Shown here piece after piece: positions 1 through 64,000 of a stretch of DNA of 64,000 nucleotides (positions are counted from its first letter, which is position 1; every line of letters starts with the position of its first letter). Source of the DNA: Catajapyx aquilonaris (lineage: Eukaryota); assembly GCA_000934665.2 (NCBI GenBank), contig KZ538036.1, positions 62,001-126,000 of the forward strand. The letters run 5' to 3'. The translations under genes were made by a program, and so were the position numbers. The notes under the pieces are model-generated. The model did no database searches. It was not told where the DNA came from and worked only from the letters and a program-made list of their open reading frames with translations.

Positions 1-65
1 CGATTTGTGTTTCACATTGCAATATGTCAGCAAAAAGCAAAATTTTATAATGAGTGAATGCCTAC

Positions 66-3000
66 CTGCATGTCTGATGCAAATATTTGGAAAACAGTCG
101 GTCGAGGAGGTTCCCCCTTGACTGACACAATGGTAGTCAGATTCTCGTCCAGTTCAGGTATAACGTCAGTAAGTACAGCAGGTCTTGCAGACAGATTCCC
201 ACTACTTGGGATGTGCTCGATGCCTTTGGTATCTTCCGCTAGGCTACGCTCTCTGGTGAAGACCCTTCGGATAATAGAAGCAATGGACCCAGAGGCAGCC
301 CTGTTCAACTGGCCAGTACTGCTGGCCAAGGTTGACCTACTGGCATTTGACCTAAGGCTTGGTCGGCGGGAGTGGCGGCTGCTGAGGCGGCTCAGTCGGC
401 TTAGGCTGCGCTTTATGGGTGAGTCAGATGGGCTGCCCTGCATTGCACACATTTATTATTATTGTGTGTGTACAGTATTTGGCCAGTATGTCATCAGTAT
501 TATAGTCACATATTCACTGCACTTACTGTATGTCACATTGCGATACACAGGAACAAAGTTATGATTTCCCCAAAGTCCTTTCAACATGAACCCTCACTCA
601 ATCAGTTCAACATTTTTAAAAAAAGCCAAGAAAAGAAATGGTTAGTAAAAGCCACCACCTCTGGTTAGTACAACTTACAAGACAGCTTACAGGGGAGTCA
701 AAGACGTCGTCTTTGTCAGGGGCTAGGAGGGCTTCCTCTTCTGGCACCGCAATCCTCGCAGTGGATGCCTCTGGAGGCTCCTCTCTGTACTGCTCGGCTG
801 CCAGTGTGTAAGGAAGCTCCACTGGAAGAACCTCATCCCAATACTGATCCTTTATCAGCTCAGGATGCTCATGATGCATTTCGTCCACTATTAAGTACGA
901 CACCTGAGAATTTTTTTAAAATGAAAAAAGTGGGTTATATTGCATGAAGGCAATCAGTAGGATTTATCAGAAGGGAAAATCACTTGAATCCCAAATTGTT
1001 TACATAATATGATGCATTTTCAACCAGTAACAAATGCACTGGATTTCTGAAGTGATTTTACCTTTCCTATAACTGCACTATGATCAAGTGTAATGTATGT
1101 TGTCTGATCTTCATCACTTCCAATAATTATTGCACAGATATTACACAATATGGCTTTATTAATAATTGTCCAGAATGCACTGAATTTATCTGTGCTACAA
1201 TTTCACTGCCATTTGGTGACATCTTATTATTCCATAGTTATTAAAGGCTTTCATATCTCAGTGTTACAATTCATAATAGTACATTATTGAGATTGATATT
1301 ATCTAATATACTGCACTGTCATACATGATCCTACATGCTATGTTTTTTTGACAACATTATTACTGCACTTGTGTTGAGTGTTTATTACATTCTACATGAT
1401 AAACCACTAACTATATTAACTAAAATAAACCACACACAGTTACTTCCTGGGACATGTTGGTGTGAATCAGAGGAATCGCTCGACTGCACTTGCACACACT
1501 TTTAGTCAATGGAGAATAAAGCGACAACGTCTGTATATGTACTCACAGTGAGGTTGCGGTCTGTAAGCCAGTTGAGTTCAAAATCATCATCGTCATCTCC
1601 GAAGGGATTCAACAGGGACTCGGCTACTTTTAACCAGCCCATATAAAAAAAGAACTGCAGTAGCAGGGGGGGAAGCGCTTTAATATGGGGGAACACTAAT
1701 CAGGTGGGACTCACCTTCAGGTTTCTATCCACCAACCAGCTGATCTCAAAATCATCATCGTCCTCACCGAAAGGGTTAATCAGCGTCTCAGCTACCTTCA
1801 GCCAACCCATATAGAAAAAGAACTACAAGAGAGGAAACAAAGGTGCTGTAGAGAAAGAGACAGTTGAGAATAACAGACATGCTGTTGTGATGACACCAAG
1901 CCCAAGAGACAGGAATGTCCTTTAAAAATCAGACAACTTTACGTGCAATCTTTTTTGGCACTCAATCTTGCACATATTCATATTAACATTATTAACTGTC
2001 ATACTGCCAGAGTGATATGCTGCAATGAAACCCAGCATATTTCCAAACACAAATTCTCACATTTTCAAGATCGATAGTTGTTCATTCATCGATTACATGG
2101 TAGAGCATAACCTTCTCTAAAAATAAATTATTCTCACTGCAAAAATTCACTCACTCATCAGTGATACACACTGAAAATTTTTGACATGTTAGTTGTTGCA
2201 GCGGACAAAGCATTTCCACAATTAAAGCCCTCCACCTAAGCTATAATGGCAGACGTCTCCGCCAGTTGGCAAAGACAAATTGGTTTAAAAATAGCAACAA
2301 TAGCAGGCAAACTGACAGGCGGTTTTTAAAATAACTAAACATCTTCTGTAGCATTATCTTTAGCTAGGAATCATTAATTACTGAAGTTATTTTAAAAGCA
2401 CCAGATGGATCCAGCTGTTAGATATTGTTCCCTCGCACCGCCAATAATGAACAGATTGCTCAAAATAGCAATCAAAACTGGAGGACTATACGACCAAGAA
2501 ACCTTTATTATTCCACAGCATGCTCCACTACAACCAAGCAAAACGACAGGGGGTAAGAGTTAGACCAAAAGTGCCAAAAAAAAAAACTCATTCTTACCTG
2601 CAACGTAGTGAAGAGAGGAAACACAATGTCCAAATCACCTTTCGGGTTTCCTGGAGAGTTGACAAACTGCCGTCCCATCAAGCAGGCGAAGAAGAAAGAA
2701 TACACCGCAAGTGTCACCACCTGTCAACCCATAAAACAAGGAGTTAATTTTTTTGTACTAAACAAACACAACTTATTCAGACCTGAGTGTAGACCAGAGG
2801 GACACTGATCCAATCGTAGCTCAACAATGATCCACTGTCTCCTCTGAAGAGGTTGAGAGCATCTATGATTGTCTTGACAGCAAAGTCGTCCCTTATCCTT
2901 CCTTCTTTTCTGGCCCTTGTGACAATACTGGTTGACCACACGATGGGCAACCACTGCTTGGAGTAACCAGGAACCGTCTTGTTTAGGTCCTCGATTATTT

Positions 3001-6000
3001 CCTTCTCATTCTCCAGGAGAAGACCTGCCAAAATATGATTGCGGAAAGCAGTTCAAAAAGGATTATTCTTTGAGACAGTACACACCACCCTGTACCTGCT
3101 TCCACTAAATGGTCTAGTGTTGGAAATCGTTTTTTGACTCGTGGACTTATCATGGTGAAGACAATAGTGAGGCAAAGGCAGACGTAGCGCATGATGGTTC
3201 GTCTCATCAGGCGACCACGATCATCCTGTACGAAGCAGAAGACAAAAATATAGTTACAACCCAGATAAATCAAATATGCATAAATTAAACTGGACAGTCA
3301 TATTTTGGTGCAGTGAAAGACCGGTTATGGCCTACAAAGGGATGGATATATGAAAGGTATATGCAGTAATAGAAATCCGATATCCGTACCTAGCGCCGAC
3401 TTCATGTCGCGACTGCAAATTGTCGTCATACACTATACATAGTGTACCTTTAACGAGCATTGTCATGAATATTCATTAGCATCATGCGGATGTCGCCGAG
3501 ACATGCATTTTTTTTGGACAATCTTTTGCAAATAAGTGTCACTAATTTAGCAAACTTGCAGATTGGTAAAGACTATAGTAGTCGGTACCATTGACTCTTT
3601 TCAAAGGTTTTTCATCTGCTTGTAAGTTGAAGCTAATAAAAAATATAGACCTTTCAGAATCGACACTAACTTTCAAGGTGATCTGATTAGTTCCAGCCAG
3701 AAAGAAATTGAACGTCATCCGCACCTGTTACCTGAATGATTTTTTTCTTGCCGATCCTGTCATTCAATATAAGTTTTTTTTCTTCAAGAATAACTTTGTA
3801 CTGTAATAATTCCACAAGATATTAAATCGATACTATTGGCTCATGAAGACAAAATTAAATGAATAAATAAATCCGCTTTGACCTCTTTATGGAGGATGTT
3901 GCATGAACATTTATTATTTTTAGCTACCATACTATTAGTATCATACATCATGAAACTTTTTTTTTGCCAAACGCTCAAATAATAGACATATTAACACACA
4001 AAATGCAAATTTAATGTCCATAAAGGTGATTGAATGCAGAGGGGTACCTAGGTTACCTGGCGCCCTTGGCAAGAAGCTCTATCGGCGCCCCCCCCCCCCC
4101 CCCCCCCNAGGGGGCGCCTCTTCGGAAGGGGGCGCCTCTTCGGAAGGGGGCGCCTCTTCGGAAGGGGGCGCCTCTTCGGAAGGGGGCGCCTCTTCGGAAG
4201 GGGGCGCCTCTTCGGAAGGGGGCGCCTTCGGCGCCCCCCATCGGGTTGCGCCCTTGGCGGGGGCCAATTTCGCCACCCCCTAGGTACGCCCCTGATTGAA
4301 TGTACAGTCTATCACAAAAAGTTTTGCCCACTTTCGTCCAAGTTTTCCGTTCATTTTCGGCCAAAACTTTTTGTGACAGATAGTACTCTACGAGTACAAA
4401 GCAGATAGTGTAGCCTATTAGCTAAGTACTGCAATTAAAAGGATGGCTATTGCACTACCGTCATTACAGCTAAGTATTTTAAAAGACGGTTGGCACAGAG
4501 ACAAAATTCGCGATATTTTAACACCTGCGTTGTCACATCACACTGCATAGTAATAATATTGTGTGTGCATGTTTGTTTGCATGTCTGAATACAAAGTATG
4601 TCTCCACTGAGCTGCTCAACTAATTACCTTCCTCCTAGGATCAAGTTTAAAATGAAGAGTGCGTGTGAAAACATCCATTTCCTCTTCGCTGTCTTATAAA
4701 CCGGACCTGGCACTTGCACTTGTCCGTTACAGTTATTATGTGCAAAAAAGGTCACGAGTGCCATTCACCCCGAAGCATTGCATAATTTCCTGGCTGGGCA
4801 TAACAATACCAAAATTCAAATAACGCACCTTGGAAAATCGTTAGTCACATCAGGTAAATGACCAAGTACCCAGACTTTGAGGTGGTTCTTCAAGGTCTTC
4901 TAAGTAAATCTTCTGAGAAGTCCTTGAGAACACATCAAGTCACGCAAGTATTACAAGACGCGGCATACAGGAAGATGGCCTTTTTTAAAAAAAGGGCGAA
5001 ACTTATGCCTGAGGCTGACAATTTTCTAACGCCTATAGATTTCAACCTCAGATTACGTTTTATTCAGACAAAACCTTGAAACCTTTGTTTTCCTGGCTCA
5101 ATAATATTGCACACATGTCTGGAGCATTTCAGGAAATGCGAAATTTCGTCATCTTAAAAAGTTGGCCAACAGCCCACGAGCCAAAAGAGGTCCGAAAATA
5201 ACAGCAAAGTTCATAGAAACGTTTGCCAACACCAACGCCGACAAGTTTCGCAAACCTGTGCATTACTTTTTAAGCTCTCATACATATCACTCCGAGTGTT
5301 GAAATCGTAAAACACATTTTTAAAAATAAAAAATTGTACAAAATAATCTGTCAATCCAATTACACATTTTAAGCAAAATTGCAAAAAAAACTAAGTTGCC
5401 AATATTTTGACTAAATTGTGCTCTAAAATATTGTGAGAAAAGTGCACATGCTCTAGTGTGTGTAATTACAATAATGATATTATACAGTACAAGGCGATGT
5501 GAATTTTCTCCAAACTCATGGCCATGGCCCTAATTTGCCATAGATAGGCCCACGCTCATGTAATTAGGCGACACTTTCACGGCCACTGCGGTTCTAGGAA
5601 GCAGGTGAAAGTTAAAATACACCTGAGTAAATGCACTTGGGAGACACATTATTATGCAACTTTATATAGCACAACTGCATTGCGTCAAATTTTTCCACCG
5701 TGATTCTAAATGACTTGCACGGAATTTTGATAGGTAAATGGCATGAGATGTTAGAATTTGTAATAATATCAATAGTTTTACTGTACCTGACCGTGTACGC
5801 AGGCACTGACGTAAACGGCTATCGAGTCTGGCCACGGAATAGACGTGTACTGATTCCACCATCTAGTCACTACGATAGACACGTAGAAACCAAGCACAAA
5901 CGACACTGGGATGTAATTACCGTAATTCTCGCAGTAGCCACTTATTTTCTCGAAGACCCTGTAAAAAAAATTAAAAAAAAGTGTGACATTGACATGTGTC

Positions 6001-6814
6001 CTTCTATTTTGTCTCCTTGGCAGACCACCCATGTAAGCAAATCACAGTGTCATTTAAAACCCACGTGATTCGGTAACTTTTCAGCACCTGCCAGTCCAAA
6101 AAAAACTACTTTTTTTACAGTAATTCAAGGCAAAAAAAGGGGGTCAAAGGTCATGAACTCACCTCTTCTGATCCTCATCAAGCGCAAAACGGTACACGAA
6201 ACTGAGTGAAAAAAATATGGTCAGAAAGACCAGAAGGTCAGGCCACACCAACTTATATATGCTGCCACGCCACCTGCAATTAAAACACTTTTAATCGACA
6301 TTAAATTCGACAATGTTTAGATATGATAATAATGCAATATTTCTTCTAGTAGATACGATAATAATGCAATTTCTTCTAGTAGATACGATAATAATGCAAT
6401 TTCTTCTAGTAGATATGATAATAATAATGCAATTTTTCATTGTTTTCTGCTAGATATGATAATGAGGAGCATGAGGCAAAAATTAGCTATTTTTTTGACC
6501 TCGATTTGAGCATGGCCAATTTGTAATAAGTTGCGACATCATGTATTCTCGAGAGAGAAACATGAACCTGAATTTATCAACTGTGATCTCACTATCTTCA
6601 TAAGACCGGAAGTGGTTTCGCAAAAATGACATTGCTTCCCACGTACTGCACACTCTGTACAAGTAATTAAACAAAGAGCCAGCTGACATTTGGCATAATT
6701 TCAGGTATTCAATGTCAGTTGAAACCACGTGTCAATAACTCACCTAAAAAGTAACTTGAGAAAGCAACCAAATCCTTTCGAAGTGGCAACCTCTGCAGTG
6801 TATGTCACCGTCAT
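66..6814 (-). CDS. Best: Bestrophin Ca2+-activated chloride channel. Exons 6814-6744, 6273-6163, 5958-5787, 3225-3096, 3024-2783, 2720-2598, [1822-1715 or 1654-1547], 903-691 (alt donor 679), 437-66. The 3' end either reads to the stop at 45 or splices out of the window.
   Basis: Spliced translation gives [53 protein letters not shown] motif (KRFPTLDHL), [14 protein letters not shown] and [11 protein letters not shown]. All junctions are GT-AG with compatible phases. Confidence 0.95.
1547..1654 (-). other. Bestrophin duplicated exon B ([36 protein letters not shown])
   Basis: cag| acceptor, |gtgagt donor, 108 nt, phase 0/0, paralogous to exon A. Confidence 0.9.
1715..1822 (-). other. Bestrophin duplicated exon A ([36 protein letters not shown])
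   Basis: tag| acceptor, |gtgagt donor, 108 nt, phase 0/0. Not in the ORF track. Confidence 0.9.
4037..4294. mobile_element. hAT-type MITE with an internal 18-bp GC-rich tandem repeat
   Basis: Imperfect TIRs cagaggggtacctagg / cctaggtacgcccctg. 8-bp TSD attgaatg at 4029-4036 and 4295-4302. About 6 copies of ggggcgcctcttcggaag. Confidence 0.8.
6319..6440. repeat. About 30-bp intronic minisatellite, about 4 copies
   Basis: Repeated agatacgataataatgcaatttcttctagt. Confidence 0.75.
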
Positions 6815-7532
6815 TGCACCTCCGTACACACACTGGTAAGACCCCCAGACAAAAAAAAGTCCACACCCTCCGGCCACAAACGTCCTTCGAGAACTAGCAC
6901 GACCAGTCGCCAATACAAACCCCTGCACTCCCAAACGTCCCCCTCAGGCTATCAATACGCACCTAATCAAACAGTCAGGCAAAAACGGTACAAGTCACGC
7001 GACAGGTACGATTCGCACAACATTTTCGGATGGTTCCTAACTCATAACTGGCAAAAAAAAACAAACCTACGCAGGATCCACCCACTTGTGAAGTTTTGCC
7101 AAGGTCTGACGATGCATCTCGTAAGAGGCCTCTCAACTTGTTGTTTTTTAAAGATGGGGAAAAAAAAGAGGACAATGTGGTGCACGATTTTTATACAACC
7201 GGATCGTTTTGCGAATTAATTCGCGGTTCAATTGAAGGGTCTTTTCCTGCTTGTGGCCTTCAATGATAATCAGCGTGCGAATTTAGATAGTAATAAAATT
7301 GGGGAACTGATTGCAAAACCCGTCAATGAATATCATGGGGCACGCTCCAATACGCTATTATGTGAACATTGTGCAAGGAAACTACGTAACTCATTGTGTA
7401 ATAAGAGTGAACCGAATTAAACATATTTCTGATGTTTGTCCGACCTGATAGTATCACTATCGACCTGAAGATGGCAGGAGTGTGCAGAGGAACTATGCGC
7501 CATCTATGCGTGAAGCCCACGTGGTAACCGAA

Positions 7533-7715
7533 GCAGTGGTGGCGGAGGGGATATGGTATCCGACTGCTAATCGGGAGGTCCTGGGTTCGAATCCCGGTGA
7601 CGGCAACTCTAACCGTGGTTTTCTGTCGTTTCCCACGGTTCCTCCAGGAGAATTCGGAGTTGTTTCCTAAACTAATAGGCCACAGCCGCCTCCTTCCTTT
7701 CCTATCCTATCCCAT
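7533..7715 (+). mobile_element. tRNA-derived SINE
   Basis: A-box-like tggcggagggg, gactgctaatc anticodon-arm-like segment and B-box ggttcgaatcc (7584-7594), followed by a non-tRNA body ending in a pyrimidine-rich tail. Confidence 0.7.
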
Positions 7716-10468
7716 AAAGTGCAGTAAAAAACGAAGAGTTCCAGTCAAAAAATATATATATCCCCCCTAAAGATAACGGGGTATGAATTATTATAGTACC
7801 ACGTGGTAAATCAGCATTAAATTGTATCATTGTCACCGTCATTGCCAAATTTTGGCAACGGGTTCACTAGTTAAAACATGGATATTTAAATGTACTGAAA
7901 AGAGGGTCAGTAACACATCAGCAATTATATAAGGGTACGCAACCTCTGGTTTTTGGATCAACATCTTGAGAGAAATTTGATTACAGCACTGGAGGTCTCA
8001 AATTAGGGACGTATAAAGTGATAGTTAGGCATCGATTTTTTCCACAAGGTCACAAGTTCATTCTGAAAATTTTGCATGGTCGCAAATTTATAAAATGAAT
8101 CATTGAAAATCTGGACTTCGGGACACAAAGGTACAATGCATAATTTACGGGAAAGGAGATCGGTTTCTCGTAGTATCTGGGCCGGTCAATATAAGGGGCA
8201 ATGGTACCTTCCATGCACAATAGCCTAATTCAGAAGCTATTGATCACATAATTGGAGGTCAGTCACATTTGGAAATGGTTTTTTTTTGCAGGTACGAAAC
8301 ATACGGGAGGTCAGTGGCATTCACTTTTTTTTCTTGCATGAAACGACAAGGATGTGCTTCTATTATCACATCACAATGAATTTCCTGTACACATTTCACT
8401 TCCTCAGTCACACTACGCTGGAAACGCACAAAAAAATTAACGGGGAGAATTAAAAACAGACTGCGTCAGTTATATATTAATCTTTTTTAATGTTTTGGAT
8501 CTTATTTATTTTACAAGATTCCGAAGTGATCTTGAAAATACTGATAACTTATTTACAGTAAAGCGTAGAGGGGGGGGGGGGGNGGGGGGGGGAAACTTAG
8601 GAAAATTCTCTGTACACATATTCTTCCGATAGGATTGTTTTCTTTTGCCCGGCACACAAAGAAACAAACAAGCATAACGTGGATCCCACGGAAATAAAAA
8701 TCAGGAGAAATTAACAGGCCTCGAGTCACGACGAGACTAAAGGGATTGGATGGGTGACATTTAATCACACACTATGTACAGCGAGAAGAAAATTAAATTT
8801 TTTTTTTCCCATCCTCTCTCATTCACTCTCTCACACATGTCGAAACAGGGCTCCATTTTGCAAGGATGGAAGCACAATGGAGATGACTTGTTTTCGCTCG
8901 GTAGGAAACAGGAAAAGGTTGCTAAAGAGGTGAAAAGTCTGCACTACATGTTACAGTGCACTCCAGAGAGAAAAAAAATTAACCTATATTCTTCACTTTT
9001 CTGCTCGGGGGGGGGAGTGGGGGTTACCTACAACCCTATAAAATAAATTAAGTACTGAAATCCACAAAAACAAAAAAAAAAGGCTTTGGTATGTCTCCGG
9101 TCATCACGTGCGTGCCCAGCCTTTCCCAAACTAACTTCAATACCAGTACAGAGCTCCCTGACAAAAAGTTTTGTACTGTCTACTGCAAGAAATCACACCA
9201 TTCGACTGAACCAATATTCATATCCTATTGGTTTTTATCCCCTTCCATATTTTCATCACTTGTTCTTGATTTGGGACAACAAAATGCATTGGAACAGAGC
9301 GAGAGCAATCAAGAACTGAGGATCAAAAAAAAAAAACATCTTACATACAGGGTGTTCTAACAATGCTCTCTCCTATAGTGTCAATTCTTAATCCAAAAAA
9401 AAATCACCAAATATTTAACTAACCCAAAAATAATTGGAGTAAACTATGACATATCCGCAATAAAGGGGGCAAAGAACACTTCACATTCAACTTCACACTA
9501 AATACTAATTAATTAACACAAATTTTTCTTCTTCTTCAAACACGAATCAAAACACTTGTTAACAACCTATTTTTTTGTCCACTCTTGCCACACAAAACTC
9601 CCAAATAAACTAATTTACATTCGGTCACTTTGCTGCAGGTAAACTGCACCACTAACAGTCCCGAAGAGGGGAAAAAAAACCAACGTATAATAATTAGCAA
9701 GTGTCACAACAGAAAAAAAAAACCCGGTAAAACTCATAATTCCTACATTATGATTTTTGGACTCGGAGATTCCTATACTCACAGTGCCCCTCCTGGCAAT
9801 CAGTAAACTAAACAAAAAAGCTTCACACAGCCCTGAATCACAACACATGACACTCACACCAGTTCCAAAAAAAAAAAAAAAAAAAAACTCACAGGTAGAA
9901 ACCAACCACACGTCTTCTCTCAAATTTTTTGAAATCTTTTTTCTTTTCCAGAAAGGAAGCCCACACACTATACACTTGAGATGCTTTGCCACTCTTCTTG
10001 TAAATTTTTATTGCTCCCTCGCCTAATTTTTACGCATCTAAGTACTTTGACGAGCAGAAAAAAAAATCATTTAACCTCGATCCCAATTCCTATTGCACTA
10101 AAGCGCTGGACAACAGGGGGGAGAAGTGTACACAACATGATTTCTAAGCCACTTGGCGTAATCTACCTATTGCAACCCTTCCAAAAAAAAATAATCCTAA
10201 TTTGCTCAACATCTGCACCAAGAAAGAAAAAAAAAACAAACACAATTTTCCATTCACATCAATTCCAGTATACTTACCCCCGACAGAACTTATCACACCC
10301 TGTATGCATCCTTTGCAATTATTTTTCACACGCACATGTACACTCGCACGCTCTCCCAAATATATATTATATTTTCTTGTTTATATAACAGGCTCTGGCT
10401 TCAATAATAATAATAATAATAATTAATAATCATAATTAGTGAAACAGACTATCATACAGTAGTGTACA

Positions 10469-13400
10469 CTAGTGGGATGTATCACCGCTGGAAGAAGCGA
10501 CTAAAATACCCTCTTTCGCTATGCTGTTCCTGTCTTTAGAGTCGGATTTTGTGTCCATTATTGGGGTGCCTGACCCTTGACCTGCCGCAACAGGGCCTCC
10601 CGTCCCTTCAATGTTCTCCTTGTCATCGTCATTGGTTGAGTCTGGCCTGAGCTTGAGCGCAGAGGCCAAGTCCCCGAGAACCTCCGTTTCTCTCTCATCC
10701 ACCAGCTTGAAGCGCTCGTTGAAGACGACGTAATGAGTGAACACACAGTTGAGGTGTGCATGTAGGTTCAATAGCACTATCTCTTTGAAGTGGGTGTGGT
10801 ACATGTGGGCTATGACGTGGAACAGTAACCGTAGCATCTTCTTCACGATTGACTCAAACGAACTTGGGAACTCGTTGGCTGTTTTCAGGCACGAGGGTTT
10901 CAGAGTCACAAGGTGAGGTGTTCAAGGTTGATGCCCCGGAAATGAGATGTAAACAATTAAATAATGCACTGTCACAGTCACTCCTTCGCTTTCCAGATAC
11001 ATCATCAGCTTAACAATACACATAATTTAAGATGCTTCAAAATTAATAAATGGCACTGTCATCAGAAACATTCTCTGCAACTCACTTTTACAACAGCGGC
11101 AGTGGTCAATTACTTTTGTGTGCCGTAACTGATAGCAATCAAAGTATCTGCTGCCAACTTAGTACCAATCAGTCAACAGTACACAAACACATTTATCAAG
11201 GATGGCAATTACGATATTGATTTATCTCTGTATAATAAAGCCAGCAACTGTCCTGGCCGCAGCACTGACTGCAAAACAATTCCATGGCTTGTCTTAATTT
11301 CAACACAAAGCCTCGTAAGTAGTCAAGTTTGACTGAGGCTGATGAGAAACATGTAGCATATACGTACAAAAATTGTACAGTAATTATAAGCTTTCGATAC
11401 CGCTGGAAAATGTGCCGACACTCTAAATTCAAACCATTATGAATCTATTCCTGAATAAAAATTAAGTATTTGGTTCCTGAATAATTGCAATGAAGTATGT
11501 AACTAAAAATTTCATGTCACACATTGCTCAATTCTGCAGAGCTTGAATTATCTGCTAACAACAGTTGACGCAACAAGAACTGTTCCTCGTTTCTACACGA
11601 AACATAATCAGTACAAGTAAATCATGATAAACCAGGTGAAGGCACAACACATCATGGAGTGGTTATATCAACAGAGTATTGTTTACATAACTCACCATAT
11701 TTGGTGGGAAAAATGGTTTCATCGTTTAACGTCTTCTGGGTGAAAGTCATGACGTAGTCTATATACTGAGGGGCGGCAACTTTTGTCTTCTTCCCCTTCT
11801 CGTCAAACCACAGGTAAGTCCTGCAATAAACGACGCATATGAAGTCACAGTTGAGTCAACATGTATACCAGTTGTTACGATGCAACTGCAGCTCACCTAT
11901 AGTTGGGACCAGTCATGTCTGGACATCCGGACATGGTGCAAAATTCCGAGATGGTTCCATACACTAAGTTGATGTGATCAAAGAAGGCAATGGCTATAAA
12001 AAGGAAAAAGAAACGACGTTAATAGATCCGGATCTTCACAACATCAGCCTTTCGCTACAAAACTCACTGTGTGATGCCAGCCACTCGTTATAATCTAGCC
12101 CGGGAGGCAGGTCAACCAGCAGCCTGAGGTCAGTGTCGGGCAGCTTCCTCTCCAAAACAGCTTCTTCCAGATATAGCTTGGGTTCCTCTTGCGAAGGCAC
12201 TGAAGGCTCTTTTTCTTTCCGACGGGCCTTCCTGCCAATGTGAAGAATCCGGTGAGTTCGTTTCCGAAACAGTTTGTTTACAGGCAAACAGTTAAATTGA
12301 GCCCACAGGTGCATTACTCCCAACTTTAGACAACTCGACCCACTATAACCCCTTCAAGGTAACTGTCACCTGAATCTGTGCCAATGAAATAGTTCCTAAA
12401 GAAAGAAACATGAAAATCAGCATTACAGAAATAGTACGAGTCGATCCATGAGTCAGCACGGGGATGAGTCTGACGGAATGTGATAGGAAACGACTACATC
12501 AGGGAAAGGGTGACTCAGCTCCGCGAATGCCAAATGCAAGGCATGTGGCGAGGAGAATACTATTATGAAAATACAAATAGCACGCAAGTGGCTGCATGTC
12601 AATGGAACAATTTGCTCCATATTTATCAAGGCAATCGCGTAAACACCTGCTTGCCAAAAATATTAAAATGTTGCGCCCTGCGCCTTAAAAATTATTCGCC
12701 ACAAAGGCAAGACAGAGACAAAGGGAAAAAACCGGCTGCAGGCGATTCACCCTATCGCTCATAATCCCCCCTAACCGAAGGTCGTGATAAGAGGATAATG
12801 AATCATATCCACTTCCTCCAAAAATGCGGAAAACAAAGCAACTGCACGTAATGGTCAGACCTTATCCGCGTGATGATAATGTACTCGCTAGCATAAGAGA
12901 GCTATTTGAAATTGTAATTAGCACCTACTACACTCCTTGGCAAAGCTGCTTATGTAAAGCACTTACTGGCACGATGCCCCCTTCTCTTTGGAATAGTTAT
13001 CACCCGCTTGCAGGGCTGTGCAGCTGCACCAGACACATCCAAACGAGACACAATAAAAAGAGGAATTCCACTCATATTAACCCTATTACCTTGTTTCACA
13101 AATGGTAACACGATACAAAATATTGAATGTGCCATTACGCCAAGCCGTAAAAAAAATTAGTTTGCGTTCGATAATACAAGCGGTCGTACACCTCCGACCT
13201 TGACAAATATTGTTCAGACGTGGAAACTGTTTTAGCACATACATTTTGGTTTGCGGAGACAAAAAAATTGGCAGTGTCTACATTTGCGCCTTGATTAGGT
13301 TATCTTTATGGAAACCTTTATGTATAAAAATGTTTATTCTGTCTGTTCCAACACGGATTTCACATTTTCTTTTTTTTTGTAAAAACATGCAGCTACACGT

Positions 13401-15160
13401 CAACTTCTGAATGACGCTGTCAAATTACAGCCCCTTATTCTATAGGTAACGGATTTCTTAGAGTGAACAGACACGCCCCCACGGGCGAACCAATGGGGTC
13501 GCCTGTATGACCGTGCGTCACAGTGAGGTTGCCAGGTGAAATACATAAATGTAATTAACATGTGTATTTTAAAAAGGAATTCGACCGATATCAATTATTT
13601 GGTGCTGACATAATTTATGAACACTAAAGCATTATTTAGAATAGCGTAATAGAAAAATTAAAATCAGCAACCTTGCCACATGGGGACTACTTTCAAGGTG
13701 AGAGACAAAAGAGCATCGGGATCCGTGCCCGCGTAATTTCGAAGCATTGTTCGAATCCAAGGCAACGGTGTTCGAATCTCTTCTTTTCACTTCTTTTCGG
13801 CGCGCATAAGCACCATCGGAATAAGTTGTCCGGCTCTGGCGGAGAGATACCCATGTACATGTTGTCATGGTGCCAAAGTGGTGGGGGAGGGAGGAGAGAA
13901 GTTTGTTTGGGGGCGGGGACATGGGCCCAGCAGTTCACTCTAAGAAATCCATTGCCTTTATATCGGGCCAATATGATAATTACTTTTTTTGTAATCAGGG
14001 CAGTAGGGCAACTTGGACAATAAATGGCATAAATTGGTATCAATTGACAAAACGCATTCAGACAGATTCAGCATTATCGCAATAGAAAAATTACGGTTTA
14101 AAAGACAGCAAATGTTTATGACCTCCACAGAAAGCGATTTGCCCTTTTCTAGATATGATGCAACAAATTATGGATGCAACATTAATGTATTTATTACACA
14201 AGGTCAAGCAGACCTTGACTTCTCTGGTTAATTTTGAAGCCTTAAAAAATATGCTATGAACTTTTCTGAAATGTGACCTATATTTCCCCTGGTGATGCAA
14301 GCTATAAAGAAATACTTCCACACTGCCACTCCTTAGTGAAGGCCATTCATAGGATGTGATTAGTACAGGATACCGAAGCTGACATTATTGGCAAATCAAA
14401 TGCTACATTTCCATGAGTACTTCCTGCCAATTATGCGGTCCGTACATGACCTGAATTCAGTGCATTTCCTCGTCTCCTCCGTAATAAAATGCACGAGCGT
14501 ACCAAGCTTCCTATATCATTACATCCGCAAATCTGCAAGATGAGTACTTTCAAATTGCAAGCAACAAAAGCAGCATTGACCTCCAGCTATTTCTGCCATG
14601 TCTACATTGTATACACATGCCGTTCGAGTTAGATTTTCCAGCTCATTACTCATTTCTGTCATTGCCAATTCTGAAAGTAGGCAATACTAACTTAAGCCCT
14701 GCTAAATTTAGCACGTGGAATATTACCTCCTGGTATGACTCAAGTGACCATTAATACATTAATAGGTATACAACAAACTAGACGAAACTAGCAACATGTC
14801 TACACTTTGTAATAAACGTCAGGTGTTGCCATATAAACTCTACATTGACGTTACATAATTTTACTTCCTAAAGCCTCTCCTTCAGACACACTGTTATTAA
14901 TTACTATCAGCGGTTTATATCAGTCTGACATACGCTGCGTGAGACCCGAAATCCTGTGATGTAAGGATTTCATCTAGTCTGCACTTCTGGGCAACCAGCA
15001 ACATTATCACGACCTTCCTCCTACATATTGATTTGATCCTAACGCTTCAAAAATCTTGCATGTCCTATTCTAACGTATCAGTAGGTTAATTAAGAAACTG
15101 CAGTATTCCCCAGACTCACCGCAGCATCCTCCTAAACAACCTCATCAATGCGTCCACCAT
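10469..15160 (-). CDS. MOB2: MOB kinase activator-like 2. Exons 15160-15120 (probable first), 12231-12068, 11993-11897, 11820-11696, 10878-10469.
   Basis: KARRKEKE, KLYLEEAVLERKLPDTDLRLLVDLPPGLDYNEWLASH, TYLWFDEKGKKTKVAAPQYIDYVMTF, FPTKYANEFPSSFESIVKK. Splice phases are consistent; the first exon is less certain. Confidence 0.9.
13430..13968. mobile_element. Probable non-autonomous TIR element in a MOB2 intron
   Basis: Inverted pair ggatttcttagagtgaac (13451-13468) / gttcactctaagaaatcc (13933-13950) with further imperfect flanking complementarity. Confidence 0.45.
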
Positions 15161-15428
15161 GGCTCTGCTTACGACGCCACCTGAACTCAAAATGCAAGCC
15201 TGCGCCAACGTCTGACAAGGTATATGCGACTTTATCACCTTCTCACCCACCATACAAAAGCTATACCCTTACGTTCCGGTGATGCAACATCAAAATCACC
15301 TGTTATCACCAAGATAAGCCCACCTCAACGGAAGCGAAGCGCAAACAACGTGACGTCCATTCTCCCCCGTCTACCAGGTGTTATGTGGCGGACAATCGGG
15401 TTAATAATTGGCGATGTGTCCTGCCGTT

Positions 15429-16279
15429 GAGGGGGCCAGTCACTTATGAAGTCCACACACCGAGACCGAAGTCTGTGAAGTCCGTCGTACACTATAGTGT
15501 CAAGCAACTAACCCCTCGCCTTGGGCAGAATTCAACCAGACTTCGGTCTCAGTGTACGAAGGAGTTAATAAGTGGGATTAAACACTAATAGTGTTTGACG
15601 GACTTCACGGACTTCAATCTGCTTCAGTCGTACTTTGTCCAGACTTCACCTGGACTTCCGTCTGACTTCAGTCTCGGTGTATGAAACCCCTCAATACTAG
15701 CTGAAGTCCATCCGAAGTCCTTCACTCCGCTTTGACAGTTGTATTTCCTGAACTTTGTCTGGACTTCCGTCCAACTTTAGGCATGGTGTACGAAAGCCCT
15801 CGATTCTAACAGAAGTCCAGCTAAAGTCTGACCAAAGTCCCCCAGTCCTCTTCAGTTGTACTTCCTTGTCCGGTCTTCAACTGGACTTCTGTCGCACTTC
15901 AACCGGATTTTAGTGATGGTGTACGAAAGCCCTCGATTCTAACGGAAGTCCAGTTGAATTCCGACTGAAGTCTGGACAAAGATCATGAAGTCCGACTTAA
16001 GTCCTTAGGGCCGAATTCAGAGAGGTTGCTTAACGTAAACGCGCCCGATTAAATCCTTTAGTCATCCTCGATGAGCAAATTTAAAAGTGCTAGCAAGTGC
16101 GATTAGGGGGCATTTAGCGCTAATCGCCGTCTTTGTATTAGCAGGTTGGTTAAATTTGCTAATCGAGGATGACTCAAAGATTTAATCGGGCGCGTTTACG
16201 TTAAGCAACCTCTCTGAATTCGGCCCTTAAAGTCCAGTCGAAGTCCGTCATACAGTATATATCAAGTGACTAGCCCCTC
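15429..16279. mobile_element. Non-autonomous TIR element rich in gaagtcc/ggacttc subrepeats
   Basis: Ends gagggggccagtcactt / aagtgactagcccctc are imperfect inverted repeats. Many short motifs occur in both orientations. Confidence 0.55.
16008..16226. mobile_element. PIF/Harbinger (Tourist-like) MITE nested in the preceding element
   Basis: About 75-bp near-perfect TIRs starting gggccgaattcagagagg, with a 3-bp TTA TSD on both sides. Confidence 0.85.
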
Positions 16280-17105
16280 GTCTGCCGTCCCCGGCCGTCC
16301 CTAAGAACTATTCCATTGGCAATGTCAGACGTACCTGTACGCAGCGATAAAAGCGTTATGCATGACCATTATCTTCTCCCCCTAATTTTGTGTAAATGAC
16401 CTGTTAACTTGCCCCATGCAAATGCTGAGTGTATTATTACCCCATAAACCAGTCGACAGTGTCGCGAAGGTACTCCGGTAACTTATCCAGCTTGGCTCCC
16501 TTGATCGAGTGACCGTCCTTTTGGGGAGCAAACCTCAGCCTTCTTCTTCTTCTTCTTCCTTCTCCTCCTCCTCCTCTTCTTTCTTTTCCTTCAGCTCAAC
16601 AGCCACCTGAACCCCCCCAAATCTTCAGGGCTCCAGATTCGCCTTGGGTAACATCACTCCTGCCCCCTTCTGTTTCTTTCTCCTCCAAACAAGGTCGAGG
16701 GGAGAGAGAATACGTCCCGAGTGTTCCTCTCTGTAGTTGTGTTTTCCCCCACCTTCAGAACTACGAAGCAGTGTTGATGATGGCGGAGTGTGTTGTTGTG
16801 TACACCTTTCGAGAGAGAGAGAGAAGGAGAGAGAAGAGAGATCCTCACTTTTCCAACATGGCTGCCCACTTTTTCAGAACATCTCTCCTTCCGGATGCCC
16901 ACAATGCAACGGGGCACACAAATTGAGGAGGGGGAGGGGAGGTGAGGTGGTGGAGGAGGTGGAGGAGGGATGGAAGAGAGGAAAAACAAAAGACTGTCTG
17001 GAATCAGCTGATGAGAACAGGGTTGGAAATAACCACCGAATAATCCTGCCCCGAACTTATTTCCAAGCTTGCCCTCTTCCAAAAAAAAAAAAAAAACATG
17101 CGGTG

Positions 17106-17445
17106 GTATACCCAGCAGGACGATCCCTATAACATGTGTATAAGGAATCAGCTGATTGAAGTGCAGGGTTGGAAATACCAACAGTGTCCTCGAACTTATT
17201 TCAAAAAGGATGGGTACGTATACGACGGGAAAAAGGTGGTATCCCCAGCAGGATATTCCCTACACATTTTATTATATATAATTATATATTTTTTGCTTAC
17301 TTATTGAAGTGAAACAGTACGAAGTCAGTACAAATAGTGCTATATCCAGCAGGATATTCCCTACATTTTTTTGGCATATTTATTGAAGTGAAACAGTGCG
17401 AAGTCAGTACAAATATTGTGCTACATCCAGCAGGATATTCCCTAC
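17106..17445. repeat. Dispersed/tandem degenerate repeats
   Basis: atccagcaggatattccctac-like motif 4 times; ttattgaagtgaaacagt..gaagtcagtacaaata twice. Confidence 0.6.
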
Positions 17446-18602
17446 GTGTTTTGTTGAGATGGAACGGTACTGTTTACACCCAATTGAGCATGATTACAGC
17501 GCGGGCCAATGGGGAGGCCCTTTTTGCCTCCTGCAGCCTAGGATGACCTCGGCAGTCAAGTCCAATGTGCTTATGACCTTCCCAGTAAAAAACTACCCCT
17601 AATCATTCCCTTGGGGGCATACGTCGAGGCCTCCGTATGGATTTGCATCGACAACAGACATATACGTCGAGAAATATGGATTAGATCCGAGCTATCTTTT
17701 TGAAAAAAAAATAAAAAAACTTTTCGTTGTTGACAACAATGGTTGCTACAGCCAATTATTGTTATAACCGAGGTTCCAAGTGGGCTCGGGTGAAACTGGC
17801 CCCTAATTTCATTTATTTAGGGTCCAGCGATGAAACCTGTGAATGGGTCAAATTAAGGGACTTGTTTTCATTAGTGATAACCTTTTTATTTCCGACAAAT
17901 TTCAGTGGCAGATTTATTTGCATTTTATTTTATTTTTTTGGTCAGGTCAATTCCAGAGTGGGGGTGGGTGGGAGGAGCAGTTTTTTTGTTTTAAAAAAAG
18001 GTCATAATCTGCCACCAAATGTAAATGAATCAACATAAATCATGGTGAATTAAGTTATGATTTTTGTCCTATGCAATGTTTTTTTTTTCCTCTTCTTCTT
18101 CCACGGTTTGTAAAAGTTTGCATCTACGCCACACACGTAACAAAAATCGTACAAAACCACTGCTTTAAACTCGACCCCTTCACAAAACCACGGCTTCTCT
18201 TTTTTAAAACAGGGTTTTTTTTTCTCCCAAACATTCCAATAATAATAATTACCAGTCAAGTTACAAAAAAAACATACAATAAAACACGATACAATTATTA
18301 TGAAACCTCTCATTTACCGTTGCACATGATCTGCTTTTTTTTATTATTACTCCACTATCATGCATTTGGTGATGTGTCGAAATAAATGGCGGGGGTGAAA
18401 TTTGCTCCTTCGAAGAAACACAAACAATGGAAAATTTGAGAAACTGCTACTTCTTTTTAAAAATGAAACGGAGGGGAAAAAAAAGAGGGTCTACATTGTG
18501 CATCTATGTATGAAGCCCACCCTCCCGAAAAATACGTCCTTACCATGATTAAATTCACTTGCTGTTATTTTACTCGTGTGGTTGTTGCATTTTTTTAAAA
18601 AG

Positions 18603-21600
18603 TTAAGCTTCCCCTTCCTCCTCTTCCTCAGATTCAGCTTCTTCCAGCCATGTTAGCCATTGATTTACCTGGAAAAAAAATAAATCATAGAAATGGTTTC
18701 AATCATGTCAAAGAGTAAATAAAAGTGAATGTAAAATATACTCGTACATACATGTTCACATAAAATGTAAAATACAAGTAAACGTTAATGTGAAACGTAC
18801 ATAAACATGAACGTAACATGTAAAATATGCGAAAATGTGAACGTAAAATTTAAATATGTAAACATGAACGTAAAATGCAACTTACGTAAAAATTAACGTA
18901 ACGCATACGAAAACATGAATGCAAAATTTTTAAACATGTAAACGCGAACGTAAAATATATACGTAAACATATGTAACTGTGAACGTAAAATGTAAAATAT
19001 ACGTGAACGGAAAATTTAAACAAATGCAATCATTAATGTAAAAGTGAATGTTAAAAAGTATGTAAACATGAACTTAAAAAGTAAATAAATGTCACTCCAG
19101 TTTCTAACCTGAAACAAGGCCTTTCCCTTTCCGGGATAGTCGTCAGTGATGTCCTCCTTCCACTTCAGGAAGGCCTCCTCCTCAATGACCTCCAGGTCGT
19201 AGAGGTTGACGAACCACCTGAGCAGCATGCCTTTGGGGAAATGCAGGGAGTAGCAGTACACCTGCAGGGCGTAGACGGCAACCACCTGCAGTTCATGGTG
19301 GTCGTGCAGGAATGCCTGGAGCACTGGCTTGAACTTCTCCAGCAGGTCTTTCTCCTTCTCCAGGGCCGCTTTCTCCGGGAGGCTGTTGGAATCTGAGCCT
19401 TCCATCAGAGTTGTCTCCTGCGAATGACACGACTTGTTAAAAAGAACTGCTTCTGAATTCGTTTGAAGTCGACCAACCTGTGAGATGAACTTGACAAGAA
19501 CGGTAACAAGGGCATTGACAAATCCAAGTGCGGTGTGGTGCTCGGGTTCCAAGTTCTCTTTGATCCACTTGTAGAACTGCGTGGGGCTTGGGTCTGCCTG
19601 CAGCTGCTTCCACAGCTCTGACTGAATGCGTAGTAGCGGGAACAGGAAGCTGAGGCCCCTGTCCTCCAGGATCTCTGCCAGACGCTCCTTTGTGCGGTCC
19701 ATCTCTGGGAGGGTGTTCAGGAGGTTCACCTGAAAGAATGTGGACAATGAGAGTCACGCAACACGGTTCAGAGTAAGCAACACTAACCTTGCTGTCAGAG
19801 AATTGCTTGAAGAGGGAGGTCTTTCCATTGATGCGGTGCAGGTGCTGCAGAGTGAGCAGGAAGAGTGGGTAGTGACGCTCCGACTCCATGGGTTCGGCTA
19901 TCTCGGCCAGCGTGGCCAACTCCTCAGCCATGGCACGGGCAGCAAACCCGGCCACGTAGGACTTGACACGGGGAATGTCCCTCTCCAATTCCGACATCTC
20001 CCCCAGGAGTGTCTTGAATGACTCCACGAACTGCATAGGGGAGATCTGGGTATCCTTGCGCAATTGGGACATCAGCTGGGAAGCCAGCTCGCGGTCACTC
20101 TCTGCAAAGACGATGTATGTTAGTGCGATGCAACGATACTTACGACAAATGCTTGTACTAACCACTCCTGTCAAGCGTCTTGCTCATGATGAAGGTGAGC
20201 ACATCTGGTATGAGCCTCTCAGGAACCTTGAGCTCCCGGAAGTAGGTGAGGGATTCCTCTGGGTTCTTATTGTTGAGGTGTTCCTCCAGCATGTTCTCGC
20301 TCTTCTTCAGCACCTCCTCCTTTGTGGGCCCCTTGTCCTTGGCCCTTGCCGCCTTCGACTTGTCCAAGCTGGCCTGCTTGATGAGAATCGGAGCCTCCTT
20401 CTGCATCATGACTGCTGATGGCAATGGTTTCTGGTTGGGGATAACGGGCTGGGGTGGGGGAGGAAGGAGTGGATCCTGGTGGTGCTGCTGCCCTCCTCCC
20501 GAGTGGTGGTGTTGCTGCTGCTGGGCCCCTCCGCCTTGCCCTCCTCCTATGGCTGACTTGGGCAGAGCAGAAGGGGTTTTGGGTTTGAGCATCATGGAGT
20601 TGGCCGAAGGACGGAGGGACACCTCCTCATTGTTAGACTGAGACTGCTGCTGGGCCATCATCATCTTCTTGAAACGTGGCGGTAGGTTCACTGCAGGAAA
20701 CAAACATGGTTGTACTGTAGTGGATGCGACAACTGCGGCCGAGTCTACTTACCATTATTAAGGTTCTGCTGCTGGTTGAGCTGGTTCTGCATGCTCTGCT
20801 TGTTGTTCTGCGTGGATGCAAACTGCCTGGAGGTGAAGAGGGGCTGTTGTACCTGGTATCCTTGCCTGGCCCTGTACCCTCCTCCGCCTCCTCCACCTCC
20901 CTGACCAGCGGCTCCTCCGCCTCCGGTTCCCCCGCCACTACCTGGGAACCCGTTGGAGTCGAAGCCGAGCTTGTCTTGTGTTGGGATGACCCCAGGTCCA
21001 GTGCCCAGGGTGGCAGCTCCCATTGGCAAGGAGCCAAATACGTCGTCCATGCCACCCCGACCAGACTTGTTAGCCATCCGAGAGAAGAAGCCAGGCATTC
21101 CGGCCAAGGCGTTCATCCCCAATCCACCCCCACCTCCACCGCCCCCACCCAACATAACCCCTCCACCCATCCCACCCACTCCAATGCGAGGACCCATGAT
21201 TCCGCCGGGAGGGGGGATGTAAACGCCCACATCCCTCGCTGCATCTTCACGAATCTGCAACGGCAAGACAACTCATCAGATGACGATCTGAATACAAACA
21301 GTTCCAAGTAGTTACCTGCTGAATGGTCCTGGGTCCCTCTGTGCTGGCCACCTTCCTAGGCACCCACTTGTTCTCCCTGAGCTCGGTGACATCCTGCAGC
21401 ATAAAACGTATGCGCGAGGGTAGCTCCGGGTTGGCAGCCAGGATGCGCATGCGATCAAAGTACTGATCCATGAGGCTCTTGGCCTTATCCGAGTCCAAAA
21501 TGCGCCCGCACGTCTTCATTATCTGACTGAGGCATTCCAGGTCCTCAGCCATGTCTCGAATTCCTCCCCGCTTGCGTTTCTTTTCCAAAAGCTCCTGGCA

Positions 21601-22518
21601 GCATTTGTGCAAGATAGCCTCATGCAACATCTCCAACTTGCCCAACTCCCCGATGAACTGTAAGTAGCAAATGTGTTAAGACGCGACTGATTTGATCACC
21701 GTTTCCAATGTAACGCACCTTGACGTTTCCCAACATCTTCCTTTTGGCCAGCTGCCTCTGCTCCTCCTCCTCTGGAGTGAGCGGTCCATCCCTGCTATCG
21801 TAGAACTCTGTTGCCTTGGATCTGTTCTCAAATTCGTCCCTGCACTTGTTCAGGAGAAGGCGGCGGAAGGAGCAAGGGCCAAAGTCTGGGGGATCAAAGT
21901 TGGGCGCCTCTTCTGACAGCCGTTTGCACAGCTGTGCATACATAAAACTGTACTTGGGCTCATCAAGGGCCTTTTCGAAGATCTGCAAAAATATAACACG
22001 AACAATAATTTAGAAACCCTTAAAGGGGCGCCTCTTGTGTGACGAATGACAAGAATTACTCACCAGTAAGATTACTCCCTTCAGAACAACTGTTGAGTCG
22101 AGACCGATGTTTAAGAGGTCATCGCTCAGCTTCTGAAACTTCTCCGGGGTGAGCTTGTTGAGAATTCCACGGACCTACACCATAAATCGCAATTATTTTA
22201 TGAACTGTCATGCCAAATTTGATACGGAGACCTTGTTATCATTGCCATCCACCTCTGAAACTTTCAAATGAAGGGAAGGCGCTCACCTTACGAAAGATGG
22301 AGTCGTTGTTACCGCCGTCATGGGGAAGTGCATCTCGTCTAAGCGTTGGAGGTATCCATCTGCGCTTGCTTGTGGGCAGGGAACGGGGATCGTCCCTAGA
22401 GAAGGTTCATAGAGGTTAGTTACGCAGTAAATCGCGGCTGGGGGAAAATGTGAAAAAACGAAACCAACCTTCCTCCCGAGTTACGAGAAGCACCCCCCGG
22501 TCCTCTCTGCCCGTCCGT
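18603..22518 (-). CDS. EIF4G2: eIF4G2 / NAT1 / DAP5 / p97 with predicted non-AUG (ACG) start. Exons 22518-22469, 22395-22287, 22174-22064, 21982-21719, 21657-21316, 21254-20753, 20690-20163, 20101-19788, 19729-19478, 19417-19109, 18668-18603.
   Basis: GGASR, RWIPP, IFRKVRGILNKLTPEKF (MIF4G), MA3 region and W2 end GKGKALFQVNQWLTWLEEAESEEE. No eIF4E-binding N-terminal region. Confidence 0.95.
18720..19085. repeat. Degenerate AT-rich tandem repeat in the last NAT1 intron
   Basis: Recurring tgaacgtaaaatgtaaaatat-like units. Confidence 0.6.
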
Positions 22519-23126
22519 TGTTGAGTTCTTGATCAACCCCTCACAAATAAGTTAACTCAAGAAGTGTTTGTATGCCCAACTGGAAAGAAACAACAGTTAC
22601 CATTTAGCAACACGATTAAGCTCGGTCTGGTGAGAAACATGCCCTATCAACCTTCCAACCTCTGATAACAATCATGTGGAAATAGGTTACTGCCCATCTT
22701 GAACAGCCGTGATGACAGATATTTGACAATATGACGATCAACAGGAAATATCTTCCGCGCTCATGTTTGCTCAATGATAATTCAGATGCGCTTCTGTTCG
22801 ATAACACACGACTTTGGTCCTTAGGCCTGTACTACACCGGCAACATTTCCTCACAAGACGTGGACATTTCCTGGGAATTTTTCGCATCTGCCCAATTTTG
22901 GTCAACTGCTATACAAAATATTGTTTTGTAACCAACAGCAAAATATAATTTGTAGACAACAGCACAATATAGTCATTGTAACTAACAGCAATGTCTTGTA
23001 GCCAATAAAAAAAGTTATGTAGCCAACATAAAAATGAGGCCCTTTGTCCCATTTACACCTCCCGTGGCACTGACCTGAGCACATTTTATATGTAAAATGC
23101 CCTCACTTCACACGGAATGTAATCAT

Positions 23127-23560
23127 GTCAAACAAAGGCTACGACTCATGACAAAGGATATCCCGCATATGATCCTGACATCTTTCTTCTTATAATATCA
23201 ACTTATATTGGACTTAATTTTTTGTTATTATCTGAGCATGTCAACACCAAATTATGCACAACGAGGTCCTATTAATGAATTAATCAGGTCAAACAATGCT
23301 ACGACTCAGGACAAAGGATATCCTGCACACGATCCTGACATCTTTCTACTAGTTAAAAAATTATCTGAGCATATCGCTTCCAATGAGGCTTTAGGCCACT
23401 CCAACAGGACCCTATTAATGAATTAATTAAGTCAAACAAGGCTACGACTCAGGACAAAGGATTTCTTGACATCTCGTACTATTTAAATATTTTGTTATTA
23501 CCTCAGCGCCACACCCTAATGAGGCATTAGGCCTCTTCAATGGGGTCCGATTAATTAAAA
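23127..23560. repeat. About 150-bp degenerate direct repeat, 3 copies
   Basis: gtcaaacaa..gctacgactcaggacaaaggata near 23127, 23288 and 23431. Confidence 0.65.
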
Positions 23561-24253
23561 TGATCATATCATCCCCCAAAAACAGGCACATAAAATGGCA
23601 ACTTCAAAAATCCACCAACATGGCACTAGGCCTGATCAAATTTGGCCATACCTAACGAGGTTTCATGACCTTTCACATTTTTAAAAAATAAGAATTATTT
23701 CCGTTACATGCGTTGCCCGTACACACGTGCGTAAAAACCTCTTTTTTTCACACAAAGACAATCCCAGGGCGTGGTTTTCCACACTAGGCCCCGCACACCC
23801 AACACACCTTACTCTCTTCACTCTTCAGTTCCCCATGGTGTCTGCCCCTGGGGCACAAAAGTCCAAGTAAATGTCCCAAAAAAATTAAACACAAGGGTCG
23901 CCCCTAGTCCCAACTAGTGTCCCACAAGTGCTCCGGACCAGCGTCCCAAGCCAAAAAGGAAGGATCGGGACACAACGGCTGACTTTGGCCTCGTTTCGAG
24001 CACTAAAAACCACCCCCTACCACAACCCACCCCACTTAATTTTCTCTTTTTTTTTTTTTTCCTCAATTTTTCCCTACAAACCCCCGGGGTGCGTCTTCGT
24101 GCACACTACGTCCCATAGTACACTACAATCTCATAGCAGGAATATAGGTAGCTAACAGCTACTCACTAGGTACAACAAGCTAGTACGTACGTGCAAACGG
24201 TACAGTACACACTAACATGTACTCAGCACAGCAACACAATGCGATACCGACCA

Positions 24254-24345
24254 CTACGTATGGTCAACGACCTTGGCTACACCAGCCGCCATTTTGGAAC
24301 ACCAGGCTACAAAGACGCACCCAGCATCCCCCCGATGTGACGTCA
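24254..24345 (-). promoter_or_regulatory. Putative NAT1 promoter/leader with CRE, YY1/TISU-like motif and uORF
   Basis: tgacgtca at 24338-24345. The minus strand reads caaaATGGCGGC with ATG at 24292, opening MAAGVAKVVDHT*. Confidence 0.5.
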
Positions 24346-24699
24346 CAATGACTTCAGTGCATTCCATGGAACGTTCTTTTTTTTTTTCCAACTCAAAAAC
24401 CTTTTGTGTTATGGCGGATGAGTGGAATGGACTTTTGAATGCACGTGGCGAATCTTTTTTCCGACTCTGGGCATATAGAACGTTGACCCCCCCCCTTGTA
24501 CTGCATCCTTCTCCCGAAAAATGTGAGGGTCAAAAAGGAATGCGGGCCTCTTTTTTTTTTGGGTGGCTTGCTCAAGGTCATCCGCCTTTACACAGGAGGC
24601 TACAGAGGCATGACTTCCTCGCAGGAAGTTTGAGTAAGGAAGAAAAGAAAAGAAAAAATGGGATTGAAAAACATGTACCGTACTAACTGTTGGTATTAC

Positions 24700-25200
24700 A
24701 CTTTGGAGGATGCCAAGGAAAGTACCGAATTTTAAGGATAGCAAGGAAGGTACAGAATTTGAGGACACCAATGGAATAAGTACGAACAAAAGGAGGATAG
24801 CAAGGACAGTACGAAAATTTAAGGATAGCAAAGGTCAGTAGAAAGATTTAAGGACACCAAGGAAAGTACAAGCAAAAATTTTAAGGCGGATAGCAAGGAA
24901 AGTATGAAGAACACAAGGAAAGCACAAAATTTACAGATACCACCTTGATACCACGGAAAGAACAAAATGTACGGATACGAAGGCAAGAACAAAATGTACG
25001 GATACGAAGGCAAGAACAAAAAGAATACTAAGGAACATACAAAATTTAAGGATACCAAATAAAGTACAAAATGTACGGATACATGGAAAGACCAAAAAGG
25101 GGATACCAAGGAACATACAAAATTTACGGATACGACGGAAAGAACAAAATTTAAGGGCACTATGGAAAATACTGTACAAAAGGATCCTTTCAAAGAATGA
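24700..25200. repeat. Degenerate about 28-30 bp purine-rich tandem repeat
   Basis: Repeated aaggaaagtacaaaatttaaggatacc variants. Confidence 0.7.
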
Positions 25201-27525
25201 ATTTGCAGTGTTCTGCAATAATTCACATTGGAAGTTGTTCCCCATATTACTAAGCAAGAAAGTGAAACTCAGTTTTTTAAAAAATATCTGTCCCCTCAGT
25301 AAGTAAAAACCTGGGATCAAAAGACTGGGATTGTTATGCACTTGAAATGGCCACAGCAGGTACTAAAAAGCTTCCGGAATTTTACTATTAATTTTTCAGG
25401 CAATAGTTGATTATGGCCAATTTTTTTTGAGTTGTTCACAACATGTATGTTTTAATAAAGGACACCAGGGAAAGTACACGAGGCACCAAGTACAAAAATT
25501 TAAGGAGGGTACCATGGAAAGGAACAAACAAATATCGATGCATGAAGAGCAAGTAGGCAACAGCTACATGTCGTTACATTGCTTCCATGGTCATGTTCAT
25601 GAACAGGTCTATGATGGTGTGATAATAATAAATGTCAGCACCTGCTGTATTGCCCAACCAGCATCGCCCTCGAGGCAGATAATTAGATGATTGCAAAAAT
25701 GCAGGTTTTGTGGGAAGTTGCGCCAGTTCCAGCGACTGGTAAACAGAGAAATTGACCTTGTGGAAATTGGCCAACTATTCCATATAAACACTGGCAGCTC
25801 CCAAACAAACTATAACAAGGACGTAGACTTGCAGGAGAAAGCCTTGAGGGTATGTGTGTGTGAAGGACACACGTGTGCACAGAAGCTAAAATCCCTTGGG
25901 ATATGAAATTGGTGTGCGTCTCACAAGTTGGTCCTGTGACCTATGGCTCACACACTCATGAAATGAGTGTTTACGTAAGGTCTGGAGTCCAGCCAAAAAT
26001 GCTTGGGGAACAAGTACCCTCGTGCGTAGGTCCCATTTCGTCAGGTGTTTGCCAACAAGTCTGGCAAATCCATCTTGGCTCACACATCTGAGTCGGTCCG
26101 GGGGATGGAGAGAGGAACCGAAATTTTCATTGACGTGTTCACTAGTTCTGAGTACAGCCACTTGTCATCTGTTGGACCGATGCCAAGCTTACTTTACGGG
26201 AAGGCTTTTGGACGTCAACTCTACATTAAGATCAGCCCTACCTGAACTGTTTACATGCATGTAATACTGCTCATGCCATGATTTCCATTCAATTGCTCAC
26301 ACACAACAAAAATGCAGTACCAAAAATAGCTGTGTTTCAGTTGTGGACACGTCAGTTTTGCTATCCTCGTTCCCATCAATACTGTAATCAATATTTCACA
26401 ATATTGTTTTCCATTCATGTCCTTGCCCCCAAGATTTCTCAGACTCGTGCAGATGTCACATACGCACACATGAGCGAGCAATGACCAGTCATCTGATAGA
26501 AATTTTTAAATCAGATAACTGGATTTCTCACAGAGCAACGTCACACACATCCGCATCATTACAAGCTATAGACAACAATGTTCCGGAGAATCAGCGTTCC
26601 TTTCCGCATCAAATTTCTGCTGCGGAATGTTCACCAGTTTTTCTTAAAACATTAATCAGAATATAATTACATTTTCCAAGAACTGGCCACATTTCCCATG
26701 ACACCAACGTCATCACCTTTTTTTTTATTTACATATATGTTCGCATAAAACCGTTTTCACTTCTAAAACTGGCTAAATTTTTGTGGCGTACACACGTCAC
26801 AATCCGGTACTAACCATAACTATTTAAAATAAACCATAATTGTAACAATTAAAATATTGGAATACTCACGGAGAAAGGGAAAGTGTCCCAACCAAAACCA
26901 AAACCACTTTTGATGGGGAAGGAGGGGGGGAGCTTCGGGCAGTGACTGTCTTATAAAAGGTGGATAACGTTATGACTCATGTGGTGGTGTAATAAATATT
27001 CTCGAACAATAAAATTAATAACAAAATCAATATACGGAATAATGTGTGCTAATTAATAAAAAAATTAGCTGGGTTTTAAACATTTTTGTGCGGATCAATT
27101 TTGAAGTTGAGAGTTTGTGGTTGATAAAAGATGGCGTCCGTATCGTTCGAACCAGCAGGTTCAAATTTTAATTAGTTTTTAAATTAATAAATAAGCACGA
27201 TTTTTTTAAATATATATATATATACAAGTTAATATGTAAATGTTTTTTTGTGGTGACTGGATCAACTATGGCGTCCCGATTTTGCATTGTTGGTCACATG
27301 TTTGCAAGTTACATCATTGGCCGTACATGACGTCTGATATCAGTTGAACTTGAAGGAGTTTACTTTGCATCGTATGACTCTCAATCATCCGTAGCACAAT
27401 AAGGACACAGAGGTTTGCATACGCTACATACTCAAATATCATAAACAGTTGTCATGCACTGAAATGTACTTAGGGTACGCTTTGATTTGAAATGTACTCC
27501 CTCTTTTTGTCTTTGCGTACAGAGG

Positions 27526-30076
27526 ATGGCTGAAGGTAATAGCGGATGGCTGTCCTCTGGAGGTCAGAGGAACTATGGAAGTACTGGAGTTCCGGATGTG
27601 AGGATTGCAGAGCCGCAGTCGGCAGAGTTCCGTCAGCTGTGCGAGGGTGTGACGACCAACATCTTCACGATCAATCACAGCGGGAAGACGCTTGAACATA
27701 TGCTCAGGCTTATTGGGAGCGCAAGGGATAATAAGGGGATCAGGGACCAGATGTAAGGAGTTATAAAACGAAAATGTTGCACCAAAGTCAAAGCCAAAGA
27801 AACTATAAAGCACATTATTACAGGCCATCATGTGTCTCATAGGGCCGGTTTCACCAAGAGCGATGATAAAACCGCGGTTCTTTCAGAAAATCCATACCAA
27901 TAATAATAATAATATATAATAATGGATACCCCGTGATAGGCCCCTTGGGCCTCTTAGGGGATCATCTTTTGAATAACCGACTTTAATCATTTGCCTGTAA
28001 TGTGATGGATTTTGATAGTGGGAGGAAACGGGAGAACCCCGAGAAAACCCACGCGAACAAGGAGAGAACCCATCGAAACTCTATCCACATAAGTATCCTC
28101 CGTCCGACCCGGGGATCGAACTCGGGACCTTAGAGGTGGTAGGCTGCGGCGCTAACCACTCGGCCACCGTGTCGCCCTAATCCATACCAATATGTTTTTA
28201 GAAAGAATCTCAGTTTTGTAGTATAACACTTTTGGAGAAACTGGCCCTTTGTTGTGCTGCGGATCTGAATCACAGCTCGGTAAATGATGACCTAGATAAT
28301 TGCGCCAGTAACTTGTTGACAGGATGTGGTGGCACTTGTAGATTATGCATGAAACTTGCAATGATATTATGCTGAAGTCTCATGTGCAAGGGAGTTACGA
28401 CTCATCTGGCACATTGCGAATTGATTTAAAACATGCTACAGCTTGGCATTTATGAGCCATTTTAATGTGAACAACATTTCGCAATTTTATAACAGCACAG
28501 GAAGGGGCTGTTGAATACACTGGAATGTGCTTGTGTTATGGCCACCAACATTCCAATCATGCCAGAATTATCATGAGCAATGCTCTCAGAGAATATTGGA
28601 AGTGTTGGCAGCTGCATGCAGAATATCTCTTTTATGTTTATAAAAGGAAAAGTTGGTATGTTTGTCCAGGCTACCTAACCCACTTTCAGACTACTGAGAG
28701 TGCTGACATTCGGCACACTGGGAAAAGTCCCGAAACCACTATTTTTGAAAGTCTAATTACCCAAATTTAGGATTTCTTCTTGTCCTAAATTAAATGAGCC
28801 TTGCCTTTACGAGATGTTAAATCATTGCTGATATGAGACAATGGACATAACATTATTAGTGTTCAATTGTTAGGGATGTTTGTGATATGATCAAAATTGT
28901 TTAATGTTGTTATCTTTTATAGTGACTGGATTTCTAGCTATTCTGGCAACCACGATACATGATTGTTTGCGGTTGATAAGGCCTGTTTACAGGACAGCAC
29001 TTTTTAAAACACGTTTCACCGAGCACGTACAGCTAACACTTTCATGTCATTGGAAATTTCATAGGCATTATCATGACAAATATATTTTAAGCATATAAAT
29101 TTTAGAAGTCTAATTGTATTGCATCAGTAAGTTAAGATTACTGTATTTGACGGCATATAAGACACCCCCATTTCAGCAGATCATATTCAGGAAAAAACCT
29201 ATTCGCATGTAAGAGGCACAGCAATTTTTTGAGCAATTTTTTGGGGAATAAGGTACGTCTTGTATGCTGTCAAATACACCATTATGTTTGCCATGATAAC
29301 TTAATCCGAGCATAAATTCCCAGCCATCTGACCCAGATGAGTGCCAAGCAATTAATGGCCCAAACTACTGAGAATCTGAAGCGTCTGAATCTGATGGCAA
29401 GAAGGGGTGAGCGGCAGGGAAAACTTCAGGCGGAGAGACTCACAAATGAATTCCAGAATTCGGTGCAGCGCTACAACGCAATTCAGAAGCAGATTGCGTC
29501 TAAGCTGAGATCGTACATGCCAAGTCAATCCATTGCACAGGAAGAGGAGTTGGGAGGGTCCACGGATCAGTTGCTGGCCGAGGAAGAGAAAAAGCAACAG
29601 CAGAAGCAACTGTTACAGGAACTGGAATTCGAGCAGGGAATGCTGCTGGAGAGGGAACAAAGGATAAAGCAGATCGAGTCGGACATTATCGATGTTAATG
29701 ACATTATGAAGGAGCTGTCCGTTATGGTTGAAGAGCAGGGACAGACTGTCAGTAAGTCGTTCATGTCATAGTTTTTGTAGACTTAAGCTACTTTTCTTCA
29801 TGATAAAATTGGTCAATGATCACAACTTATTTGCAGATTCAATTGAGAACAATATTGAAACTGCCTACACTGACGTGGAGCAGGGAAGAGATCAGTTGCA
29901 AAAGGCATCTTCATATCAAGTACGTATCATCAGTACATGCCGTAAAAGCACGTTTGTTAATCTCCGTGTGTTTACAGAACAAGTTCCGCAAACGTCTGTG
30001 CATCTTACTGGCGATTGGTACCATTGTCGCAATTGTGTTAATAGTGATTTTGGTGACTCAGCTCAAGACAAGTTAG
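27526..30076 (+). CDS. STX12: Syntaxin-7/12(13) family Qa-SNARE. Exons 27526-27752, 29324-29751, 29837-29919, 29978-30076.
   Basis: Habc region (KLQAERLTNEF), SNARE motif EREQRIKQIESDIIDVNDIMKELSVMVEEQGQTVNSIENNIE and C-terminal TM. STX7 versus STX12 cannot be resolved by eye. Confidence 0.9.
27903..28178 (-). mobile_element. Full-length tRNA-derived SINE with a V-domain-like core
   Basis: Minus strand: ggtggccgagtggttag (A box), gagttcgatccc (B box), gcgtgggttttctcggggttctcccgtttcctccca core and (TTA)n-like tail. 14-bp TSD aatccataccaata at 27889-27902 and 28179-28192. Confidence 0.85.
29139..29279. mobile_element. Short Tc1/mariner (Tigger-like) MITE remnant
   Basis: tactgtatttgacggcatataagac / gtcttgtatgctgtcaaatacac imperfect inverted ends. 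Confidence 0.5.
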
Positions 30077-30706
30077 TGACTTTACTGGATATGCGGACAG
30101 GAAATGAGCAAGGGAGGGATTAATATTAACTAAACCAGTACATATAAGGATGCAGAGGTACTTGTGAATGTGTTGCTTAATTGCTGTTATTACTCACGTA
30201 TACTGATGTTCATCTGCGAAAGTATCAAATATAGAGAGAAAAAAGAGACATGTTTATTGCAGGAATACATTTTATTTGCATCTAAAAAAGATCGTTGTAT
30301 AACTATTAAATTGCCTTTATTGACATAATAAATGGCAACATAATGTGCCAGAAAAAAAAAACAAAACATGTATCAATCTACACAATATATACTGTGCTCT
30401 CTGGAGTTAGGCATAACTAGGGAGTTATGCTCAAAATAAATAAGTACAAAAGGAGTTTTAAAAATAACTGGTGGATATACTTTGGAATGTTTTAGGTGGG
30501 GGAAATGAAAAATAAATCCCTTAAAAAAAACCCTCAATAATTTCATTTAAAAAAAACAATAGGTGCCGATAATTTTAGTGTAGCTTTATGAAGTTGTTAA
30601 CTGTCGGTTATTATTAACACTTGAGGTAGAAATTCTCAACATAAAACACCAGACTAAAAGATGGTAATATTAATTGACAGGTTTTTTTTTTATAGCGTCG
30701 CCTTTT

Positions 30707-33700
30707 TCACTTTTTCCCAACTCGGTTGCTCCTGGTTCTTATCCTGGCTTGAAGAGTCAGCAAAAGTCCTGCAAGAACGTCATGGTTATGAAGCTTTTTC
30801 CCGAAAATCAGCCTCCGCACGGAGTCGTCGTATGTTAGAAGGGCAACCATGTTTTGCAGGAGGAAACCTTGGCAATACTCCAGAAGTTGAACCGCATTGT
30901 AAACCTGTCAGCAATGTGAAAATGTTGAAGTAATTGAACACACTTCATTGAAATTATTCTGTACCTTTGCATGGATGTACATGGACACTATGTTGTCCAA
31001 ATCCACTAGAGTTGAGCACCTGGCTTCACAGAACCGTAGCAGCCCGTCCAACTGGAAGAAGTTGGCCGCCGCCATAAGCTCCAAGACGTCGTTTTGGTCA
31101 ACTTCCAAACTATCGCACCTCCCGTTGTACAAGTGATGCATCACCATCTGGATTAACAAATCATATTATGCCTGTGGAACGCTTCTTATCGCCAAAAGAA
31201 AGTTGCGAAAATTTACCTGGAAGATGTCATATCTGATGTCATTGATCTGAACAATGGGAGGATTTCCCTCGCAGAACTTGGAGCTCAGCATGGACTTGAA
31301 CCGTGGAGACGACGTGACCAGCACTATTTTGTGGGCGTAAAAGACTCTTCCTTCGACCCTAAACTGGACGTCGCTTAGCTCAGGATTGTTCACAAACTTG
31401 GGGTCGATCCGAGTTCCGCTGGATAAGGTGGCATCGTGAATGTCTTTCACCGGCTCACGGCCGTAGCATGTGGAGAATATGTCGGCCAAAAGTAGTGTCG
31501 TTCCTTCGTTCTGAAAATATGCAATGATGTAAATCTTAGTTGCTGCCTTTTTGCTCATTGCAATCAAGTACTGCACCTTGCTGTATCTAAATATGGTGAA
31601 AAGGAGCGGGAGACATTCGTCCACAAACTGCGTTGAATAGTCATCTGGCCAGACCTGCAGGAAGTCCTGCAGCAGCTGGTCTATGATACTCTCCAGCTTT
31701 TGCTCGTGGGACGTGGCAAGGGTGTGCATCCAGCAGTGGAGGGTCCAAGGGACACCCAAGTTCCGAAGTTCAAGGGTTATTTCTGTAACATTCAGCATTA
31801 CCACTCAATTTACTCCTTGACTGGAATAACATTATACGTACCTAAATGGCCATTTTCAGCGCTATGGTACATGGCTTCCTGCAGCCCCTTGATCTGCGTT
31901 TTGCTTAACTTGAGCGGAGTGTTGTCGTTCTTTAGGTTTGCGATGCTTCGGGACGACTCCTCTCCTGGTAGAGGCATCATCTGGAAAGAGGCCGCGGTTA
32001 GACTCGGCAACTCATCGTTACGGGTGAATACAAACCTGCAGACGGCTCCCTTTTCTGTCCGTAGTCAGCTGGTTTGCCCCTTCTGCGAGTATCTCCTCTA
32101 ACGAGAGCACCTCCTTGTGACCTAGGTTGACTGGATGCGAGAGGAGCTTGTGCACTACTGCTCTGTGTCCATGTGCGGCAGCCACTGATATGGCGGAGTA
32201 ACACCCTCTCTGCGCAGACCCGGAGTAACAGAGGGAGTCCCTAAAGTTGGTCGACAGGAAAGGATGTGCCCCATATGACAGGAGGAGGCCTACGATGTCC
32301 ATGTTTCCAGAGGCGGCTGCCAGTTGCAAGGGAGTGACTGTCGGCTTGTCTTCGCTCAGCCTGGCGCCGCCTTCCACGTTGGCGCCTGACTCCAACAGAG
32401 TGCGGACTGTAGGGAGATGCCCCTGCATGGTCGAGTAGGTGATGGCCGTCCAGTGCTGCGTCTCGGGATTGGCGGAAGGACACTGAGGACTATTCGGAGG
32501 AGTCTCAGCATCAATGTCGGCCCCTGCTTCCAGGAGCATGCCGACGGTGGACTCATCCCCGCCGATACATGACAGCATCAATGGAGTCAATCCTCCCTCG
32601 TGGACAGTGTTGATCTATGAATATGTTTGATAGGATTACGTTTTTTCAAGAGTGTGTAAAACTGACCTTTGCGGATGGAAGCAGCTGCAGAGCGTGTGGC
32701 ACCAGGTCACTCCTCCCGCTGCTGAGCATCCGGAAGGCCACTTCAACTTTGAATTTTCTGGCGCTGTCCGCCACCACCTCGTCGCTTCCAGTGTCAATGT
32801 GTCTCCTGTTGTTGCACCAGAGCATGAGTTCTTCCTGCCCTACGCCTCGGACAGGGCAGTCCATCCCTGGCAGGAGGAGTCTGGCTGCTTGCATGACGTC
32901 GTCTTTGTCGACGATGACAGCATAGCGATGCTCGGTGTGCACGGTTGCCACACGTATCCACTCAGACAGTGGTGGTAGCACAATGTACGGTCGTTCATAC
33001 ATCAGTTCTTGCACAGGTGACTCCGAGTGTTCCGCATGTTCCAGCTGCCATTGAAGAGAATGTCATACTGCGATAATTTACGACATATGTTACGCCTAAT
33101 ACCTGTGAGCAGCGCATGAAGTAAAACAATGCTTGTACTGCCGGTGCTCCCCAGGATAAAGCCTGACTCCTGGGCGAAGCTGCCGTGCTGTGTCGGTGCA
33201 CAAATGTGACCACTTTCCCCAGCAGTTCCTTAAGCTCTCCGATTGATCCCACGCATGTAGTGAGCAAACTCTGCTCCAGAGTCTTGCTGCTGCTGGCCCT
33301 CTCGGACTCGTTTGCATTTTGCTGGAGCACGGCACTGGAGAGTCCAGGCCAGTTGGGCAGGGCAAGGGCTCCAGTGGCAGTGCGGCCTGCGTTTAAGTGC
33401 GAGTAAGGCTGCAGCAGTCCCCACAAGTCGCCGTTGTTGGCAATGGCATGTTCCAGGACCGTGGCCGTCAGGGGAAGCTCTGGATCCGATGGGAGGCACT
33501 GGAGGACCATCTCTTCCAGGAGGTTCTCCATGCCAGCTGTCAGGTACACCGCTGCATACCTGAAGATTATAAGAATGAGTTGTGTGTTCTTTCAGTGTCC
33601 AATCGGGGAACTTACTCATGGATGAATTTCCCTAGGCGGATGTCGCACATCCATCGATGAAAGCGGCCAACTGACAACTGAAGCCCAGCTCTGGCCGACT

Positions 33701-36700
33701 TGCTCTGTTTCAGTTGATCTCCGGACACGGTGTACATTGCTGCGGCTCGTAAGCATGACTGGAAAAACACAGAATGTTAGTATACACATTTAATCAATCC
33801 TGTGCAGGCCGTACCTTGATGCACGAATCGGCAAGAGTGGGTGCTAGAACCGCCCTGAAGGCACTGGACACTTCTTGCTTGCTGCACATTCCAAGTGCCC
33901 TTGAAAACCTCTGTGCTTCCCTTCCCACCCTAACCAGTGCTCTTTGAAGCAGGTAGGAAAGACGTGGCACTGTCTCCATGGACACCCGCTCCAGGCATTC
34001 CCTGGCTCTTCCGTTCTGTAGCACTCGGAGAACCTCATGGCTGGACCACGGCAGATGTTGGAGCTCCACAAGACGGTTGTGTGAGTCCACCCACACAAAC
34101 TCATCCGCCGAAGTCACATTGGTTCCGATGGTCTCAAGGCTGGAGTGACGGAGCAGTCGACGGGTTGGCTCCCCTTCAGACCCACTCATGCTTGAGTACG
34201 TGGACGTGGAGTAAGATGATGACACATGTGAACGGAGAGTCAGCTGTTCAATAGCTGCCTTGATGTCCTCCAGTCCTGCCCCGCCTGGCTCCAACTGCAA
34301 GGAGTCATCTTTCGTGCGGTGCCTGGGACGGTTCTGGAGGGACCTACGTTGTGCCACATTCTTCGGGTGGATGGGAGGTGTTGGTAGTACGCTTGCGGAC
34401 AACCGCTCATCCTCCGGGACCGACTTAAGGTCTGATCTGTAGTGTTGGTGGTGCGCACGTGGAAGAGAGTCCAACGCTGGTGGAGATGACGATGAGGAAG
34501 TGTGGCCATCCGACATGCTGGCATGACCCGATGAACGCGTCTCATCTGAGGAGGAACCACCTCCACCTCTTCCGCCATTGTACGGATCCTGTCGCCTCTG
34601 CAATACACAAGTTCCATTACCACTTGTTGCTCGTAGTTATTGGTACCGGTAATGCATGCCATGTAAAGCAGATGCTGTTGATCACAATATTGGCTGAATA
34701 ATCCCATTTAAAGCAGGATATATTGTAAACTGTATTATCTAACCATATGCTTCACTCTTTAAGTAACAATTAAAATTAAAATCAGTAAAATGAAACCTGT
34801 ACATGCAGTTAATTACAATAACTGTCAAATGAGACTAACAGCTTTTCATGGTAAGTAATTGTGACTGATTGCTATTAAATGTGCTTAAAACCATAAAATC
34901 AGTTCACACCAATTTTCTAGGGGAAATATACGCTTCCGTTCTTTTTGACACAAGTACACAGTACCGCAATCATCCTGCACATACCCGCAATATTTCAAGG
35001 CCTCATTTTCACGATCATCGTTACGTAACCACGCCATAAACCCTGCAATTGTTCTGCCCGAAAAAAAAAAAAAATAACACGGTACGTCCCTTTAATTAAT
35101 CACGACCTCAAACCACAGTAGCTCCCATCGCATCATTCGTTTCAAGTTAAAAACTTCTCAAGTTGCAACTCACGAAAATCCTTTTACGATTTTTTTNGGG
35201 GGGTATGCGGTTAGGTGGGGGCTAATTCCATCTAATTCACATTTACAACTCGATTTACAGCACGTGTAAGAATTCAATGGGCCTCCAGGCTCCTTTTTTT
35301 TTAAATGATGATTCTTGAGACGAAATATTTCGTGACGAATGTAAGTTATAAGGTTCTGATGGCCTAGGTGTAAAGGGTTAGGTTTTGTTTTCATTTCGAA
35401 GGAAACGGGTTTGGTCGCTTCATAAATCCAGAGAAGAGGTGGGTGGGGTTGGTTGGTTGGAGGGGGGCAAGTGGAAACAGAAGGGGTAAGCAATTTTGCC
35501 TCCAGAGGACAACTTGGGTCATTGCTCGCCGACTCTTCCCCAACCAACACAGAGGCTAAAACAATCGGTTGGAAATGCCGTTTTTTTGTTTGTTTGTACG
35601 CTGATGGACATTAATGGTGTCGTACTGGTGGCGCCACGAGCAGAATATTAGCAACCAATCCCTTCGATTCGCTCTTTTGCCGCCATGGCTCATGGTTACA
35701 CCAGTACGACACCAGTTGCACCAATCCCCAGGAAACATTTTCCAGCCAGAAAATATCCACAAAAGTTAATTCGTTGTCGTCAACAGACAGGGTCAAACAA
35801 CTAGTAATATACTTTTTTCTGGCTCTTTTCCGGCCGGAAAAAGTGCAACCGGGCCTTATTGGTGCCGTCAGAACCGGTTGCACCACCTCCAGGAAACATT
35901 TTCCGTCCGGAAAATGAACCAGAAAAGTTAATCCCTTTCGTCAACAGACAGGGACAATGAATTTTTCTGGCTCTTTTCCGGCCGGAAAATGTTCTCCTGG
36001 GGTTGGTGCAACCAGGCCTTAATGGTGTCGTCAGAACCGGTTGCACCACCTCCAGGAAACATTTTCCGTCCGGAAAATGAACCAGAAAAGTTAATCATCT
36101 TCGTCAGCAGACAGGGACAAACAATGAATTTTTCTGGCTCTTTTCCGGCCGGAAAATGTTTTCCTGGGGTTGGTGCAACCGGGCTTTAATGGTGTCGTCA
36201 GAACCGGTTGCACCACCTCCAGGAAACAATTTCCGTCCGGAAAAAGAGCCAGCAAAGTTAATCCGTCCGGAAATGAACCAGAAAAGTTAATCGTCTTCGT
36301 CAGCAGACAGGGACAAACAATGAGTTTTGCTGGCTCTTTTCCGGCCGGAAAATGTTTTCCTGGGGTTGGTGCAACCGGGCTTTAATGGTGTCGTGAGAAC
36401 CAGTTGCACGACCTCCAGGAAACATTTTCCGTCCGGAAAAAAGCCAGAAAAGTTAATCGTCTTCGTCAACAGACAGGGACAAACAATGAGTTTTTCTGGA
36501 TCTTTTCCGGCCGGAAAATCTTTTCCTGGGGTTAGTGCAACCGGTTCTGCCGATGGCGGTTAAAGAGCTAGTTTATGGTTAGCGAATTTTGCTGCCTGTT
36601 GCTCGTGGCGCCACCAGTACGACACCATTAATGCTCTGTTGCACCATCTCCATAGGACAAATCCGGCTGGAAAGGAGCCTGAAAAAGTTTCTTACTCATG

Positions 36701-39700
36701 TTTATCCCTGTCTGTTGACGACAACGAATTGCTTTTCCGGCTATTTTCCGGTCGGAAAATATTTGTTGGAAGTGGTGCAACCGGGAATTATACTGTAGTA
36801 CCACCAGTACTACACTATTTAAACCCGGTTGCACCATCCCCAGGAAACATTTCGGGCCGGAAAAGAGCCAGAAAAAAGTCTGTTACTCATTATTTGACCC
36901 CGTCTGTTGATGGCAATGAATAACTTTTCCTGGCTCTTTTCCGGCCGGAAACTGTTTCTTGGAAGTAGTGCATGCAACCAGGCCTTAATGGTGTCGTCAG
37001 AACCGGTTGCACCACCTCCAGGAAACATGTTCCGTCCGGATAGGATCCAGTAAAAGTTTCTAACTCATTATTGTGTGTCCCTGTCTGTTGATGACAACGA
37101 ATAACTTTTCTGTGCTCTCTTTCCGGCCGGAAAATACTTTTTGTAGGTGGTGCAACCGTTAAGGCCCGGTTGCACAACCTCCAGGAAACATTTTCCGGCC
37201 GGAAAAAGAGCCAGAAAAGTTATTCGTTGTCGTCAACAGACAGGGTCAAACAATGAGTAAGAAACGTTTTCTGGCTCCTTTTCCGGCCAGAAAATGTTTC
37301 CTGGAGGTGATGCAACCGGATAAACGTCCAGCACTGGAGGGACCAAAGATGTACGTACACAGACCTGAAAGAGGCGTATCTCCTCGGCGCTCAGGTGATG
37401 CGGCAACCCCAGGAGATTCCGACGTCTCAGCTTGGATTTGGCTGGTGTCCGACGTCTTCCACCGGACAGCAGGACAGGGTCGCCGTCGGACGAGCTCTTC
37501 CCGAGTGACCCGCAGTCTGTTGACTCCGGAGTGCGACCTGCTGGCTGACCTTCATCTTCCTCCTCCTCCTCTTCTTCTGCGGGCTGGACTGTCAGTTGCT
37601 GCTCACCAGCCTTGTTCTTAAGGTCCGATTCGTCTATCACTATTTCGGATGGCGCTTTCCATTTGCTTGGGTCTGTCCAGCGATGTCCTCTGTCTGGAAA
37701 GGTGGACACGTCGCGTTCAGGCAGCTGTTGCGTCAGATCGCTTCCGGACGTGTCCACAACCGACGGTGATGACACGCTCTTGGACGTCTCCATGGCTCCT
37801 TTGTGAGGCTGCTGGGGTTCGGCCACGCTTCCTTCCAACTTGATCGGAGGTGACAGCATCCTTGGGGCCGCACCGGTACCGCCTCTCAGGTTATGCACCG
37901 TCGGAGTCTGACGCTGCACAGGCGGAACCTCCCGACTTGACGCCTTGTACACAACCCCAGCACTCTTGACCACACTTGCTGGAAAGGCAGGTCCGTGACA
38001 GTACTGCTCCCATGCGGTACCGGTACGGTCACGGTCGCCTCGCAGCATCTGGCTCTGGACCAAACGCTCCTTGGTCGGTGAACGTCCAGGAGATTCCCTC
38101 CAGACAGTCTGGAAAAATATTTTGTGGGAGACTTGAACGTGTGAATCAGCCACGATCTGGCGTTTGCTGGAGCCAACAACTTTGGAGCAATGTACTTTTT
38201 TTTTTAAAAGCCTGAAGGACACTGGTAATCACTGCTTCAAGGCTACTGCTCCTCAAACCGTGACGGATTTATCGCGTGAGAAGTTCGCGCATCTTTTAAT
38301 ATTATAATATTTACATACCGATTGGTTCCCTGGGCTCTGAGAATTTGGGGTCTTCAGGACCGGAACCGATCCGCCCAGGTCACGATTGACGGGCTTGAGG
38401 GAACCGAATGCTGTGGAGGAAGAGATGGACACTGGTATGGTCTGTCTGATTGTTGTTGCATCGTGTGACTCCGAGGGTGGTACCGCCACCATGGCACCTG
38501 GAGATGGTTGGGGTGCCCCGGAGCTGTACGGAGAGGCCATCCGGAGCATAAGAGAAGCCTCCCCTCCAGGTCTGAAGTGAAGAAAAAAAATGGTTACCCC
38601 CTCCGAAATTAGATGACCCAGCATGAGTTATTGTCTTTTGGGCTCCAACCAGTCTACATACCAACAGTTTTTTTTAATGTCTGCAGATTTTTGGTTTATA
38701 TTATAAGTAAAACGACATAGCTGGTGAGAACAAGTTTGGCTAATCCAACAACCTGACACTGTAGTCTAACGGTACTTTGCTTCCATAACTTTTGCATTGA
38801 CACCACTCGCACACACTGTCCATAAATTTGTCTCCAAAATGTTTGAACCACTGTCTCCACACACAAAAAAACAAATCCACGTCAATCACTTTTAAACTGT
38901 CCGTATACGTAATGTTGAGCTCCCAAGTTTGAACCCCCAAACCTGCCAAGCCCATCTAAGAAACTGATTGCCCTCCAGCCCCTTGCACCTGCACTCTTGA
39001 GCTGGCCCAGGACCCAATCTTGCAGGCTTGGAGATACAATCCGGACTGGGTCCTACTCCCAAGACTCATCCAAACCAAAAAAAAAAAAGGACTGGTTTCT
39101 ACTCCCATAGTTTCAGTATGGAATGTCATTCAGGATTTCACACTATATTCAGACTTGATTTTTTGGAGGGGAGGGGAAGTGAAAACTTGAATTATTTTTT
39201 TTAGGAGACCAACAGTCGCATCCTTTCAGACTGGGCTGGTCAAACAAAGACACTTGAGAAACCCAGCGGCCTTGAACGTCTTCTGGAGAGAAGATTCCAT
39301 CCCCTAACAGCTGTCTTGTTTGGCTGCTGTCAGTAGCCTACTGTCTCAAAAGAAGAAAAAAATCCTAGCAAAGAACAGGAAAATCAAAAGTTTACAGGAC
39401 AAAAGCAAAAAAAAGGGGGGTGCTTCTGATCAGTGATGTAATGTTATTACCGGTTGCGGTTTCCAGAATTAGTGTCCGTGCAAATAGTGGGCGTTTGGAG
39501 ACGCGCCATACTTCCACGTGTGTTATTTGGTGGGTACACACTTGCACAAAAAAAAAAGTCGTGGAGGCTTTCCAACTATTCAGTATCACATGAGTCGCTC
39601 GATAATTGAATCATCCTTTTTTTCATTCTAGAAAAAATGTATACCGCTGTATGTGTGTGACATATACAGCATTTTTTTTGTGGTTTTTTGTCCTGCTGTA

Positions 39701-40457
39701 AGAAGCTGTCAACAATTTTTAGCCGTGGAAAACCCACAAAAGCTTGTGGGAAAAGTGCGAAAAAACCACGAAAAACTCACCCAGTTTTCTTGGAAATATT
39801 TTTTTCCCGTTAGGTCTGCCGTAAATGCAACCGTTTGCATTGAAAGTGTTACCTGCATTGTCAATAAGTCAAGCTAAGTGCTGACAACATCACAATGAGC
39901 AAATCTGCATGATTGACATTGTAAATAAAAACTTGTTATATACGTACAACCCAGTCTGATACGCAAAGTGTTGGATTTATTTTCATCACTTCAGGTATCC
40001 CCTGCAGTACTCACAAATTCTTCCAACTATCGAAATATTAGAAGAATTATTATTTTTGCCTGGAATGGTGTAACAATAATAGTTACACTATTCCAGGCAA
40101 AAAATAATAATTTAATGCAGATAATCATAAGTATGAGCATAAGTATGACAGCAATATGAAAAATGCTAAGGTGTTTTTGTCGAAAGATTTTTAAAAAAAT
40201 TATTATTTCACGTGTCGACAGATTGATGAAAGCTAACAATTGAGTTAATATATATATTTTTAAATTGTTATGACTTGGAGAAAATCGTAAATACTTTTCT
40301 CTTAACCACCTCCCAAAATGGTGCGAGATTTTCCCACCTCTGCGCCTCTTCCTTACCTGCGTGGTTTGGGCCTGATGATTTCATGGCCCTCTGCCAGTGG
40401 CCCCCTGTACTGCTCTGCATCTCTGAACACTGGGATGGGATGAGCACCTGTTGCCAT
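30707..40457 (-). CDS. ABTB2: Ankyrin-repeat and BTB/POZ protein (ABTB2/BTBD11-like) with histone folds. Exons 40457-40357, 38571-38319, 38108-37365, 34597-33815, 33758-33616, 33559-33103, 33044-32667, 32614-32036, 31980-31842, 31782-31577, 31510-31217, 31147-30965, 30904-30707.
   Basis: Ankyrin repeats (TPLMLSCIGG, TPLQLAAASGN), BTB (ELSDVQFRVEGRVFYAHKIVLV), and SKSARAGLQLSVGRFHRWM. All junctions are phase-compatible. Confidence 0.9.
35610..37325. repeat. Array of about 170-190 bp palindromic units with orientation switches (foldback-like or MITE-derived satellite)
   Basis: Each unit has arm ggttgcaccacctccaggaaacattttccggccggaaaaagagccagaaaa, a spacer and the reverse-complement arm. 35610-35643 recurs inverted at 36599-36633. 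Confidence 0.85.
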
Positions 40458-40657
40458 CTTTCAACTCTTCTTATGCACACATCATTGTCTGCAAAATAAT
40501 AAAAAAATAAAAAAAATAAACATGAAATTAAGCAACATCGCAATAATGACATGTTGTAACCCTGGATATATCATAATTCATCCTAAATAATTCGGTTTCG
40601 GCTTGACTTGTCCAAATTTAAAGTGTCTATAATAATAATAATTTTTTATATCAAAAT

Positions 40658-44621
<3,964 letters not shown>

Positions 44622-47600
44622 TTTCCCCCCCCCCCCCCACACAAAAAAATGCACCCATCAAAAATTCGTAAATAAATCACATAAATATTTTCTGCCCCCC
44701 ACAACAATCGGCCGAATGTAAACGATTTGTTTGAAGGAAGAAAAAAAAAATCTCCGTTGGACCATAAATTATTGGCGTGGTTTCTGCTGATGATGATGAG
44801 TAGCGGTGGCGCCATTCCTTATATGTCCATGTGGAAACGTGTATTTTGTTTGGACTGAAACGGCGTACGTGATGAGCATGGGGGAGAAGGCACGGCCAAA
44901 ATTCCAGGCAAGCTAACGAGTCACCTCAAAGTATGCGAGGATCGCGGAAGAGAAAAAGAGAAGCAAGCAGCACTCTCCAGGAGTGATAGTCAGCAATGGG
45001 AAAAAGGCCCCCCTTCTTCTTCTGCTGTTGCTTCAAAACATGCTTTTGGCTCCAGGGTGCATCATGAGTTCTATACACTACCAGGGTGGTGTGCACTTCT
45101 TGTCCAGTTTGGGAATGTGGTTGTTCATTACCCGGATGAGATGAAGAAACAATGAGGCCCTGATTGTTGAATGCAACACTAGTCGCTGGAATGATCATGT
45201 CACTTACTGGCCACTCAAAGAAAAAGGAGTGAAAAGAAAGGAGGCATTTTCTTAAATAATAGAGAGGAAAAATGCTCAGATTTTCTATTGCAGAGAATAT
45301 ATTATTGAATTTTGTTCCAATATTGAATTTAAATATCGAATTTTTTTGGAGAAAATGTGAACTAATACATAAATCTATTACAGTGGCTTGGTTGAGAGGT
45401 GCTATTCACCTGTATGCTTTTAATTTATACCACAATATTGTACATTATTTAATAATTTTACAATATTAATTAATGCATTATATACAGTAAAATGTGTAAT
45501 GCACTACAGTACATAATATAGTATATTACAGTACAATTATTATTCATAATGCATTTTATATTAAGCTACAATATAATTAATAGCGATAAATATTTTGTTT
45601 GGTAATAGTGACAATGACTGCGTGAAAATAAAAAATCATTAATTTATATTACCAGTGATAATACATCTTAGCTTTATATACCAGCAGAATTTAGATCTTA
45701 GGCTGCAAAAACATAAAACCTAATTTTACAGCATTATAATATATTGTGTAATATTCATTTATTTTCACGATTATACATTTTGCATAATTTACAACTTATA
45801 TTAGTTATTACTTTATTAATATTATTTATTTGCACTATTGGAATCTACGTAGGGGCCTAATATTTATTTACATAATTTACGTCTACATAATATTTACGAG
45901 CAGGCCTAATATTAACAATTTACATTTTAAATAGGCCTACTAAATAATGTACCAGTAGGCTACAAACAGGCCCTACTTATGCTGCATTACATATTTATTT
46001 ATTTTATTTTTATTGGAATTAGGCACAGTACCGGGTGAGTCACACCCAACCACCATGTACGCCCCATTGCTGATCTTTAATGGATTTTTTTTTTTTAAAT
46101 CACCCCGGACCTAGATTTTCAATCTGCAGAAGAAAGAGATCTGAAGAAAAAAAAAGTGCGCAGTACCGTAGGAATAATTGTGGTCACGCAATGACAAACG
46201 GGTTTACGTTGACCGCGTCAAGGGTAATTGCGAAAAAATTCTCTCCTCCTCCTTCAAGAGAGTTCGCACTTCTCAAGGCGCCTTGTGGAATTATTAGGCA
46301 ACCTCGATTTTTTTTTAAATATAAATATTATAATACCTATGGATATACCCTCCATCTTTCTTTCTTTTTATCATGGTGGAGAAAAGGCCATCAAGCTCCT
46401 GTGATTACGTGAAGATGGGGCTACTGGAATCCGCCGCCCGCGTTACTTGTTTCCTTGGCTGGAAAATTGTTAGGTGGTGGGATGAAGATAATGAGGTGTG
46501 TCTTGTGTGTAGTGTGTGAGATGCACAACATACTGCAAAAAAAAACTGCCCTTCACTCTCAGGTTGATTGCAGAAAAAAAATAGACCTGAATCTGCATAA
46601 TATTCAAGATGAAAAGTTTAGCAATTTGATTTATGATTTTTCATTAGGCCTACTGGACATTTAAAAAAATGCAATTAGAAAAGTGTAGTTATCCATCTCA
46701 TTACAGGCATGTCGCCTGTAATAATTGGCAAGCGTTACTTTTTTTTTTTGGTGACGTCTCCAATATTGGTAGACCTGTCTGTATGACCTCAGGGTGTGAG
46801 CCAGGAATGCGGCTGTGATAAATTGTTTTTTTTTTGCATTACTTGCACTGTGGCTGAGTATTTTCATCAGTGCGGCCACATACGTACTTTTGATAATGAC
46901 CTCCCCTAGGGACAAGCTCATTCAGGTAAAGAACTTACACTTTATAACGAAGCGCAGGTTAAGCTAGGCGGGGTTGTTTAGTCAAGTTTCCTGACCAACC
47001 AGACAAATGATCTTGCTGCACGGCCCAGACCTTTGACCTTCTCTCATCTCACATGCCATACGTGTACATACAATACAACTCCTCCCTGCATATTTGCGAC
47101 GGATTTGTAACCCACATCCCCGACCATACCCATCAATAATAATAATAATAATCAAACTTTTTTAAAAAAACGGGTCGTTGGCCTTTTAAATTCTTTTTAC
47201 ACAAAAATTATGCTATTAAAACTATATCTGGAAGCTATGTTAAAATTGCTAGGGTCTGAAAAGCTTCCTGTGCTGCGTGTTTTCTGTGGGATAGTTTACA
47301 AGGAATTTGACTGATTGCATGATGTCTGAAAATGCGCGAAAAACAGGGGTTATTCACTCTTAAAATTTTTTTTAAAACCCATTCAAACGAACTGTTATTT
47401 GGGAACTAAGCTGCTTACTTTTTAAAACAATCATTTTTAGTTGTTGAAAGTGCTAATACTTTTAAGGCTATATTAGCCAAATTGTGTTTTCGACTAGTCA
47501 AAAGTATGCAAATATGAGCTTTTAAAGCTGTGATGTGAATATAGACTACTTGAAAATGCTTCAGTCTAAAACATGCAAGAAGCAATCTTAGAAGATGGGA

Positions 47601-47985
47601 GGAGTCTCGACAGGCAATCTGATCTAAAGCACTGGCCACAAAGATGATGGGGGCGTGGGATGGCTTCCAAAAAAAAAATTAGATGGATATAATGAAAAAA
47701 AAAAGTTGCCCCTTCTATTACACACCCTTCCATCTCTTCTTTTTCCCTTCCTTCGTAATTCCAGAAGCTCTCCTACCAGCTACCATTTTCAGGAGCCCTT
47801 CTCATTAGGCCCACCAAATTGGCGGCTTCTAATTAAACCACTTCGGTGGGAAGGGAGGGAGAGGGGTGGGGAGGGGGGATGTTAATTTATGGCGCCTGCT
47901 TTTCACTTGTCTATACTTCTAAAGGTCCTGGGTTCAATCCTCTGAACCTGGTTACACTCCAAAAATTAGTGATTAGCATTTTCAT

Positions 47986-48600
47986 ACCGTCAATTGGGGG
48001 ATGAGATTGTGCCAGGTGGGGTGAGATTGTGCCAGCGCATTTTAAAATACTTTTTGTCATTGAATATAACAGCTCTGTCCGTTTGTCTGTCTACCTAAAC
48101 CGCAAGAGATAGCAATAAACGGTTTTCGGATTCGGATTCGTCGTAACCAAAATAGGTTCCATGGTCAACTTCCGGTTTTCCAGGTTAACTCTATCCTCTA
48201 CGTCTACGGTCTACGGTAAACGTATACATGATTCTGCAAAATAATTTTTCATACGTTAGGCTACTTGACAACGGGAAATGAGAGCGACAACATTCTATGT
48301 CATTGTTGTCCAATTTGAATTTGAGGAACAAGTCTACTCGAATCACGCTCGCGGGATTTGTCAAATTTTTTTTTTCCATATACGACTCGTACTGTAGGCC
48401 GTCAATTGGGGGTGAGGTTGTGCCAGGTGGGGTGAGATTGTGCCAGCGCATTTTTTTTTTTGGGGGGGGGGGGGGGGGGTCNNNNNNNNNNNNNNNNNNN
48501 NNNNNNNNNNNNNNNNNNNNNNNNNNNNNNNNNNNNNNNNNTCCATGATAAAAATGCGCTGGCACAATCTCACCCCATCTGGCACAATCTCACCTCCAAT
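47986..48600. mobile_element. TIR element remnant (Tc1/pogo-like ends) spanning an assembly gap
   Basis: ccgtcaattgggg..gagattgtgccaggtggggtgagattgtgccagcgcatttt at about 47987 and 48399, inverted at 48550-48600. N-run at 48482-48541. Confidence 0.6.
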
Positions 48601-49000
48601 AATTATTATTGCCGCGCGGTATTTTTCTTTGAACGTTTCTTTTCTTCAACTCGACCGTGACATTGGGAAGTCCTCAACCTTGTGGAATACCGTACATTCC
48701 TCGAGGACTTTTTCGAAAGCTGGTTGCTTAGGGTTGGGTGGCAGGTGGTTGTGGAGGAAGAGAGGGGGNGTGTGTGGAGGAGGGGGGGAGTAGGGAGGGA
48801 ATGAAATTCCTTTTCCTCCTCACCTTGAAGGGACGACTTGCTTTTTCCCGCGCAATTTTTTGTCTCTCTCCAAATGTACATACAAAAATGGGACACTTAG
48901 ATGTTCACTGTATGGTCCAACACGCACACACGTAACACACACACTGAACTGTACGGACTTGTGCTCACTGCTGCTTCATCAACTCTGTTGAAAATCCCTT

Positions 49001-49002
<2 letters not shown>

Positions 49003-49034
<32 letters not shown>
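49003..49034. repeat. (GA)n microsatellite
   Basis: About 16 GA units. Confidence 0.9.
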
Positions 49035-49037
<3 letters not shown>

Positions 49038-49555
49038 CAACCAACCAGGAGGACCCCAACCGACCAACCCACCCCACCAGGAGCGAAAGACAGGCCAGCA
49101 AAGCAGGCAAAACCCAACCGACCAGCATACAAAGAGTCCATTCGGCCTATCATTACGTTCACCCCCGTCCTCAGGGGCTACTTGTCTTACACCTTGCCCC
49201 AAATTCTTCCTACCAAAAACCCGATCTCACTTCTTCCCCCCCTCTCTCTCTCACACACACATTGCGGCCTCCTCTCCCCTCCACTTCGCTCTTCTATCAC
49301 ACATTGCAATGTATGAACGCAACAATGTTTCGGGAGGTAATCGATTAACAATGGGCAAGGTAGCCTTGACCCATGATGGAGAGAGCAGGTGCTGGTCAGG
49401 AATTTGAAGTTTTTTTTTCTCTCTCTTGGTAATGACATGCATATAAGTACACTACGGTGAAATGGAAAATGTGCACCGTATGTACAAAAAAAAGTGCACG
49501 GAAAAAAACATTGTTATGATCATTAGCTACCATATGGGCAGGGAGCATTATAGGC

Positions 49556-49923
49556 TACTACATAAGAGGCGCAAACTTCTGTCAGCGCCTTTGATGTTCG
49601 CGTCTCTCTGTTTGGGGCCGTTGCCAAGGCTGGCGGCCATTTTGAAGTGTGTGGAACGCCAACGAGGTATAAATAGGGTACAGGCAAAAATAGGGTCCGC
49701 CATCTTTGATGATTGTGGCGGCCATGGCAACTACATGGCAAGAAAGGAAAAACGTCTCTAGAAAGGCAAGAACACGCGCGAATCAAATATGGCAGACCCT
49801 GTTTTTGCCTGTACCCTATTTATACCTCGTTGGCGTTCCACACACTTCAAAATGGCCGCCAGCCTTGGCAACGCCCCAAACAGAGAGACGCAAAAATCGA
49901 ATGTTTGCGCCTCTTATGTAGTA
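49556..49923. mobile_element. Palindromic MITE with about 140-bp arms and probable TA TSD
   Basis: tactacataagaggcgcaaac...gtttgcgcctcttatgtagta, with near-perfect internal arm complementarity. Confidence 0.8.
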
Positions 49924-50009
49924 TATATATGCACCCTGATATGGATATAAAAACTAATAAATTAGGATCTTGACTACACATTTTTTTTAAAATAAAGGAA
50001 AATGCATAC

Positions 50010-50375
50010 ACTTGTAAACCTGAAAGCATTAAAAGAGCATCACGAATGGAGAAGCCATTTTTAATGCTTTTGTGATGCTCTTGTAATGTTTTTGATGCTA
50101 AAAGCATCAAAAACATTACAAGAGCATCAAAGAACAGTAACAATATTGATACTCCGACTCAGTCGTAATGCTCTTTTAATGCTTTGATGATGCTATTGTA
50201 ATGTTTTTAATGCTAAAAATCAGCAAATCATTAAAATAGCATCACAAGAGCATTAAAAAAATAGGAGACTCAGTAGTGATGCTCTTTGAATGTTTTGCAG
50301 TTTACAGTCTATGGAGAAACAATGATCTTGTAATGCTTTTTTGTTGCTTAAAGGCATCAAAAAACATTACAGGAG
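50010..50375. repeat. Degenerate inverted/direct repeats (agcattaaaagagcatca motifs)
   Basis: The motif occurs repeatedly in both orientations. Confidence 0.55.
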
Positions 50376-50522
50376 AAATTAGAATAAGATGAAATGAAAA
50401 GGGATTAGGATTCGTGGCCTTAGCGTACCAATTAAACTGCGGATGAAATGTTTGGCTGGATGGCGTACATTTCATTCAGCAGTTTGGACTCTTTTTATTT
50501 CCATATACATACATCCTATATT

Positions 50523-51588
50523 TCATGTCAACTTGTTGTAGTATATGGTGTTGACAAAGAAGAGGTACATGTTGAGTAGATCTACGTACAAGTTGAGTGC
50601 GGGATAGACATACTCTTCTCTTGCGAGCTTGTACATGCCTCTTCCCAAGAGCAGTTGAGTGTTGTACAAAAGGTGCAGAGACAGCATTACCATCCCTGTG
50701 ATGGAATATCCCATGATCCCTGCCGGCGTCTTGAAGGCAATGACTACGCTCCCAAATAGAAAGGGCGAGACGAGAATGCTCACAATTATACTTGGAATGA
50801 TGGTGAAATCCAATCTTGGCACAACTGCAGCCACAAAGGTCAATGCCAGGAAAAGTGCCAGTGCAAAACCAACGGAGAACAAGATTTTGTCGGTGCTGTA
50901 TGCAAGGGAGACCACTCCCAGAGTGCACGTTTCAAAGGCACCTAAGATAACGAGGAGCATGATGTTTGAGGGGAACTCCAACCTGAGTTCGTCGATGTAC
51001 GACAGAACGAAGATGCAGAAAAGGACAACGCCTCCGCAGCTGCCCAGGAGTCCGTAGTTTTGACCAAAGGCCCGGCTCATCCCCGAGTGAAAACGGTTGT
51101 TTGAGGGAAAGGTCCAGATTACGCAGAAAGTTATCGCTGACATCACCAAGAAGATTACGTACACCTTCCTGTGGATGAATTAAATAGGAATAAGCATAAG
51201 TAATTCTCTTAATGTAACGACACTGTGTTTGCTAGGTCCATATTTTCAATGGCTTTAGGTCTAAACGTAGTAGGTTTAGCTGTACAATAGTTCGACAAAA
51301 AAAAATATGGGCAGCCATTCAAATCTAACTGGGTAAGCTGTGCGGCTTGCTGGACTTCCACACGAGTTTAGTGGTAACCTCAAATAAAGTTCTGTACCTT
51401 ATCAGTTCTTTCCTGATGGTCCCTTCGTCAAACCTGCAGAGGTCAGTCATACTGAAGATGGCAGCTGGACCCAAGTCACCTGTCGGCATGATTCCCATGA
51501 AGGTGGTTCCTCTGGGATACGCCTTCCCACCAAACACCAGCTGCTCTTTAGGTCTGTCTGACAGAGATGTTTGGTCGGATCCCTCCAT
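50523..51588 (-). CDS. Divergent lifeguard/Bax-inhibitor-1 (TMBIM) family membrane protein. Exons 51588-51398 and 51168-50523.
   Basis: IRKELIRKVYVIFLVMSAIT, FPSNIMLLVILGAFE, about 7 hydrophobic segments, and LLYNTQLLLGRG..EEYVYPALNLYVDLLNMYLF. Confidence 0.8.
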
Positions 51589-53526
51589 CAGTTCTGGTAG
51601 ATGTTGCAATGTTGAGGACAAGACTGGGCAATGCGGGTGAACCCACAAGGATAAAAATGTAATTACCAATCATGATTAGCCTTTGAATGCACCACCCTGT
51701 GCAATTTTTGATAACTAGTTTAGGTGGTTAACGTTTGAGATAAAATGTATGATAAAATGGAATAAAAACCTTTTTTGCTGGGCTTGAATTTATTCATCGT
51801 GGCTGAAGATATTGTTGCGGTAATTCCTGAGAAATCTGCTGATTAATGCAAACATTGCAATTATCAGAATTATGTTGACTTCTAAGAATAAAAACTTTTG
51901 AAAATTATTTATGGGGAATACGGTAGCCTACTGAAAGAACATGAGCACAATAATGGAGTGTTGCACTGCTTGAATAAACATTAATATCCAGTTAGAAATT
52001 GGCTAATTGGTTAAGTATGTAAAAAAACTTTATTTCCATGAAAGTAAGTAGAAAAACATGAATTTCTGCAGATGAAAGAAATGACATCACCCAAATGTAC
52101 AGTAATAATTACATGAAGTGGCGGCACAATTGTAATCCGATAATGGGTGTGTGTTTAAATATTCATAATAGTGTCTTGCATTTGCATTAAATTGATTTTT
52201 GAAATACCTGTCCAAGAGGGAATGGGTGCATAGGTGGTATGATCCACACAATTGGTTCTAGACACTGAGAAATACACTGCATGTTTCAGAATTATAAGCT
52301 AACATCTGTATCAGAGGAAACACAAGACTTTTGTAGTATGCGTAGGACAACCAAAAAATATTCCTCAGGAGTTATTTCTTGCACATTATAGTCAGAGCGG
52401 CAGTGCGATTTATCTCTGACATTAATGTGAGCCCAATTCTGAATACCCAGTATACCATGACATACCGGTACGCATATATTGGGTGGACGAGAAGTAACCA
52501 TGTCCATTTCAATTTGTAAATTGAAATAATTAATGCCAATCACTTTTTAATTGACCTACAGGCCTGATGGGCACTGTAGTTGTGCTTTACACAATACGGG
52601 TTGTCTCCAACTTCTGTGAAATGATGGCTCAAATTAATGCGTTTTCCACAGTAGTACACAATTGGCCAGTAAGAAAGTGATTGACATCACTTCAATTTCT
52701 TTACATTAAAAAATAATTACGGTACAATAAAATATTTCGTTAGGGGGTACAGAAACTTCTCATCCGTCCTGTAGAATAAGTGTTTAAAAAAATGCTGAAT
52801 GCTAAGGTTGACAATGTGGCAATATACCTTCACCTGGATCCAACTTCTTCACAATGTGCCTGCTCGAGTTAACATCAAATAAAATACAGCTTTCATTGTT
52901 AGTAGTTATCGTAGAGTCATGGCTACCACCTACAATAAGACATTGTTCACTCTGAAGGTGTGTTCATGGAGCCTAATGTAACCTGACTCAAAAATCTAAA
53001 TGTAGGAAACTTGCAACAATTTAAGGACAAACCTGCTGAACACCTACATGCAATAAAATGCCTGCAATGAGTTTTGTAAATCATGTAAGTGTTTTAAAAA
53101 GTGTTGTTTATTATCCGTACTCGTAACATCAACCATCAGGCTCCTTATTGACAGTTTGTCGAAACTTCAGCTTTAAAAACAGAATGAAAGGCACATCATA
53201 TTCACAGATCGTAGGCAGCTTCACAAATAGAGAGCAACCATAGATAATTTTTGAAAGCCAGATTAACCTCCATCCTTACTTGGCCATTTCAATGAACAAT
53301 AAAAAAGTTCAAAAGCTGCGAACATGCTGTATTGCTGCTGCCATAACCATGACGTCCCGAACAGTGACTGATTGCAGCGATCTTAAGGTCGGGGCATGGG
53401 ACGGCAGCACCAGTACAGCCAGTGTATTGACTGCTGACTCAAAAATTTTGCTGGGAATTTTGGCATGCCAATCGCATTTAATTCCTTCCTATTTTAATCC
53501 CACCAAAATGACAGATCGGGCTCCAT

Positions 53527-55600
53527 TCAATTGGACCCCCCACTTTGCAGTTGGGCAGAACCAAGCTTATCCTCAACCACAGTGAGCCTCTTTTCCATGA
53601 CAGAGAGCGTCTTTCGCATCAGCTCCACCTGCTGTGCCATCCTAAGCAGCACGCTGTTGCTGTTATCTTGCTCATCACTGGAGTAGGAGTTTTCTGTATC
53701 TCCGGATGGTCCAGCCGTCGCGTCACCTGATTAGGCATGTGAAAGATAATGTTCAGTATAAGTTGTTTATTGACAAATTCTTCTGAGAAACATACCCAAA
53801 CTCCTGCTGCGCCTCCTGGAGAATTCTCCTGGTCCACCATCGGCCATCTCCACCACTTCCACTCGTGACTGGATGTGGTTTGGTATCTGGTCTCTAGCAT
53901 CCACTTCCACCTCGGCCCTACTTCTTATGCTGTCCTCCATATCTCTATCCTGGTGGTCCATAAGCCCGCCTTTCTTGGACTCCAACTTAATGTCCCACAC
54001 CATCACCAGCTCATCCTCACCTCCACTAGCCAGCTTGGTCCCACAAGCTGAAAAGTCGACGGATGTCACCCCTCCGTTGTGGCCATGCAAAGTGTAGATC
54101 GGACGGCCCTCAAGCAGATCCAGCACTTTCACCTGCATTGCGAGAGCAACTATTGTACACTATTTTTTTTTGCACATAGCGTCCAATTTACCTGTCCATC
54201 AGCAGAAGCGGTCGCCAGAAAATGACCAGACGGATGAAAGGCCACAGAGCGCACTTCCCCATTGTGGGCTTGATAGTGCTGCAGCATTCTTCGAGTACGC
54301 ACATCATACACTCGCACAATATTCTCGCCACCACCCATAGCCACCCCAATGCACGTTCCAGACGGATGAAACTCCACATAGTATGGCGTACCCTTGTTCT
54401 CGGTGAACGTATGCACAACAGCCTTACTGGTCGCATCAAACAGACGGGTGTTCCGATCGTCACAAACCGTAGCCACAAGGCGGCTGTCCGGCGAAAAGCG
54501 AGCGCATCGCACCCAGTTGCGGTGACCAGGAAAGAGCCGCACGAAACGACGCCTGCTCACATTCCACACCTACAATGTAAATTGCAATATGAATGACCAC
54601 AATTTGGACAGAACAAGGGTCACCGTTAGCATGTATGGAACATGTGGCAATGACCTTTAGCCTGTATGGAACATGTGTCAATGACCTTTAGCATGTATGG
54701 AACATGTGGCAGTGGCCTTTAGCATGTATGGAACATGCGGCAATGACCTTTAGCATGTATGGAACATGTGGCAGTGGCCTTTAGCCTGTATGGAACATGC
54801 GGCAATGACCTTTAGCATGTATGGAACATGTGGCAATGACCTTTAGCCTGTATGGAACATGCGGCAATGACCTTTAGCATGTATGGAACATGTGGCAGTG
54901 GCCTTTAGCCTGTATGGAACATGCGGCAATGACCTTTAGCATGTATGGAACATGTGTCAATGGCCTTTAGCTTGTGTGGAACATGTGTCAATGACCTTTA
55001 GCTTGTATGGAACATGTGTCAATGACCTTTAGCTTGTGTGGAACATGTGTCAATGGCCTTTAGCATGTATGGAACATGGGTCAATGACCTTTAGCATGTA
55101 TGGAACATGTGGCAATGACCTTTAGCCTGTATGGAACATGTGTCAATGGCCTTTAGCATGTATGGAACATGGGTCAATGACCTTTAGTGTGGGCAATACA
55201 AATTGTTCCAACTCACCTTGGCAGACTTGTCGTCTGAAGCAGTCACAAGATCCAACCCATCCGAACTAAACTGAACAGATCTGATAGCAGCCGAGTGTGC
55301 CGAAGGTATCTCCGTACTCTGTCCCCGTATGGTCGGAGTCCACATCCGAATCGATTTGTCCTTCGAGGACGTCGCAACCAGCTCACCAAAAGGAGACCAA
55401 GCCACATCAGTAACATGGTCAGAATGTGCCAGGAACCGATAGGCCCTAGACTGCTGTCGAAAGTTCCACACCACCAAAGTCGAATCCGTAGCACCCGACG
55501 CCAACTGCGGGTGACGCGGATTAAAAGCAACTGAGGTCACAACACCACGGTGACCCCTAAAATGCCGTTCCATACACGGAGTCTCAAGCGTCGCTGCCAT
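53527..55600 (-). CDS. POC1: POC1 centriolar WD40 protein. Exons about 55600-55217, 54569-54191, 54132-53796, 53726-53527.
   Basis: [51 protein letters not shown] and the C-terminal Poc1 coiled coil [24 protein letters not shown]. Confidence 0.92.
54627..55186. repeat. About 31-bp minisatellite, about 18 copies, in POC1 intron 1
   Basis: ttagcatgtatggaacatgtggcaatgacct tandem units. Confidence 0.95.
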
Positions 55601-55871
55601 GTTCGAAAATGTGTTCGATTAACGGATTTTCAGTTCGAATTCAGTGCTGCCATCTACAGTCAGATAGTTGTTAGTTTGACACTGTGGCCACTAGAGGCGG
55701 TAGTGTCGCTTAATGCGAACTTTTTTGTTATAATAGGGTCTATGGTTAAAGGCCTGAGAGAAAGGGAAGGAAACGTGGCTTCACATACGGAACATTATTT
55801 GTATGACTTACAATTACATTTTCTTAAAAATTACATTGTACTTAACATTTTGTATTACAGGTACGTAGAAG
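55601..55871. promoter_or_regulatory. Bidirectional promoter between POC1 and ABCE1 copy 1
   Basis: 271 bp between divergent ATGs. CTCF-like motifs agtgctgccatcta and tggccactagaggcgg. Confidence 0.55.
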
Positions 55872-58163
55872 ATGCCGCGTAATAAGAGTACGGAGGAGAC
55901 GGATAAGCTGACCCGGATTGCTATAGTCAATTCGGATCGGTGTAAGCCCAAGCGATGCAGGCAGGAGTGTAAGAAGTCATGTCCTGTTGTACGGATGGGT
56001 AAGCTCTGCATTGAGGTTACACCCAATGATAAGATATCGGCCATATCCGAGGAGCTGTGCATCGGGTGCGGGATTTGCGTTAAGGTAATTCTAGTACTGT
56101 ACGGCGACACTTGCACGTACATTAATCCCATTATTATGATTACAGAAATGTCCATTTGAAGCGATATCCATCGTGAACCTGCCGAGTAATCTGGAGAAAG
56201 ATACGACTCATCGTTACTCGCAGAACTCATTCAAGCTTCATAGGCTTCCGATTCCGAGGCCAGGCGAAGTACTGGGATTGGTGGGGACTAATGGTATCGG
56301 GAAGTCCACCGCGCTTAAGATACTCGCTGGAAAGCAGAAACCCAATTTGGGAAAGTACAATGTACGTAGTGGGTCGACCCCCCCCCTAATGTGACGAATG
56401 GCGTGACTAATTTACTTTTTTCTTCATAAAAAGGATCCGCCAGATTGGACGGACATTCTGAACCACTTTCGTGGTTCCGAGCTGCAGAACTACTTTACCA
56501 AGATATTGGAGGATGATCTGAAGGCGCTGATTAAGCCTCAGTATGTTGATCAGATTCCAAAGGCTGTCAAAGGTTCCGTACAGCAGCTTCTTGATAAGAA
56601 AGATGAGCTCAAAATTCAAGATCGCATATGTGAAATGCTGGGTTAGTCTGTTTTTTTATTTGATTGCACGATGTTGAGACATAAACGCATTTGTTGCTTT
56701 ATTCCCTTTTCAGATTTATGTAATGTGAAGGATCGCAGTGTGGAAGATTTGTCTGGTGGGGAGCTTCAACGTTTTGCTATTTCCATGGTGTGTATCCAGA
56801 AGGCAGACATATTTATGTTTGACGAGCCCTCTTCCTACCTGGACGTGAAGCAGCGTTTGAATGCTGCCGTCACAATTCGGTCCCTCATAGACGCAGACAA
56901 GTTCATCATTGTCGTGGAGCACGACTTGTCAGTGCTGGATTACCTCTCTGATTTCATCTGCTGTCTGTATGGGGTGCCTGGGGCATACGGTGTAGTCACC
57001 ATGCCCTTCTCTGTCAGAGAAGGTTTGCGCAGTTAATATTCATGGCTATATCGCCTATTCGCTGACTTGTGCAATGTATTATGCATTTACAGGTATCAAT
57101 ATCTTCTTGGATGGTTTTGTCCCAACTGAGAATCTCCGTTTCCGAGAGGAATCACTCATCTTCAGGGTTGCAGAGTCTGCTGCAGAAGAGGAAATAAAGC
57201 GCATGAACCGATATGAGTACTCGAAGATGTCCAGGACGATGGGGAAGTTCAAGCTGCATGTTGAGCCTGGGCAGTTTACAGACTCTGAGATTCTCGTGAT
57301 GCTTGGAGAGAACGGCACTGGGAAGACCACTTTCATCAGGATGTTGGCAGGGAAACTTGCACCTGACGATGGATCAGGCTAGTACATTTCCTACCTTTGT
57401 ATTTGCATGGCTGGCGGTGAGGGCTAATCTTTCCTCCTCTTCAGGTGATGTACCGCAGCTGAATGTGAGTTACAAACCCCAGAAGATCAGCCCAAAATCT
57501 CAAGGCACAGTCCGTGCCCTGCTGCATGACAAAATTCGGGATGCATATGTCCACCCGCAGTTCATGACAGACGTGATGAAGCCTCTGAAAATAGACGACA
57601 TCATAGACCAGGAGGTGCAGAATCTCTCTGGAGGAGAGTTGCAACGAGTCGCATTGGCCCTCTGCCTTGGAAAGCCTGCCGATGTTTATCTGATTGATGA
57701 GCCTTCTGCTTACTTGGATTCTGAGCAGCGTTTGGTGGCCGCTAAGGTCATCAAGAGGTGAGCATTTCAGTGAGTAATCAGAAGTTGGCATATCTGAATT
57801 TCTTTGTCCGCAGATTCATCCTCCATGCAAAGAAGACTGGTTTCGTGGTAGAGCATGACTTCATCATGGCTTCATACCTGGCCGACAGAGTGATTGTGTT
57901 TGAGGGCAAGCCTTCTGTTGAGACCACGGCTCATATTCCCCAGAACTTGCTAGCGGGGATGAACCGATTCTTGGAACTGCTAGGTATTACTTTCAGGAGA
58001 GATCCGAACAACTTCCGACCCAGAATCAACAAGAGCAACTCGGTCAAGGTGAGTTGCAGGAGACGGTTACGTGATAGTGGCTTGAACTGATGCAAATGTC
58101 GTTGCTTTGTTGCAGGATGTGGAGCAAAAAAGAGCTGGCCAGTACTTTTTCCTGGAGGACTGA
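55872..58163 (+). CDS. ABCE1: ABCE1 / RLI1 / pixie ribosome recycling ATPase, copy 1
   Basis: Fe-S domain ([22 protein letters not shown]), two NBDs ([24 protein letters not shown] twice) and C-terminus [15 protein letters not shown]. Confidence 0.96.
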
Positions 58164-58899
58164 ACAGCTTATTGAATCTCTGAAATAATTGCATGGAAAT
58201 GTACCACCTGTTTTTTTTTTCATCTTCTGTACGAATAGACTTTTGTAAATTTACAGTTTGACAAAAGGGACAGTGAAGTAAAGTGAAGATGAACAATGTT
58301 GGACTTTACACATTACACCTTCCTGTACGTAATATGTGTTCACAAGCTCATGAGAATCCCTCATAGTTTGAGCATATGTTTGTTTGTTGACTTCTCCTTT
58401 TAAAATGTCTCTGATCCACTTTTTCGGATCATATGAGCTTGTCTTCACACCTGAATGTTTCTTTATAGGTGTATGGTTTGGTGAAGGAGTTTATGAGCTG
58501 AGAGCATCGTAATTTTTTGTACCTGTCAATTTTTGTCAGGGCATCATAATTAGTAAAATAGACTGGTTAAAAAAAAACTCCGATGAATACGACTATTTCT
58601 ACGAGACTGTGGCAAGTCATGATTACGCTGGTAATCAGCTGCACATTACGAACATGTCTTATAAGAAATGACACATTTTGAATCAAAGCCGGGAGTAAAA
58701 TTGACACAGGATCACCTTCAGTAGATTATGTTAGCTCTATATTGAGTAAGAGTTATCTATGTGTTATCTCGCTCTGACGAGAGGGAAGGAAACGTGGCTG
58801 CACATACAGAACAAGCCCAGGAGCCTAGCCACACAGGTTGTAAGCACAGGATTACTTCAGCTACATACTTTACATACTTGCGTTACAGGGCCATAGAAG

Positions 58900-61177
58900 A
58901 TGCCGCGTAATAAGAGTACGGAAGAGACGGATAAGCTGACCCGGATTGCTATAGTCAATTCGGATCGGTGTAAGCCCAAGCGATGCAGGCAGGAGTGTAA
59001 GAAGTCATGTCCTGTTGTACGGATGGGTAAGCTCTGCATTGAGGTTACACCCAATGATAAGATATCGGCCATATCCGAGGAGCTGTGCATCGGGTGCGGG
59101 ATTTGCGTTAAGGTAATTCTAGTACTGTACGGCGACACTTGCACGTACATTAATCCCATTATTATGATTACAGAAATGTCCATTTGAAGCCATATCCATC
59201 GTGAACCTGCCGAGTAATCTGGAGAAAGATACGACTCATCGTTACTCGCAGAACTCATTCAAGCTTCATAGGCTTCCGATTCCGAGGCCAGGCGAAGTAC
59301 TGGGATTGGTGGGGACTAATGGTATCGGGAAGTCCACCGCGCTTAAGATCCTGGGTGGGAGGCAGAAACCCAATTTGGGCAAGTACAAAGTACGTTCATG
59401 ATCATGTTTGCCATTTATGACTTACCCGACTAACGAACATTTTCTTAAAAGGATCCACCAGACTGGACGGATATTCTGACCCATTTTCGTGGCTCTGAGC
59501 TGCAGAACTACTTCACCAAGATTTTGGAGGACGATCTGAAGGCACTGATCAAGCCTCAGTATGTGGACCAGATTCCGAAAGCAGTGAAAGGCTCGGTTCA
59601 GGAGCTCCTTGATAAGAAAGATGAGCTCAAAATACAAGATCGCATTTGTGAAATGCTGGGTTAGTGCATTTTATTTGGTTACATGAACATGTTCATTGCT
59701 TTGTTCCTTTCCAGATTTATGTAATGTGAAGGACCGAAGTGTGGAAGATTTGTCTGGTGGGGAGCTTCAACGTTTTGCTATTGCCATGGTGTGTATCCAG
59801 AAGGCAGACATATTTATGTTTGACGAGCCCTCTTCCTACCTGGACGTGAAGCAGCGTTTGAATGCTGCCGTCACAATTCGGTCCCTCATAGACGCAGACA
59901 AGTTCATCATTGTCGTGGAGCACGACTTGTCAGTGCTGGATTACCTCTCTGATTTCATCTGCTGTCTGTATGGGGTGCCTGGGGCATACGGTGTAGTCAC
60001 CATGCCCTTCTCCGTCAGAGAAGGTTTGCGCAGTTAATATTCAAGGCTATATCACCTATTCGCTGACTTGTGTAATGTATTTTTCATTTACAGGTATCAA
60101 TATCTTCTTGGATGGTTTTGTCCCAACTGAGAATCTTCGTTTCCGAGAGGAATCACTCATCTTCAAGGTGGTAGAGTCTGCTGCAGAAGAGGAAATCAAG
60201 CGCTTGAACCGATATCAGTATCCAAAGATGTCCAGGACGATGGGCAAGTTCAAACTGCACGTCGAGCCGGGACAGTTTACGGACTCCGAGATTCTCGTGA
60301 TGCTTGGAGAGAACGGCACTGGGAAGACCACTTTCATCAGGATGTTGGCAGGGAAACTTGCACCTGACGATGGATCAGGCTAGTACTTTTCCAGTACTTT
60401 TCTTACCTTTTTATTTGCATGGCTGGCGGTGAGGCCGAATCGTTCCTCCTCTTCAGGTGATGTGCCGCAGCTGAATGTGAGTTACAAACCCCAGAAGATC
60501 AGCCCAAAATCTCAAGGCACAGTCCGTGCCCTGCTGCATGACAAGATTCGGGATGCATATGTCCACCCGCAGTTCATGACAGACGTGATGAAGCCTCTTA
60601 AAATAGATGACATCATAGACCAGGAAGTGCAGCATCTCTCTGGAGGAGAGTTGCAACGAGTAGCATTGGCCCTCTGCCTTGGAAAGCCGGCCGATGTTTA
60701 TCTGATTGATGAGCCTTCCGCTTACTTGGATTCTGAGCAGCGTTTGGTGGCCGCTAAGGTCATCAAGAGGTGAGAATTTCAGTGAGTCATCAGAAGTTGG
60801 CATATCTGATTATCTTTGTCCGCAGATTCATCCTCCATGCAAAGAAGACTGGTTTCGTGGTAGAGCATGACTTCATTATGGCTTCATATCTGGCTGACAG
60901 AGTGATTGTATTCGAGGGCCAGCCTTCTCTCGAGTGCACAGCTCACGTTCCCCAGAACTTGCTGGGAGGGATGAACCGATTCTTGGAACTGCTAGGTATA
61001 ACTTTCAGGAGAGATCCAAACAACTTCCGACCCAGAATCAACAAGAGCAATTCAGTCAAAGTGAGTTGCAAGAGACTGTTATGTGGTTGCGGCTAGAACT
61101 GATGCCAAATCATTATTGCTTTGTTGCAGGATATGGAGCAAAAGAGAGCCGGACAATACTTTTTCCTAGAGGACTGA
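58900..61177 (+). CDS. ABCE1: ABCE1, tandem copy 2 (intact)
   Basis: Same exon structure and motifs, ends [15 protein letters not shown]. No stop or frameshift seen. Confidence 0.93.
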
Positions 61178-61661
61178 ACAGCTCCTTGATTCTGTGGAAA
61201 TAATAGCTTGCGAACCATACCACATTTTTTCCCGTAATTTACAGTGTTACCTCGCCTAATTGTCATGCTGGTGTGTACAAGTAGTCCAGGTCCCGACTAG
61301 TTTTTATTCGACATGATCTGGTGACTCTACCAGCAAGTTGTTCTAAGTTGGGTATGCTGGTATGGGGCAAACTTCCATTAACCCCTTGGCTACCATATAT
61401 GCTTGAACCACATAGATTTTGGCTTACATGTACTCTGATGATACGTACAAGATATTTTACAAATAATGACAGCTATACTTACCCGCTCAGGGAAAACACC
61501 ATGAATGTGTCTCTGGAACCATTTTACTCGTCTAGAAGTTCCTAAATTAATTTCCAAGAAAAGGCCATAAAAACTCGGAATAAGAGTACTGCCGACCAAC
61601 TGTTAAGCTGATTTAATTACGACAAATTTGAAAATTTGCTGAATAACAGCCTTGAGAACCA

Positions 61662-61860
61662 TGCCAGACGAATTTGCTGAAATCGTCGTACTCTGCGAGA
61701 AATTAATAAATAAATAGGCCTACTTATTTGCGGCTTCATGGTACTTGGTAACACTCCCAAATATTTCCTTCTCGCAAAGTGCGAGAAAGTCGCAAATAAG
61801 TATTTATTTATTTATTTATTTCTCGCAAAGTACGCCGATTTCAGCAAATTCGTCTGGCAT
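61662..61860. mobile_element. About 200-bp palindromic MITE-like element
   Basis: atgccagacgaatttgctgaaatc / gatttcagcaaattcgtctggcat arms of about 75 bp. Confidence 0.65.
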
Positions 61861-63159
61861 AATATGTATACCATGTACAATAATAATAATAATAATAATA
61901 ATAATTATTATTATTATTATTATTGTACATGGTATGCAGTCATTGTCCAGAAAGATTTTGACGGTTTTCTAGCTTTGATTCCGAGATAAAAAATCCAGAA
62001 CAGAAGGCTTGTACATATAATTCTACATTTTCCCAATTTATACCTAATGTACAGCTAATATCACAGCAGATACCAATTTTATAATTAGAACAGTGCATCA
62101 TGGCACCATTAAAGACATTGTTAGAAAGTTTTGGCATTGTAAATCGTTTGATTTCAGATAAATAAAAATCCTGAACTTAGTACTGATATGTGCATGGAAT
62201 GTTGTATTTCTCAAGGCCACACACACACTGCACATATGAATATAGTGGCATGTTTTTTTTGTGCAACATTTTTTTGGCCTTGATATCAATAATTGTGACC
62301 CATTGGCCCCAGACTCTGACAAGCAAACACTAGTGTAGTTGACATATCAAAAAATGCAGGGTGACATTTTCATGAAAAAAATTTGTTGAACTCACCAGTG
62401 GACATGACCAAGCATAGGAATAATTAGAACATGTCCATGACATGGACATTGTGGTGTGCATTATAACAAATAGGACTACATTGAATTTGCAGTCTGCGCA
62501 ATGACCACCGAATCTTCAGACATCAAGTATGCATGGGATGAAATCAGACATGGCAAATTGCTCCAGGAGAACAACTGAACATGCTTCATTACCCGGATTA
62601 TAATTCAATGTACAGTACATGCAAAACAAATAAGCCAGTATGCCATGAGAATTTCATGTAATTTATGTGGACTGTGTTGATCAAATAAATGTTGTAGCAA
62701 GATTAATGACCTTGTTACAAATTTTTCTAATTAATAGTATTAACATGTGAGCTGAAGCACATGCATATACGAGTACATATCTGGTAATTATTGTTTGTTT
62801 AAAAAAAATTTAATTGTGTATTTTCACCTTCAGAAAGTACATGTACAATAATTTTTATTGTAATTTTCAACTGTTTCATCATATATTTTCACCTTCTTGA
62901 AGTACTATGCACATGTAATAATTTCCATTTCCATATTTTCATGTTATGATTGTATTTTCACCTTCAGAAGGTGCACAATAATTTGACCCGGCAATTTTTT
63001 GGATATGCCATGTCTTTTTGGGTACTTTATACAACCTGTAAGCACAGTTCACAATAAAACAACTGACCCCAACTATTATCCCCTGCATGATAACAACATA
63101 GAGGAGACTCGCACTGTTGCGTCTCATCTCTAGTCACTCTGTAATAAGGGCAACAATAT

Positions 63160-63492
63160 TTTGGTCCAATCCTGTCTGCTTCTCTGACTCCTGAGAGGTA
63201 AGCTCCGTGGGCAGTTGAGTAGATGAAAGGATGTGTGGCCTCTCCGGCGAACAGGAAGATCGGATTGTCCTCGTCCGGAAAAGGATGGGACAGCATGAGG
63301 GTGTCCTCCTGGGTGCCCTCTGACCCTGCCACTATGTAGGAGTAGATGCCCCTGAAGAGAGGGTCGCTGCACCAACCGGTCCTCAGGATACCAGTTGGCC
63401 TGGGGATGGTCGGGTAACCAGTGAACTGCCATCAGGAGATTGGTGCACACAGACAGAACCTCATCCTAACTCAGCTGCTCCATGATGATCGC
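63160..63492 (-). pseudogene. Spermine/polyamine oxidase (flavin amine oxidase) terminal exon, disrupted
   Basis: MEQLS*DEVLSVCTNLL / QFTGYPTIPRP..RTGWCSDPLFRGIYSY..FAGEATHPFIYSTAHGAYLSGVREADRI. In-frame TAG at 63468-63466 and a +1 frameshift near 63430. Confidence 0.8.
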
Positions 63493-63594
63493 CTGGAAAT
63501 GTCACAAAAAAATGTTTAGCATTACGTACAACTCTATCGAATTAGCTAAGAGTGACTGCTAAGCGTGATGGAAATAAGAAGAAGAAAAAAAAAT

Positions 63595-63670
63595 CGCTCC
63601 TGTCTGGGCTCGAACGTGGGCCCTTACAATTAGCAGGCGGCGACTCTAACCATTCGCCTACAAGCCACCA
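63595..63670 (-). mobile_element. Degenerate tRNA-like sequence (SINE head or pseudo-tRNA)
   Basis: Minus strand gtaggcgaatggttagagtcgccgcctgctaattgtaagggcccacgttcgagccc has A/B-box-like motifs but imperfect stems. Confidence 0.55.
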
Positions 63671-64000
63671 GTATGTATAGCCCGCCCCCTCTTGGAAGTT
63701 GTAGTTTCACTGCAGGATTATTATCTGCTGAAAACAAACTCACCACCGACCTTCACCAGGTAGTCAAATCAGGTTAGGACATACTGAACTCTGCTACAAG
63801 TACATATTCTGAACTCGGGTTATTTAACTTCTTCCACAGGCGGTCATAAATTGGGCGAGAAAAATGGGGACGGGCCACAAATAGGTTACCTTATCAGTTA
63901 TCACATTGGATTCTTCTTCATCGTGCCTTATGCTGATCTGCTCTTCTTGTGAGAGGTGGTAGTGCTTCGCTCGACGGTTCGTGATCTCAACAGTTATTCA

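Follow-up and report, generated by a model that had tools for sequence, protein, structure and literature searches.

In the 64,000-nt stretch of Catajapyx aquilonaris DNA analysed here (the window), a bestrophin gene on the minus strand was found to carry the exon for its Ca2+ clasp twice, as two adjacent copies that we call exon A and exon B. The duplication is real, and spliced RNA shows that an isoform containing A without B exists. The explanation that we favour, and regard as probable, is that the 108-nt clasp exon was duplicated in tandem long ago, that both copies were kept coding, and that they serve as alternatives, one per transcript. Bestrophin channels open in response to Ca2+ sensed by this clasp, where human Best-disease mutations also cluster; if this reading is true, one gene would supply two versions of the channel. 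The original prediction, which had read the two exons as mutually exclusive from their sequence, is partly supported overall.

A bestrophin gene with a duplicated clasp exon

The exon map of the gene was built from stop-to-stop frames, tblastn searches with two reference bestrophins and four spliced RNA joints. In the direction of transcription, it comprises the following features.

Exon e1, 6814-6744, minus strand, with the ATG at 6814
Exon e2, 6273-6163, minus strand, from stop-to-stop frames and tblastn
Exon e3, 5958-5787, minus strand, from stop-to-stop frames and tblastn
Exon e4, 3225-3096, minus strand, from stop-to-stop frames and tblastn
Exon e5, 3024-2783, minus strand, from stop-to-stop frames and tblastn
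Exon e6, 2720-2598, minus strand, the upstream constitutive exon ending TTLQ, with CAG at its end and the donor gtaaga; PF01062 positions 239-280
Intron e6-A, 2597-1823, minus strand, 775 nt
Exon A, 1822-1715, minus strand, 108 nt, phase 0-0, 36 amino acids, end of the last transmembrane helix and Ca2+ clasp FGEDDDDFE; corresponds to human BEST1 281-316, with structure and Pfam matches; joined to 903 in an RNA contig
Intron A-B, 1714-1655, minus strand, 60 nt, GTGAGT...CAG
Exon B, 1654-1547, minus strand, tandem copy, 108 nt, phase 0-0, 36 amino acids, FGDDDDDFE
Intron B-e8, 1546-904, minus strand, 643 nt
Exon e8, 903-691, minus strand, 213 nt, phase 0-0, downstream of A and B
Exon e9, 437-66, minus strand, 372 nt, C-terminal region; its donor at 65 leads beyond the window start

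The introns from e1 to e6 measure, in order, 470, 204, 2561, 71 and 62 nt. Joined together, e1 to e6, A, e8 and e9 give 1542 nt that encode 514 amino acids with no stop codon, and the C-terminal end of the protein lies outside the window. Five exon translations scored 35-94 bits against PF01062, for which the cut-off is 24.2, placing the product in the Bestrophin family. The C-terminal exon e9 shares 49% identity with the Allacma fusca C-terminus, and a search with its 124 amino acids, covering 1020 candidates, gave no protein match at E <= 0.001. In a tree of 35 rows, the gene is sister to three springtail sequences with support of 95/88, and the 514-residue product shares 73% identity with an Orchesella orthologue over 393 columns. 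As judged from the tree and this alignment, this is a Best1 orthologue of arthropod type, placed with springtails and not with vertebrates. Among the matches listed, no protein was more than 93% identical to the clasp exon or more than 83% identical to e8. Elsewhere in the window there are single-N gaps, and an Rfam scan found only a tRNA.

Exons A and B form a pair of adjacent homologous exons of equal length and phase that encode the same protein segment. The original prediction had described two 108-nt phase-0 exons 60 nt apart, with intact splice sites and many synonymous differences, and all of this was found as stated. The acceptors end in cttgtag for A and ctactgcag for B, each with a pyrimidine-rich tract upstream, and the donor of both exons is gtgagt, so that at the sequence level the splice sites of both appear usable. 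The fifth codon of the 60-nt intron between them is an in-frame TGA (1702-1700), and retention of this intron would thus truncate the protein.

Both exons match positions 281-316 of the Pfam Bestrophin family PF01062 (A, 70.4 bits, E 1.9e-19; B, 68.1 bits, E 9.3e-19; cut-off 24.2), and each aligns to residues 281-315 of human BEST1 in solved structures with E values of 1e-13 to 1e-17, the range in which both also match the corresponding stretch of chicken BEST1, BEST2 and other bestrophin chains. These matches bear out the claim that the last transmembrane helix ends in this segment, which also holds the Ca2+ clasp. Both exons encode N-P-F-G-[E/D]-D-D-D-D-F-E, aligned to human residues 296-306, with the acidic cluster, the equivalents of D301 and D304, and N296 by which the clasp is recognized.

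At the nucleotide level, A and B are identical at 80 of 108 positions (74%), and their products differ at 7 of 36 residues. The likeness is confined to the exons: of 30 nt on each side, 14 match upstream and 13 downstream, and six of the downstream matches are the common GTGAGT. With the two reference bestrophins as tblastn queries, the clasp exon was matched twice and each other exon of the gene once. Moreover, a contig from a public sequencing run (X1) corresponds to genome positions 1445-1710, covering B and both of its flanks, with 0 differences. Since this independent contig is identical across B and its flanks, the second copy is not an assembly artefact, and the duplicated clasp exon of this bestrophin gene is real.

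Age of the pair and use of the two exons

Between A and B, 20 of the 36 codons differ, 13 of them synonymously and 7 with a change of residue, with no stop codon and no indel; the nucleotide differences fall 7, 3 and 18 times on codon positions 1, 2 and 3. By the Nei-Gojobori method, differences affect 16.3 of 20.3 synonymous sites (pS 0.80, saturated) versus 11.7 of 87.7 non-synonymous sites (pN 0.13), a contrast (Fisher p 1.7e-8, on rounded counts) that indicates purifying selection on the pair. The comparison of substitution rates proposed in the original prediction therefore found both copies constrained. In neutral simulations started from exon A, an open frame with at least 29 of 36 residues retained was obtained in 2 of 20000 runs at 0.3 substitutions per site, and in 0 runs at 0.6 and 1.0 substitutions per site. 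Together, these patterns point to an old duplication in which both copies stayed coding and look constrained. Strong purifying selection on both copies argues that B is a coding exon too, and it is from this selection that we infer the use of B in mRNA; the selection was measured on the pair, and such a measure would not yet register it if B had recently fallen out of use.

The nearest database exons are identical to the pair at 31-33 of 36 residues, and A and B lie at roughly the same distance from the sequence common among arthropods. The annotated springtail orthologues have one clasp exon, and it is B-like: it is identical to B at 33 and 32 of 36 residues, and to A at 30 and 29 of 36. The residues common to B and the springtail orthologues include S, D, L and N at the equivalents of human positions 293, 300, 307 and 308.

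The RNA data come from the single public run X1 in the form of assembled contigs; the kind of run is off record, and 0.36 of the sampled words were present in it. Its contigs contain four GT..AG joints of the gene, indicating that the run derives from RNA. A contig of 1634 nt consists of e9, e8 and A, in which the A donor at 1715 is joined to 903 and B is skipped (joint 900->1712, cut +3). This joint leaves out 811 nt (904-1714, with B inside) that are bounded by CT..AC on the plus strand, that is GT..AG on the gene strand. The joint between e9 and e8 (436->690) was likewise seen in an X1 contig, which has a loose end at 65, and the 204-nt and 71-nt introns were seen as spliced joints. Exon B is covered solely by the contig of 266 nt at 1445-1710, in which B is flanked, unspliced, by the 60-nt intron on one side and by 102 nt of the downstream intron on the other; a second unspliced X1 contig (883-1137) contains intronic sequence. 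Among the X1 contigs, which leave e6 (2598-2720), the 5' part of A (1774-1822) and most introns uncovered, there was no spliced RNA with B and no 1715->1654 joint between A and B. Of the splicing pattern that had been predicted, one exon or the other, the 1715-903 junction with B skipped was thus observed, and a spliced RNA containing B was not found in X1.

The main rival to the use of one exon at a time holds that B is no longer used, lying as a silent pseudo-exon inside the 811-nt intron, with A in effect constitutive. The spliced contig that skips B fits this reading, as does the appearance of B in unspliced RNA alongside the intronic sequence at 883-1137. It also agrees with what was found in relatives, since no alternative clasp exon occurred among 130 arthropod bestrophin proteins in 20 clusters, and 0 of 13 metagenome loci holding the clasp exon had a tandem copy. 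Against it, the two copies differ at only 7 of 36 residues although their synonymous sites are saturated, the frame of B has neither stop nor indel, and both of its splice sites are consensus. In the simulations, neutral drift of such an age almost never left a copy like this one (at most 1e-4), and the exon of the springtail orthologues is closer to B than to A. Furthermore, rare variants are lost from assembled contigs, and a single sample is no proof that B goes unused. We consider the disuse of B unlikely on balance; if B were never used, the finding would come down to an unusually well-preserved duplicate.

It is considerably less probable that B is a cassette exon added after A, with the 60-nt intron spliced and a channel produced that contains a repeated 36-residue segment. 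As each exon is 108 nt long, such a transcript would keep the reading frame; the 60-nt intron is close in length to the 62- and 71-nt introns of the gene, and its TTAAA lies at the usual spacing from the 3' end. However, the 1715->1654 joint is absent from the X1 contigs, and the only consensus branch motif of the intron lies 15 nt from the donor. The segment comprises the end of a membrane helix and, according to the available text of a bestrophin review (PMC8496536), the single Ca2+ site of each subunit, and an adjacent, in-tandem repeat of the 36-residue segment was seen in 0 of 344 database proteins. That the second copy reflects an assembly or haplotype artefact, for which the single-N gaps elsewhere in the window might be cited, can be dismissed almost entirely, because the identity of the copies is no more than 74% and their flanks are unrelated, and because the X1 contig, from a run possibly made from the same organism as the assembly, reproduces 1445-1710 exactly.

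Splicing choice and the Ca2+ clasp

If the two exons are used one at a time, as we think probable, the isoform seen in RNA joins e6 to A and A to e8, and a second isoform of equal length would join e6 to B and B to e8, probably in certain cells, stages or conditions only. Inclusion of both exons or of neither keeps the reading frame, each being 108 nt long, so nonsense-mediated decay cannot enforce the choice, and only splicing control or protein function could do so.

The original prediction had placed a CTGAT branch-like motif near the A donor and proposed that it could sterically block the joining of A to B. The motif is present, 11-15 nt into the A-B intron: CTGAT at 1704-1700 is the lone YTNAY of these 60 nt. 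The distance from its A is 15 nt to the A donor and 45 nt to the B acceptor, and a long C/T-rich tract comes after it. The gene, however, also contains a 62-nt intron whose splicing is obligatory and a 71-nt one seen spliced in RNA, so a length of 60 nt is not in itself too short and the argument for a steric block is weakened. Moreover, a weak TTAAA lies 24-26 nt from the 3' end of the A-B intron, positioned like the TTAAC of the 62-nt intron, and YTNAY is absent from the last 60 nt of 2 of the 8 other introns of the gene, making the motif a poor predictor of branch points. A steric block between A and B is plausible. Joining of A to B may be avoided through the geometry of the 60-nt intron, with its lone consensus branch motif near the A donor, and it may also be disfavoured at the protein level, where a channel with the helix end and clasp repeated should misfold.

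RNA pairing was also considered as a route to exclusivity, and the fold, inverted-pair and duplex tests gave nothing that could be trusted. The fold of 1500-1880 had a z of -0.12. With a seed of 8, seven inverted pairs were found in 1741 nt, where a rough chance expectation is about 20 such seeds; one of them, 1669-1684 with 2221-2236 (16 nt, 81%), would loop out exon A. For duplexes between the A-B intron and the flanking introns, 11 of 200 and 2 of 200 shuffled sequences reached the observed energies, in a test made untrustworthy by huge interior loops.

At the equivalents of human positions, A and B differ by T/S at 293, I/L at 295, E/D at 300, I/L at 307, S/N at 308, V/T at 311 and K/T at 316, and they are identical at the equivalents of D301-D304 and N296. 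In the available text of the review (PMC8496536), the ligands of Ca2+ are the D301 and D304 side chains, the main-chain carbonyls of A10, Q293 and N296, plus a single water molecule, and E300, D302 and D303 do not coordinate it directly. The E/D swap that the original prediction had noted in the clasp is indeed present, at the position of human E300, where D is normal in many arthropod bestrophins. The prediction had further suggested that this swap could tune Ca2+ sensitivity. As E300 is non-coordinating (PMC8496536), the change spares the residues that directly bind Ca2+. Of the seven positions that distinguish A from B, four (293, 295, 300 and 307) are among those for which the accessible part of PMC2650406 lists human disease mutations that reduce the current.

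Both isoforms would therefore retain every direct Ca2+ ligand represented in the exon by the equivalents of D301, D304 and N296, and would differ at seven flanking positions, which may shift, and not abolish, Ca2+-dependent gating. From the positions of these residues, a shift in gating between the A and B forms is a reasonable expectation. An isoform pair differing in this 36-residue module alone would constitute a natural experiment on how the surroundings of the clasp affect Ca2+ sensitivity.

Bestrophin relatives and known splicing systems

In the comparison with orthologues that the original prediction had called for, the single clasp exon of the annotated springtail orthologues is B-like, an alternative clasp exon was present in 0 of 20 arthropod clusters, and a second copy in 0 of 13 metagenome loci. 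Five of these 13 loci split the clasp exon differently, after FFFYMGWLK, indicating that they come from other lineages. The clasp motif was found more than once in five stored proteins, which are either fused whole genes or the protein P0004, and these were set aside as gene-model artefacts; the P0004 model has an exact 78-residue repeat over two exons with the next exon missing, and so looks like an artefact of the model.

Exon swaps elsewhere in the family came to light in RefSeq or transcriptome isoforms. In Penaeus indicus, P. chinensis, P. japonicus and P. vannamei, isoforms of equal length swap residues 120-159, which correspond to our e4, with 11-13 differences, and in the leafhoppers Macrosteles quadrilineatus (three versions) and Graphocephala atropunctata, isoforms swap residues 62-116, which correspond to our e3, with 13-20 differences. 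Like the pair described here, these shrimp and leafhopper cases belong to the bestrophin family and involve isoforms of equal length that differ in one exon-sized homologous block; unlike it, they have their swaps at the equivalents of e4 and e3, and the clasp exon is single in every isoform listed. Tandem alternative exons thus appear, from these sequences, to recur in the bestrophin family at different exons, and their occurrence in shrimps and leafhoppers makes splicing of either A or B the best reading of the pair. A broader scheme, which we put forward tentatively and think somewhat less likely to be right than wrong, is that arthropod bestrophins diversify their gating machinery by exon swapping with at least three separate origins, affecting e3 in leafhoppers, e4 in penaeids and the clasp exon here. 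In this scheme, the animal's single gene would yield two channels whose Ca2+ sensors are tuned differently; B would be the springtail-like clasp (S293, D300, L307 and N308), and A a derived clasp that has turned into the main form.

In the available text of the bestrophin review PMC8496536, the words 'splice' and 'isoform' are both absent, and our search of titles and abstracts in the open literature found no paper on alternative or duplicated exons in bestrophins. The splicing device proposed here would be of a known kind, in a family and at a site for which we found no earlier description in the open literature. Together with the shrimp and leafhopper swaps, it would make the bestrophins a further ion-channel family with tandem alternative exons.

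The steric-hindrance model for exons 2 and 3 of alpha-tropomyosin holds that the branch point of the downstream exon is too close to the donor of the upstream exon. Exons A and B resemble this vertebrate case in having a branch-like motif near the upstream donor. In a human survey (PMC5740500, in the part available), a donor-to-branch distance of <50 bp was classed as 'steric interference', and 57 clusters (9%) were assigned to this class. Another parallel is offered by OGDH exons 4a and 4b, described in the accessible text of PMC7969005 as a tandem pair used one at a time, with isoforms that differ in Ca2+ sensitivity and a distant-branch-point layout. As far as that text goes, OGDH 4a/4b is like A/B in being a tandem pair and in the branch-point geometry proposed; OGDH, however, is a metabolic enzyme of vertebrates whose branch points have been mapped, whereas here the branch point is a CTGAT motif match in a gene in which introns of 62-71 nt are spliced.

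More generally, tandem-duplicated exon substitutions and mutually exclusive exons are reported, in the consulted portions of PMC5740500, PMC9741552, PMC8373072 and PMC4165533, to be mostly ancient, under selection and common in ion channels. By these partial accounts, mutually exclusive exons are like A and B in being adjacent, homologous, equal in length and devoted to the same structural element. The clasp itself follows that of vertebrate BEST1 and BEST2 (8D1O, 4RDQ, 6N26, 8D1E and others), in which F/G-[ED]DDDDFE and N296 are conserved as they are in A and B. In contrast to the two versions of the clasp segment in this gene, the vertebrate bestrophin genes matched here have a single one.

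Unspliced contigs in parts of the intron holding exon B

The 811-nt intron that contains exon B, one of the two tandem Ca2+-clasp exons of the bestrophin gene, was found to be partly covered by unspliced contigs at 883-1137 and 1445-1710 in run X1, a single public run of RNA-derived assembled contigs. The depths of these contigs were 2.1 and 4.3, respectively, and that of the spliced mRNA contig was 11.2, contig depth being a poor measure. The presence of unspliced contigs beside the spliced one suggests that this intron may be removed slowly.

Other features of the gene and its surroundings

Intron 3 of the bestrophin gene holds a G/C-rich tandem repeat, several frames of which translate to repeated GAPLRK or EGGASS units. 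This repeat adjoins a single-N gap and is matched in part by short contigs of high depth from run X1. Just upstream of the gene start, a tRNA-Ser (GCT) match was detected by both Rfam (37.4 bits) and ARAGORN within a longer open frame; the match may mark either a tRNA gene or a repeat derived from a tRNA. Duplicated and repeated sequences were also observed elsewhere in the window.

Repeats, duplications and the tRNA match in the window
~4050-4300, intron 3 repeat; single-N gap at 4108; contig matches at 4126-4173
7533-7605, plus strand, tRNA-Ser (GCT) match
35711-37319, repeat cluster, dispersed or tandem, identity 77-95%
54622-55187, tandem array, period ~31 nt (self-matches at offsets 31, 62, 93 and so on), adjoining WD40-repeat (POC1-like) coding frames
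55839-58215 and 58866-61230, ~2.4-kb tandem segmental duplication, 91% identity over 2394 aligned nt; each copy with an ABCE1-like gene fragment (plus strand) and an open frame of 133-138 aa (minus strand)

Exon swapping and skipping in other arthropod bestrophins

Bestrophin isoforms of equal length that differ solely by one swapped homologous exon were identified in Penaeus spp. (residues 120-159) and in leafhoppers (residues 62-116); no published account of these shrimp and leafhopper swaps was found in open-literature titles and abstracts.

Isoform sets with a swapped exon
Penaeus spp.: P0091/P0250, P0247/P0248, P0098/P0252, P0319/P0320
Macrosteles: P0113/P0261/P0264
Graphocephala: P0266/P0268

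Macrosteles has three versions of the swapped exon. In the annotated bestrophin-2-like isoform X2 of Ischnura elegans (P0056), VYTQ is joined straight to FFFYMGW, indicating that the equivalent of Catajapyx exon e6 is skipped.

Follow-up and report, generated by a model that had tools for sequence, protein, structure and literature searches.

A probable ACG start codon for an arthropod eIF4G2/NAT1/DAP5 gene at the position of the vertebrate GUG

We analysed a 64,000-nucleotide stretch of DNA (the window) for the translation start of a gene on its minus strand. Our reading, held with considerable confidence, is that this gene is a pancrustacean eIF4G2/NAT1/DAP5 orthologue whose only productive start would be the ACG codon at 22518-22516. 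Comparison with relatives strongly supports an ACG start where vertebrates have their GUG. That eIF4G2 initiates at a non-AUG codon is in itself a textbook example.

Results and discussion

Identity and exon structure of the gene

The minus-strand gene is an orthologue of eIF4G2/NAT1/DAP5. Pfam found MIF4G (1.5e-13 and 4.3e-25), MA3 (3.1e-05) and W2 (1.7e-13) on the window exons, and the order MIF4G, MA3, W2 is the one required of such an orthologue. All three domains are also present in the full-length relatives P0026 and P0012. The top named protein matches are eIF4G2 proteins (from Daphnia, Strigamia, Penaeus, Branchiostoma and others) at 64-77% identity, and eIF4G1 matches the window gene at 46% identity at most. 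MIF4G occupies residues 58-281 of P0001, a relative 96% identical to the window protein. With MIF4G beginning at residue 58 of that relative and a TAA 12 codons 5′ of the ACG, the N-terminus is short and does not contain the long eIF4E/PABP-binding part of eIF4G1.

The transcript is known from one run only, X1, which has no recorded kind. We took the X1 contigs as RNA-derived because ten introns are missing from them, each of which reads CT..AC on the plus strand and GT..AG on the gene strand. The donor at 22469/22468 and nine further GT..AG introns are seen in these contigs, with the exon 1/exon 2 joint at 22394/22468, giving 11 exons on the minus strand. Exon cuts were set to GT..AG, after which the exons were joined and translated; the frame from the ACG through the joined exons is intact for 948 codons. 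The parts of the gene are as follows, with the evidence for each in brackets where it applies.

22469..22579, minus strand: start-codon exon, 111 nt (sequence; donor joint in an X1 contig)
22579-22519, minus strand: 5′ leader part of the start-codon exon, 61 nt (sequence)
22518-22469, minus strand: first 50 nt of the coding sequence, in the start-codon exon (sequence)
18603..22395, minus strand: remaining coding sequence (X1 joints, GT..AG cuts, translation, Pfam)
22395-22287, 22174-22064, 21982-21719, 21657-21316 and 21254-20753, minus strand: coding exons 2-6
20690-20163, 20101-19788, 19729-19478 and 19417-19109, minus strand: coding exons 7-10
18668-17889, minus strand: last exon, with coding part 18668-18603 and stop codon 18605-18603
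17889..18602, minus strand: 3′ UTR, 714 nt, to the end of the RNA contig (X1 contigs)

The start-codon exon

The original prediction described the exon from 22579 to 22469 as one in which an in-frame TAA (22554-22552) closes the NAT1 frame, with no in-frame ATG before YSFMY and with an ACG in ideal context preceded by in-frame ATT, TTG and ATC. Our reading of the minus strand agrees with it on each of these points and on the quoted frame (ACA ACG GAC GGG CAG AGA GGA CCG GGG GGT GCT TCT CGT), and the TAA is borne out by a spliced X1 contig as well. The exon holds no ATG in any frame. Its landmarks, and the first in-frame ATG beyond it, are these:

22552..22554, minus strand: in-frame TAA, 12 codons 5′ of the ACG (sequence; same RNA contig as exon 2)
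22516..22518, minus strand: proposed initiation codon ACG (sequence; homologous codon in relatives)
22515..22521, minus strand: Kozak-type context A(-3)CA ACG G(+4), with A at 22521 and G at 22515
21941..21943, minus strand: first in-frame ATG, codon 104, inside MIF4G (..YSFMYAQ..), in the poor context TTTATGT

The X1 contig across the exon 1/exon 2 joint extends for at least 110 letters on its exon-1 side, which puts the TAA, the ACG and exon 2 on a single spliced RNA. From the closest stop 5′ of the ACG to the conserved N-terminal region, the window contains no in-frame AUG; with the TAA on the same RNA contig and an exon 1 free of ATG, there is no room for one. The codon that aligns with the vertebrate GUG is a near-cognate one, with a purine at -3 and G at +4. 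By rough reasoning, when this window is taken by itself, chance could account for a single near-cognate codon with favourable flanks within about 12 codons; the weight of the argument rests on the relatives.

Most database models miss the ACG. Among the best 120 matches, 27 begin at the Met of an internal MYAxLC homologous to codon 104, within the MIF4G domain; to others, upstream exons of unrelated sequence have been attached. If the window protein also began at codon 104, about 50 of the roughly 224 MIF4G residues (58-281 in P0001) would be deleted, and scanning ribosomes would have five out-of-frame ATGs to pass before reaching an ATG in the context TTTATGT. The 103 codons 5′ of codon 104 are moreover open and conserved across phyla (e.g., RGILNKLTPEKF), and we regard a start at this codon as extremely unlikely. 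A start at the ACG would account for both kinds of systematic annotation error, the internal-Met starts and the invented upstream exons. As a separate matter of annotation, the eIF4G2 orthologues of two species are named 'N-acetyltransferase 1' in the database, apparently through a misreading of the symbol NAT1.

The homologous codon in relatives

An N-terminal alignment (A1) was scanned against metagenome and metatranscriptome contigs, which gave 256 matching stretches and 224 relatives, and the best 80 were kept. Most of these 80 loci are transcript contigs, with a leader of 60-670 nt. The homologous codon was located by regular expression and, in the remaining loci, from blastn matches to exon 1 or by inspecting the motif by eye. 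We left out loci whose 5′ end is cut (L023, L028, L052, L069, L076) and divergent or genomic loci in which the exon was not recognised (L062, L064, L068, L073-L075, L077-L079). The TTG that matched in L062 was dropped, being 531 codons away from a stop and part of a long N-terminus of the eIF4G1 type.

The site is covered in 66 of the best 80 of the 224 loci and reads ACG in 53 (many of the loci are close kin, so that these do not stand for 53 independent events), CTG in 11, GTG in two and ATG in none. The residues at the site are thus T, L and V only, and each of the codons is one step from AUG. Clustering 46 loci on their first 90 nt, with a threshold of 85% nucleotide identity, gave 23 clusters, with ACG in 19, CTG in two and GTG in two. 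The context is kept as well: A stands at -3 in 65 of the 66 loci (L050 has G), G stands at +4 in all 66, and the -3 and +4 columns are invariant in alignment A2. Where the site encodes Thr, the codon is always ACG (53/53), compared with 83 of 599 Thr codons downstream (next 300 codons, 45 loci), which is beyond the expectation of synonymous drift. The Thr codons immediately 5′ of the site vary (aca, acc, acg).

The leaders of the relatives resemble that of the window gene. In 42 of 45 loci the stretch from the upstream stop, 4-82 codons away, to the site is free of in-frame ATG; the exceptions, each with one such ATG, are L035, L037 and L062. Over the leader length covered, ATG is missing from all three frames in 33 of 45 loci, and in most loci the next in-frame Met comes about 100 codons downstream of the site. 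The original prediction had also placed the ACG 7 codons before GGASR, like the vertebrate GUG. This spacing to GG(A/V)SR is found in the informative loci, including a fish protein (P0116, ..KVESVVAEGGASR..) and the vertebrate-like L059, which has GTG at the site.

Where the conserved peptide begins

The N-terminal motifs of the window and of representatives of other groups are listed below; for many relatives it is a gene-caller or read-through model that brings the N-terminus to light.

Window: ..STTDGQRGPGGASR
Daphnia-like P0012: ..SKTDGQRGHGGASR
Stick insects P0057 and P0060: ..ATTDGPRGPGGASR
Shrimp P0066: ..ATTDGQRSQGGASR
Scorpion P0098: ..VTTDGQRGLGGASR
Molluscs: ..ILDGQQGQGGASP or ..ILDSQSSKGGVSP
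Fish model: ..AKVESVVAEGGASR

Every listed group has T, L or V 7 codons before GG(A/V)S. Conservation of the motif sets in precisely at the residue that aligns with the window ACG, and the residues 5′ of this T/L/V are unrelated between groups; the stick insect, shrimp, scorpion and Daphnia-like N-termini, for example, diverge 5′ of the T in TDG(Q/P)RG..GGASR. At the nucleotide level, blastn of the 80 loci against the window matched exon 1 in 15. The matches start at 22519-22531 and end at the donor, with 77-94% identity, and none of the 80 loci matched the window upstream of 22531.

This boundary bears on the in-frame near-cognate codons that lie between the TAA and the ACG (ATT at 22548-46, TTG at 22536-34 and ATC at 22533-31). 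The main start could be at one of them, with the ACG as an internal Thr codon. TTG has G at -3, and the gene caller opened P0001 at TTG, a choice that reflects only the caller's permitted start codons. The flanking bases are less favourable otherwise, since +4 is A for TTG, and -3 is C or T for ATT and ATC. Similarity to relatives ceases 5′ of about 22531, the residues preceding the T vary from lineage to lineage, and three loci (L066, L041, L032) have an in-frame stop 4-5 codons before the site, so that a conserved alternative start is lacking. A main start at an upstream near-cognate codon is thus, in our judgement, quite unlikely; TTG, ATT and ATC could give minor longer forms beside the product of the ACG.

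Distribution of ACG, CTG and GTG among groups

Loci were assigned to groups with a FastTree tree of the MIF4G part, which has SH-like support only and an arbitrary root. The ACG loci that could be placed group with named arthropods, namely branchiopods, hexapods, copepods and chelicerates. L001-L004 fall with Daphnia and Artemia (support 96), L005, L007, L009, L027, L071 and L080 with stick insects and mayfly (support 95), and L048, L065, L067 and L070 with scorpion, spider and centipede. The copepod-like loci form a block of 30 rows (support 99). Three ACG loci (L025, L037, L058) have no resolved place in the tree, and the other ACG loci have no usable row. P0001 itself is unresolved among pancrustaceans, its highest identity being 79%, to a Daphnia-like protein.

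CTG is found in molluscs and in at least one further set of loci. L041 groups with Biomphalaria (support 100) and L066 with other molluscs; L008 and L036 have no usable tree row and carry the mollusc-type motif ILD.Q. The remaining CTG loci (L050, L053-L057, L060) are one unplaced non-arthropod group with the context GCT AAA CTG GA(C/A), close to the vertebrate-like ..GCC AAA GTG GAG, and may be invertebrate deuterostomes. Of the two GTG loci, L059 groups with fish (support 100) and L032 is unplaced.

In these comparisons ACG is an arthropod-wide state, of which the window gene is an ordinary member. The alignment of arthropod leaders that the original prediction had suggested gives ACG at the site in all 53 arthropod-affiliated loci covering it. 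This result divides a further claim of that prediction, that the lineage keeps non-AUG initiation with another near-cognate codon: a conserved non-AUG start fits all the comparisons made here, and the ACG is not specific to the lineage.

The copepod-like transcripts (L010-L031, L038, L043, L047, L049) all open with ..CCAAGCTAATATTGCTTGATTCACTTCTACAAGAG in the first ~40 nt. These openings match the published 46-nt calanoid spliced leader (PMC4664967, Table 1), which indicates that the transcripts are trans-spliced copepod mRNAs and that their whole leader is about 100 nt. In the copepod loci GCU or GCC follows directly after the ACG, which fits the copepod start consensus AAAAUGGCU given in the same source (PMC4664967).

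The putative acceptor at 22579 and the upstream leader

The start-codon exon begins at what looks like a splice acceptor:

22580..22592, minus strand: putative 3′ splice site, pyrimidine run and AG, ttgtttctttccag/TTGGGC (sequence; layout in relatives)

We treat the acceptor at 22579 as putative on the strength of this splice-site sequence and of the layout in relatives. A Daphnia-like transcript (L002) leaves its genomic locus (L063) at ..ctctttttcag/CTTCAC, about 80 nt 5′ of the ACG, and in L033, an insect genomic locus, tttttacag stands about 65 nt 5′ of the ACG. Among the X1 contigs shown, none joins 22579 to an upstream exon, and an upstream non-coding exon was not found. By arithmetic from record length and bin depth, a 988-letter X1 contig ends at 22579, and an end there is no proof of an acceptor. 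X1 cover upstream is zero in bins 22642-24377 and 26114-26981; in bins 24378-26113 it has a depth of 0.2-2, from contigs just 90-95% alike that are probably repeats.

An ATG-bearing isoform might in principle lie hidden upstream, either as an exon spliced to an AG 3′ of the TAA or as another first coding exon spliced onto exon 2. There are AG dinucleotides in the interval from the TAA to the ACG, and X1, the sole run with the RNA, did not reveal the exon that precedes 22579. Yet the only contig over the exon 1/exon 2 joint bears both the TAA and the ACG, and the relatives, mostly transcript contigs, tell against such an isoform by the three features described above: none of 66 with ATG at the site, 42 of 45 with no upstream in-frame ATG, and a conserved peptide that starts at the ACG. 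We consider an unseen ATG isoform very improbable.

Synonymous constraint downstream of the ACG

The codons that follow the ACG are unusually conserved at the nucleotide level:

22469..22515, minus strand: codons 2-17, strong synonymous constraint (codon comparison with cladoceran and insect loci)

At residues identical between the window and the cladoceran and insect loci, the same codon is used at 13 of 14 positions in codons 2-17, compared with 91-97 of 189-207 in codons 18-300 (Fisher p ~5e-4 to 2e-3). Against copepod, mollusc and vertebrate-like loci the difference shrinks or disappears. Blastn similarity, at 85-91%, likewise extends over 22531-22467 only. As judged from this codon usage, the first ~50 coding nucleotides are constrained at the RNA level, and codons 2-17 are possibly an RNA element that aids initiation. 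Across codons 2-17, synonymous sites are near-frozen in the window and in L001-L009, L037, L048 and L058. GGT GCT TCT CGT is kept from branchiopods to insects, and TCT CGT is kept even in vertebrate-like and mollusc-like loci.

Searches for a structure behind this constraint gave little. RNAalifold returned no consensus pair for 22 sequences from -30 to +90, and folds of the window spliced mRNA around the start were not more stable than mononucleotide shuffles (z -0.4 to -1.4). Rfam found no family in 22000-29000. A local hairpin (CUUCUCG/CGGGAGG) is invariant and so gives no covariation signal either way, and a two-tier G-quadruplex near the start is speculation on our part. Part of the ACG invariance in close relatives could reflect the RNA constraint on codons 2-17 and not the identity of the start; the following codons differ in copepods, which argues against this account.

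A model for initiation and its relation to known systems

We infer that ribosomes start at the ACG, that Met is inserted there, that the downstream bases have a role and that the arrangement has a regulatory purpose. A scanning 43S complex would cross an AUG-free leader, of which 61 nt are known here, and the initiator Met-tRNA would pair with the ACG, aided by A at -3 and G at +4. The RNA feature in the first ~50 coding nucleotides would probably help as well. The predicted product has 948 residues and, with Met inserted at the ACG, the N-terminus Met-Asp-Gly-Gln-Arg. The weak, factor-sensitive start may be the selected state, as with the vertebrate GUG, and, if it behaves like that GUG (PMC9945437), eIF4G2 output would depend on start-codon stringency.

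The vertebrate gene is the closest known system. Vertebrate EIF4G2/NAT1/DAP5 is translated solely from GUG (PMC9945437; PMC5666671), in human, mouse, zebrafish and Xenopus, and eIF5 promotes and 5MP reduces the use of this GUG (PMC9945437). The window gene is alike in being orthologous, in having its start 7 codons before GGASR with A at -3 and G at +4, in having no in-frame AUG before MIF4G and in the strong conservation around the start codon; it differs in having ACG and not GUG. A second difference concerns the mammalian 'NAT1 motif', a GC-rich GCCGCC at -9..-4 within GCCGCC(A/G)NN (PMC13754004). This motif is absent in the window, where -9..-4 is AACTCA (2/6 matches), and ACG loci mostly match it at 0-3 of 6 positions, whereas the vertebrate-like L059 matches at 5 of 6. 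Its lack at ACG loci distinguishes the arthropod from the mammalian form.

ACG- or UUG-initiated cases such as GRS1 make an extended isoform beside an AUG form. Yeast GRS1, which is among the ACG- or UUG-initiated cellular proteins (PMC5666671), is similar to the window gene in that a near-cognate ACG is decoded as a start; the window gene is unlike it in that the ACG would be the sole start of an essential factor. ACG is roughly as efficient a start as CUG in human cells when the motif around it is optimal (PMC13754004). Among arthropods, Drosophila NAT1 is an orthologue with a reported non-AUG start, described as unmapped (PMC9945437); the CUG named for it in the original prediction is to be read as tentative. 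In passages of PMC9945437, PMC13754004, PMC5354226, PMC5714202, PMC5666671 and PMC4705826 we found no ACG start for eIF4G2, and an earlier description may exist in the 2005 primary work, supplements, FlyBase or RefSeq. The ACG start is apparently a new codon variant of the known non-AUG initiation of eIF4G2.

Under our model the codon at this one position would have switched between ACG, CUG and GUG from phylum to phylum, and never to AUG. A broader version, to which we give slightly less than even credence, is that the start site is fixed across Bilateria through these exchanges and that codons 2-17 are a new RNA element with which the start works without the mammalian GC-rich motif. If so, a deliberately weak, fidelity-sensing start would have been held by selection for more than half a billion years, as CUG in molluscs and at least one other group, ACG in arthropods and GUG in vertebrates. 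The exchange of near-cognates at one site, together with the frozen codons 2-17, is a natural experiment bearing on why eIF4G2 avoids AUG and on which RNA features make near-cognate starts efficient. In practical terms, an exact start (ACG, with A at -3 and G at +4) would give those who work on branchiopods, copepods, hexapods and chelicerates the correct N-terminus of the protein.

Other features of the window

The window contains 65 N in assembly gaps, at ~8540-8600 and elsewhere. A plus-strand neighbour lies at 27410-30000, with GT..AG joints at 27410/27521, 27752/29324, 29751/29837 and 29919/29978. Within its 1571-nt intron, the segment 27850-28283 has a summed depth of 383, from up to 18 contigs with many loose ends, and is probably an expressed repeat; ARAGORN found no tRNA in 27700-28400, and Rfam gave no family at 27850-28283. 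The neighbour exon at 29316-29771 looks by eye like a syntaxin-type coiled coil. The neighbour is divergent from eIF4G2, and the two genes may share a promoter region.
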